A DNA stretch of 64,000 bases from Auanema rhodensis. Its lineage: Eukaryota > Animalia > Nematoda. The stretch spans positions 7,316,001 through 7,380,000 of the forward strand of contig OZ059894.1 in assembly GCA_964057225.1 (NCBI GenBank). The letters are read 5' to 3'. Below the pieces are notes generated by a model. It had not been told where the DNA came from, ran no database searches, and was given only the letters and a program-made list of their open reading frames with translations. This document shows, piece by piece, positions 1 through 64,000 of this stretch; position 1 is the first letter of the stretch; each line of letters starts with the position of its first letter. A program made the position numbers and the translations under genes.

Positions 1-1569
1 ATTAACAGGTTTGTAAGCCTAAATTTTTTATATTCATCTTTCTGTTATTCATTAAACGTTTAGCCTGATTTTTTAAATTGTATTATAAAAATTTTCAGAC
101 GTCTTTTCCAAGATGAACAACAAGATCTGTTCCAAGACCTTCAAGCCTTACCGAGAAATGCTGCTCTACGTAAGCTCAATGACTTAATCAAGAGAGCCCG
201 CCTGGCTAAGGTATGGTTTTTGTTTCATATCATCTATATATTATATTTGTGTAATTTGATCAATGTTTTTTGTAGTTGTAAGTAATTATATAGGAAACCT
301 TTTATTAATATTAATTAAACACAGCACGGTTGCATTCATATTTAATATTGGCCAGATATTTATTATATTTTCTTATTCAGGTACACGCTTACATTATTGC
401 TGAATTGAGAAAGCAAATGCCAACTATGATTGGAAAAGAGAAAAAGAAGAAGGAACTTATTCAAAATCTTGATAAGATTTTCGACCAGCTTCAAGTAAGA
501 AATCTTTATTTTAAACGTCTAACTTTTCTTTCAGCGGGAGCATAACATTTCTCCAGGAGACTTCCCTGATGTTAACAAGATGAGAGAGAAACTTCAGAAT
601 CAAGATTTCACCAAGTTCAATCCTATCAAGCCTAAACTTCTCGAAGTTGTCGATGGAATGCTTGCCTCTGATATAGGTAACCATTAGATTAAATCCTTAT
701 TTCAAAATAATGATATATAGCTCGTTTGATGTCTCAAATTCCCAAAGAAGAGCAAGCCATGGTTGTAAACGGTGGTCCTCATGAACAACCATCAGTTAAA
801 GGAGGAGCATTTAGTAATGCCCAAGAAACGGAAACTCCATTTGGTTTCGGAAAGGTACTAGCTTCTCTTTTCTGTTTTTTTTAAACTTTTTAATCTATTG
901 ATAATTCTTGAGTAGTTCACTTTTTTTAGTATAATGATCGTTGGGTAGGTGATAAGTTTCAGTTCAGATTGATCCTTTTTATGCTTTTCTGCAATTCTGT
1001 CGACAGCTTTTTGTATTCCTTGTTGTTCATTGTTTTCTTATAATCTTCTGTTCTGTAAGCCCTCTGTGTCCTGAAACGCTGCCAAAAAGTTTACTGTTAT
1101 ATCCTTATACGTAGCCAAATATCCCTCAGAAGTGCTAATTAGCATATGTAAAACTGAATATGTTTTCAGGGAGAAGGTTTCGACAAGGGAGCCGATGAGA
1201 ATGAATGGGTAGTAAGCAGGGAACGAAATACTGCCGATTCTACATTTAACAGTCTTGGCCCAGTTAATGGATATCTCTCTGGTTTGTATAAGACAAGCCA
1301 CTTTCGATTATTTATAAAATGTTGCAGGACGCATTGCTAAGGAACATATGGTTAAATCTAAGCTTCCAAATGCTGTTCTCGGAAAGATTTGGAAACTGGC
1401 CGATGTTGACAAGGACGGTCAATTAGATAATGACGAGTTCGCTTTGGCTAATTATCTTATCAACCTGAAGCTCGAAGGCCACGAACTTCCAAATGATTTA
1501 CCTGGTCATCTTGTTCCTCCTAGCAAGAGAAATGTTGAGACTGTGTACCCCACACTTGAAGACGAGTAA
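1..1569 (+). CDS. rme-1: EH-domain-containing protein (EHD/RME-1), 3' part; gene starts upstream of the window
   Basis: Exons <1-8, 99-210, 381-494, 535-676, 721-854, 1170-1281 and 1328-1569 join in frame across GT-AG introns. The product includes DLQALPRNAALRKLNDLIKRARLAKVHAYII, REHNISPGDFP and a C-terminal EH domain (KSKLPNAVLGKIWKLADVDKDGQLDNDEFALANYLINLKLEGHELPNDLPGHLVPPSKR). Confidence 0.95.
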
Positions 1570-4500
1570 ATCTCTGATAACGAATCTTATGCAACAATTG
1601 TTGTTTAACGTCTGGAGCCTAACTATCTTCACTTTTTGCACATTTTCCGGTTAACCTATGTATTTCTAATACTCACCTTCGTAGTACAGGATATTACTTA
1701 GGAGTTTGCTTTGCCTTTTCACCTTTTAATATACATGTCTATCCGTGATTACACGGCGCTCTTTAGCGACCATTTTTTCCGAATGTCATCTGTTATGTTT
1801 AAAGTTTATGCTAACCGCATAATATAATTCAATCTGTTAGCAGAACATCTAGCTTCTGTTTGTGATAAAAAAGAAAGGAAGACGATTGTTTGATAAATTA
1901 TATAAATAATGCTGTTTCAATTTTCAAGTGCTATAGTAATTTATTGTTGGAGCGGTAATAAAGTTTTTATGAGCTTACCTCTTTATTAATTTTCAATATA
2001 TTTATTTTGATTTAATTTTAGCATTTCATTACAACATTGTTTTTGGAGGAAGTGTGTTCGTCAACGCCAAATAATGTACCGTTGTTTCCGAAATCTAACT
2101 ATGAGTTCTTAATTAGAAATATTTAGTGTTACACCATATTTCTTTGAAGATCAGTGTATACTAGTTGTAGTAAAAAAATATTTTTAATTTTTTTTTGAGT
2201 ATTAGTCCCTACCTTCAGTTTCCTTGCATCTTTCAGAATTACGATAATGAGTAACTATTGAAACGGTAAAAAATTGTTATCTCAGCCCTTATGCCCCTCT
2301 CACCAAGAATAGGCTAACTGAGCATATTTCTAGTTTCTTTTTTTTTTTTGATTAAAATAGCAACCGGACTTTAATCGAATTAAACTCTCCTGTACGTGGG
2401 CTTTTCTTCATGCATGTTATATCACTAATTAAAGAGATCAACTGGAATTTGTATGGATGTGTCTGACGCAATATTGTAAAGTATTTGCTAAACGATGTCT
2501 TTCCTCTCAGTACTCAAAACATGTAGATCAACCACAACAGCTTAAAAGATTACAACAATCGCTTAAATAAAGCATGCATATTTATTTTGTAAAAAATAAA
2601 GTATCATTGCAATGATGTGATTTATAAGCTTTAATGATGTATGAAAGTAAAGATTAATAACAATAAGAATCTTGAACATTAAAAATTCAACTAATACGAT
2701 ATTTCGCTTGTCTCTCTAATTTCATGAGTACTCAAAAGAAACTACCTAGAATCATTATTAAATACACTCTTGTGGAATTAATACTTTTAAATAATATTAA
2801 TTTCTTTACCACATTCAGAAGAATTGTTATCGAGGAAGTCATAAAAGTAAAATGCTTCGCTTACATTTCTTTGTCTATTATAGTTGTCCGATGAATAACA
2901 CATGAGGAAGTCAGGGAAATTGTATTAATAGTGTTTGAAATTGTATGATTACTTTATCAAAATAATATATCTTATACATTATCTTATGATATGCTATATT
3001 TTAACTGATTAGTAAATTAAGCGGATTATGCCTACGACAAAAAGTAGTTTTCTAACAAAGTATAGATGCTATACATGTAGTAATATCAGAAAATTATATA
3101 GAAAGTATCGTATGGTTTCATCGATGTATGAAAAACGAAGTTATTGCGTTGTGATCTTTTCGTATTATCAATTATTTCCAATTAATGGCATTAATGTCTC
3201 GTGCCATTATGAATGCAACTATTTTTTGATCATAAATGAAGTAATAAAGAATTGGAAAGATAAATTGTTTTATTTTCAATTGTTTTAGAATGAGCTTCAT
3301 ATATCAATTCCTATATATAATTAGGGAAAAAGGCAAAATGAGATTGCCCAACAACAACTTGAAATAATCGCGTGATTCTGTGAAACACATTATATAACAA
3401 AGTAGTCAGTTAGAGGGCGTTTGATGAAGTTTTTATACAAATGGCAAACTGTCTTCATTTTGATTTGATATTGCATCAGCCACCATCTTGTGCTATGTTT
3501 TTGAAATAAATAAATAATACGAAACGTTTACATTCCAAATAATTGAACATTAGTACAGTGAAATGTTTATCGTCCACATCAATAAACAATTTGTATTATT
3601 TGTATTATGAACAATATTGAATAATTGGGATATTAGATACACAACCTTTAAATTATTCTTATTGATTATGTATATAGACATTGATAGTTATTATATAATT
3701 TGTTGATTTTTCAATTATTGGATAATAAATTTCTATAGTACTTTGATACATTTTTCATTTGTATGATATTGAAAAATATATCCAAGCTGGTTGACACTGT
3801 TTCTCCATCTTGCTTTAAATTTTTCGTAATCATTTATGTTTTAAACATTCACTCAACTAGTTTGATCTGGAACTGAAATCTGATTATCGTATGCTGGTGA
3901 GATCTGCATGGCTTGCCTTGACAATATTCTAACATCAATAAGAAAGTTTGTTGTAATAAATCACATCAAGGAATTACTTACAGCGTAATACGCAATATCT
4001 TTGGCTAAAATCCTCCGAAAAATTAAGAAGTCAAATGTTTAACCAGATGACTTCATGGAATGTTTCTCCTTTTTTTCTGTGTTTGCAGAATGGATATTCA
4101 AAATATTTTCTGATTTGAAAATTAAAAACAATTTGCTCTCCAGTGTAGATAATTCAGAAGAAAAGCTATATTTCGCCGATCAAACACTAGTTGTTTTGAG
4201 GGATTTCCTAGGCATTCCATAATGTCCACCCCCATAACGTCTTTTGTCAATAATTCTGTAGATCAACAAGGAGATTAAAACAAAAAGTACACTATTATGA
4301 CGTTTTCAGGAATCCCCTTCACCGCTGATATTTTGTCTTTGTTTCTCACGTGCTTCTCTGTTGGAGACAGTCCATATGGTCCTGCGATTGACTATGGATC
4401 AGATCACACAGACTATACTGCTTTTTCAAATCTATGAAATTTAGCAAAATATAGAGAAAAAAAATTCTCAGAACATTGAGAATAATAGATTCAAAATAAT

Positions 4501-5352
4501 TTCCGGTATCGAGTTATTATGAAGTAAAAAAACCGATAGAGAAAAAAACATTTTTGTTAACTACATCTGTATATCCTTCATTTCTATCACATGCCATTTC
4601 TTTTTCAACTTTTTGAATTCAATATCCATACATACATACATTCTCATTCTATTGTCATTATATTCATACAAATTTTTTGAAAATTTGTTTAGGAACAGAT
4701 GTATATATACTTGAAACAGTAGTTTTTTTTTAGCTTTTAGACTCTTTTTCGCCTCAAAACAGCTCTTTCACCAGAACAACTGCCCTTATACCACTAAAGC
4801 AAACGTCATGTGTAAATGAATACTGAAACGAAACAGAGATCAAGAAAAGGATAGAGCATCAAGAAAAGATTAATGAAAACTAGAGAGGCTTGCTGAGTGA
4901 GGGAGGGCAGCAAGGTAGATGTGACCACATGATTCCCGACGACTACACGAGGTTGAAAGATTTTTTTTCTTTTTTGCTCTTTATATTTGCTCTATACGAA
5001 AGCATCGGGGTATCCCTCAAATATATATGAAACGTTTACTTTTATACTTTTCAGCTTTTCTTCAGTTTCGCTAATTGTATGCAATGATAGAATATACACA
5101 CAGAGAGAAACTTAAGCTAATCTTTTGAAAAAGTAACGAATTCAAGACAGATTAGTAAACTTGAAGTTCTTAAATCAAACACAAATAAACTGATCATTTG
5201 AGCTTTGCTATTCAATATATGAACGGCACGAGCAGCAAAGAACGTCAACAGTCTACATGCTTCTGACGAATGTCAAATATATTTGATAAAGAAAGTTAAT
5301 AAGTTCATGAAACAATCAAACCATCTCAATATATATATAATGACCCGATACT

Positions 5353-5446
5353 CACGTATTACACGTTCACTTTTTAGAAATATTCGGCACGTATCTTTGA
5401 CACGCACGATCTCGAGATACAGATCGAATGATCTAAAAATCACGTA
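5353..5446 (-). promoter_or_regulatory. Cluster of RCGTG/TACGTG (hypoxia-response-element-like) motifs upstream of ChaC
   Basis: CACGTA (= TACGTG on the minus strand) at 5353, 5388 and 5441, CACGTT at 5362 and CACGC at 5401, all in one orientation within ~95 bp. Confidence 0.5.
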
Positions 5447-6167
5447 TTATTTTGTTGCCTATGTTGTTTTGTCTTTAGGTGTTCTTTAGTCGTAAAGTTA
5501 GAATTAGTGTTTACTTTGTTCTTTTCCTTATTCTTTAATAAATTACAGAATATTTTTTTAAAATAATGTTTTACCTTTTGCAACGAACACGTTTTTTTGT
5601 TGCTTTTTACCTTCTATGATCTTTGCATTTAATATCAAAAAATTAAATTACTAGAGCTAAATTCTAAAGAACAAATAACAATAAAAATCATTTAAATAGA
5701 AAAAATAATAATAAATTGTCCTTTACACAGCTAATATTTAGGTGTTGGAACTGTTCTGTTTATACAATCAATGTCTATCTGATAGTTTAAAGATGAAACG
5801 TATCAATGTATTAATGTCATTAGGATTTGCATACAAAACATGAATATAAGATTGAATTATGAACCTATATGCACTTCTTATTTGATCATATAGCTGTTGT
5901 ATGGAACAGAGAACAATTGCTCTTTTTACTTACTTAATATATGATCTGTAAACGGCAGCTTATATCTACATATAATTCATATATCCGATGCAAGTTCATG
6001 CAAACCATATCTCTTTCCTTATGTACTATAACATGTCATGAATATAAAATGAAATATTGCTGCTGCTAATGTATCTGCAGCCTTTAACCATACATCCAGC
6101 AAGCATCAGTTCCCATGTCTTTCTCATTTTCTTTTCTTCTCTCATCTCCCACCCGTTCTCTCTCGTT

Positions 6168-6273
6168 TGGTGGCTGATGCAATCACCTAACCAACATGTG
6201 TCATTTTGTCTGTGTCTCTCCGCCCCTCCAAATGTGGTATATAGAAAAGAGCAGCACAGAATATCTCATCAGT
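6168..6273 (+). promoter_or_regulatory. Candidate core promoter: CARE + GC box + TATA-like + Inr-like
   Basis: TGATGCAAT at 6175-6183, CTCCGCCCCTCC at 6218-6229, GTATATAGAAAA from 6237, and TCATCAGT about 30 nt downstream. Lies ~2.1 kb upstream of the ChaC ATG on the same strand. Confidence 0.5.
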
Positions 6274-6824
6274 ACGACTTTATGCTTTCAAGCAAACTCT
6301 TTCCTCCTCCTTCACAGGAACTTTCTATTTTTTTTGTTTTTTCTCCAAGATTGTTCTTTGAATTTCAACCCAATTGTATCATATTTCTAATTGCAGTCTT
6401 CTGCGTTCAAAGTTTACGCTATTTGATTCATTGTTTTCTATTTCTGTCTGTCACATAAGCTATATAGGGAATTTCTGTTTTTTTCAATTTAATTTATGAA
6501 GATTTTTATGTTTTTTTTTGTCGTTTTTCAAATATAATATATGGAACTAGTTTATCATTACAACTATGCTCCTTATAAGTAGTTTGCTTCCTCTTCTTTC
6601 GCTCATTTTCGTGGTCTGGTTCTAGTATCATAGTGATCATATTCTTTCATTCATTTTTTCTTCTCTATTTTTCCTACAACCTAATAAAAAACTCTTTCTT
6701 CTTCATTCTTTCTTTCGTGTTCATCTCTCTCTCTCTCTTTAGCTCGGATAACTGTTGTTAAATGGAAATAGATTCCATTCGTTGTCATGCAAGCTTCATG
6801 AAAAAGAATTATATCATATAATTC

Positions 6825-6826
<2 letters not shown>

Positions 6827-6902
<76 letters not shown>
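6827..6902. repeat. (TA)n microsatellite, ~38 units
   Basis: Perfect TA run seen directly. Confidence 0.97.
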
Positions 6903-6903
<1 letters not shown>

Positions 6904-8427
6904 GAAAAAAGAGATTAAAATTGTAAATATAAATTACTGATTCGGACTTGCAATGCAAAATAGTTTATTGAGCTTTTGGTTTTAAGAATAAAATGAAATG
7001 AAAAGGGCGAAATATTTAATTTTCTGAACTATGTCTCAATATCTTTTTTTCACATCAATTTTTGAATATTTAACTGTTTTCTCAGCTCAACGTTCATTTA
7101 AAATATAATATATATTATACGTATATTACCACGAGATTATGTAGTAAAACTCACATCCAACTCAGTATCTTTTATTTTTCTGCTTGCATGCCATCTACTT
7201 TTCATTCTCAAACATACATGAACTCAACACAATTTCTTATAATTACATATGCTCTTTTGGTTAGTTCATTTCTGTCAGTTCATTCTGGAACATACACTTA
7301 ATATTTCTCTATGTGCTCTCGTAAAGTTAGTAGAGCAAAGTACAACTTCTAGAAATGAAACATTTTCTAAAGCTTTTTAAAAATTACAAGTTTAGCTGAT
7401 TAAATTTGAGACATAATAAACTTTTTTATTAAGATTTAATTTAATTTTGTTTATCTTTAATTGCATGGAAGTAAAAACTATTAATTTGAGAAACTTCACG
7501 TGAATTTCATGCTCATCACTTTTGCCATGATTATGCTACGATGGGCGGTCTCACATAGCCTTCGTTGTTGAAAAAATGAAAACAAATCAGAAAATTAAGT
7601 GTATTATTTACTTTAATTTTTTTCTTGTCAATATTTAAAATTTTTTTTGTCTCAGTTTTGCGAAGCAAATATTTCCTCCGACTTTTGCTATATATTCGTT
7701 TTTATCTCTTTTTAGTTGTGTGTGTCATGTGTTGGTTAGTTGCTAGCAAAGCAGCTGTGTAAGAGAAAAAATGGGGAAAGCCCTCAGGGTCTCCCTACTA
7801 AGCAACGCCCCTTTTTGCTATAGCTTTTTGGTCTGACCACTTTGGCCAGAGCGAAGCCAACCAAGCAGCTCTGGGACTTGACACTTCTGCCTCGTGCCTC
7901 TTTTTTGCCTTCGTTTTCACTCCTTTTCCCACAGATGATCTTTGCTATAGTGATGAAAGGTTGGGAGCTAGGAGTTAACTCTTGTCTGTTCTGTCATTCT
8001 GTTTGCTCCGGCCTAGCTTCATTATACGAAAACCATCAATTCGTATTTCGCTTGAGAAAATACTAGGTAGGATAATCATGAAAAGAACTTCTTCATTCCA
8101 AGTTAGTTGTTTGGTTTTTGAACATATTCAATACGCTCACTTGAATATTCCAACTTCTGTTATATACACATACTATTATTTTTTATTTTTCTCTTATTTG
8201 AAGCTTATTTTTCATATTTTCTTGGAAAAAATTCTCATCTTTTGCTTTATTTTCCTAGATACCTGCTTATATCTACATTTTCATTTCACATGGCTTTTTG
8301 TCGTCTATTAGTATCTTGATTATCACCCTTTTCTTATAAATTATCAATACATTGGTACAATTTTTCAGGATTTCTATACCCCTTTTTTCTCATTCTACTA
8401 CATATCTGACTACAAGAAACTTTCAAA

Positions 8428-10252
8428 ATGCACTACCGTGATTTCACATACGAAGAAGAGCCTTCTCTCTGGATTTTCGGATACGGAAGTCTGATATGGA
8501 ATCCTGGCTTTAATCATGATGGACAGCATAAAGCTTATGCCCGTGGCTTTGCTCGCCGTATGTATCAAGGAAATACCTTCCATCGTGGAGATGAACAGCT
8601 GGTAAGATTTTCTTTCTTATGATTACAATCTATATTCCTTATTATCACTAAATCATTCATACTTGCTATCCCTTGTCTTATCAAAGATATTTGTTGCGTC
8701 AGATTCTACGAATCATGCGAGGTCCGTTTTAAGTAGCTTATCAAACGCTTCTTCAGTGAATTTTACATCTTTATTCTCTGAAACATGTTGATTACAGTGT
8801 GCGCACTATCTATTTTTGGATTTTGTGAAAGAAAATATCTAAAATAAGATCAAAACGAGAAACTGCATCAAAAATTCGTTAAAGATTTTTTTTATTCGTT
8901 TATATGATCGCTAACTTATTCTTTTCAACATCTTCGTGGATGTTCCAGCATTCTTTTAGTCAGAGAGAGTACGAGAGAAAAAGAGAAAAAGCGAGGGAGC
9001 GAGCGAGAGAACAAGGGTTGATGAAACAAAGACATCGGGTCCGCTGCAGTCTTTCTAGTTTCGTCAATATATGTCTACAGCCGCAGTATATGAGCTAGCT
9101 ATACTGCTAGCGAACTGCCAGTTGCAGTAGTAGCCCTAGCCTTAGACAAGAATGCGCGTGGCTTTTGCATGAATGAAACGCCTGCTTTCATGTCTCCTCT
9201 TCTCATATTTTCTCTTATGAATTCTCTCGTTTCTCTGCTTCTCGCTTTTTCAATTTCTATACGCTGTAGTTGGGCATCTGGTGGTCGGAACACAATGGCA
9301 TGTGACAGAAAAGCACGTGACCAGAATTATTATCACTTAGTATATCAATATCACTCTTCGATTTATAACAAATTATAGAAAAAACTAAATGATTAAAACT
9401 AGCTGAAATCACTTTAGCGAGTACTCAAAAGGGTCTTATCTTTTCTTCTCTCTTTTGATTCCAAGTCCTTATTGAAACGTTTCGAAAGGTTTTCTGGCAT
9501 GATTAACATTAACCTGTCTGATAAGTTCGAAACTTTCTGACCTGTATGGTTCAAAATCGTCAAACAGAACTGATTTGATATTTGACGTAGACACAGTCTA
9601 GAACCGGGTTCTAAACCGAAAAAGTACCCAATAATACCTTTGTTATCATTAGAAACATCTTTTTTTATCATTTGCCCTTAGATTATTGTATCAAAATACA
9701 ATTTTGTTATCAAACAACAATAATAAAAGATTTTTTTGATAATCTCTATTTCAGCCTGGACGAGTTGCAACTTTGATTGAACATCCTTCTGCTACTGCAA
9801 GCGGAGTTGTATTCCGAGTTGAAGGAGTTTCCGAGATCGCCAAGGCTGTTGCTCATCTAAAAGAAAGAGAAGTGCGTCTTACATATTCGATTCAATGACG
9901 TCAATATCATTTGATGTTGATCAAATATATAAATTTCTTATTACAATTCTTACAGCTCGACAATGGCTATGAATTCTGTATGGTACCTGTTGAGGTTCTT
10001 ATTGACGATGAAGACGACACCGTCAATATGATGGCTTTGACTTGCATTGCTCGAGGAGATAACCAGTTTTACCTTGGACCTGATAATGTTTCCAAGATGG
10101 CTCGGGAAATTTGCATCGCCAGAGGACGTGCTGGACCAAACCACGAATATGTACTAAAGTTGGCCGAAAATGTGCGAAGACTATTCCCCGAAGAAGAGGA
10201 TGACCACCTGTTTGAGCTTGAAACCCTTATTCGACGATCTGCATTTGCCTGA
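8428..10252 (+). CDS. ChaC-family glutathione-specific gamma-glutamylcyclotransferase
   Basis: Exons 8428-8601, 9755-9871 and 9956-10252 join in frame. Family motifs LWIFGYGSLIWNPGF, ARRMYQGNTFHRG, PGRVATL, HLKERELDNGY, YLGP and GRAGPNHEYV. TTTCAAA context before the ATG. Confidence 0.95.
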
Positions 10253-11684
10253 ACATTTTGCAATTTTTTAAAAAAACTAATCTCAGATTGACAATCTATT
10301 TGCTATGTTTTTTTTCAAATAGATATCAGCATGTAATGCCCAACGCTTTCAACCTCAAACTTTAATGAGGATCAGCTTTATGCGATTTTGTACATATGTA
10401 TATGATTTGTATAATTGTAACTACTTGGATCTGTTTCATCTGAACAAATAGGCAACGAACTGCTCAACTATCTTTCTATGTTTCCAAAACAACTCATGCC
10501 CATATTGCTTTCTAATTTCAAAAATTTCGATTATTAATGATCATCCTTATTCATATCGCATGAGATGTCAGTGAGCTTCTTCACATTTGAACGTTTGTTG
10601 AGTACCAGTTCGGCTATGATTTTTTTAGAAAAAAAAGCATTAACGAGTTTCATGGGTTGTCCAGTTGCTCTCTCACGTGTACTTACTTTCTAATCGTCTA
10701 CCGAAATTGATATTTCTTTAACGAATAGAAACTTTTACAAAAGTTTTAACATTTAAAACTGTTTATTTCTATGTTTTATTGACCGTTTTAGGAATCAATA
10801 GCATTAAAGGTTTTATATTATATATATTTCAAACACATTTCACTAAACATCATACAGTACTACAATGATATTGAAAAAAAAGTTATATACTTCACAGTTT
10901 GAGCTCCAAACTACATGTTATGTGCTGGTATGCTAACATATATGAGAGCTGGAAATATTTTTTGAATGATCCTACTTCTTTTCGGGAAAGTAAGTACGAG
11001 TTCGTTGTATATAGCAACACCTTCTTGTTAAACTCAGATTTGAAATATCATTTTGGCTCCAAAGAAGAGATCCTGTAGATCAAATTTCAAAGTAATAATT
11101 TTCAAAGTAATGTTTGCCTTTAGTGAAGGACTATGAGATATTGAATGAACTATTATTTTTTTATTTTTTGACTTCAAAACAAAACCCAAAATCAAAAATA
11201 TTTATTTTTTAAACTTTCATATCATTATTGGAACAGGTTTCGATCAAAGAAGTGCGAAGTTTTTCAGATTATATCAGTTTATTACCATAATTGATAGAAA
11301 ATATGCGCAAAACGATTGTTTTCTCTGTGTAATTATACTTGAAAACAACAAATCACCTGGTTAAGGGGTACATATATATATACCTTGAAATACAGAGTGA
11401 TATTCAGTACAGTTTGATTATAATTTAAACTGTGATTTACATATCGAAACACCATTTATTATTTGTACACAGTAATTTCGCTATCTTGGTGTTTTTCCTA
11501 AAATGATTTAGTTCAGTCTTTTGTTCTTCTTTGCTTTAAACTATGATGTCATTTTAGTTAATGTTCATCTGTAACTGATTTCTTTTTAAAAAAAATGTTT
11601 TATTAAACTTTTTATGTCCTTGTACCTATGATCATTCTATATAAAAGTTCTAACCAACATCTATTCAGATTTAAACCAATTAAG

Positions 11685-12339
11685 ATGTCTGTTCTTCGTT
11701 TGGTAAGATTATCTTTCAATTTCTAAACAATGATTTTCATTCTCAGATTATTGCTCTTGCAATTCTTGCTGTAACTATCGAAGCTGGTGTGAACTACCTA
11801 GTTAGAGAAGCTAGAAACAGTCCAGTTAAACCACGTCAGTTTCATCTTCATTTATCTTGAAATAGCATCAAGTTCAGAATGTGGTGAGAATGAGCAATTT
11901 ACCAACTGTGGAACTGCTTGTGAGCCCAAGTGTGGTGATCCAGAATTCGTATGACATTCACAATGAATTTTCTCTAAAAACGACTTTTTTAAAGATGGCA
12001 TGCACCCTTCAGTGTATCGTTAATGTTTGCCAATGCAAGCAAGGTTTTGCCCGGGACAGCCAAGGAATTTGTATTCCAAAGGAAGACTGTAACAAGGGTA
12101 AGTTTCTTTTCACAAAGTTTTTATTTAAAAAATATTGATCTTTTAATTTTTCAGGAAATTACTCTACACCTAAATGCCATCCATGTAAACCCAACGAGTA
12201 TTGCAAACTAGTACAGGTTAACTGCATACAAGCACCATGCCCTCCAATTCCCATGTGCACACCTCGGTTAGTTTTAAAATTTCTTCTTATAGAGGTTTCC
12301 TATAATTATAATTTAAAAATCATTTGTAGGTATCAATAA
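11685..12339 (+). CDS. Secreted TIL-domain protease inhibitor, type A copy 1 (loop C-T-L-Q-C) with C-terminal 6-Cys module
   Basis: Exons 11685-11702, 11747-11834, 11878-11948, 11995-12097, 12155-12266 and 12330-12339. Signal peptide MSVLRLIIALAILAVTIEA; 10-Cys TIL domain CGENEQFTNCGTACEPKCGDPEFMACTLQCIVNVCQCKQGFARDSQGICIPKEDC; then CHPCKPNEYCKLVQVNCIQAPCPPIPMC. TATATAAAAG at 11638 and a downstream AATAAA. Confidence 0.92.
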
Positions 12340-13318
12340 ACGAATCAGAAATCATCGACATGTGTATAAACATTTTTTTTTCATGTTTGTATTTACATCG
12401 ATTGAAAAACAAAATATACAATAAATCTTTCAAAGAATTTCTTTCTTTTTTCTTTCAAAATAACTGTGAAACAAAAGCTGAAATTGTGCTTCCGTACAAG
12501 GTCGTTCCAGCCTGTGAATAAGTTTAGGTCAGACTTCAACTTCTAGTTTGCTTCAAATTAGAGGTCCAAGCCTTATTGATTCTAAATTTGAGTGGGTTTG
12601 GATCTTCCAACTTGAATGACTTTAACGAACAGTCCTCGAGTTTGATGATAGAAGTTGAAGCTTCTACTTTTAGTACGACATAAGCGTTGGCTCTTGTTGT
12701 GTAAAGATCAAGTTTTATACTCTAGATAGTTCGAAATTGAAGTTCTGTCAAAGTCGTTCATTCCGTTTGTGAGTCAGAATACAGAAGAAACTTTCGTCGG
12801 GTCTGATGTTCGAAATCGGATTTGACTCAATTTACAGTACCGATCATATCCTACCACCCCTGAGATGTGTGGTGAATGGTGATCAGGCTGCAACTACTCG
12901 ACCACAAGTCATTTTGGGTTGATGGTAGGAAATTCGACTTCAATTGAGACTCGCTGGTTCAACTTCGCGTGGCTCCTTTCTTTTAGGAATGACTGCACAA
13001 CTCGGAAACAGATGAAGCGTCAACTTCGGCTGCAAGGCTGCATCGGAATGAATTGTTATTGACCATTTTCAATCAAAGATATCGTGAAGAACCCACGTTT
13101 GACTATGCTGAGTTGGCAAACAATCCAGTACACAGCTACTAGGGAGGTCATGTTTTTAAGATCATATCAGGTTTATCAGGTAAATTAAAGAGAGGAAAGA
13201 GTAATAAACAATATTTTTCCATTAAAAAGTAATTGAAATCGGTACTAAACTCTTTGATTAGACTGACTTTTCATATAAAAGCTCTGACCAACATCAGTTC
13301 GAACTCAACGAAATCAAG

Positions 13319-14021
13319 ATGTCTGCTCTTCGTTTGGTAAGCTTATTTGTGAATTTTTAAGAAATAATTTTCATTCTCAGATTATTGCTGTTGCAATTCT
13401 TGCTGTAACTATCGAAGCTGGAGTTAACTACCCAGCTCACAGAGCTAGAAACAGTCCACCTAGACCCCGTCAGTTTCAACTTCACTTATCATAACTTCAA
13501 ATTCCTGTTGCTTTAGAATGTGGAATCAACGAGCATTACACGAATTGTGGAACTGCTTGTGAGCCTAAATGTGGTGATCCAGAATTCGTATGACATTCTC
13601 AGTGAATTTTCTCTGAAAATGAATTTTTTTAAGATGCCATGTACTCTTCAATGCATCGTTGGTGTCTGTCAGTGCATTCATGGGCATTCAAGAAACAGCC
13701 AAGGAATCTGTATTCCAAATGAAGAATGTTACAACGGTGAGCAATCTGTTCTTGCTAAAGACATGGTTGATCTGAAAAAAATTGAAAAACTTATAATCAA
13801 ATCCTGAAATGCTGTTATTTCAGATCTTCCAGATTATTCCTACGACATAGCATGTAACAGACCATGTCCAAGAACCCATGTATGCCAATTTATGAATGAT
13901 TGCAGTCAAGGATATTGTAAAAAAATTCCTGTATGTGTATCCGCATTCCCTTACATGGTTAGTATATCAGAAGATATTTGAATTCGTTTAATTCTGATTT
14001 ATGTTTTAGCCATATCAGTAA
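13319..14021 (+). CDS. Secreted TIL-domain protease inhibitor, type B copy 1 (C-T-L-Q-C) with C-terminal 6-Cys module
   Basis: Exons 13319-13336, 13381-13468, 13517-13587, 13634-13736, 13824-13957 and 14010-14021, with the first four introns at the same positions as in type A. TIL CGINEHYTNCGTACEPKCGDPEFMPCTLQCIVGVCQCIHGHSRNSQGICIPNEEC; tail CNRPCPRTHVCQFMNDCSQGYCKKIPVC. Confidence 0.92.
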
Positions 14022-14191
14022 CTGGCGATAATCAATCCACATCCACATCCACATGTACTCAGATCGACATGTCTATAACCTTTTTTGTTTTTTCATGTTT
14101 GTATTTACATCGATTGAAAAACAAAATATACAATAAATATTAAAAAAATACGTTTTTTCTCTCACTCTTTCTTACTCTCTCTCTCTCGCTC

Positions 14192-14243
<52 letters not shown>

Positions 14244-15018
14244 TCGCTCTCTCGCTCTCTCTTTCATGTTCTCTCTCTATGGGTTAAAATCGATATTGGA
14301 AACTATCATCTGAAACTTAAACTCGAACTTGATCTTAACTTCAAAATGAGATTTTTAAGTTTTTGATTAAACCTAAGCTAGACTTTCAATAATTATCCTA
14401 CTTCTTATCGGGAAAGAAGCAGCAACATCTTCTGGTTAAACTCAGATTTGAAATGTCGTTTTGGCTCCAAAGATCAAATTTCAAAGTAATAATTTTCAAA
14501 GTAATGCTTTCCTTTAGTGAAGGACTATGAGATACTGAATGAACTATTATTTTTTTATTTTTTGACTTCAAAACAAAACCCAAAATCAAAAATATTTATT
14601 TTTTAAACTTTCATATCATTATTGGAACAGGTTTCGATCAAAGAAGTGCGAAGTTTTTCAGATTATATCAGTTTATTACCATAATTAAATCAAAATATGA
14701 GTAGCACAATGCTTTCCTGCAAAAAAGATTATTCAAAATCGTTTAAATGCCCCAAATATTTGGTATAAAAGCCATGTCTTTCCGGAAAGTCAGTTATATC
14801 AAGTTGAGATTTCCCATTGAACCTCTGAATCACTATTTCTATCATACTCTGATGTTTTTTCCAAAATACTGTGCTACTTAGGTTAATTTAGTTTCTCTGA
14901 CTAGACTGAACCAAGTTTTAAAAAAAAAATGTTTTATTAAACTTTTTATGTCCTTGTACCTATGATCATTCTATATAAAAGTTCTAACCAACATCTATTC
15001 AGATTTAAACCAATTAAG

Positions 15019-15673
15019 ATGTCTGTTCTTCGTTTGGTAAGATTATCTTTCAATTTCTAAACAATGATTTTCATTCTCAGATTATTGCTCTTGCAATTCT
15101 TGCTGTAACTATCGAAGCTGGTGTGAACTACCTAGTTAGAGAAGCTAGAAACAGTCCAGTTAAACCACGTCAGTTTCATCTTCATTTATCTTGAAATAGC
15201 ATCAAGTTCAGAATGTGGTGAGAATGAGCAATTTACCAACTGTGGAACTGCTTGTGAGCCCAAGTGTGGTGATCCAGAATTCGTATGACATTCACAAAGA
15301 ATTTTCTCTAAAAACCAATTTTTTCAAGATGCTATGCACTCGACAGTGTATCGTTAATGTTTGCCAATGCAAGCAAGGTTTTGCCCGGGACAGCCAAGGA
15401 ATTTGTATTCCAAAGGAAGACTGTAACAAGGGTAAGTTTCTTTTCACAAAGTTTTTATTTAAAAAATATTGATCTTTTAATTTTTCAGGAAATTACTCTA
15501 CACCTAAATGCCATCCATGTAAACCCAACGAGTATTGCAAACTAGTACAGGTTAACTGCATACAAGCACCATGCCCTCCAATTCCCATGTGCACACCTCG
15601 GTTAGTTTTAAAATTTCTTCTTATAGAGGTTTCCTATAATTATAATTTAAAAATCATTTGTAGGTATCAATAA
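15019..15673 (+). CDS. Secreted TIL inhibitor, type A copy 2 (loop C-T-R-Q-C)
   Basis: Copy of 11685-12339 at +3334; exon 4 begins ATG CTA TGC ACT CGA CAG TGT. Confidence 0.92.
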
Positions 15674-16652
15674 ACGAATCAGAAATCATCGACATGTGTA
15701 TAAACATTTTTTTTTCATGTTTGTATTTACATCGATTGAAAAACAAAATATACAATAAATCTTTCAAAGAATTTCTTTCTTTTTTCTTTCAAAATAACTG
15801 TGAAACAAAAGCTGAAATTGTGCTTCCGTACAATGTCGTTCCAGCCTGTGAATAAGTTTAGATCAGACTTCAACTTCTAGTTTGCTTCAAATTAGAGGTC
15901 CAAGCCTTATTGATTCTAAATTTGAGTGGGTTTGGATCTTCCAACTTGAATGACTTTAACGAACAGTCCTCGAGTTTGATGATAGAAGTTGAAGCTTCTA
16001 CTTTTAGTACGACATAAGCGTTGGCTCTTGTTGTGTAAAGATCAAGTTTTATACTCTAGATAGTTCGAAATTGAAGTTCTGTCAAAGTCGTTCATTCCAT
16101 TTGTGAGTCAGAATACAGAAGAAACTCTCGTCGGGTCTGATATTCGAAATCGGATTTGACTCAATTTACAGTACCGATCATATCCTACCACCCCTGAGAT
16201 GTGTGGTGAATGGTGATCAGGCTGCAACTACTCGACCACAAGTCATTTTGGGTTGATGGTAGGAAATTCGACTTCAATTGAGACTCGCTGGTTCAACTTC
16301 GCGTGGCTCCTTTCTTTTAGGAATGACTGCACAACTCGGAAACAGATGAAGCGTCAACTTCGGCTGCAAGGCTGCATCGGAATGAATTGTTATTGACCAT
16401 TTTCAATCAAAGATATCGTGAAGAACCCACGTTTGACTATGCTGAGTTGGCAAACAATCCAGTACACAGCTACTAGGGAGGTCATGTTTTTAAGATCATA
16501 TCAGGTTTATCAGGTAAATTAAAGAGAGGAAAGAGTAATAAACAATATTTTTCCATTAAAAAGTAATTGAAATCGGTACTAAACTCTTTGATTAGACTGA
16601 CTTTTCATATAAAAGCTCTGACCAACATCAGTTCGAACTCAACGAAATCAAG

Positions 16653-17355
16653 ATGTCTGCTCTTCGTTTGGTAAGCTTATTTGTGAATTTTTAAGAAATA
16701 ATTTTCATTCTCAGATTATTGCTGTTGCAATTCTTGCTGTAACTATCGAAGCTGGAGTTAACTACCCAGCTCACAGAGCTAGAAACAGTCCACCTAGACC
16801 CCGTCAGTTTCAACTTCACTTATCATAACTTCAAATTCCTGTTGCTTTAGAATGTGGAATCAACGAGCATTACACGAATTGTGGAACTGCTTGTGAGCCT
16901 AAATGTGGTGATCCAGAATTCGTATGACATTCTCAGTGAATTTTCTCTGAAAATGAATTTTTTTAAGATGCCATGTACTCTTCAATGCATCGTTGGTGTC
17001 TGTCAGTGCATTCATGGGCATTCAAGAAACAGCCAAGGAATCTGTATTCCAAATGAAGAATGTTACAACGGTGAGCAATCTGTTCTTGCTAAAGACATGG
17101 TTGATCTGAAAAAAATTGAAAAACTTATAATCAAATCCTGAAATGCTGTTATTTCAGATCTTCCAGATTATTCCTACGACATAGCATGTAACAGACCATG
17201 TCCAAGAACCCATGTATGCCAATTTATGAATGATTGCAGTCAAGGATATTGTAAAAAAATTCCTGTATGTGTATCCGCATTCCCTTACATGGTTAGTATA
17301 TCAGAAGATATTTGAATTCGTTTAATTCTGATTTATGTTTTAGCCATATCAGTAA
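16653..17355 (+). CDS. Secreted TIL inhibitor, type B copy 2
   Basis: Appears identical to 13319-14021 at +3334. Confidence 0.92.
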
Positions 17356-17525
17356 CTGGCGATAATCAATCCACATCCACATCCACATGTACTCAGATCG
17401 ACATGTCTATAACCTTTTTTGTTTTTTCATGTTTGTATTTACATCGATTGAAAAACAAAATATACAATAAATATTAAAAAAATACGTTTTTTCTCTCACT
17501 CTTTCTTACTCTCTCTCTCTCGCTC

Positions 17526-17573
<48 letters not shown>

Positions 17574-18348
17574 TCGCTCTCTCGCTCTCTCTTTCATGTT
17601 CTCTCTCTATGGGTTAAAATCGATATTGGAAACTATCATCTGAAACTTAAACTCGAACTTGATCTTAACTTCAAAATGAGATTTTTAAGTTTTTGATTAA
17701 ACCTAAGCTAGACTTTCAATAATTATCCTACTTCTTATCGGGAAAGAAGCAGCAACATCTTCTGGTTAAACTCAGATTTGAAATGTCGTTTTGGCTCCAA
17801 AGATCAAATTTCAAAGTAATAATTTTCAAAGTAATGCTTTCCTTTAGTGAAGGACTATGAGATACTGAATGAACTATTATTTTTTTATTTTTTGACTTCA
17901 AAACAAAACCCAAAATCAAAAATATTTATTTTTTAAACTTTCATATCATTATTGGAACAGGTTTCGATCAAAGAAGTGCGAAGTTTTTCAGATTATATCA
18001 GTTTATTACCATAATTAAATCAAAATATGAGTAGCACAATGCTTTCCTGCAAAAAAGATTATTCAAAATCGTTTAAATGCCCCAAATATTTGGTATAAAA
18101 GCCATGTCTTTCCGGAAAGTCAGTTATATCAAGTTGAGATTTCCCATTGAACCTCTGAATCACTATTTCTATCATACTCTGATGTTTTTTCCAAAATACT
18201 GTGCTACTTAGGTTAATTTAGTTTCTCTGACTAGACTGAACCAAGTTTTAAAAAAAAAATGTTTTATTAAACTTTTTATGTCCTTGTACCTATGATCATT
18301 CTATATAAAAGTTCTAACCAACATCTATTCAGATTTAAACCAATTAAG

Positions 18349-19003
18349 ATGTCTGTTCTTCGTTTGGTAAGATTATCTTTCAATTTCTAAACAATGATTT
18401 TCATTCTCAGATTATTGCTCTTGCAATTCTTGCTGTAACTATCGAAGCTGGTGTGAACTACCTAGTTAGAGAAGCTAGAAACAGTCCAGTTAAACCACGT
18501 CAGTTTCATCTTCATTTATCTTGAAATAGCATCAAGTTCAGAATGTGGTGAGAATGAGCAATTTACAAACTGTGGAACTGCTTGTGAGCCCAAGTGTGGT
18601 GATCCAGAATTCGTATGACATTCACAAAGAATTTTCTCTAAAAACCAATTTTTTCAAGATGCTATGCACTCGACAGTGTATCGTTAATGTTTGCCAATGC
18701 AAGCAAGGTTTTGCCCGGGACAGCCAAGGAATTTGTATTCCAAAGGAAGACTGTAACAAGGGTAAGTTTCTTTTCACAAAGTTTTTATTTAAAAAATATT
18801 GATCTTTTAATTTTTCAGGAAATTACTCTACACCTAAATGCCATCCATGTAAACCCAACGAGTATTGCAAACTAGTACAGGTTAACTGCATACAAGCACC
18901 ATGCCCTCCAATTCCCATGTGCACACCTCGGTTAGTTTTAAAATTTCTTCTTATAGAGGTTTCCTATAATTATAATTTAAAAATCATTTGTAGGTATCAA
19001 TAA
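18349..19003 (+). CDS. Secreted TIL inhibitor, type A copy 3 (C-T-R-Q-C)
   Basis: Copy at +6664; one synonymous ACC>ACA change seen relative to copy 2. Confidence 0.92.
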
Positions 19004-19982
19004 ACGAATCAGAAATCATCGACATGTGTATAAACATTTTTTTTTCATGTTTGTATTTACATCGATTGAAAAACAAAATATACAATAAATCTTTCAAAGA
19101 ATTTCTTTCTTTTTTCTTTCAAAATAACTGTGAAACAAAAGCTGAAATTGTGCTTCCGTACAAGGTCGTTCCAGCCTGTGAATAAGTTTAGGTCAGACTT
19201 CAACTTCTAGTTTGCTTCAAATTAGAGGTCCAAGCCTTATTGATTCTAAATTTGAGTGGGTTTGGATCTTCCAACTTGAATGACTTTAACGAACAGTCCT
19301 CGAGTTTGATGATAGAAGTTGAAGCTTCTACTTTTAGTACGACATAAGCGTTGGCTCTTGTTGTGTAAAGATCAAGTTTTATACTCTAGATAGTTCGAAA
19401 TTGAAGTTCTGTCAAAGTCGTTCATTCCATTTGTGAGTCAGAATACAGAAGAAACTCTCGTCGGGTCTGATATTCGAAATCGGATTTGACTCAATTTACA
19501 GTACCGATCATATCCTACCAACCCTGAGATGTGTGGTGAATGGTGATGAGGCTGCAACTACTCGACCACAAGTCATTTTGGATTGATGGTAGGAAATTCG
19601 ACTTCAATTGAGACTCACTGGTTCAACTTCGCGTGGCTCCTTTCTTTTAGGAATAACTGCACAACTCGGAAACAGATGAAGCGTCAACTTCGGCTGCAAG
19701 GCTGCATCGGAATGAATTGTTATTGACCATTTTCAATCAAAGATATCGTGAAGAACCCACGTTTGACTATGCTGAGTTGGCAAACAATCCAGTACACAGC
19801 TACTAGGGAGGTCATGTTTTTAAGATCATATCAGGTTTATCAGGTAAATTAAAGAGAGGAAAGAGTAATAAACAATATTTTTCCATTAAAAAGTAATTGA
19901 AATCGGTACTAAACTCTTTGATTAGACTGACTTTTCATATAAAAGCTCTGACCAACATCAGTTCGAACTCAACGAAATCAAG

Positions 19983-20685
19983 ATGTCTGCTCTTCGTTTG
20001 GTAAGCTTATTTGTGAATTTTTAAGAAATAATTTTCATTCTCAGATTATTGCTGTTGCAATTCTTGCTGTAACTATCGAAGCTGGAGTTAACTACCCAGC
20101 TCACAGAGCTAGAAACAGTCCACCTAGACCCCGTCAGTTTCAACTTCACTTATCATAACTTCAAATTCCTGTTGCTTTAGAATGTGGAATCAACGAGCAT
20201 TACACGAATTGTGGAACTGCTTGTGAGCCTAAATGTGGTGATCCAGAATTCGTATGACATTCTCAGTGAATTTTCTCTGAAAATGAATTTTTTTAAGATG
20301 CCATGTACTCTTCAATGCATCGTTGGTGTCTGTCAGTGCATTCATGGGCATTCAAGAAACAGCCAAGGAATCTGTATTCCAAATGAAGAATGTTACAACG
20401 GTGAGCAATCTGTTCTTGCTAAAGACATGGTTGATCTGAAAAAAATTGAAAAACTTATAATCAAATCCTGAAATGCTGTTATTTCAGATCTTCCAGATTA
20501 TTCCTACGACATAGCATGTAACAGACCATGTCCAAGAACCCATGTATGCCAATTTATGAATGATTGCAGTCAAGGATATTGTAAAAAAATTCCTGTATGT
20601 GTATCCGCATTCCCTTACATGGTTAGTATATCAGAAGATATTTGAATTCGTTTAATTCTGATTTATGTTTTAGCCATATCAGTAA
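19983..20685 (+). CDS. Secreted TIL inhibitor, type B copy 3
   Basis: Appears identical to 13319-14021 at +6664. Confidence 0.92.
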
Positions 20686-20841
20686 CTGGCGATAATCAAT
20701 CCACATCCACATCCACATGTACTCAGATCGACATGTCTATAACCTTTTTTGTTTTTTCATGTTTGTATTTACATCGATTGAAAAACAAAATATACAATAA
20801 ATATTAAAAAAATACGTTTTTTCTCTCACTCTCTCTCGCTC

Positions 20842-20885
<44 letters not shown>

Positions 20886-22207
20886 TCGCTCTCTCGCTCT
20901 CTCTTTCATGTTCTCTCTCTATGGGTTAAAATCGATATTGGAAACTATCATCTGAAACTTAAACTCGAACTTGATCTTAACTTCAAAATGAGATTTTTAA
21001 GTTTTTGATTAAACCTAAGCTAGACTTTCAATAATTATCCTACTTCTTATCGGGAAAGAAGCAGCAACATCTTCTGGTTAAACTCAGATTTGAAATGTCG
21101 TTTTGGCTCCAAAGATCAAATTTCAAAGTAATAATTTTCAAAGTAATGCTTTCCTTTAGTGAAGGACTATGAGATACTGAATGAACTATTATTTTTTTAT
21201 TTTTTGACTTCAAAACAAAACCCAAAATCAAAAATATTTATTTTTTAAACTTTCATATCATTATTGGAACAGGTTTCGATCAAAGAAGTGCGAAGTTTTT
21301 CAGATTATATCAGTTTATTACCATAATTAAATCAAAATATGAGTAGCACAATGCTTTCCTGCAAAAAAGATTATTCAAAATCGTTTAAATGCCCCAAATA
21401 TTTGGTATAAAAGCCATGTCTTTCCGGAAAGTCAGTTATATCAAGTTGAGATTTCCCCTTTTTTCAAATTACTGTCAATTTTAAATATTACATTGAAGTT
21501 TTTATATTTTTTTTGTTTTGTTTAGTTCAATATTCGAGAAAAATTATAAACTTGTTTTGGATTCATCAGACATATAAATTTCGAATGCTTCCAAAGCCTA
21601 AAATATTGAAACTTGCCAATAACTTTATGAGCTTAGATACAATCTTAAAAGTAACCTTTATTCAAAAATTACTTCTGGTATTCTAGATGAAATAAGTACT
21701 ATATTGCTGTTTTAATTGATTTTAGTATCCGTTTTCGACACTTTCAAATACTTTGTGAAAAGTTTATGAAGAACATTTAAGTAGAACAAACACTGAATGA
21801 ACTTTCATTGATCTTACAGTGATTTTTCATACTTATAAACATGGAATGACCTTAGTTATTACTAAAAGTATATAAAGAATTTTATTGTGACCAGGCAATC
21901 ATACTTGTTTGAGACAGTTAGGAATATTCGTCATATTTCAAACAATATTATCTTGTCTCACTGGTTATCTCCCGGTATTATGTTTCGCAATTCTACATTT
22001 GCTGTTTAAACCTCTGAATCACTATTTCTATCATACTCTGATGTTTTTTCCAAAATACTGTGCTACTTAGGTTAATTTAGTTTCTCTGACTAGACTGAAC
22101 CAAGTTTTAAAAAAAAAATGTTTTATTAAACTTTTTATGTCCTTGTACCTATGATCATTCTATATAAAAGTTCTAACCAACATCTATTCAGATTTAAACC
22201 AATTAAG

Positions 22208-22862
22208 ATGTCTGTTCTTCGTTTGGTAAGATTATCTTTCAATTTCTAAACAATGATTTTCATTCTCAGATTATTGCTCTTGCAATTCTTGCTGTAACTA
22301 TCGAAGCTGGTGTGAACTACCTAGTTAGAGAAGCTAGAAACAGTCCAGTTAAACCACGTCAGTTTCATCTTCATTTATCTTGAAATAGCATCAAGTTCAG
22401 AATGTGGTGAGAATGAGCAATTTACCAACTGTGGAACTGCTTGTGAGCCCAAGTGTGGTGATCCAGAATTCGTATGACATTCACAATGAATTTTCTCTAA
22501 AAACGACTTTTTTAAAGATGGCATGCACCCTTCAGTGTATCGTTAATGTTTGCCAATGCAAGCAAGGTTTTGCCCGGGACAGCCAAGGAATTTGTATTCC
22601 AAAGGAAGACTGTAACAAGGGTAAGTTTCTTTTCACAAAGTTTTTATTTAAAAAATATTGATCTTTTAATTTTTCAGGAAATTACTCTACACCTAAATGC
22701 CATCCATGTAAACCCAACGAGTATTGCAAACTAGTACAGGTTAACTGCATACAAGCACCATGCCCTCCAATTCCCATGTGCACACCTCGGTTAGTTTTAA
22801 AATTTCTTCTTATAGAGGTTTCCTATAATTATAATTTAAAAATCATTTGTAGGTATCAATAA
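22208..22862 (+). CDS. Secreted TIL inhibitor, type A copy 4 (C-T-L-Q-C)
   Basis: Copy at +10523 carrying the copy-1 version of intron 3/exon 4. Confidence 0.92.
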
Positions 22863-23841
22863 ACGAATCAGAAATCATCGACATGTGTATAAACATTTTT
22901 TTTTCATGTTTGTATTTACATCGATTGAAAAACAAAATATACAATAAATCTTTCAAAGAATTTCTTTCTTTTTTCTTTCAAAATAACTGTGAAACAAAAG
23001 CTGAAATTGTGCTTCCGTACAATGTCGTTCCAGCCTGTGAATAAGTTTAGATCAGACTTCAACTTCTAGTTTGCTTCAAATTAGAGGTCCAAGCCTTATT
23101 GATTCTAAATTTGAGTGGGTTTGGATCTTCCAACTTGAATGACTTTAACGAACAGTCCTCGAGTTTGATGATAGAAGTTGAAGCTTCTACTTTTAGTACG
23201 ACATAAGCGTTGGCTCTTGTTGTGTAAAGATCAAGCTTTATACTCTAGATAGTTCGAAATTGAAGTTCTGTCAAAGTCGTTCATTCCGTTTGTGAGTCAG
23301 AATACAGAAGAAACTCTCGTCGGGTCTGATGTTCGAAATCGGATTTGACTCAATTTACAGTACCGATCATATCCTACCACCCCTGAGATGTGTGGTGAAT
23401 GGTGATCAGGCTGCAACTACTCGACCACAAGTCATTTTGGGTTGATGGTAGGGAATTCGACTTCAATTGAGACTCGCTGGTTCAACTTCGCGTGGCTCCT
23501 TTCTTTTAGGAATGACTGCACAACTCGGAAACAGATGAAGCGTCAACTTCGGCTGCAAGGCTGCATCGGAATGAATTGTTATTGACCATTTTCAATCAAA
23601 GATATCGTGAAGAACCCACGTTTGACTATGCTGAGTTGGCAAACAATCCAGTACACAGCTACTAGGGAGGTCATGTTTTTAAGATCATATCAGGTTTATC
23701 AGGTAAATTAAAGAGAGGAAAGAGTAATAAACAATATTTTTCCATTAAAAAGTAATTGAAATCGGTACTAAACTCTTTGATTAGACTGACTTTTCATATA
23801 AAAGCTCTGACCAACATCAGTTCGAACTCAACGAAATCAAG

Positions 23842-24535
23842 ATGTCTGCTCTTCGTTTGGTAAGCTTATTTGTGAATTTTTAAGAAATAATTTTCATTCT
23901 CAGATTATTGCTGTTGCAATTCTTGCTGTAACTATCGAAGCTGGAGTTAACTACCCAGCTCACAGAGCTAGAAACAGTCCACCTAGACCCCGTCAGTTTC
24001 AACTTCACTTATCATAACTTCAAATTCCTGTTGCTTTAGAATGTGGAATCAACGAGCATTACACGAATTGTGGAACTGCTTGTGAGCCTAAATGTGGTGA
24101 TCCAGAATTCGTATGACATTCTCAGTGAATTTTCTCTGAAAATGAATTTTTTTAAGATGCCATGTACTCTTCAATGCATCGTTGGTGTCTGTCAGTGCAT
24201 TCATGGGCATTCAAGAAACAGCCAAGGAATCTGTATTCCAAATGAAGAATGTTACAACGGTGAGCAATCTGTTCTTGCTAAAGACATGGTTGATCTGAAA
24301 AAAATTGAAAAACTTATAATCAAATCCTGAAATGCTGTTATTTCAGATCTTCCAGATTATTCCTACGATATAGAATGTGACAAACCATGTCCAAGAACCC
24401 ATGTATGCCAATTTATGGAAGATTGCAGCCAAGGATATTGCGAAAATGTTCCTGTATGTGCCCCTTACATGGTTAGTATATCAGAAGATATTTGAATTCG
24501 TTTAATTCTGATTTATGTTTTAGCCATATCAGTAA
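23842..24535 (+). CDS. Secreted TIL inhibitor, type B copy 4 (mosaic: B1-like exons 1-4, B5-like exon 5)
   Basis: Exon 5 (24347-24471) encodes ECDKPCPRTHVCQFMEDCSQGYCENVPVCAPYM, is 9 nt shorter than in B1-B3, and matches 29009-29133. Confidence 0.9.
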
Positions 24536-24670
24536 CTGGCGATAATCAATCCACATCCACATCCACATGTACTCATATCGACATGTCTATAACCTTTTTT
24601 GTTTTTTCATGTTTGTATTTACATCGATTGAAAAACAAAATATACAATAAATATTAAAAAAATACGTTTT

Positions 24671-24984
24671 TTCTCTCACTCTCTCTCGCTCTCACTCTCT
24701 CTCTCGCTCTCACTCTCTCGCTCTCTCGCTCTCTCGCTCTCACTCTCTCTTTCATGTTCTCTCTCTCTCACTCTCTCGCTCTCTCGCTCTCTCGCTCTCA
24801 CTCTCTCGCTCTCTCGCTCTCTCGCTCTCACTCTCTCGCTCTCTCGCTCTCTCGCTCTCACTCTCTCGCTCTCTCTCTCTCTCGCTCTCTCGCTCTCTCG
24901 CTCTCACTCTCTCGCTCTCTCGCTCTCTCGCTCTCACTCTCTCGCTCTCTCTCTCTCTCGCTCTCTCTTTCATGTTCTCTCTCT
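24671..24984. repeat. Expanded compound (CT)n microsatellite with CTCG/CTCA variant units
   Basis: About 300 bp here versus ~100-125 bp at the homologous sites near 14160, 17490 and 20820. Confidence 0.95.
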
Positions 24985-26271
24985 ATGGGTTAAAATCGAT
25001 ATTGGAAACTATCATCTGAAACTTAAACTCGAACTTGATCTTAACTTCAAAATGAGATTTTTAAGTTTTTGATTAAACCTAAGCTAGACTTTCAATAATT
25101 ATCCTACTTCTTATCGGGAAAGAAGCAGCAACATCTTCTGGTTAAACTCAGATTTGAAATGTCGTTTTGGCTCCAAAGATCAAATTTCAAAGTAATAATT
25201 TTCAAAGTAATGCTTTCCTTTAGTGAAGGACTATGAGATACTGAATGAACTATTATTTTTTTATTTTTTGACTTCAAAACAAAACCCAAAATCAAAAATA
25301 TTTATTTTTTAAACTTTCATATCATTATTGGAACAGGTTTCGATCAAAGAAGTGCGAAGTTTTTCAGATTATATCAGTTTATTACCATAATTAAATCAAA
25401 ATATGAGTAGCACAATGCTTTCCTGCAAAAAAGATTATTCAAAATCGTTTAAATGCCCCAAATATTTGGTATAAAAGCCATGTCTTTCCGGAAAGTCAGT
25501 TATATCAAGTTGAGATTTCCCCTTTTTTCAAATTACTGTCAATTTTAAATATTACATTGAAGTTTTTATATTTTTTTTGTTTTGTTTAGTTCAATATTCG
25601 AGAAAAATTATAAACTTGTTTTGGATTCATCAGACATATAAATTTCGAATGCTTCCAAAGCCTAAAATATTGAAACTTGCCAATAACTTTATGAGCTTAG
25701 ATACAATCTTAAAAGTAACCTTTATTCAAAAATTACTTCTGGTATTCTAGATGAAATAAGTACTATATTGCTGTTTTAATTGATTTTAGTATCCGTTTTC
25801 GACACTTTCAAATACTTTGTGAAAAGTTTATGAAGAACATTTAAGTAGAACAAACACTGAATGAACTTTCATTGATCTTACAGTGATTTTTCATACTTAT
25901 AAACATGGAATGACCTTAGTTATTACTAAAAGTATATAAAGAATTTTATTGTGACCAGGCAATCATACTTGTTTGAGACAGTTAGGAATATTCGTCATAT
26001 TTCAAACAATATTATCTTGTCTCACTGGTTATCTCCCGGTATTATGTTTCGCAATTCTACATTTGCTGTTTAAACCTCTGAATCACTATTTCTATCATAC
26101 TCTGATGTTTTTTCCAAAATACTGTGCTACTTAGGTTAATTTAGTTTCTCTGACTAGACTGAACCAAGTTTTAAAAAAAAAATGTTTTATTAAACTTTTT
26201 ATGTCCTTGTACCTATGATCATTCTATATAAAAGTTCTAACCAACATCTATTCAGATTTAAACCAATTAAG

Positions 26272-27301
26272 ATGTCTGTTCTTCGTTTGGTAAGATTATC
26301 TTTCAATTTCTAAACAATGATTTTCATTCTCAGATTATTGCTCTTGCAATTCTTGCTGTAACTATCGAAGCTGGTGTGAACTACCCAGTTAGAGAAGCTA
26401 GAAACAGTCCAGTTAAACCACGTCAGTTTCATCTTCATTTATCTTGAAATAGCATCAAGTTCAGAATGTGGTGAGAATGAGGAATACACGAATTGTGGAA
26501 CTGCTTGTGAGCCCAAGTGTGGTGATCCAGAATTCGTATGACATCCACAATGAATTTTCTCTAAAAACCAATTTTTTCAAGATGCCATGCACTCGACAGT
26601 GTATTCTTAATGTTTGCCAATGTATCAACGGACATGCTAGAAACAGCCAAGGAATTTGTATTCCCAAAGACCAATGCGGAAACAGTCCAGTTAAACCACG
26701 TCAGTTTCATCTTCATTTATCTTGAAATAGCATCAAGTTCAGAATGTGGTGAGAATGAGGAATACACGAATTGTGGAACTGCTTGTGAGCCCAAGTGTGG
26801 TGATCCAGAATTCGTATGACATCCACAATGAATTTTCTCTAAAAACCAATTTTTTCAAGATGCCATGCACTCGACAGTGTATTCTTAATGTTTGCCAATG
26901 TATCAACGGACATGCTAGAAACAGCCAAGGAATTTGTATTCCCAAAGACCAATGCGGTAAAGGTGCATAGTTTTTCCACGAAACATCTGTAACTTTTTAT
27001 TTCTATTTGGATGAAAAAGAGAATCAGTAGCGTTTCTATAATAGTCTCATAAACAAAGAAACTGAGTTAGAAGAGAGTTTTAAAACATAGCTGAAACCAT
27101 AAAAAAATCTGTGAAAAGGCGCTCAATCGTTACTAGCCTTCCTATAAAATTTGAGTTTATGAAACAAAGCCATGCACTAGGAATACTTGTCATATGAACA
27201 ACGTTCACCAGCTAATTTATTTTACTACACAATTCAATACAAAATACGGTATATAGACTATTTTTTTTATAGAAACATCAGCAAGTGGCAAAAATCATTA
27301 A
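26272..27301 (+). CDS. Secreted two-TIL-domain protease inhibitor, type C (both loops C-T-R-Q-C), lacking the 6-Cys tail
   Basis: Type-A promoter and exons 1-2, then an exact 278-bp duplication (26401-26678 / 26679-26956) giving two identical TIL domains in frame. Proposed last exon 27273-27301 (ETSASGKNH*) followed by the family 3'UTR; unspliced read-through would stop at 26970. Confidence 0.85.
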
Positions 27302-27853
27302 GATGCACATCTTTACATCTTCATGTTCATCCACATGTACTCATATTGACATGTCTATAACCTTTTTTTTTCATGTTTGTATTTACATCGATTGAAAAAC
27401 AAAATATACAATAAATATTGAAAAAATACGTTTTTTCTCTCACTCTTTCTTACTCTCTCTCTCTCTGTCTATTAACCTAACTATGGATCAGTCCAATTCA
27501 GGTTGGAAACTATTAGGCAGGTTTTCGTTCGCCAATCACCCATGTGTCAGCTCGTCTGATAACCATGAGATAATAAATCAGAAATGTTTTTGATAAAAAC
27601 TTAGATGGCTTTATTCTATTTCGACACGTAGAATAACCTTTTGATCATAAAGACAAAATTGTAAAGTATTCGACGTAACACTACACCGATTTCTGGTTAG
27701 AACAAAGTTGGAGTAACAATGTTGGTTATTTCTCTCCTCAAATGAATGAGATCAAACTTCACCATCTGGTTGAACTCAAGTTGAAGATCCAAGTATGGAT
27801 CCAAGTGTCCTGGAATTCAGATGATTAGGGATTTGAATAGAAACCGTTTAAGC

Positions 27854-27925
27854 GTTTGTATAGCTTAGTGGTAGAGTATTCGATTGCAGATCGGAAAGTC
27901 CGGGGGTCAAATCCTCTTATATAAT
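27854..27925 (+). pseudogene. Degenerate tRNA-Cys(GCA)-like sequence
   Basis: 72-nt cloverleaf layout: TAGCTTAGTGGTAGAGT (A box/D arm), TTCGA-TTGCAGA-TCGGA (anticodon arm, GCA) and CGGGG-GTCAAAT-CCTCT (T arm with TTC>GTC). The acceptor stem has two mismatches. Confidence 0.8.
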
Positions 27926-28502
27926 ATAGCCTGGATGATTGTACAACTCGGGAATACGTAGAATACAGAAGAAACTCTCGTCGGGTCCGATGTTCGAATT
28001 CGGATTTGACTCAATTCAAAGTACCGATCATATCCTACCACCCCTGAGATGTGTGCGTTGTGATCAGGCTGCAACAATTTGAGCATAAGTCATTTTTGGT
28101 TGATGGTAGGAAAGTCGACTTCAATTGAGACTCGCTGGTTCAACTTCGCGTGGGTCCTTTCTTTTAGGAATGACTGCACAACTCGGAAACAGATGAAGCG
28201 TCAACTTCGGCTGCAAGGCTGCATCGGAATGAATTGTTATTGACCATTTTCAATCAAAGATATCGTAAAAAACCCACGTTTGATTTTGCTGAGTTGGCAA
28301 ACAATCCAGTACACAGCTTCCAGACAAGGAAGTTTCGTTTCCAGACTATATCTGATTTATCAGGTAAATTAAAGAGAGGAAAGAGTAATAAACAATATTT
28401 TTCCATTAAAAAGTAATTGAAATCGGTACTAAACTCTTTGATTAGACTGACTTTTCATATAAAAGCTCTGACCAACATCAGTTCAAACTCAACGAAATCA
28501 AG

Positions 28503-29197
28503 ATGTCTGCTCTTCGTTTGGTAAGCTTATTTGTGAATTTTTAAGAAATAATTTTCATTCTCAGATTATTGCTGTTGCAATTCTTGCTGTAACTATCGAA
28601 GCTGGAGTGAACTACCCAGCTCACAGAGCTAGAAACAGTCCACCTAGACCCCGTCAGTTTCAACTTCACTTATCATAACTTCAAATTCCTGTTGCTTTAG
28701 AATGTGGAATCAACGAGGAATACACGGAGTGTGGAAGTGCTTGTGAGCCCAAGTGTGGCGATCCAGAAGTTGTATGACATTCTCAATGAATATCCTATCG
28801 AAACTAAATTGTTTTAAGGTACTATGCACTCTTCAATGCATCATTGGTGTCTGTCAGTGCATTCCTGGACATTCAAGAAACAGCCAAGGAATCTGTATTC
28901 CAGATGAAGAATGTAACAACGGTGAGCAATCTGATCTTGCTAAAGACATGGTTGATCTGAAAAAAATTGAAAAACTTATAATCAAATCCTGAAATGCTGT
29001 TATTTCAGATCTTCCAGATTATTCCTACGATATAGAATGTGACAAACCATGTCCAAGAACCCATGTATGCCAATTTATGGAAGATTGCAGCCAAGGATAT
29101 TGCGAAAATGTTCCTGTATGTGCCCCTTACATGGTTAGTATATCAGAAGATATTTGAATTCGTTTAATTCTGATTTATGTTTTAGCCATATCAGTAA
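28503..29197 (+). CDS. Secreted TIL inhibitor, type B copy 5 (diverged; loop V-L-C-T-L-Q-C)
   Basis: Same six-exon structure. TIL CGINEEYTECGSACEPKCGDPEVVLCTLQCIIGVCQCIPGHSRNSQGICIPDEEC; acidic tail as in B4. Confidence 0.9.
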
Positions 29198-32100
29198 CTG
29201 GCGATAATCAATCCACATCCACATCCACATGTACTCAGATCGACATGTCTATAACCTTTTTTGTTTTTTCATGTTTGTATTTACATCGATTGAAAAACAA
29301 AATATACAATAAATTTTTTTTTTTGAATGAATCTACTTCTTTTTGAGAAAGAAAGTATATAGCAACACCTTCTTCTTAAACTCAGATTTGAAATATCGTC
29401 ATCCTGCATTTTATAGATGAGCGAGAATCAAGCTTCATCTTCTGGTTGGTCTCCCGCTAATCGACTCCAAAAAATTGTATGTTGGTGATCTGATTGATTC
29501 TATTTCGTTTGATCAATCATATTTCGGATAACTTAGCCTAAATTGAAGTTTTATTCATATGTGAACAGAAAGCGTGATATAGTAATAATTAGTCTATAAT
29601 TCATATGGAGATTGAAAGCCCATTGGTCGATAAAGCTTTATCATTAAACTCATACGCAATAACAGAAAATATTTTTTGTAAAACAAAATCATTTTATTAG
29701 GAATTTGTTCCTTTCACTTCTAGTAATATTCCACAATTTTTCAGTAAAAAAAATATTTTTTCATGTGGCGTTCTGGCAAAGCTTAAAGTTAAATTATAAT
29801 GAAAGGTTGTTGTTGATATTATTGTTTATTTATTGGCATATACATAGTTATTACGTTAAATATAAAATATTCCTCATTCATGTGAATGAATAGTATGTGC
29901 TTTGCTGAGTATAATGGCTGAAAAGTGTTTCTAATGTATTTTTTAATTTTTAAAAAGTAATTGAAAATTCATTAAGAATGGATTAAAATGAAATATATTT
30001 GTTTTTCATCTTTTTAATCTGAAGTAATTATTTGAAAGTTTTTTTGCTTTTATTCCAAAATTACACATAGATGTGTAGATTTATTATTTTTTTCAAATTT
30101 TGAAAGTTTTTTTGGAGTCATTACAGCCGGAATTCAGAGAAACGCTTTTAATAACGTAAAATATTATACAAAAATCTTTGCAATTTTGGAAAAAAAGAAC
30201 TAATGTTTGAGCAGTAAAGTTCTGACCTCATCAGCTTCATAATTGCTTATTAAATGAATAAATTGTAATATATTTCTAATAATAATGAATGTATTCAAAT
30301 AGCATTAGTGAATGATCAAGAAGCATGTTAATAAATCAAAAAGTTTGGTTACTGACTCATAGTTCTCAGACTGATATATGTTCATATATATGAAATCTAA
30401 AACTTGATTTTCATGTAATGAACTTGTGCATATTAACTATAAAAAAATTTATTTAGTTAAATATACATTTATGTAGATAAAATTTCTCTTTAAATCTTTC
30501 ATAAACGTTTAATTTTTCTTTTTTTTTCTTTTTTTTCTGAAATCATTTCTGATTTTTAATTTATTATCACATTTATTTATTTTTCCTAATAATAATTAAA
30601 TAATTAATTTTCTCTTATATATTCATTGAAAAAAAGAAAGAAATCGAAAGAGTTTCTTATTCAATTCACTTAAAAAAACATTCTGTGATATACACAATTT
30701 CTTTTTTTTTGGTAAAGTTTGAATTAAAGCTTTATTGAGTTAAACCTAAAAGTTTCTTTCTAATCAAATTTCGTTGAACAATTTCAATGTAATAGTATAC
30801 AAAGAATTAGAAAAATAATTTTTTTCATTATCAGTATTTTAAGTTTATTTGATCGGAACTTTTAAGAGAAAAATAAGTTCATTGTTCAAATTGGGTTCAA
30901 CATTTTTTGAATGAAAAGTATAATTGTCGCATTTCATGAGCAAAATACTCACATATATCTAGTAAGCATAAAATAATGATTAATTGAATTTAGGTGAAAT
31001 GGAGCAAGATGTTCTTATAGAAATCAAGTAATTGTTTGAAATATTTAATTTTTATTGAAAACTTGCAAGAGTTACTTGGAAATAAATTTTTTTATTCGTG
31101 AAGCATTACGTGGGTCACGATCATTCACTCCCCCAACCTCCGAAATGTTGTAACTCTCATTTATTAATCTTAAGTTGCAACCAACTTTATTAAGCGTACA
31201 CCACAGCTTACTTTCATGAATATATTTATATTTTTAATATCTTAATGAATAGAAATATCACATCTAGTATCAATCTCATTTAAGCTTTTCATCAGTAATC
31301 ATCTTCTGAAGGGTGATGAACAATTTAAAGTTTGCTTCAATTTATATTCCTGTTTAAATTACTCGAAAGTCAATCTTCTTATAGAGTAGCCGGGAAAAAA
31401 GTTTAAGAAGCCTATAAAAAACCTTTGAATAGCTAAAATCATGAACAAAAGAGTCGAAGTAACTTTCTGAATTTTTTCTTTTATAATACTCACACGTTCT
31501 CACTTTTCTTTTATTCTTTCATATGTTCTTCATATATATTTCTTTGATTTTACTAAACGTTTCCAATTCGTTGTCAAAAAATTTTACTTGTAGATTTTTG
31601 CTTCTATTCTGAAGAATGGATATGACAACTTGTCAGAATTTTGAAAGTAATCACGTCATATCTTAAGATATTGGTACATACTTTTATTTTATTCTCGTTA
31701 TACTTGTTATTTTTATTGTTATTTGTATTAAAGAATCTGAAATATTATTATATAGTTTAAAGCATATTCTTAGCAAATAGTTAGAGCATATACCTTTTTT
31801 ATTCATCGTTATTTATACCTTTTCTTCCGGATTTCTATTCCTCTTTATCTATGTATAAATTTTCATTTTTGCATTCTATCTTAATCTTTAATAATAATTC
31901 TTTATAATATTCTAGCTTCGTCTTCATAATCTCTTTCAGCTAAGTTCTCTTTACCACTTTATGTATACCCTCATTTCTTTTTTCTTTCCGCTTACACTAT
32001 CGCTACTCTCATATTCTCGTGGTCTCTTTAACTTCAACTTCCCGCCTACTCCTATCTTTTTTGGTCTCATGCCTAGCATAATACGGTTGAAAGCATAGTT

Positions 32101-35100
32101 ATAGTAAATTTGATCATTCAATTGTCTCTAAACTTCATACAAATATTTCATTTTAAATCTTGTTTCACTGAGTTCAGTCTAACAATCTGAATTTCATAGC
32201 TTTGAAAACATATAAAGCGTATAAGCCTAAGATGGGAAATCTTAGAATTAAAGATAATCAAATTTTCGAAATTACTAAAGATTGGCTCTATTCACGACCT
32301 TCACTCATATAGTTTCAACTATAATTTCAAATAATATATATTTCCTTTATAGCTCATTAATTTTCTATTTTCACTTCTCTAGTCATTATAGCAGATACTG
32401 CTCTACTTTTTTTGTTTTTCGCACCTCCTTTTTCGCGGAGAAAACCTTTTTTCATAACATGTTTCGTTGGAAATTCTTCTTTTATAGGTATGGGATGGAA
32501 ATAGGATAATTATTCTGATTTTCATGGTTTTATAATGTTTTATATAGTATTGATTTCTTACTCTTCATATCGAAAAAAAATTAAATGAATTAAAACTGGC
32601 TACTTGGCAACTTCCTCGTTCATTCAAATCTCTTTTTTTAAAATGAAAATGAAATAATATTTCTTTTCAAGCTGTTGCTATATTTATTTCTTTTTGTTCA
32701 TAGTATTGTATAACAAACAGATATAATCTATAATTATAATAATATAATTTTAAATCTGAATATATTCCATTTCTTCATTGTTGTACTCTCATACTCTTTT
32801 CTATTTTACATATACATATATCTTCCGCTTTCTATTGAATACATAGTTAATGTAAAAAAAACAAATATTTTTATTTTCAAAAACTAATGTAAGTAAGAAA
32901 AAAGAAGAAAATATTGAAATTTACTCTGTAATGTACTTTTTTTTTTGATTTTGTTCTATTTTAGTTGTTTTCACTCAATCACAAACTTCAAATTATAAAT
33001 AGTCTTTGAAGATATGATTTTAGAGTTTTGATTTTTATCCAAATTGCGTCATTAGTTGGTATAATTCTTGCTCTTTTTCCAAAAAATAAAAAATAAAACA
33101 TCAAATTGGTTTATGAACTCGTCCAGTTAAACTAATGAACAGTTTCATGTAATAGTTTTGTTTCTTCCTGTCTGAATCCGCTCAGGATTTTCAAAATTTC
33201 ATGCGTATATGCGAAGCATTTGTAGTTGTGCAACCTAATCTTAAGACGAATTAAAAACTGTTCTTGCAAATAGTTTTTTATTCTATCCTACTACTTTTGC
33301 CTATCCTTGTTCATGTGCATATATATTAACCAAGAATAGTCTGAATTCTTCTAGCTTTCCATTTCCTAATGAAGTTATTGCTAACCCAGATAATAGCCAG
33401 CTTAGTTCTTCTACTATCTCCTATCCACCTTATATCTCTCAAATGTTTCATCTCTTCTACGTGCCAGTTACCTCACAAGGAATTTCCTCCATCGTTTTCC
33501 TTTTATTCTATCTTACTTGTTTTTTTCCTTTCTTTCCCTTTTACTGAATATCCCTCAAATTCTTAAACTTTTTGTTCTCTTCAATCTTCGTAGACTATCT
33601 TTCTTTGAAACATGGCCAACTTTGTCTGGGAAAGACAAGCTCATGATTAAATAGTCAGGCGAGCGTCTGTTCTTGAAAACTCTATCATTTTCTCTTGACC
33701 AAACTTGACCAAATAAGGAACTAAAACGTTTTCTGTTCTTATGAGCCCAGCTGTAATCATTCCCTTTAATATGTCAGCCGCACGTTTTGATGTTGCTAAT
33801 TTAAGTTCTACACTTCTTCAATAGGACTGGAATATGTGATGAAAGATAGTATATTCACTTTTTCTGGCTGTTTGGCCGCCGGGAGGGGGTGGTGGGCAAC
33901 AATAAAGGTCAGAACAACGTCATTGAGGCTTACAAATGTTTGTGTCATCTCTTTTTTCAAGCCCTTCAACGAGTTATATCGAATACATTCTGATTATTTT
34001 TAATTTCAATTTTGTGTTTCAAAGACGAATAACTGAATAAGATGATACTGACCACAAAAAGCAGATTCTAATCTTTGTGTGCTAAAGAAAAACAAAACTC
34101 TTTCCTGTTAAGTTTTTTCCTATGAAATTATATTTTCTAAATTGTTCTTATAATTCTCATTATATGTATACTACTCTCCCTGACTCATTATTAACTTCTG
34201 GTATTTTGTGTGCAACATATTGCCATCTTACGGAGTATGCTATTTGTCTTCCAATTATGTCATCTTAATATTTTTCTTTTGTTTTCTTCCTGCCTTTACT
34301 ATTTTTCTGCATAATTTTCATTTTTATACTCAACTTACTCAACGAGTTTTGCAGTTTGATTTCTGCTTATACTTGTCTACTTGACAACTGATTCAAAGCT
34401 TATGACTGACTTTTTAGCATAATTCAGTTTCCAACACGAATTCTTCTCAAATTACAACAAATCAAAAATGGCAGAGAATTATTTTAACTTTATCTCCTGG
34501 AAGAAAATAAACATACATATTATCTTCTACCCTTTCTCCTCTAATAGAAAAAAACAATAAATTAGTTCTTTGAAATTCAAGAATCTACTTGATTTTCCTT
34601 TCTTCACTCCCACTCATTACTTGCTCATATTTACTTTCAGATTGTTTTGTTTTTCTTTTTAAATCCCCCCCCCCTTTCAACCATCGTACATCACTACTAA
34701 CAGTCTGTAAAAAACAAATGTTTAATCAATTTAGATTTAATACATTTTTCTTCAAACTCAAGAATTATTCCTTATTTTTCAGATGTTTTATTTATATAAT
34801 TCACACGCTAATTCATTTATTTAACTTATCTGAAGTATTAGTATCAAGTAAGCTGATAAGCTGTTTGGTGTTTTGCTTTTTATATAGTTTTTGGTTGTCC
34901 TATATGGTTGTTTCTATTTTCTTTCTGAAACTTTTCTTTCCATATTACACTCTCATATTCAGTATTTTCTTTGTTAATAAATTTTTGTGCCATACTCCCG
35001 TCATCCAATCGGTTCCCCTTCATTCTCAACAAATTTAATTCTATATGATATCTAATTAAAATATTTTATTATATAAATATAAAACTTAAATCATATGGTC

Positions 35101-36393
35101 TTTCTGAACTTCTTCGGTTTCCGAGATTTCCTAGTGGTGACCTTCTAACACCAAACCCCGCCTTCTTTTGGATCTCTCATTGCATGGGAAATTCAGATCC
35201 ATGTGTGTCTCTCCTCATCTGCTCACCTCCCACATTCAACTTGAAGCTCAGACAAGCTTTCTATTTGAAATCCTCTTTTTATTTTAGAATTAAGCACAAA
35301 CGAATGTTATATTTTAAGTTCACTTTGAATGTATATTACTTAATTTTATTTTTGTGTTTTTGGGACATGAAAACATTTGATTGTCTCTCTTGTGCTGTAT
35401 TGAATCACCGCTCTAACTCTGAATTTGTTTTGCCTGTTCATATGCCGTGTGTTTCAAATCTTATACGGAACATTATGCCATTTCTTCTTCAGTTTTCATT
35501 TTCAAAAGCAGTTACACTGTTATTTCCGTTTTTCCTTCTACGTTTACTTCTCACCATTTTGTGGTTTTAAAGTACAAGAAATAGAGACTGCTTTTGTTTC
35601 TTCCTATTTTCTCTACTTTGATACATCTAACATCTTTAACTTCTTGTGGATGTTTTTTTCATTTTAATTATTCATCACAATATCATCTCATATCCATCTA
35701 AGCGTGTAAGAAACTCTTTATTTCTGATAAATAAGAATCATTTTCATATTTTTCACTTCTGTTCAAGTTTCCGTCCTATAGGGATTATCTAAATTTGTCT
35801 TTATTCTTATCTCTTCCCTCTCCACTGCCATCGCCATTGTCCACCATCGTTTTTTCCGATGAATTATTTTAAGAAATTTTCAAGACACATCCTTCTTCCG
35901 ACTTTGTCATTCTTTCGGCTTTCATTAGTTCATCATCTCATCGTTTTTTTCTTTCTGACATTCACAATACAGCTATCTATCTTCAACATATCACTTTCTC
36001 TGATTTTACCATAATTTTTTCTTTTTCAAAGGAAAAAAAAAGATTTTTTCTTCATCTCAAAGACCATATCTTAAATTTCAAGACTTACTCGTCATCCCTT
36101 CACATACATTTTTCAGCTTACGACATATTTTTAAAGATTATTTTTTACTCAACTTTCACCTATTTTTTCTCCCTTCTCTAGGCCTTCTTCCCTGCCTCCC
36201 ATCAACATGATTAATGCTTACTTCATATAGTTTTATTGCTTCGGTTTTTTTAAAATTACGTTGCTGAACGATTTGAAATTTTTTTTGAAACCTATTTGCA
36301 TTTTTTCCATTTCTTCTACTTGTCGTCTCATATGCAAAAGCTAATCCAATTCAAAGTCACAAAAAAGTTCTTTGCAGTAGAATCTATACCAGT

Positions 36394-39300
36394 ATGGAAA
36401 CACACGAAGTACCTCCACCTCCACTCAAATCAATTGATTTGATTAACACGGCTTTACCGTATGCTTTTCTATTTCTCGTTGGAACGATTGGAAACACTGC
36501 TGTTCTTAGTTATGTCTTCTTTATTACACGGTCAGTTGTTTTAAAAAAGAAAATCCAAAAAAAAAGATTCATTTGTTTTTAGTCAATCATTTATATATAT
36601 ATATAGTTTTTATTCTTGATAAACAAAATAATTCTTTTTTTTTATTGAAAAAATTACTCATTCATAAATTTAATAACAAATTTTCTTATCTAATCATGCT
36701 ACAGATTATTATTTATTAAAATTATTCACATATTTATCCACTTAAATGAAAGAGGGGGGAGGGGGAGAAATTCTTAAGAAAAGTCGTAGCCTCTAATTCA
36801 TGATAGAAAGAAAAACTAAAAAATTGGACTGACTGAAGAACATCATTCATTGTCTCTTATGGCAAGCAATTTTCATTCTCATAATATCGTGAGTAATCAA
36901 TGGAAAATGAGCTAAAACTCAACCAGCTTGATATTGGATAATGACTGTTCAGCTCAGAACTAGCTCTTCAGCTTCAGCAAAGTCAAAGTAGCTGCAGAAG
37001 TCTGGTAATGATGAATTAAATTGGCTGTCCACAAATGAGAAAAAGCGAGAGATAACGTTGTAAAGATAGAATTAGTTTCAGCATCTTTGATCAGAAACGA
37101 TGTAGATTCATGCTGTATGTTACTAGAAGCAGAAGTAACATTAATACGATTTGTTTCATGCCCTTAGCTTTGAACATTGCTTCTAGAGATGAAGAGATAT
37201 ACCAAGATGATGAATTCTTATTCAATGTTTTCTGCTTCCGGCAGGAAATATGAAGCTGATTAACCATTTCCTCAATTCAAATATTAGTCAATAAATTTAT
37301 GCATTTGATAGAATATATTGCAGAACTTTAAAGATGTAAGTGGAGATATCTGACTCACATTGATATTCATATTCTAAGTCATATGTGAGTATACTCTAGT
37401 ACCCAATAAAAAACATAATTTTTCATGTTGCCACCTCTAAGAAAAAGGTTAAAACTTATAAGGAAAACTATGAATTTGAAAAAAAGTTGTTTTTTAAGCG
37501 TTTAATTCTTGCTTCAAGTAGAGTAAAAAATGTTGACAACATCGAGATAAAGGGAGATAAAGGAAAAATGAGAGAGAGAGGGAGATAGAGAGGAATAGAA
37601 AAGTGTTATCTCCTGTTTTTCAGTAAGAATAACTGCAGGATTAAAAAATGGTGACAAACTGGGTAAAATATGTCAATGACTATTACATATAAGTACCTAA
37701 CATGTACTATTCATGATTTATGATTCGATTTCTGAAAGAGAAATCATTTTTCATGTTATGTTTGGAAAAACACAAAATGAATTATGCGTTGATATGATTT
37801 TTTTGAACATTGAATTCAATTTGTTTTCTATTCTTTATTTTGTATTTTATTGGATCAACTGCTCAAAGCATCAATATTAATATAGGAATTACACTTATTT
37901 TTCGTTGTAACTGAGCATTTGCAACCCATATTTCGTAAAAATTGGATGCATTGGTTCAATTATTTGTAGAAACATATGTAATTTAAATATCGCTATCAAA
38001 TAACATAATCTTTTAGTAAATAATTTATATTTATAAAAGAATGATATAACTTTTTCGTAAAAGATTATTTTTATTTAAAAAAAGATTGAGAGGATTATAA
38101 AGAGTAAACTAAGCTGATCTACGTTCAAGTTATCAACAAAACAGAAAACAAGTTTTTATGAATTAATTTGAAGGATATCTTAATCGGAATCCAACATATA
38201 TATTTTTAGATCGCTTCGATCATCAATATCAGCATTGGGTAATACATTCATCTACATAGTATCATTATCAGCTGTCGATCTGCTGGTCACAATCTCAATA
38301 CCATTTACGTTATCCTCTCTAATTCTAAATAATTGGGTTTTCGGAGAATTGGGTTGCAAGATTCATTGGGCAGTTGAACTCTCTAATAAGGTAAGTATCA
38401 CTTTATTCCTAAAACATTCGTCATTCGTTGACATTTTTTTTGTGAACTCGCTTGCAAAATAGTTCGTTTATCTGTATGTTCGTCATGAGAATAGTCCAAT
38501 TACTTATGAAATGAACTATGAATTTATAACAAAAATTGTTGAATATTACTAAACAAAAAAAGTTATAACGAAGTCATCGTAAAGCAACAAACGTTTTTCA
38601 AAACTTTTTTAGAATGTGATAAAGTTCTATAAGTCAGTACTTAGTAATAGATGAGTCCAGCATCTCTAAAATGAATAAAAGTTTTTGTTAGGACACAAAG
38701 ATAAAATTGAAAAAGACACTTTAAAACTTAAAAATAGCTTGTAATTCTAATTGATTTGAAACATGTTTCAGCTTTGTTCAACATTTTTACTAACAGCATT
38801 GGCCTTTGACAGATACATGGCAATCTGTCATCCTGAGAATAAGAGGGTTTGTTTTTTCGTAGAATATACTTGACCATATATTATATTATTTCTGATTATA
38901 ATCATATAATCTTTATTAATCTGAACGATTGCAGAGAAAATACCGACAAATTGAAATCTGATTTTGATGTTATAACTTTAATCTTAGCATATTTCTATTC
39001 ATTGGATGTGAAATATATTATATTTTTTACTTTCAAAACGAAAGTATGATACAGATTAAATTGAAGATGTATGTAAATGATGAATTTGGAACTGGTACGA
39101 GTGAAGCTTATGTGAATATGAAATGGGGAGGAAGAGAAAGAAAGAGGAATAGATGGGTTAGGCTTGTTGAAGCAATTGTAATTTCTGATGACTTTGGTGA
39201 GAGAAAATATTCAATTCTTGATCTTCACACGACCTATAAAGTAACTTTTCTTAGATTTTTCTATAGGAAATCTCGATAGAGATTGTGCTATAAATGATTT

Positions 39301-41354
39301 TGGTCACATAAGAGATTTATAAACAGATTGATTAACAAGATCTGAAGTACTTTCTCGTTTAATTATTAAAAAGCTCGGGTTCTATGAGAAAGTAAAAGTG
39401 GACTGAAAAACCAGAAAAGCTAAAATAGTACAGGAAGTCCTCAATGAATAAAAACAAAAAATCTTTTTTATCTTTTTAAAGAAGGTTAGAAAGATGAATT
39501 TCGCATTTCGAATGATCTTATGTCATGTCTCAAACTTTTTTTTCAGATTCATCACATGCGACAGACAGCACTGATTACATCCTTATTAGCTCTTCTATCG
39601 TTCTGCCTCATCTTGCCCATTATCTTCACTTCAACTGTTCGAAAAACTCCATCTAAAGACAGCGTCTTTTATCATAAGAATGTAAGAATTTCAAAATTCA
39701 AGCTAAAATTCAAATAGATTTGATGCGTTGAAATCTGAAAAAACAAATTAAACATAAAAATCTAGTTTATATATAAGGAGAAGTAGTTGCTGTTTAAGGT
39801 CAAAATGGATGTTTATCGGCACATGTGTGTAGATGGCTTACGTACCGAGGGCAAAGTAAGTTCAGGTTTTATTTTTTAAAATCTGCAAAATTTTTAAAAT
39901 AAGTAAATTGGTGGATTTCGTTTAGGTTCTTGTCTCAATATTCTTAATCTTATTCGCGTTTGTTATGCCATGCACATTGATGACATTCTTTTATGCGAAA
40001 ATCATCTTACGTCTACGTAAACAACAAAGGTTTTTCCGTATATATTTTCTTATAATTAAGGAGAAATTGGGGTTAATGTTTGTATGTGTATGTGTTCTTC
40101 TTTTTAATTTCTAAGTGCAAGAATAAGTGGAAGTTTAGAGAATATGTTTCATAACAAATACGATGAAGAGATTAGCTGTTTATAAGTTTGTTGTTCATGT
40201 TCAAGCTCAACGCATGTTTTCATACAATTACTCACTTTTTCTGTTGAAGAACTAAACAATTATGAATTACGATTTACTAAGATTAGTTTGACATACAAAT
40301 GCTAAACAGTTTTTGGATGGGTATTTATGTGAAAAAGAAAACAAAGATACTATTCAATGATTAGTATCACAATTCTTTATTGAAGTTTACTATGATTCAT
40401 AAAATGTAGCGAGGGCTTCCATTTGAACAAATGTGAAATTGTCTTTGTTGAGGAAAGTATGTATACATATACTGAAAAGGATTAAAGAGATTCAATGAAA
40501 ACTCTTTATTTACCCGAAAGAATTATTCAATTTCTTAATTCAGACGAATGATGCAATCACGAATACCTATCAGAAGAATTACAATATATACAATGGTCGT
40601 CACATTCTTTCATCTTTCTTGTCAAATTCCATTTTGGCTTCCCCAAGTTTATGCAGTTGTAATAATGGTTTTCCGCTTACCTGGAAATAGCTCATATCTA
40701 ACATTCTTGGTAAAGATTAGTAATTCTTTCAAAATATTCAGCTTTTTATTCAGTCAATCCTTATACAAGAATAGTTAAAAATACTATTAGTTTTGCATAA
40801 AAAGTTAAATTAAATCATTTAAGTCATTGTTTTTTCAGTATTACTCCCATCTATTACCGTTTGTATCAGCAGCTTTCAACTGGATCTTCTATGCTCGTTT
40901 GAATAGCCAATTCAAGAAAGGTTTGGTACTTGTTACCGAACGTATGATAAGAAAACGAACAAGGTTCGTTTCTAAAATTATTTTTTTCTCTAGATAATAC
41001 TAAAAGTTAATTGGAAATTTGGAAGAATTATTGATTTGAGATAGAAAAAGCAGTTCAATCTACATATTTTATTAGATTAATGCCTCATATTTTTTTAGTA
41101 ATTTTTCTGAATTCACATTTTATTTTCAGGTCGATACAACAAAATGGTGTAACATCAACAAACAATCGAGAAACTTTAGATGAAGTAGCTTTAGATCTTA
41201 TGACTTCACCTGAAGAACTTATAACTGTGTGTCCGAATTGTGAAGTAAGTTAAACCTAATACATATGTACATAATTTTAATTCTAAAAATCTATACTTTA
41301 CAGGCTCCTTTGACGATGAGAACAAAAAAGAAATCATTGGTCAATTCAACTTAA
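36394..41354 (+). CDS. Class A (rhodopsin-like) GPCR, neuropeptide-receptor-like
   Basis: Exons 36394-36530, 38210-38390, 38772-38846, 39547-39681, 39799-39855, 39926-40029, 40544-40709, 40839-40962, 41130-41244 and 41304-41354 join in frame. Motifs GTIGNTAV (TM1), LSAVD (TM2), WVFGELGCK, AFDRYMAICHP, FVMP..FFY (TM5), CQIPFW (TM6), SAAFNWIFY (TM7). Confidence 0.92.
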
Positions 41355-44300
41355 TTTTTTTTCAATTTTTCTCCTTATCTCATAAGGCTTACGGGTCCAC
41401 ATACATTATTTTATAAATGAATACAAATTTATTCAAAGGATCTTCTTAAAGTTACAGAAATAAAATTCTGATGACCAATTATCCAATATTGTTTTAGGTG
41501 AAAAACTTACTAAGATATTTTTTATCATCATTGATATGAAAAGAGTTAATAAAATATTGTTTATCATGTTACTTTTTACTGAAAAGCTCATATTAACTTC
41601 ACTAAAACCTTGAATAACTATTTTTCGTCATTTGATCTGTTTTCAAAATTTTTCTATCATTTGAAAAATTAAAAGAATGAAAATCTTTTAAAGTATTAGC
41701 GATGCTAGTGTATATTTAATATTTACATATTATATATAGAGATAACAGATCTCAAGGAAGCGTAAACAACTTAATTAAAATATATAATAAACATATTTCA
41801 TAAGTAATGAAAGTTAATTACTGGAAGAAGTTCACGTTTTCTTAATTATTTCTATCATCACAGCACTTAAAGGACATCTATCTAGCAGACATGAAGCTGA
41901 ATTTGAAGGTACATTATGTATTTCTTTGTTCAAATAATAATTTTCTTTACATGAGAAAAGGAAAAAATCTACAATTACATTAGATTGTCAATTACATGAA
42001 TAGATGACAATATGCTCGCTTTTTATCTCATATATAGAAAGTAACTTATATGTTTAAAATATATTAAGATGAGAAGCACATGGAAATAATTTCAAAAATT
42101 GAAAAAAGCTACGGAAGAAAAGAAAAACAGAGGAAGCTAAAAGGGAATAGAGAGAAAGAGAAAGATAGTTAAAGTGGAAACAAGAAGAAAATTAATGTTT
42201 CATTTGATATTGGAAGTATCTTGTATTTATGTATTAAAATAGTTTATGGGAATATTAATTAAATTTTAAAATACTTTTGGTATATTATATTGTTAATCAC
42301 ACAACAATACATGTAATAGTATAAATATATTATTTTAAATTTATTCTATTATATATTATAAATCATTTAATCCAAACTGCACTTTGCCTATCCCAAAAGT
42401 ATAAATTATTTTGAGTTTAGGAAAATGCAGATTGTATTCATGATTGATGAACAAAAAGAAATTGGAATATTGGAACTGAAATCTTGAATGCTACCTGATT
42501 CCTGTTATAGTATTAACTATAACATAGCAAATATATGGAAAAGAAGTGAGTTACTTGTAATTGAAGGGAAAAGAATATAGAACATCCAAATCATGTATAG
42601 CAGCAAGATGAACAGCCTGACTGTCTTTCAGGTGCTGATGATGGTATGATGACAAAAAATGATCGCAAACGAGTCCCATCTTTTTTTTTTGTTTAAGATT
42701 GTAGATGGAATCCCGATGAATCAGATTCAAAATCATAATATATATGTATAGATATATATATGTTTTATACAAATATACATATACATAAGTAAGACCATTT
42801 TGAAATGTCATGTGAATCATTTGTATGGTTTTGGTTTTATCTCAATCTTTTCATTATTTCATATATTCCCCTAATAGTCAGTTGCCGGAAAAAACGAAGG
42901 AATAACCTATGGGATTTTATTTTTTATATTTTTATTTATATAACAATCTTTTTTTAAAAGATCAACACAAATAGTTTGTTTTTTATTTTTTTATAAATAC
43001 AGTATATCCAGATATTTAGGTTACGGTATTTTCTTAAAATGATACAGCTAGATCATTGAAGAAAACAGATATAACTTGCTGCCGATAAAAATATGATCAG
43101 TCAATGAACCAATTAATAGAGAAGATATGACAATTTTGTAGAAAAGAAGAAAAAAAGTTCATTATTTGTGAATTTAGATCATTTTTTTCAAATAAATAAG
43201 AAAAAATCTTTAAATATTATTTTTATTATTCTATTTTCATGAGCTTCATGTTTGCATTTGGTACAATCCATTTCTACGAAAAAATTTTTTTAACAAAAAT
43301 ACATAAAAGAATACATATTAAACGTTATTAATCAAGAACTAAAAGAAGAAAAAGATTTAATAAACTCCATAACAATCAAAAACAATGACGATGAAAACGG
43401 CTTGCTAATATTTTGCAATGGAACACATATGTATTTTCAGAAATTGTTGCATGCTGAAGCCATTAATTTTACGTGAAATTTGGAAAAAATGCTGAAATTC
43501 TGTTCATTCAAGAGCCTTTTTGTGTAACTGGAAGGTCACAATTTCATGTTAGAGGTCGTCATCCATGCTCATGTCTGACCGGTCGAATATGTTTCGGTAA
43601 AACCTTGTTTCATCGGTTTATGACCGCTCAGTTGTACATGCTTTAAGTTGATTAAGTTTCTGTACATTTACAAACTTAATTCAAATTAGATTTGATGGTG
43701 TAATATCTGGATGATTGAGATTGCATAGTATTCTTTTATTGTTTCTGAGGAAGAAGTTGACATTCAAACAATCCGAAGATTAAAAATTGTTCAACTTTAA
43801 GTTCAAAAATTATTATTTAGGTTCAAGAAAACATTTTTAGTCCCGTTTCTTTTTCTCTTTTGTTCGTCTTGCAGTTAGATATCTTGGGTAAGTTTCAAGT
43901 TGCCATGATATTTCTTTATGAGCGTTGACTATCACTCTCACTCGTGAACTTGAAAATTTCACTTAAAATGTTTCTGAAAAGAGAAAAAAAGAGAATTCAT
44001 GTAGTACGATAGTACATTTAATGGCATGAAGATGTGAAAAAAGCTTAAGTATTCTTGATTGTGTTTCATATATAACAATGTGTTTGAAGACGAATCAGTA
44101 ACAGTATTTTTTGGATAAAAAAAAACAATTTTTATAAAAACAGTTGTAATGATATTAATTGACGAACATGTTAGACTGATTGTTACGAATTGTGGAAGAC
44201 AGACAGATACAGAAAGAATTATTCGAAATAGATAAAGAAAGAAAAGTAAAAGCAACAGCATTGTGGGGCTTGTTGATGTCAAGGAGAGATGGGGTGTGGG

Positions 44301-47300
44301 GGAATGGTAAGCAGGAAAAGCTTCCAAATAGTAATACTGTAGATTTTTTCCTTCTCTTGTACATTTGGTGTTAAATATGTATTTGTTTATATGATTCTTG
44401 ATTTATAATGCTACCATGAATACCATAAACAGATAATCATTTTTTGTTGAAAAACTGGGAAAAGCTGTATTACAATGAGAAACAAATAATGATATGATAA
44501 TATGAGGAAAGATAATGCTAGTTTAAGTTGGATTCCTAGGTTTTGATGATCCATGTATTCAAAATAGATTCAACCTTGAAGCTTTTTCACTTGTTTTGGA
44601 AGAAATTGCAATTTTCTTAGTATCATCGAAGAAGTGTGCTTTCATAGCCAAAAAGCGATTTTTAGATTTTATGACTTCGATTTCTTACTCTCTTCATGAC
44701 CTCTATGATTTTGACAAAGAAAATTGAGACGAAATAGAGGAGAAGGCGTTGAAGTGAAACAAAGCAAAGATGGGATGAATATAACAATAAACGATGAAAA
44801 TATTTAAAATGAATAGAAATAGTCTAAAGAAGTTAAAGATTAATGAAGAGGATGAATAGATAGATTTCAGCAGATGATTATCAAAATAAAGAGTTTTGTA
44901 CTGAAAATACTATTTAAAAACCTACCATTTTCATTATTAAAACATTAGATTTTGTCATTTACAAGATACTCGTTAGTTTAATGTGAGATTAAACTTGAAT
45001 AGAATGAAAAAAAAACTATTAAAAGAATTAGAACATTAACATAAAAGTATTTAGTAATAAATCAGAATCTTCAATAAAAGAGCTATTCTTTTTATAAATT
45101 GTACTATTTACCTAAATTACTTATAAACTTAATTTTTTAAATGAAAAAATGATTTATCAAATATGTAACATAATAGATCAAGTATCAGAACATATTTTAA
45201 ACAATGCAATATTCGAAAAAAAGTTTTTTATAAATGAAAAAAAAAGAAGAAGAAAGGATCAGGTAATGATTATATGATACGATTGAAAAAATAAATTAGT
45301 TTTATTCTTTTTTTTTTTGTGAATCAGTATGATATTCATATTATTGATTCATGATTTTCATACTTGTTCAGGTTGCTCTTTAGCTGTTCTTGATTATTGA
45401 CTGATATTATCGTCTTTATCATTGATAGTTCAGAAGTCATATGACGATCATCAAAGGACAAGTATAGATGAAAGGTGTGAATAATGGTGAACCGGAAACG
45501 GCCATAATACAGACGACAGACGACGTCGTTGAAAACTGAGACGATGATTAAGATGATGACGTTGACATAGGAAAGATTGGTAAGTAAAGTGTCAGCCACC
45601 TTATAATGTTGCTCGTCAAATGTCTTATTTCTAACATCAGGTACAGGTCATGAATTGAAACTTTTAAAATGTAAAAAGAATGTAAATATTATAAACAAAT
45701 GTTCAACCAAAAAAAAATAAAAATAAGGCCAAACCATAAACAGGATATGTACCGAAAATTAATAGAAATTTAGAGAAGACAACAAACACCAAAAAGTCAA
45801 ATAATCTCATCTATTTAGCGATTTATTACAATCATAATAGTTAACTTTAAGGTCTTGTTATTTCAACAATCGGTTACCCTTTTCAATACTCATTCTAAAA
45901 AACTTATTTTTAATTTTATAATTTTAAAAATAAAATATATTTTGAAGCAAGTTGTGCGACTATATTACACGTGTTCGTGAAATAACAATTTATATAATTA
46001 GTGACTCATCGTCAAGACGATTTGAAAGAAAGAACTTGGGAGGTCTGCCGGAAGTGATATGAACTATCAAATATCTGTTTAAAAAGATTATTATGATATG
46101 AATGCTGTAAGAAATTTCAAGAAATTTTAGCGATCACGAAGTTTCTCAGGGACGCGAAGCACAAGAGTATGATCTATCAGAATTGTTGGCCTCACGAATG
46201 GCATAATGACCCTGTATTTACAGGATTAAAATAGAATAAACCAGTTTAGACATCTATCTTTAGAAAAGCCTTAAGGTGAAATGACCGAGTACGACCGGTC
46301 AAAATAGAAAAAAAAGCGCTCTGAGTACATTCCAGTTATTCTATGTTCGGGGAAACCCAGAGAGACAATGAGAGAATGTAACACGTGATTATAGTTTTGC
46401 TGCATTTTCATCGTGATGCTAAGAAACCCTATGAACTAACTATGGCTCACTTATTCTTGTTCACTAATTCTTGTTCACTAACTAGATGATCAGGATGTTG
46501 ATGTGATGATGAAAATTGTAGGTAAAATGGGAGGGACTTCCGCCTCTAATCAAACAACCTAAGCGCATCTACCCATGCGACCAAATATATAACAGATTCA
46601 GAAGATGGATCTTTCAGTCACACATCTAGACAATACTGATCATATTATCATTTACTTTTTGAATTTCAACCAGACGCGTTCATCATTTCGTCTTTCATCT
46701 CTTAGCACTAATCTTCTTTAAGTTTCAACCTTTTGATTTTCCTTCTTTTGGTATTTATTGGTTTTTAAATAGTTTGTATATATCTGTTCTTCTTTCATTG
46801 CTTCGTGTACTTGAATCAAAGGTAATAAAAAGGCTAACAACTTGCCGTTCTTGTCTCTAAAAAATCTTCATTGCCACTGATTACAATCCGATATATTATG
46901 ATGAAGACCAGCTAGAATTTCGTATCTTACTGTTATTTTTACCTAAAGATTTGTGAACAACTCAATTATTATGTATATTCGATATTTCTGATAATTCTTA
47001 AGTAAGGTTGAATGCTCACAAGTTCAATCTTTTATGAATAAAAAAGTTCAATTTCCGAAAACTATTACCTGTGTTGCACTTATATCGATATATTAGAGTG
47101 GACCCATTGCTCTTCCTTTGTTTCTACGACTCGTCGACAATCATCACTGGAACTAGACTTTTCACCCTTGTATGATCACCATCATCATTATCATTATCGT
47201 TTGTCTTCTTCTCTCACTTTTTCTCGTCTTACCTCCATTCCCATCGCCTCTGCTTTTCTCACACTTCCACCCCTAAAAGTTGTAAGTTTCCTCTCTTAAT

Positions 47301-47668
47301 ACCTATGCAATACGTTGTCTCCCTTGGTGTGTTACTACAGACTCTTTTACGAGAATCTGGCTCCGCCCTTTTTCAGCTCAGCCATATATAACAGTATGAA
47401 CATTGAAAAAGATCGGAAGTTATTTCAATTGTACAACGTGTATGGCTTCTGTATGTTCTTGTTCTTTCAAATTTCTTCTTTGAATCTTTCGAACTTTTTT
47501 AAAAGCATTTTATAATTAGTGTTTTTCTACAGCTTTGTGTTACTATTTGCTTTCACTCTCAGAATATGTTTTTATTTTTTCTATTTATTATTAGCTACCT
47601 GATGATTATCATATACTATTATAACTTTTGTATAATATTATTTTTCATTTCATACTATCTTTTTCAGA

Positions 47669-50602
47669 ATGCTTGATACAATTATTAATTATGCTCCGAA
47701 CTGGACTGGAGATCTCACATGGCTTCTCATTGTTGCCTTCATCTTTGCCTTCTGGGTCTCTTATGGTATGGGAGCAAACGACTCCTGTAATGATTGGGGA
47801 CCAGCTGTTGGAGCTGGTACTGTAACACTGTGGCAAGCTTACATTCTTTGCGGAATCTTCAACACCATTGGTGCCATTTTACTCGGTTAGTTATACTCTT
47901 AATCCATTTGTATAGTTACGATAATCTATTGAAATTCACATCTAACACATCTATTTGATGTGTGATCGGATTGATTTTCACTCTCTTCCGATAATCCCGT
48001 TTCATGAAATTAACGATCAAAATTCAATAACAATAATATTTGATATTCATGATATCACACGTGCGCCTTTCTTTAAAAGTGATCAGAAAAAAACTGACTG
48101 AGAGATTAAGAAGAGAAAGTTGAGCAAAAATACTAAATATTAATGAAATTCAATTTTCAAACCTTGAAAACTCATTTACATTCGTAAATTACATGTTGTA
48201 CTCATGGTTGTTGGAAATACTGGATAAATTTCCAAATGAAAACATTTATTTCTGAACAGAGATAACATAATTCGGAACATTTTAAATGAGTTAAAAGAAT
48301 AATAATGATTATCATCATCATGTTGTCCTCTTTACTTGATAAGTGATTATAAACACTTTAAAACGATATTTTTTTCTGAAAAATAGAAGCCATCTAGACA
48401 GGCAGTCGTCGTCTATCCCCACCTCTATTTTTCTACCCAATCAACATAACAACACAACCAAAGCGCTCTCTCAGTGACCGGTCGAATATTTGTCTCTCTC
48501 TTTGTTCTTTTTTACTCTGTTTCTCATCATCACCATCATCTCTTTGTACCTTTTTCGTTTTCGCATCTCATTCGAGGTTACGGTAACTGATGAAGACGCC
48601 GACAAAGTTGAATGAAGGAATAGAAATCGACGAAATAGGAACGCATGATGATAACTACAAACAACTGAAATCGTGTGTTAGGCTTTTTATTTTTCTAATT
48701 TCTTTAATATAATCCTTGTCATGTTGTTGAAGTATGCCAGCAAAGCATAAGCATTAACTGAAGTTGTTTTAACTATTTTCTAAAAACGTCGTGTAATTTC
48801 TGGGTGGGAAAAAACAGTATCATAAATTTCATCAAATAGTTTATTCATTATTCTTTTAGTTTTGTTTGGATAGCCTTATTTTAAGTATTTCATTTACAGG
48901 TTACAAAGTAACAGAAACTTTACGGTCGGGTATTGTAGATGCATCCATCTTTGATGTTTATGCTATTTACAATCATTCAACTAACTCATATCAAGTTGTT
49001 GATCATTGTGGTAATTCCACACTTGTTGGTAAGTATATGAATATGAATATTAATTCTTATCATACTATTTTTCAGCTGGATATCGGCCACCAGCTTTATC
49101 CAACGATACCAGCCCAGTGGAATGTGCCAAGTATACATCAGTTGATTTCATGATTGGACAGACTGGAGCTATGGCTGGAGTAGCTGCTTTCATGGTAGTT
49201 TCATCCGTCTACAAGATTCCTGTATCTGCTACACATGCTATTGTGGGAGGTTCTTTAGCTGCTTCGCTTTACCTAAGAGGAAATATCGGTATCAGATGGG
49301 CTGAAGTTTTAAATATTGGTTAGTTTTACTTCAACTTTCGCAGAGTAATTTATCCGTTGTTTTAGTTATTTCCTGGTTTGTCTCTCCTGTTATTGCCGGA
49401 ATAATATCAGCTGCCTTCTACATTGCTGTCAAGTTTACTGTCTTGATCAGACCTGATACTTTCAAAGCTGCCCTCAAAGCTTGTCCAGTTTTCATGATGA
49501 TCACTTTGACAATCAACTTGTATGCCTGTATTTTCGACGGATCAAAATGTAACAACAAACCATCTAACTATTCATAATATCAAATTTAGATCTTGGCTTT
49601 GATAAATTAAACTCATGGCAAGCTTTCCTTGTTGCTTTTGGCGCTGGAGTTTTCGGATGGCTCATCCTCACTTTCCCACTTAAGAACTGGTTAAGAAACC
49701 GTGCTCATCGTCTTTTCAACGAAGAACAGAGAAAAGATCAAATTAGATTGGAGAAGGGTATTGTAAGTAAGTGAATTATGAATCTTTTCTCCTATTTGAG
49801 CTACATTTTGCTTTTCATCAATTTTGATTTTTATAGAAGAAACTATTTCGAAGAAAGTCACTGACATGAAGGTTCCTGAGGTTGATATGAGCACTATTAA
49901 AGATCTTCCATGGTACAAATACTTCTACGCTGCCGTTCCAGAAGAACGACTCACCACAAAGGTAAATTTTCTTTCACCCTATATGTTTGAAATTGACTTG
50001 TTCAGGTCTTCAATGCTCTTCAAATTGTATCTTCTTCTATGCTCTCATTCACTCATGGAGCTAATGACACCGGAAACACTGTTGGACCACTTCTTGCTGT
50101 TTGGCTTTGTTACCAAACAGGATATGCCTTTATTGCTGCTGAGACCAGAGACGATTCTCAAGTTCTCTTAGCTTTTGGAGCTATAGCTATGATTGTTGGT
50201 TTTGTCACCCTCGGACATAGAACCATCAAGCTTATCGCAAAAGAAATTACCGTTGATATGAGCCCAGTATCTGGATTCTGTATTGAAGTCGGAACAGCAT
50301 TCACTGTACTTGTCTGTGTGAAGCTTGGTAAGTGTGAACCAAATATTGAAAAATGAATTAATGTATAATGCTTAATTAATAATTAATTAAACACAATAAG
50401 ACATATATTTTTTCCAGGTATCCCTGTTTCGTCCACTCATTGTGCTGTAGGAGCTGTCGTATTTGTTGGATTGGCAAAATCCACCAGTGAAGGAGTGTCA
50501 TTTGCCACCTTCAGAAAAATTTGCATTGTCTGGCTTCTCTGTTTCCCGGTCTCCGCTGTCATTGCCGTAGCCACCACTATGGTGTTGGTTCGAATTTTCT
50601 AA
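47669..50602 (+). CDS. PiT/SLC20 (PHO4-family) inorganic phosphate transporter, pitr-like
   Basis: Exons 47669-47885, 48900-49028, 49076-49318, 49366-49548, 49590-~49766, 49837-49961, 50006-50327 and 50418-50602. Motifs GMGAND, IPVSATHAIVG, SWFVSP, FTHGANDTGN, SGFCIE and LGIPVSSTHCAVGAV. Confidence 0.93.
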
Positions 50603-51375
50603 ATTAATATTTTCACAAAAAAGATCATGGAGAATATTTATTTTCCGACAATCTTTACATTAACAAGCGTTTTGTTATCACTCGTAGGCAAAGAGATTTT
50701 TAATTTTTTTCGCACATCATCATCAATACATTATGATAAGAAATCAATCATAATATTATAATATAGAATTTATAACTTTCATTCAAAGCATGAATATTCA
50801 ACTGAATTAAATAATACGGATCCCAAAATTTAGTAATTTCATGCTTAGTGTATATAAAACATTTTCCTGTAAAATATTATTTTCGAATAATTTTTTAAAA
50901 TGATTTTTTTTTGTGTGATTCTATCAATATGTTTAGCATTTCATTGATTGAGTACAGCTGTATAGCATTTAACAGCTCATATTAGATACTCTTGCTTTAC
51001 GATTTCCTTGCTGAATTACGATACAATAAATTTTTACATGCATATTATATATTAATACATAATAATACTTGATTTAAAAAATTATCATTTGTATATATAT
51101 AGATTATTTTTTGAATATGGAAACTAAAGAAGTTTTAATTTTGCTCCATTTTCCCCTTTTTCCAAAAACTTTTTTCTGAAGATTCAGTTATATCATAGCA
51201 AGTAGAATTTAAAAAGATGTTATTGTAATCAAATCGTTGATTAAATATTGGTAAGTCGGAAATAATATGTAACATATTTTATAATATTTTAATTTTTCTC
51301 CTATTAAACGTTAGTATAATACACAAATATTGATTACTTTATTAATTTAAATCCATGAATAAATGAATTCAGAGT

Positions 51376-53298
51376 TTATTTTGCTGTCCACTTCAAGTGC
51401 CAACCATGTTTAGTAATCTGTTCATCTGTGGTAAACCTCATAGAAAGGTTCTCAGAAGTAGAAGTTATATTATATGGAACGGTAATGATACCAGATAGTC
51501 TGAAATTAAAAAGCTTCAATTTTTTTTCAAACGATATTTTACAATTTCTAAAAAATAAAAATAAAATGCTAAACAAGATGATAATGCTATCTTCTGGAAT
51601 AAGTATAATACATCAGTTAATAACTTACTGTTCTAAGTAAAGGCCGCTTGGACTTGGTCCATCATAAATGGTAAGAACATCAAACCTACTCTCAGTTTCG
51701 AAATCATCTATTACAAGTGTGATCTGAAAAATAGATATGAAAAGAGATATTCAAAACATAATTTGTTCTACTTTTGTACCAGGTGGTCCTACTATGAAAT
51801 AGGACTGATCAACTAAATTAGAATATTCATTTGGATAGTTAGGTGATTGCATTTCTCCAGATTCTCCAGTTTGATGAACATCCGGAAGATCGGAACTGAA
51901 ATAGTGCTTAATGTATTTCAAATAATTTGAGTATATTTACACAGCTGTAAAGGTAGCATTGAAACCTCTTTGGGTATTGTCAGAATCAGTATGGAATAAT
52001 ACTGTCATCATAGGCCCAGCGGACATTTGGTCAGTTGTATTCTTATAATCATCATATCTGAATATCATTAAATGAATATTACTTGTTTCTTAAAGGAATG
52101 AGATTTCTAAAAACGGTCTAGGTTGTTCGAGCTTTGAATATAAACCGAAAATGAAAGTGTTTTCCCGATCCTAAAACCTCTAGATAAACCAATAATATTT
52201 ACCATCTAGTTACTTCGATTTTAAGTTATGTCTTAAACTTACTTATGAATTCGTTGGCTTATTAAAGTTGTGTTTCCTTCATAAACGGATACGAAATCAT
52301 CTGGGGTATCAACATCATAAGAGTTCAAACGGAAGAGGATGAAAGACGTGTTAACAGGAGCTAAAAAATCATCAGATAAAATTTATATTGTTTAATTTAA
52401 TGAAAAAAATATATAAAAAAGTTTTACCAATGAGAAGCCAAACACAATCCAAATCATTATAATAATTATTTGGATAATTTGGACTTGTGAACGTTCCTGA
52501 TTCACCTTGAATTGTGACCACACCCTCACAGCTGAAATATTATCTTCATAGACCGAATTAATCTTTGAAAATTTGCAAAAACACATTCAAGTAAACTGAT
52601 TATGCTACAAGATTTTTGTATTATTTACATTTTTGGTCGATATGTACAAAGCGGGTACTGAATATCAGAGCATGGGGCTGTTGTTAAACCAGAATCGTTC
52701 ACATTTAAGGGAACACGGAATACTGTACAATCACCGTGCTGACTTGGTTCGCCTGATAATGTTTCATATTTATGATTGAAATCATGAGAAAGTTTATATT
52801 TTGCATACCTTCATACCAATAGCCAAAAACACCTGTTCCATCCGGCCATATAAATTTGCCATCCGTAGCCCGAGTGGCGCCAGTCCAGGGAGGAAGGAAT
52901 AACCCTTTAGTGACATCTGAAATGATTTCCAATTAGTTTGCGTATTGTAAACCAGTTTTCAACCTATAGCTCCATTTTTTTGATCCATATCATGAATTTC
53001 TGCTAGAACACCTCCTTTGCTTGCACAGAAAGCTTGAGCTTCGTCATGATTAACTAATGTGTCTCCTAAGAAAAAGCATGTAGTAGATTCATGATTGAAA
53101 GTCCATCCTGTCACATTTGGACACAAAGAAGAAGAATCTTGTGCCTTAGCTGAAAAAATGGAGAAAAATTCGGAAAAAAACCAGAAAATGAATGAAATGA
53201 AGCTTAAATGTTCATTTCAAACACCACTGTAGATGTGTTGAATATGACATACCCAGCTGTATGAAGCCGTAGAAAAACAGTAACAGAAGCTGAAACAT
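51376..53298 (-). CDS. Secreted C-type lectin + two CUB-like domains (clec-type), copy 1
   Basis: Ten exons join in frame. Signal peptide MFQLLLLFFYGFIQLA; CTLD (CPNVTGWTF..TCFF..EAQAFCASKGGVLAEI..PWTGA..FIWPDG..WYEGEPSQHGDC..PCSDIQYPLC); CUB1 (SGTFTSPNYPNNYYNDLDCVWLL..HTDSDNTQRGFNATF); CUB2 (MQSPNYPNEY..DFETESRFDVLTIYDG..FTTDEQITKHGW). Confidence 0.9.
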
Positions 53299-53893
53299 AG
53301 CTGTTACCGACTAAATCTTTCTTATCAATCATAACTAACACAATTAAAAACTTCTAAATCATATTGTCTATTGATTGCCATAAAATCTAAATGGCCATAA
53401 AATTGAAAAAAGATTATGAATTCTCAAATGATTTTAAATTAGTTTTAGGTATATAAAATATTTCCCAGTTACAACTGTATAATCCTCATCTTATATATTT
53501 CACTACAAGAAATTGAAGGCTTGTATGAGATTCGAATTCTTAATTGTACTTCTTAATCCGGTTTATATAGATGATGAAGTTCCTGCTGCTCAAAGCTCAC
53601 AGTTCAGGATAAAAATTAACTTTTGTTCACTCTTTGCATAAATTTTTCACCTGACCAAACCGTTTGGCTCGAATCGGCTCAGATCCGCCCAATGTATCGT
53701 TATGTTTTAAATTTCACGAAAAAATAACGAACAGTTTAGAGATAGAATAAAAAAAACGTTGTGAACATGGTTTGTACAAGGAAAATGAGAATCTAGATGT
53801 TATTGATGAATTTTTTACATTTTTTGATTCTGGCCATAATTATTATTTATCTTATATTTGATTGCAAATAAAAAAAAACAAAAAAAATACAAA

Positions 53894-55943
53894 TTAAGCA
53901 TGACTGTCATCTTCATACGCAATCCATTTCATATGAAAACCACTAAGATTGATATTTCTATCTGATCGGAATGTCATCCAAACTTTTTCACTACCTGCTG
54001 TTAAGTTATGTGCAAAAATGTGACCAGACGCACTGTAAAAAATTTAAAAATTTTAAATTCATAGTTTTATAAAAAGTTTGAAAAAAGAAAAGGAGGTTTG
54101 TTGAGGTTTGTTGAGGTTTGTTAAAGTTTCTTAAGGTTTGTTAAGGTTTGTTAAAGTTTGTTACAGTTTGTTAAAGTTTCTTGAGGTTTGTTGAGGTTTG
54201 TTAAGGTTTGTTGAAGTTTGTTAAGGTTTGTTGAGTTTTGTTAAGGTTTGTTAAGGTTTGATAAAGTTTGTTAAAGTATCTTAAGGTTTGTTAAGTTTTG
54301 TCGAGGTTGGTTGAAGTTTTTGAGGTTTATTAAAGTTTGTTAAAGTTTGTAAGATATATAAGATAAGTTAAATGATTTCTTACCTCATTAATAGAATTCT
54401 TTCATCACTATCTGGTTCTGCTTGACAATACATTTCGACTCTGTCAACATTAGGTTCAGTATTGAAATCATCTATTTGAATTGAAATCTGACGAAAAATA
54501 AAAATTAAAAGATTTATGTATATGATCTAACTAAAGTTCCAGGTGGTCCTTCTATGTAATAATTCTGATGAACTAGATCAGGATAATTATTTGGATAGTT
54601 AAGTGAAGTAATATCTCCAGATGTTCCAGTTTGTCGAATTTCCGGATAATTTGGACTAAAATAGTATTATGTGAAGTTGATTCAATCATTTCTTACACAG
54701 CTATGAACGAAGCTTTGAAACCTTTATTTGGAGCATTAGCATCAGTACGGAATAGTACTGTCATCATATTTCCAATTGAATCATAAGTGTTTTTTTCTGA
54801 TAGATCATGTCCAAGGTAACTGAAAAATAATAAAATTAAAATTAATTATTTCATATAATTTATGAGAAAAAATATTTTTTTCTTTTCAAACTCACTAATG
54901 AATATAATTTCTGGTATCTGTCGTATTTCCTTCATATAAAATAATATAATCAGGATATCCATGAACATCATAATCATCGAATATCAAACTAATGAATGAA
55001 GTATTTACAGGAGCTACAACATCATGAAGATATACACTTCTACTGAATATTCTTACCAACGAGAAGCCAAACACAGGTTACATCATTATAATAATTATTT
55101 GGATAATTTGGACTTGTGAACGTTCCTGATTCACCTTGAATTGTGACCACACCCTCACAGCTGAAATATTATCTTCATAGACCGAATTAATCTTTGAAAA
55201 TTTGCAAAAACACATTCAAGTAAACTGATTATGCTACAAGATTTTTGTATTATTTACATTTTTGGTCGATATGTACAAAGCGGGTACTGAATATCAGAGC
55301 ATGGGGCTGTTGTTAAACCAGAATCGTTCACATTTAAGGGAACACGGAATACTGTACAATCACCGTTTTTACTGGGTTCTCCTTAATTTATTCTTTCATT
55401 TTCATTAACTATGTTCAGTATGCTATTGATATTTTGAAAAATCGTTGTACCTAATCCCCAGTAATTCCCAATATCAGTTCCATCAGGCCATGTGAACTTG
55501 TCTACACCGCGTTTTGCGCCCGTCCATGGTGGGACGAACAGTGGTTGAGATGATTCTGAAGTTATGTAAGATGAATCCATGAATGCTCAATATAATCAGA
55601 CTGACTTATGAGTTCGCTATGATGATACTTATCACGAATTTCAGCTAGAATACCTCCTTTGCTCGCACAGAAAGCTTGAGCTTCATCATGATTAACTAAT
55701 GTGTCTCCTAAGAAAAAGCATGTACTAGATTCATGATTGAAAGTCCATCCTGTCACGTTTGGACACAAAGAAGAAGAATCTTGTGCCTTAGCTGAAAAAA
55801 CGGGAAAAAATTCGGAAAAAAACCAAAAAATGGAGGAAATGAAGCTTAAATGTTCATTTCAAACACCATTGTAGATGTGTTGAATATGACATACCCAGCT
55901 GTATGAAGCCGTAGAAAAACAGTAACAGAAGCTGAAACATCAT
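53894..55943 (-). CDS. Secreted C-type lectin + two CUB-like domains (clec-type), copy 2
   Basis: Same exon-intron structure as copy 1 with an intact frame, ending ..FRSDRNINLSGFHMKWIAYEDDSHA*. Start ATG at 55943 or 55940. Confidence 0.9.
54092..54350. repeat. 10-bp minisatellite (TTRARGTTTG)n, ~26 units, in the last intron of the second clec-CUB gene
   Basis: Direct tandem units such as TTGAGGTTTG, TTAAGGTTTG and TTAAAGTTTG. Confidence 0.95.
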
Positions 55944-56658
55944 CGATGCAAAATAAATCATTCTTATCAGTTATAACTAACACAATTAAAAACTTCTAAA
56001 TCATATTGATTGCTATGCATATGAATGTACATCTAGAGCATAGATTAAACATCTATAAAGAACTTCAGTTTAGTTGATCATCACATCATTTCAACACTTT
56101 TGTGATAAAAGTTCACAAGGAAATGAAATGAATAAGTCAATTGAAGAACTATCTTCTGCTAGTTTAACGATCGAATATCCTAATTCTTCACTGAAAAACA
56201 CATTTGGATTGAGGAGAAGTGGAAGAGTTTCAGGGTTTTTCATAAAAATTCCGACATAAAAACGAAAAAAATACAAAAAAAACTGGAAAATGGAAAAAAA
56301 AATTTATTCGAATGTCGAATAAGAATTTTGATATAAAAAGAATGTTACATATAGTAAATATGAATTGTTGTAATTATAACATAATTTTTATAAAAAAATC
56401 ATTCAAATGACTCATTTTCAAGAAAAAATGTTATTTTAAATATATTTCACATAAGTAAATGAGTAAATAAGTAAGTGATATGAATGAATTTTCGTAAATA
56501 TAATAAAGAAATCGAGAGAAAAGTTGGATAAACGATATGTTATACACTAATCCTGATCAATTCCTCTCATTATCTTCGGAAAATAATTCAAAGTTTAATC
56601 AGGCATTTGACAAATATTTTTTGTTTTCTTGGCAACTTGAGCAGGTTTTCCGAATAAA

Positions 56659-58601
56659 TTAGCGAAGAAGAATACTTTCAGCAATCAATCTAGTTACTTG
56701 ATAAGGATCACAGTTTGATGATGGACGTCTATCTTCTAAGTAGCCCTGAATATTTCCAACACAGGTTACGGTAGGTTTACTCTACTTCGAACTCACCTTT
56801 CCTTCGGAAGCTACACCTCTTGGAATCCTAACCGATGCCGATCTATCAGCAACACCGAATGAGAATACTTCAGCAGAAGAAGTCTCATGAAGTCCTGTTA
56901 ATCTGAAAAGCAGATGTAACATCTAAGACGATGACAAACACTATCTAACCTATGTTTGTTGTCTTCGCCGTTATGAGGATCATATGCTTGGATACATTCT
57001 TTATGAGTAACAGCAAGTTTAGGCATGGCCTGTAATCAACCGTTAAGATAACAGATGCTTCTCAAGAACTTACAGCTTCAACGGCCTTCAAACCTCCTTC
57101 AGATCTCATCTCTTCCGTGGAGAAGTTACAATGGCATCCAGCACCATTCCAATCTCCCATTGTGGCCTAAAACACAAATATTCTCAGATAAGCGCGTTCA
57201 CAACCTCGTAAAACTAACCGTCGGCTTAGGATGGAACGTGACAGCAACTCCGAACTGTTCAGCAACTCTGTGGAGAAGATATCTCGCCATCCAAAGTTGA
57301 TCTCCCATATCAATGCCTTCACAACAACCTAGTTGGAATTCCCATTGTCCTGGTGTAACTTCTAGAAAAATCAATGAAAATTATGAAATTTTGTTCTAAG
57401 TGGTGACATGCCAGCGTTAATTCCAAAAAGTTCTAAGCCAGCATGAAGACATGCGCGATAATGAGCATTAACAACTTCCCGTCCAAATACTTTTGTAGCT
57501 CCAACCGCACAATAATATGGCCCTAAATGAAGGATGACCCAGATGGTTTATTGGAATAAACTATCATACCTTGAGGAGCTGGGTAGCCGTGCTTGGGCCA
57601 ACCAAGTGGATAGTCATCTCTGTCAAGGAGGAGATACTCTTGTTCCATTCCAAACCATGGCTTGTGTTTAGTAATTTTTTTCATAACATCATTACAAGCA
57701 GAACGATGGTTAGTAGCTGAAACAGAGAACATTCAAAGAGTTATAACTCAAAACATCCACTAACGAGCTGGTTTTCCAGTCTTATCGTAGGTTTCACACA
57801 GAACGAGTTTATGATTTCCACCCCAAAAGGGATCTGGATAAATGGCAGCTGGCTGAAAATGGACTCACTGAGCAAGGAACTCGGACACCACATGAAACTT
57901 ACAACTAGGTTCATATCAGAATCCATTCCCTTTGTTGCTTGATAGGTTGAAGATCCATCGAAACTCCATGATGGGTAATCTAAATCAGGTCTGATATACC
58001 GGAGATCACTCTTGACCAAAGACGTTTTAAAAGAAAGAAATTGCTCAAATTCATTGAACACAGAGACTTTGGAACTTGCATCTCTCAAATCATATTATTT
58101 CCCTCTTTTCACTCTCCAAAAAAACTTTTTTCTCAGCAAAAGTGAACATTTGGTCAGCAAACAGTTGCTTATCTGTACTCTCATTTGAACTCTGTGGTTT
58201 GATATGAAGTGATAGACTATCGTATTCACTGCTGGTCTTTCTGATTCCCCCCCCACTTTTCATGATTTCCTTGGATTTACGTAAATGAACTAACTCTTAG
58301 CATCTCCAGGATCACTGTTTAATGTACGAGTTTTCTCTCGCAAGTTTTCTCCAGTACCATCAATCCACACGTAAGTAGCCTATAAACACATCAATCCAAT
58401 CAATAATTCAAAGAAAATTTCCATTTCCTGCTCAGAAAGCGGAGAAAACGATGAGAGACTTACGAGAATTTTTTTTCCAGGAGTTTGTATGTCCAGAGAT
58501 TGGTTAATAATAGGTGTTCCTAATGGTAATTTAGTGAAATGTGATGAAAACCTGACAGATCCTGTGGCAAAACGAGATAAACTCTTCATGGTTGACATCA
58601 T
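56659..58601 (-). CDS. Glutamine synthetase type II (gln family) with an N-terminal extension
   Basis: Eleven exons join in frame, one via a GC-AG intron. Motifs [79 protein letters not shown] and [15 protein letters not shown]. Confidence 0.95.
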
Positions 58602-58809
58602 TTTGAGTTTTTTTGAATTCTATAATGAATTTCAGTGAAAATGAGCCAAATTGAAGAAAATGAAACGGAAAGATGAGAATACAAGAGAAAATGAATAAGA
58701 AATGCTGATTCTTCAAACAAAGTTCAAGAAGAAAAGGAAAACTTGCCAGGTTTTGGAAAAAAAAGATTTGCGAGAATTGGGCAACGTTGGGAGAATACAA
58801 CCAACACTA

Positions 58810-58861
58810 CACGTCTGGGATCAACAAATGAAGTTCACGTGACCACGTGGGTTTCACGTCA
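58810..58861. promoter_or_regulatory. E-box cluster upstream of glutamine synthetase
   Basis: TCACGTGA (58835), CCACGTGG (58843), TCACGTCA (58854) and CACGTC (58810), 210-260 bp 5' of the start codon. Confidence 0.55.
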
Positions 58862-60975
58862 ACGGCGTATCTATCAACAGCTGTAGCGTGTATAAGGAAG
58901 AAAGGGTCAGAATAGAAAAATCAATAAAATCAATATAAATTATAATAAAAAGTTCTTTTTTTTGGTTGAAAATACAAGAGATAGGAGGTTTTTGATCTTT
59001 TGGTTATGTAAAGTCAACAGAACTAGAGGCCGGGGTTAAGGGGTTACAAGTTACTGATAAGAGAAAAAACCTTTGAGAGCAGTTCAGAAGGTTTCGAGCT
59101 ATTTGGACCATAGCAAGGTTCACTTGACGAGATATGAAAAGGACATCTGCAAGCTGAAACTATTAGGAACAAAGCCTAAGAGAGAGGATGTGATGGAGAG
59201 ATCAGCAGACGAACAAGAGAGCTAGACATAATGGTTAGAATGGAGAGCGCATGAGAGAAGATATGAGATGTTCAGTCTCCTGATCCATCTGCTCACTCGT
59301 AATGCCGTGAAGGAATAACAACTGACCAACACGTCTGGATTTCCCTTTTCATCTTTTGGTTTTTTGTATCTTAAAAGCCAATTTGATATGAGAAAATGAG
59401 ATTTCCCAGTGTAAAAGGTCAAAAAAGGAAAAGCTTTTGACTCAAAATGAGTTAATCAATCAGAACTTTAAATTAAAATTTTTGAATTTACTTAGTTTGC
59501 TAGGAAAAAGATAAATATAGAAAGAGAAAAGGATAAGATTATGATAAACTAGTAGATATAGCCAATGATATGATCGATAGAAAGAAGGAAAAACACGAAC
59601 TTACAATGACTTGTTATCCATTTAGGCATTTTCATTAAGAAAATAACAAAGAAAAAGCAAAAACTACAAGGAAAGGAAGAAAAAAACAATTTTGGACAAC
59701 GAAATTGTTGAAAAAACGATATTTGTAGTTGAAACAGTTCAAATTGGATGTGAATGTCTTGGATTCAGATGAGAGGACGATCAAGATTATGCCATGAGCA
59801 GAAGACTTAGATAAGAGTGTTTGTGAACATCGAAGAAAATCATTAGAACATGCATTATCAATGAACAAGGCAGGATGATTTGAGTTTTGGAAAATTGCCA
59901 AAAGGAATTTAAATGTTGATACTCTCATAGTAGGTAAGAGGTAAACTGGAATCGATATGGTTTTCTCGATAAAATGCCCACAAATGATCATCACGTGAAT
60001 AGAACATGAATTGAACAGAAAAATAAAAGAATTTTAATTTATATGTTATAGTTAAGATATTAATTGATGAAATAATTGAAAGTTATAAGATAAAACGATG
60101 AAAATTATGAACTTTTTGATCAAAAAGTTTGATTTTAAATGACAAGACTGATGAATATTAATACTATATATAGTAATGATTTGAAAAAATAATATCAATC
60201 TCTTGAAACATGATAAGATAATTGCCCCGAGGACATTTATAAGGTTAACATATCATCCAAGAAATGATAAAAGAAATGAAATAATTATCTAATAAGATGT
60301 TATTAAAGCATTATTTCATGGCATTTTCTCAATTTTCGTTATGAACATCTCATGAAAATGAAACTATTTTCTTCATTTCTGTCATGAAAAAGCTAAAGTA
60401 GGGGCATTTGAATGTGAATTCACAGTGCATTGTACTCACTTTATCATTTATCAACGAAAATCAAAATGATAACATATCAAACTAAACAGAGATCATTATA
60501 TATATTTTTTTATTTTTATTATAGCTTTAGTTCATTATTAGTATATAAGATAGTAATATGAAATCGAAATAAAAACCTCAACATTACTTCAAAATTTAAA
60601 ACATAAAGAAATAATTTTTTTTTGATTTTAATTATGATCTATGTGTTGTAGTGTTGATATAAAGTAAATGTGTTACTAGTTTGTCGTGTTAGCTGTGTAA
60701 AACTTTGCTGTTCTGTTATTTTGATGTTCAATTGTAAAGGTTACCGATCAGCATTCGTTAGATGACCTGTAACTGCTGTTTGATTGAATTGAGAGGGTTT
60801 TAGCCGAGATGATATAACATCTGGTGGGCCCTATTTTGGTTTTTGGTGTTCTGCTCCCGATTTAATGTTGTGAAAATAAGTAAATAAGACTCAGAAGTAA
60901 AATAATTTATTTTGAGTAGAATGAGATTGTGAAGTATTGAACACAATATGAAAGTAATTATAATATTTTCAATAA

Positions 60976-61785
60976 TTAACAGAATCCACATGTCTTTGGA
61001 CATTCTGTTTTCATTAGTGAAGCATATGCGGAGTTTTTACAAAGGTAAGCCTTCTTGGAGCAATCTGATACTCCACTTGGTCCTGTTCTGTCGGCGCAAA
61101 CTGTTGTTGGAGTACCTGATACATTGAAAAGTAAATGATTAAAAAAAAATTGTTATTTACGTGTAGCGCCTCCGCAGAATCCGCAAGTTTTTGGGCATTG
61201 AACTCTCATAACATCGAAGTATACAGGATCAGAGCAGTATGAAACACGTTGTGGGCAGTCACTGATTTTTGTAGCTGGGTTGAGCAGATCAACACATCCA
61301 GTTGAAGTTGAGCCTGTGATGGATGAGCATCTGTTACATGTTTTTGGGCATTGATGAGTCATGAGGTCATAGTAAATTGGATCGTTGCAATAGCTCACTC
61401 TAGCGGGACAGTCAGATACTCCAGTTTTAGGATTAACAAGATCTAGGCAAATTACAGATGTAGATGTAGTTCTAGAGCCATTAGGTGTGGTAGCTCCAGC
61501 GGCAGTTGTGCCCGTGTTATTAGTGCCAGATGTAGTTGGAGCAGCAGTAGTATTTACACCTCCGTTGTCTAGAATAATATCTCCTGGTGGGCAACACGTA
61601 AATTCGTCATTGAAGGAAACGCATTGAAAGGTGGGATCTTCACACCGGAGGTTCATGCATGCTAAAACAAAAAAAATGAATTAATTGAATAAGTTAGTAT
61701 ACGTACGTAAAAAAGCCTCTGAACAGGTCGTAGCAGCATATGTTGCTGTAGCAAAGAACAAAATAGCAAGAATATTCTTGATCAT
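60976..61785 (-). CDS. Secreted ShK-domain protein (6-Cys N-terminal module, Thr-rich linker, three ShK domains)
   Basis: Exons 61785-61707, 61661-61161 and ~61115-60976. Signal peptide MIKNILAILFFATATYA; three repeats of CxD..SDC..YC/LC..M..CPKTCxxC. TATA-like sequence near 61865. Confidence 0.92.
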
Positions 61786-64000
61786 AGTTAATTATCCAAC
61801 TAGCCAAGCAAATGGAATATCAGAAGACGATGTTCGTTGTGATGAATTGTGCTTGTGCATTCCGTATATATAGCATTTGGATTGAGATGAAATACACACG
61901 ATAAGGAAACAATAGAAAATATTATTAAATTAGTTTAATTGTACAGTTTATATTTGCTTTGCTTATTTAAAATTTTGATATTGCATAGGAGGATACGATT
62001 CTCTCTCATTCGCTCCTGTAAAGTTTCTCGATTAATAGAGAGACAATAAATTAGTATAGTCAGAAAGTATGAATAGATACATAGATCGAAGAGATAAATA
62101 GAGATAGAAAGAGAAAAGTATGGAGAGATACATAAGAATTCTGTAGTACATTCAGAACGACATGAACAAAAAAGCAACAATGATTAAACCAATAAGATAA
62201 ATATTTGAAAAGAATTTAAAAAAAAAGCTAAACAAGTGAATGTTATAATCTCTTTATTTATACATATGTTTGACCATTTATACAATTATGTTGGACATGA
62301 TCTTTATTCATCTATTTAATAATTTTGTATAACATATTTAAATAAATATACGTTTACATTATAATTATTAAATATTATAAAAATTAATTAACGTATTTTT
62401 TCAAGCATATAATTAGCATTATAATTTTAGTTTTAATTATACAATATGAATTTGAAAAAAATTTGTCTCTCCCGTATATGTATAACCTTTTATAATTATT
62501 GATAAAGCATATAAACTCATTAAGTTCAGCATTATTAAGTTTGATTGTCTAATGATATACGGTTCTGATTATAAGTTTCAATTTATATCATTATGAAACG
62601 GAAGTAATTTTATTAAAAAGGTGGTAAATGATAAAATGAAATAAAAATTTACTTTCACCTTATTTGATGTCTTTTTTGTTTAAAATTGATTCTTATAATT
62701 ATATATATTCATATAGTACATATATACATAATATTATAAATTACTATTTTTAAAGTGCATTGTATAATAAGTTCATTTGTAAAATGATTCCTTTATATTG
62801 TTTCAGCTGCAGCTCAAACTGTCCATACATGCACACATGATGATGTTCTTTTCAAAGCACATTCATACTCTATACATGATAAATGTCATGTATAACGTAT
62901 ATAGTATAATCTTTATTGTTGATCTTTACGAAAAAGATGAAACAATTAATCTATATTTAGTTGCAGAATTTGTGGAGATGTATAATGATATTCGATAAAA
63001 AAATAATCAACAAAAGGTTTGAAGATTCTGATCAAATAGGATGAACTCTGAGAAAAACTCGCATCATCTTACTTAATTCAGTTTGTAGAAGTTGCACAAG
63101 TAAACTTTCGATGAATCAATCTAAACATACAAGACGGTGTTGGTCACTGTCATCATCTTATTTCTCATTTATCTTTTATTTTTTCAGAGAAAATGACGAA
63201 AATTTCGGAGTTAAACATGTAAAGTATGTAATATCTATATAATTCAACAAAAACTTTAGCAAATATAGCAACTGTAACACTTGAAACAAGGTTAATCTTT
63301 ATTCTTTTCAATGAAGATTTTTTTCTGAATGAACTTTTACAAATTTATTCAATTATTATGAGTAAAATAATAATTTAAATGAAATATATAACACTTAACT
63401 TCATTCTCGTGAAATAACTCTAAAAAGTTATATTAATGTTTTAAAAGCTTACCATAGAAATGAGTTCAAAGGATGTTTGCTCGAATTTGTTCAAATCTGT
63501 TCAATTCACCATTTCACGCAACGCTTCTTCTCTCAGACAATTCTTTCTGTTTGACACCACAAACTTCAGATAATATGAATGATTTTACTATCTACCTTAC
63601 TATCTTAACTTATTTACACATCGTAGTTTGAGTAAATTGTTAATAGAAAAGATTTATTTTTCTTCAAAGATGTTGAAGTAAGACTTCACAATTGCCACAA
63701 ATGATAACGGATGATTCATAGCAAGTATTCGGCCAAACAAAGAATGTGAAACTCACATTCTGAATAAATTCAATTGTGTTATAAGTATACATTCAAAGTA
63801 AACGAATCTTCTTTGAAATTCAAATAATTGACTGATCAGAAAACAATTTAAAACAATAATTTTGAAATGAGTGAAAAATATTTAAAACATTATGGGCCCT
63901 ACAGTGCATGAACTCTATTTACTTTACCTTTCTGAATTGAAACAACTCTTAATATAATTGTATTGACTTCCACATATTCCAACACAAACTACAGTATAAT

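What the first reader, a model, noticed from the sequence alone, without database searches (positions are those of the whole stretch)
15298..15343. Reactive-site switching: a 46-bp patch flips the predicted P1 residue (Leu vs Arg) between otherwise near-identical inhibitor genes
Seen: A1/A4 versus A2/A3 differ by 9 substitutions packed into the end of intron 3 and the first five codons of exon 4 (MACTLQC vs MLCTRQC); the rest of the gene looks essentially identical by eye. The A2/A3 version shares CCAATTTTTTCAAG and ACT CGA with gene C. Known: in Ascaris-type TIL inhibitors the reactive bond lies between Cys5 and Cys6, with P1 Arg in the trypsin inhibitor and P1 Leu in the chymotrypsin/elastase inhibitor. 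Inference: short-tract gene conversion exchanges the specificity determinant like a cassette, so the array encodes both anti-trypsin-type and anti-chymotrypsin/elastase-type products on one scaffold.
Basis: partly seen in the sequence, partly recalled or inferred. Interest (0 to 1): 0.8.

Follow-up and report, generated by a model that had tools for sequence, protein, structure and literature searches.

The report
Reactive-site patch in worm inhibitor genes
Four almost identical, tandemly repeated nematode genes for small secreted protease inhibitors differ only in a 46-base patch that recodes the two main protease-contact residues (P4 Ala/Leu, P1 Leu/Arg). This is a clean new example of a long-known habit of inhibitor gene families: varying the reactive site through short exchanged DNA tracts.

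Summary
The window holds a five-unit tandem array of TIL (Ascaris-type) inhibitor genes: A1-B1-A2-B2-A3-B3-A4-B4-C-D. The four A genes are intact (6 exons, 133 aa). A1/A4 differ from A2/A3 at exactly nine bases, all within 15298-15343: four in the end of intron 3 and five in codons 2, 4 and 5 of exon 4. The proteins differ only at P4 (Ala/Leu) and P1 (Leu/Arg). Exon 4 aligns CTRQC with CTREC of Ascaris trypsin inhibitor and CTMQC of the bee chymotrypsin inhibitor, so the P1 assignment holds. Nine of 14 unit differences in 46 bp has P <= 2e-11, and six of the nine changes are silent. This is a templated mosaic tract, not point mutation plus selection.

The Arg patch differs from C about as much as its flanks do (2/46 against 3/83). 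The Leu patch of A1/A4 is the outlier (7/46 from C) and has no donor anywhere in the genome. A clean D-like tract in B4 shows that such exchange does occur in this array. No reads, RNA data or orthologues could be obtained. This is a new member of a known phenomenon (reactive-centre hypervariability by conversion plus selection), and the function is untested.

The parts
11685..12339 (+). Gene A1 (ATG to stop): 6 exons, 133 aa, signal peptide + TIL domain + 6-Cys tail. Reactive loop MACTLQC (P4 Ala, P1 Leu).
   Evidence: GT-AG at all five introns, one terminal stop, 16 Cys
11964..12009 (+). Leu-type patch in A1 (orphan tract; private states at the equivalents of 15318, 15325 and 15332).
   Evidence: no other copy in the genome
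15019..15673 (+). Gene A2. Exons 15019-15036, 15081-15168, 15212-15282, 15329-15431, 15489-15600, 15664-15673. Reactive loop MLCTRQC (P4 Leu, P1 Arg).
   Evidence: Pfam TIL on exon 3 (E 5e-5, profile 1-22) and exon 4 (E 3.9e-6, profile 27-55)
15298..15343 (+). Arg-type patch in A2 (the finding). Intron 3 sites 15298, 15316, 15318, 15325; P4 codon 15332-15334; synonymous site 15340; P1 codon 15341-15343.
18349..19003 (+). Gene A3. Protein identical to A2; Arg-type patch at 18628-18673; private synonymous change at 18567.
22208..22862 (+). Gene A4. Protein identical to A1; Leu-type patch at 22487-22532.
26551..26596 (+). Patch-equivalent in the first TIL domain of gene C (MPCTRQC). Equals A2/A3 at 7 of the 9 sites.
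26829..26874 (+). Patch-equivalent in the duplicated second TIL domain of gene C; same sequence as the first.
13646..13648 (+). P1 codon CTT (Leu) of B1. The same codon sits at 16980, 20310 and 24169 in B2-B4 and at 28831 in D. It serves as the outgroup state for the patch.
24369..24461 (+). D-like tract in B4: 11 substitutions and a 9-bp deletion relative to B1-B3, every one equal to D (29031-29123). Positive control for tract exchange in this array.

Best explanation
The window carries a young tandem array of secreted single-domain TIL (MEROPS I8, Ascaris-type) canonical serine-protease inhibitor genes in a rhabditid nematode. The four A copies share one scaffold, promoter and gene structure. 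They differ only in a 46-bp mosaic tract across the intron 3/exon 4 border, and this tract recodes P4 (Ala/Leu) and P1 (Leu/Arg) of the reactive-site loop. The tract was produced by non-reciprocal exchange between diverged paralogues (interlocus gene conversion or closely spaced recombination), not by point mutation. Both forms persist, most likely because two inhibitor specificities are useful: P1 Arg for trypsin-like enzymes, P1 Leu for chymotrypsin-, elastase- or subtilisin-like enzymes. On direction, the Arg patch is most simply the state A shares with C by descent or by an older, longer exchange. The Leu patch of A1/A4 is the tract that is foreign to its flanks; it would have been taken or kept from an older paralogue lineage that the assembly no longer holds. 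Shown: the array, the intact genes, the nine clustered differences, the TIL identity, the P1/P4 positions, the incongruence between patch and flanks, and tract exchange elsewhere in the array. Inferred: the direction, the action of selection, secretion, and the change in specificity.
For: Array and unit identity. Intact 133-aa genes differing only at residues 61 and 64. TIL identity. P1 register against 1ATA (CTREC), 1CCV (CTMQC) and 1EAI; loop position from PMC3606364. Clustering P <= 2.3e-11 and run test 8.7e-4. Six of the nine changes are silent (four intronic, ACC/ACT, third base of the P1 codon), so selection on amino acids alone cannot make the cluster. Distances in the 46-bp core: Leu-Arg 9, Leu-C 7, Leu-B 7, Arg-C 2. 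In the flanks A1 = A2, and A-C is 1/307 in 14922-15228. A-C divergence next to the patch is 3/83, which fits the Arg patch (2/46) but not the Leu patch (7/46). Unit variants support all three possible groupings: the patch gives U1U4|U2U3; sites 15834/15862 give U1U3|U2U4; sites 14169-14174 and the 547-bp segment give U1U2|U3U4. The units have therefore exchanged sequence. Positive control with a visible partner: B4 24369-24461 equals D at 11 substitutions plus a 9-bp deletion. Reactive-site-focused variation recurs. The B-like paralogue E differs from B at 5 bases in 10 bp (P1 Leu to Gln) within 333 bp that are otherwise identical. In a multi-TIL gene 6 Mb away, the exon that encodes the loop and the second half of each TIL repeat carries P1 Lys, Ala or Asn ahead of a near-identical remainder. 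The general mechanism is established in the literature: reactive-centre hypervariability attributed to gene conversion followed by selection (Ohta review PMC3966226).
Against: No donor for the Leu patch exists in the assembly, so its import is inferred rather than seen. The Arg patch is not an exact copy of C either (15298 and 15333 differ). With 46 bp and one genome the direction cannot be decided statistically. No orthologues were found to polarise the states. The specificity change rests on analogy; loop-graft chimeras on an Ascaris-type scaffold did not always take on the donor's profile.
Confidence: 0.6

Rival explanations
1. One reading: gene C, or a C-like copy, donated a 28-59-bp cassette to an A1-like gene, giving A2. 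A2 was then duplicated to A3. The Leu patch is the original A state.
For: A2/A3 share four derived states with C (15316 C, 15325 C, 15342 G, 15343 A), and the Leu codon CTT is the outgroup state in B and D. U2 and U3 are nearly identical and both lack the 547-bp upstream segment, which fits a recent duplication that carried the patch.
Against: The tract is not an exact copy of C (15333 inside it differs, and 15298 at its edge). Its 2/46 divergence equals the local A-C background of 3/83, so no recent transfer is needed. The supposedly original Leu patch would then have gained about four private changes in 28 bp, three of them silent, while the flanks gained almost none (expected about 0.5).
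Confidence: 0.22
2. An island left behind. Leu-type and Arg-type A genes are old lineages, about as old as the A/B split. Concerted evolution has homogenised everything around the reactive site, and selection for two specificities keeps the patch from being erased.
For: Leu-Arg divergence in the patch (9/46, 20%) matches A-B divergence (7-9/46 in the patch; about 20% over the gene). Exchange among units is extensive. The model is known for other families, where selected sites resist conversion (Ohta review).
Against: It needs conversion end points on both sides of the patch in every copy. A 46-bp sample gives wide error on the age. No population or cross-species data are available.
Confidence: 0.25
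3. Assembly artefact or alleles: the two forms are haplotypes of fewer loci, wrongly laid in tandem.
For: No read evidence could be obtained. Two sites (15834, 15862) pair U1 with U3 and U2 with U4, as a falsely duplicated two-unit block would.
Against: All four units carry private markers: six private substitutions in U3 (one in A3, five in the A3-B3 spacer), the D-like tract and microsatellite expansion in U4, and the 547-bp segment in U3 and U4 only. All copies lie inside one 24.7-Mb contig, and no alternative haplotig was found. Even under a two-haplotype reading, each haplotype (U1-U2, U3-U4) would hold one Leu and one Arg gene, so they would still be paralogues.
Confidence: 0.06
4. A single untemplated complex mutation (a cluster from error-prone repair, or a local template switch) created one of the patches.
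For: The Leu patch has no template in the genome.
Against: No inverted or direct quasi-repeat in the window could template it; only chance words of 10-12 bases were found. Three of the Leu-patch states (15316 G, 15342 T, 15343 T) equal the B-type outgroup state, and the Arg patch matches C. This points to homologous templates.
Confidence: 0.05

Closest known systems
Ascaris trypsin inhibitor (PDB 1ATA), Ascaris chymotrypsin/elastase inhibitor C/E-1 (1EAI) and Apis chymotrypsin inhibitor AMCI (1CCV): TIL, MEROPS I8
   Same: Ten-cysteine TIL domain. A three-residue loop between Cys V and Cys VI with P1 in the middle. CTRQC aligns with CTREC of ATI, and CTLQC with CTMQC of AMCI.
   Different: These genes add a 6-Cys C-terminal module that matches no family. 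Their activity is untested. Here the two P1 forms sit on an otherwise identical scaffold in one array, whereas the Ascaris proteins are diverged from one another. That ATI has P1 Arg31 and C/E-1 has P1 Leu31 is from my own knowledge, plus the alignment register.
Reactive-centre hypervariability of serine protease inhibitors (Hill and Hastie 1987; Ohta 1994, as cited in PMC3966226)
   Same: Paralogues that are conserved everywhere except around P1. Silent sites are raised as well as replacement sites, which has been attributed to interlocus gene conversion followed by selection.
   Different: Described for serpins and other families, not for nematode TIL genes. Here the contrast is extreme (0 differences outside the patch, 9 within 46 bp), and the tract spans an intron/exon border.
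Mutually exclusive reactive-centre-loop exons of insect serpin-1 (Jiang et al. 1994, cited in PMC3966226)
   Same: One scaffold combined with alternative reactive-site modules. The reactive loop begins at an exon boundary.
   Different: In serpin-1 the cassettes are alternative exons of one gene, chosen by splicing. Here each form is a separate complete gene with one exon 4.
Potato type II inhibitor repeats (PMC2259423)
   Same: Tandem repeats under concerted evolution, with P1 hypervariable and positively selected.
   Different: A different fold, in plants, and the repeats lie within one protein.
SjAPI loop-graft chimeras (PMC3606364)
   Same: An experimental swap of P2-P1-P1' on an Ascaris-type scaffold changes which proteases are inhibited; grafts can add trypsin inhibition.
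   Different: Engineered rather than natural, and the profiles did not fully follow the grafted loop. This is a caveat for predicting what A1 and A2 inhibit.

Membership tests
TIL / Ascaris-type inhibitor (Pfam PF01826, MEROPS I8) | Sequence match to the TIL profile | tested here: met
   Exons searched separately. Exon 3: E 5e-5, 23.8 bits, profile positions 1-22. Exon 4: E 3.9e-6, 27.3 bits, profile positions 27-55; cutoff 24.5 bits.
TIL / Ascaris-type inhibitor (Pfam PF01826, MEROPS I8) | Ten cysteines in the family spacing | tested here: met
   Exons 3 and 4 hold Cys I-IV and Cys V-X. The whole protein has 16 Cys, six of them in the tail.
TIL / Ascaris-type inhibitor (Pfam PF01826, MEROPS I8) | Canonical reactive loop between Cys V and Cys VI, with P1 as the middle residue | tested here: met
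   CT[R/L]QC aligns with CTREC (1ATA residues 29-33) and CTMQC (1CCV). Rule taken from PMC3606364.
TIL / Ascaris-type inhibitor (Pfam PF01826, MEROPS I8) | Tight-binding inhibition of serine proteases | not testable with these tools
   Needs recombinant protein and enzyme kinetics.
Interlocus (ectopic) gene conversion tract | Differences clustered in a short tract between otherwise identical paralogues | tested here: met
   9 of 14 unit differences fall in 46 bp; P <= 2.3e-11.
Interlocus (ectopic) gene conversion tract | Tract and flanks give conflicting relationships | tested here: met
   Patch: A2-C 2, A2-A1 9. Flanks: A2-A1 0, A-C 1/307 and more. Run test 8.7e-4.
Interlocus (ectopic) gene conversion tract | An identifiable donor that carries the tract | tested here: inconclusive
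   Arg patch: C matches 7/9, no better than the local background. Leu patch: no donor in the 181-Mb assembly. A clear partner does exist for the B4 tract, namely D.
Positively selected reactive-centre hypervariability | Variation concentrated at P1 and its neighbours across paralogues | tested here: met
   P4-P1': A1 ACTLQ, A2 LCTRQ, C PCTRQ, B PCTLQ, E PCTQQ, D LCTLQ. Multi-TIL gene with P1 K/A/N ahead of a near-identical second half of the domain.
Positively selected reactive-centre hypervariability | Excess of replacement over silent change (dN > dS) at the loop | tested here: inconclusive
   Only five exonic changes (three replacement-type, two silent) plus four intronic; too few for a test.
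Alternative-exon reactive-site cassettes (serpin-1 type) | Several alternative loop exons within one transcription unit | tested here: not met
   Each A gene has a single exon 4 and its own TATA-bearing upstream region and stop.

The most novel reading that the evidence does not exclude
The 46-bp patch is an ancient specificity island. On this reading, Leu-type and Arg-type reactive-site lineages are as old as the A/B gene split. Selection has kept them apart while concerted evolution erased all other divergence between the copies. This would be a paralogue-level analogue of long-term balanced polymorphism, and related species should carry the same two patch lineages.
Probability: 0.25. Interest if true: 0.55.

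Novelty: new member of a known kind. Interest (0 to 1): 0.4.

Why it matters
A1 and A2 form a natural two-residue swap (P4 and P1) on an otherwise identical TIL scaffold. That makes them a ready-made pair for testing how far P1 and P4 alone set specificity in this inhibitor family. The array also shows, at single-base resolution, how exchange between tandem copies and selection at a specificity site combine. It does not reveal a new mechanism: reactive-site hypervariability by conversion and selection has been described since the 1980s-90s.

Tried and rejected
There is no read-level test of paralogy and no expression or splice evidence.

2. Orthologues. A library-wide HMMER search with exon 4 returned mostly multi-TIL proteins. 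The six most similar hits I looked up were five strongylid nematode proteins (Nippostrongylus, Teladorsagia, Cooperia, Ancylostoma) and one flea protein, at no more than 66% identity. No orthologue was found that could polarise the patch states.

3. Donor for the Leu patch. A DNA search of the whole genome with 131 bp around the A1 patch and a protein search with A1 exon 4 found only the array members, one B-like paralogue 112 kb upstream, and distant TIL genes.

4. Local template-switch origin. I searched for words of 10-14 bases that cover the variant sites, on both strands of the window. Only homologous positions and a few chance words of 10-12 bases turned up.

5. The other two sites with the U1U4|U2U3 pattern (16099, 16142). 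Compared with the regions upstream of D and E, they show no consistent partner.

6. Exon 5 module. No significant Pfam match (best hit Opy2, E 0.44) and no Atlas match.

7. Literature. No paper in the library gave the residue numbers Arg31-Glu32, Leu31-Met32 or Met30-Gln31. No paper on reactive-site patches in nematode TIL genes was found.

8. Joined model. The spliced exons were translated only inside a local script. They were never sent to a search or folding tool; all searches were done exon by exon, by reference. No structure was therefore predicted.

Full report
**What is in the window**

A BLAST of the A2 gene against the window, and a self-comparison of 8-32 kb, show a tandem array with a period of about 3.33 kb.
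- A-type genes start at 11606, 14940, 18270 and 22129.
- B-type genes, about 80% identical to A, start at 13273, 16607, 19937 and 23796.
- A fifth, older unit holds C (26193) and D (28457). C has an internal 278-bp duplication that gives it two TIL domains.

Units U1-U4 are 98-99.9% identical. The window is G000:C1:7316001-7380000 of a 181-Mb assembly in 112 contigs. Introns are short with GT-AG ends. An earlier agent's note calls the organism an Auanema-like rhabditid nematode; I did not check this.

**Gene model**

For A2 the exons are 15019-15036, 15081-15168, 15212-15282, 15329-15431, 15489-15600 and 15664-15673.
- All four A genes have GT-AG at every intron and one terminal stop.
- Each encodes 133 aa with a hydrophobic N-terminus (MSVLRLIIALAILAVTIEAG) and 16 cysteines.
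- The sequence shows a TATATAAAAG box about 45 bp before the ATG, conserved in A, B, C and D.
- An AATAAA overlaps the stop codon.

The joined model was translated only in a local script.

**Family and P1 position**

- Exon 3 matches positions 1-22 of Pfam TIL (E 5e-5). Exon 4 matches positions 27-55 (E 3.9e-6).
- Against solved structures, A2 exon 4 aligns CTRQC with C29-T30-R31-E32-C33 of Ascaris trypsin inhibitor (1ATA, E 1e-4) and with CTMQC of the bee chymotrypsin inhibitor (1CCV).
- A1 exon 4 hits 1CCV best. It also hits the Ascaris chymotrypsin/elastase inhibitor 1EAI, in a register that puts its Leu at residue 31.

The switched residue 64 is therefore P1. Residue 61, just before Cys V, is P4. 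That ATI has P1 Arg31 and C/E-1 has P1 Leu31 is from my own knowledge; the library held no paper with those residue numbers.

**The observation**

In a four-unit alignment, the pattern U1 = U4 versus U2 = U3 occurs at nine substitutions between 15298 and 15343 and nowhere else in the A gene.
- Four lie in the last 31 bases of intron 3.
- Two lie in the P4 codon (GCA/CTA).
- One is synonymous (ACC/ACT).
- Two lie in the P1 codon (CTT/CGA).

The only other difference among the four genes is a private synonymous change in A3 (18567). The proteins differ only as A61L and L64R. With 14 substitutions between U1 and U2 over about 3320 sites, nine in one 46-bp window has P <= 2.3e-11. Six of the nine changes are silent, so selection on point mutations cannot explain the cluster. 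It is a tract.

**Which tract is foreign**

Differences in the 46-bp core:

| Pair | Differences |
|---|---|
| Leu-type vs Arg-type | 9 |
| Leu-type vs C | 7 |
| Leu-type vs B | 7 |
| Arg-type vs C | 2 |
| Arg-type vs B | 9 |

- In the flanks A1 = A2, and A differs from C at 1 of 307 sites (14922-15228).
- The run of seven sites where A2 = C is significant (P = 8.7e-4).
- The direction does not follow from this. Next to the patch (15241-15297 and 15344-15369), A and C differ at 3 of 83 sites. The Arg patch differs from C at 2 of 46, the same level. The Leu patch differs at 7 of 46.
- With B, E and D as outgroups, Arg-type and C share four derived states (15316 C, 15325 C, 15342 G, 15343 A).
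- The Leu type keeps outgroup states there and adds its own at 15318, 15325 and 15332. Its state at 15340 is shared only with E.
- If the Leu patch were the native A state, about four changes, three of them silent, would have accumulated in 28 bp while the flanks stayed almost unchanged.
- If the Arg patch is native, the Leu patch needs a donor, and none exists in the assembly.

I lean towards the second reading or its close relative, an old Leu lineage kept while the flanks were homogenised. One genome cannot decide between them.

**Exchange is common in this array**

- Unit variants support all three possible pairings of the four units. The patch pairs U1 with U4. Sites 15834 and 15862 pair U1 with U3. 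Sites 14169-14174 and a 547-bp segment pair U1 with U2. That segment (21458-22004 = 25522-26068) is 100% identical in its two copies and absent before A2 and A3.
- B4 differs from B1-B3 by 11 substitutions and a 9-bp deletion within 24369-24461. Every one equals D (29031-29123), while the 5' part of B4 is B-like. This is a conversion tract with a visible partner.
- C is itself a mosaic. It is A-like up to the equivalent of 15228. It is B/D-like over 15229-15240. It is 37% different from A beyond 15370.

**Reactive-site variation recurs**

- A B-type paralogue 112 kb upstream (E, in L011) is 95.5% identical to B1. At the loop it differs at 5 bases in 10 bp, within 333 bp that otherwise carry no difference. 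This gives P1 Gln, and three of the five states match the A1 type.
- A multi-TIL gene at C1:13.41 Mb has tandem repeats in which the exon for the loop and second half of the domain is near-identical after the loop, with loops TCTKEC (four times), ICTADC (four times) and FCTNEC (twice).

**Comparison with what is known**

- Ohta's review attributes reactive-centre hypervariability in protease inhibitors to gene conversion followed by selection. It notes the serpin alternative-exon cassettes, and cases where selection blocks conversion (PMC3966226).
- Pot II inhibitors show concerted evolution with a positively selected P1 (PMC2259423).
- Loop grafts on an Ascaris-type scaffold change the inhibition profile, but not exactly as the loop predicts (PMC3606364).
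- I found no report of this pattern in nematode TIL genes.

The finding is a very clean new member of a known kind.

**Limits**

- Even if U1-U2 and U3-U4 were two haplotypes wrongly joined, each would hold one Leu and one Arg gene, so the two forms would still be paralogues.
- No orthologues were obtained.
- Function is inferred by analogy only.

**Verdict**

I put 0.6 on the stated explanation. Interest is 0.4.

Noticed in passing
window 24369-24461 (B4) and 29031-29123 (D): B4 carries a D-like tract in its exon 5 region: 11 substitutions and a 9-bp deletion relative to B1-B3, all identical to D. Its 5' part stays B-like. This is a clear conversion or double-recombination tract with a visible partner.
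   Followed up: yes
L011:1166-2033 (G000:C1:7203267-7204134); loop at L011:1574-1583: A lone B-type paralogue (E) lies 112 kb upstream, 95.5% identical to B1. Its loop reads PCTQQC (P1 Gln). Five differences fall within 10 bp, inside 333 bp that are otherwise identical to B; three of the five states match the A1 type.
   Followed up: partly
L012 (G000:C1:13412337-13418904, minus strand): A multi-TIL gene or cluster with tandem repeats 354 and 381 bp apart. The exon for the loop and second half of each TIL repeat is near-identical after the loop, but the loops differ: TCTKEC four times, ICTADC four times, FCTNEC twice, plus CTRQC, CTKQC, CTEQC, CTDQC, CTSQC and CSLQC. An intron precedes the loop in each repeat.
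   Followed up: partly
window 21458-22004 and 25522-26068: A 547-bp segment lies upstream of A4 and of C. Its two copies are 100% identical, and it is absent upstream of A2 and A3. Its only other, weak (72%) match in the genome lies about 1 kb from another TIL exon at C1:8.16 Mb.
   Followed up: partly
window 26070-26685 (gene C, first domain): C is a mosaic. It differs from A at 1 of 307 sites up to the equivalent of 15228. It carries B/D-like states at the equivalents of 15229-15240. In the 3' part of exon 4 it differs at 23 of 62 sites. It also lacks the A-type exon 5/6 tail at the aligned position.
   Followed up: partly
window 15489-15600 (exon 5 of A2; equivalents in A1, A3, A4): The C-terminal module has six cysteines (C-x2-C-x5-C-x6-C-x5-C-x6-C). 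It has no significant Pfam match (best hit Opy2, E 0.44) and no Atlas hit. B-type genes carry a different six-Cys tail.
   Followed up: partly
window 14177-14216 (U1) and 24692-24922 (U4): A CT-rich compound microsatellite ((CT)n interrupted by G or A) differs greatly in length between units. It is about 190 bp longer in U4 and shorter in U3.
   Followed up: no
L013 (G000:C1:7196159-7202713): About 6.5 kb of satellite-like repeats (spacings near 184 and 261 bp) lie directly upstream of paralogue E. Each repeat has a 65-bp, 75% match to window 12923-12985, in the A-B spacer.
   Followed up: no
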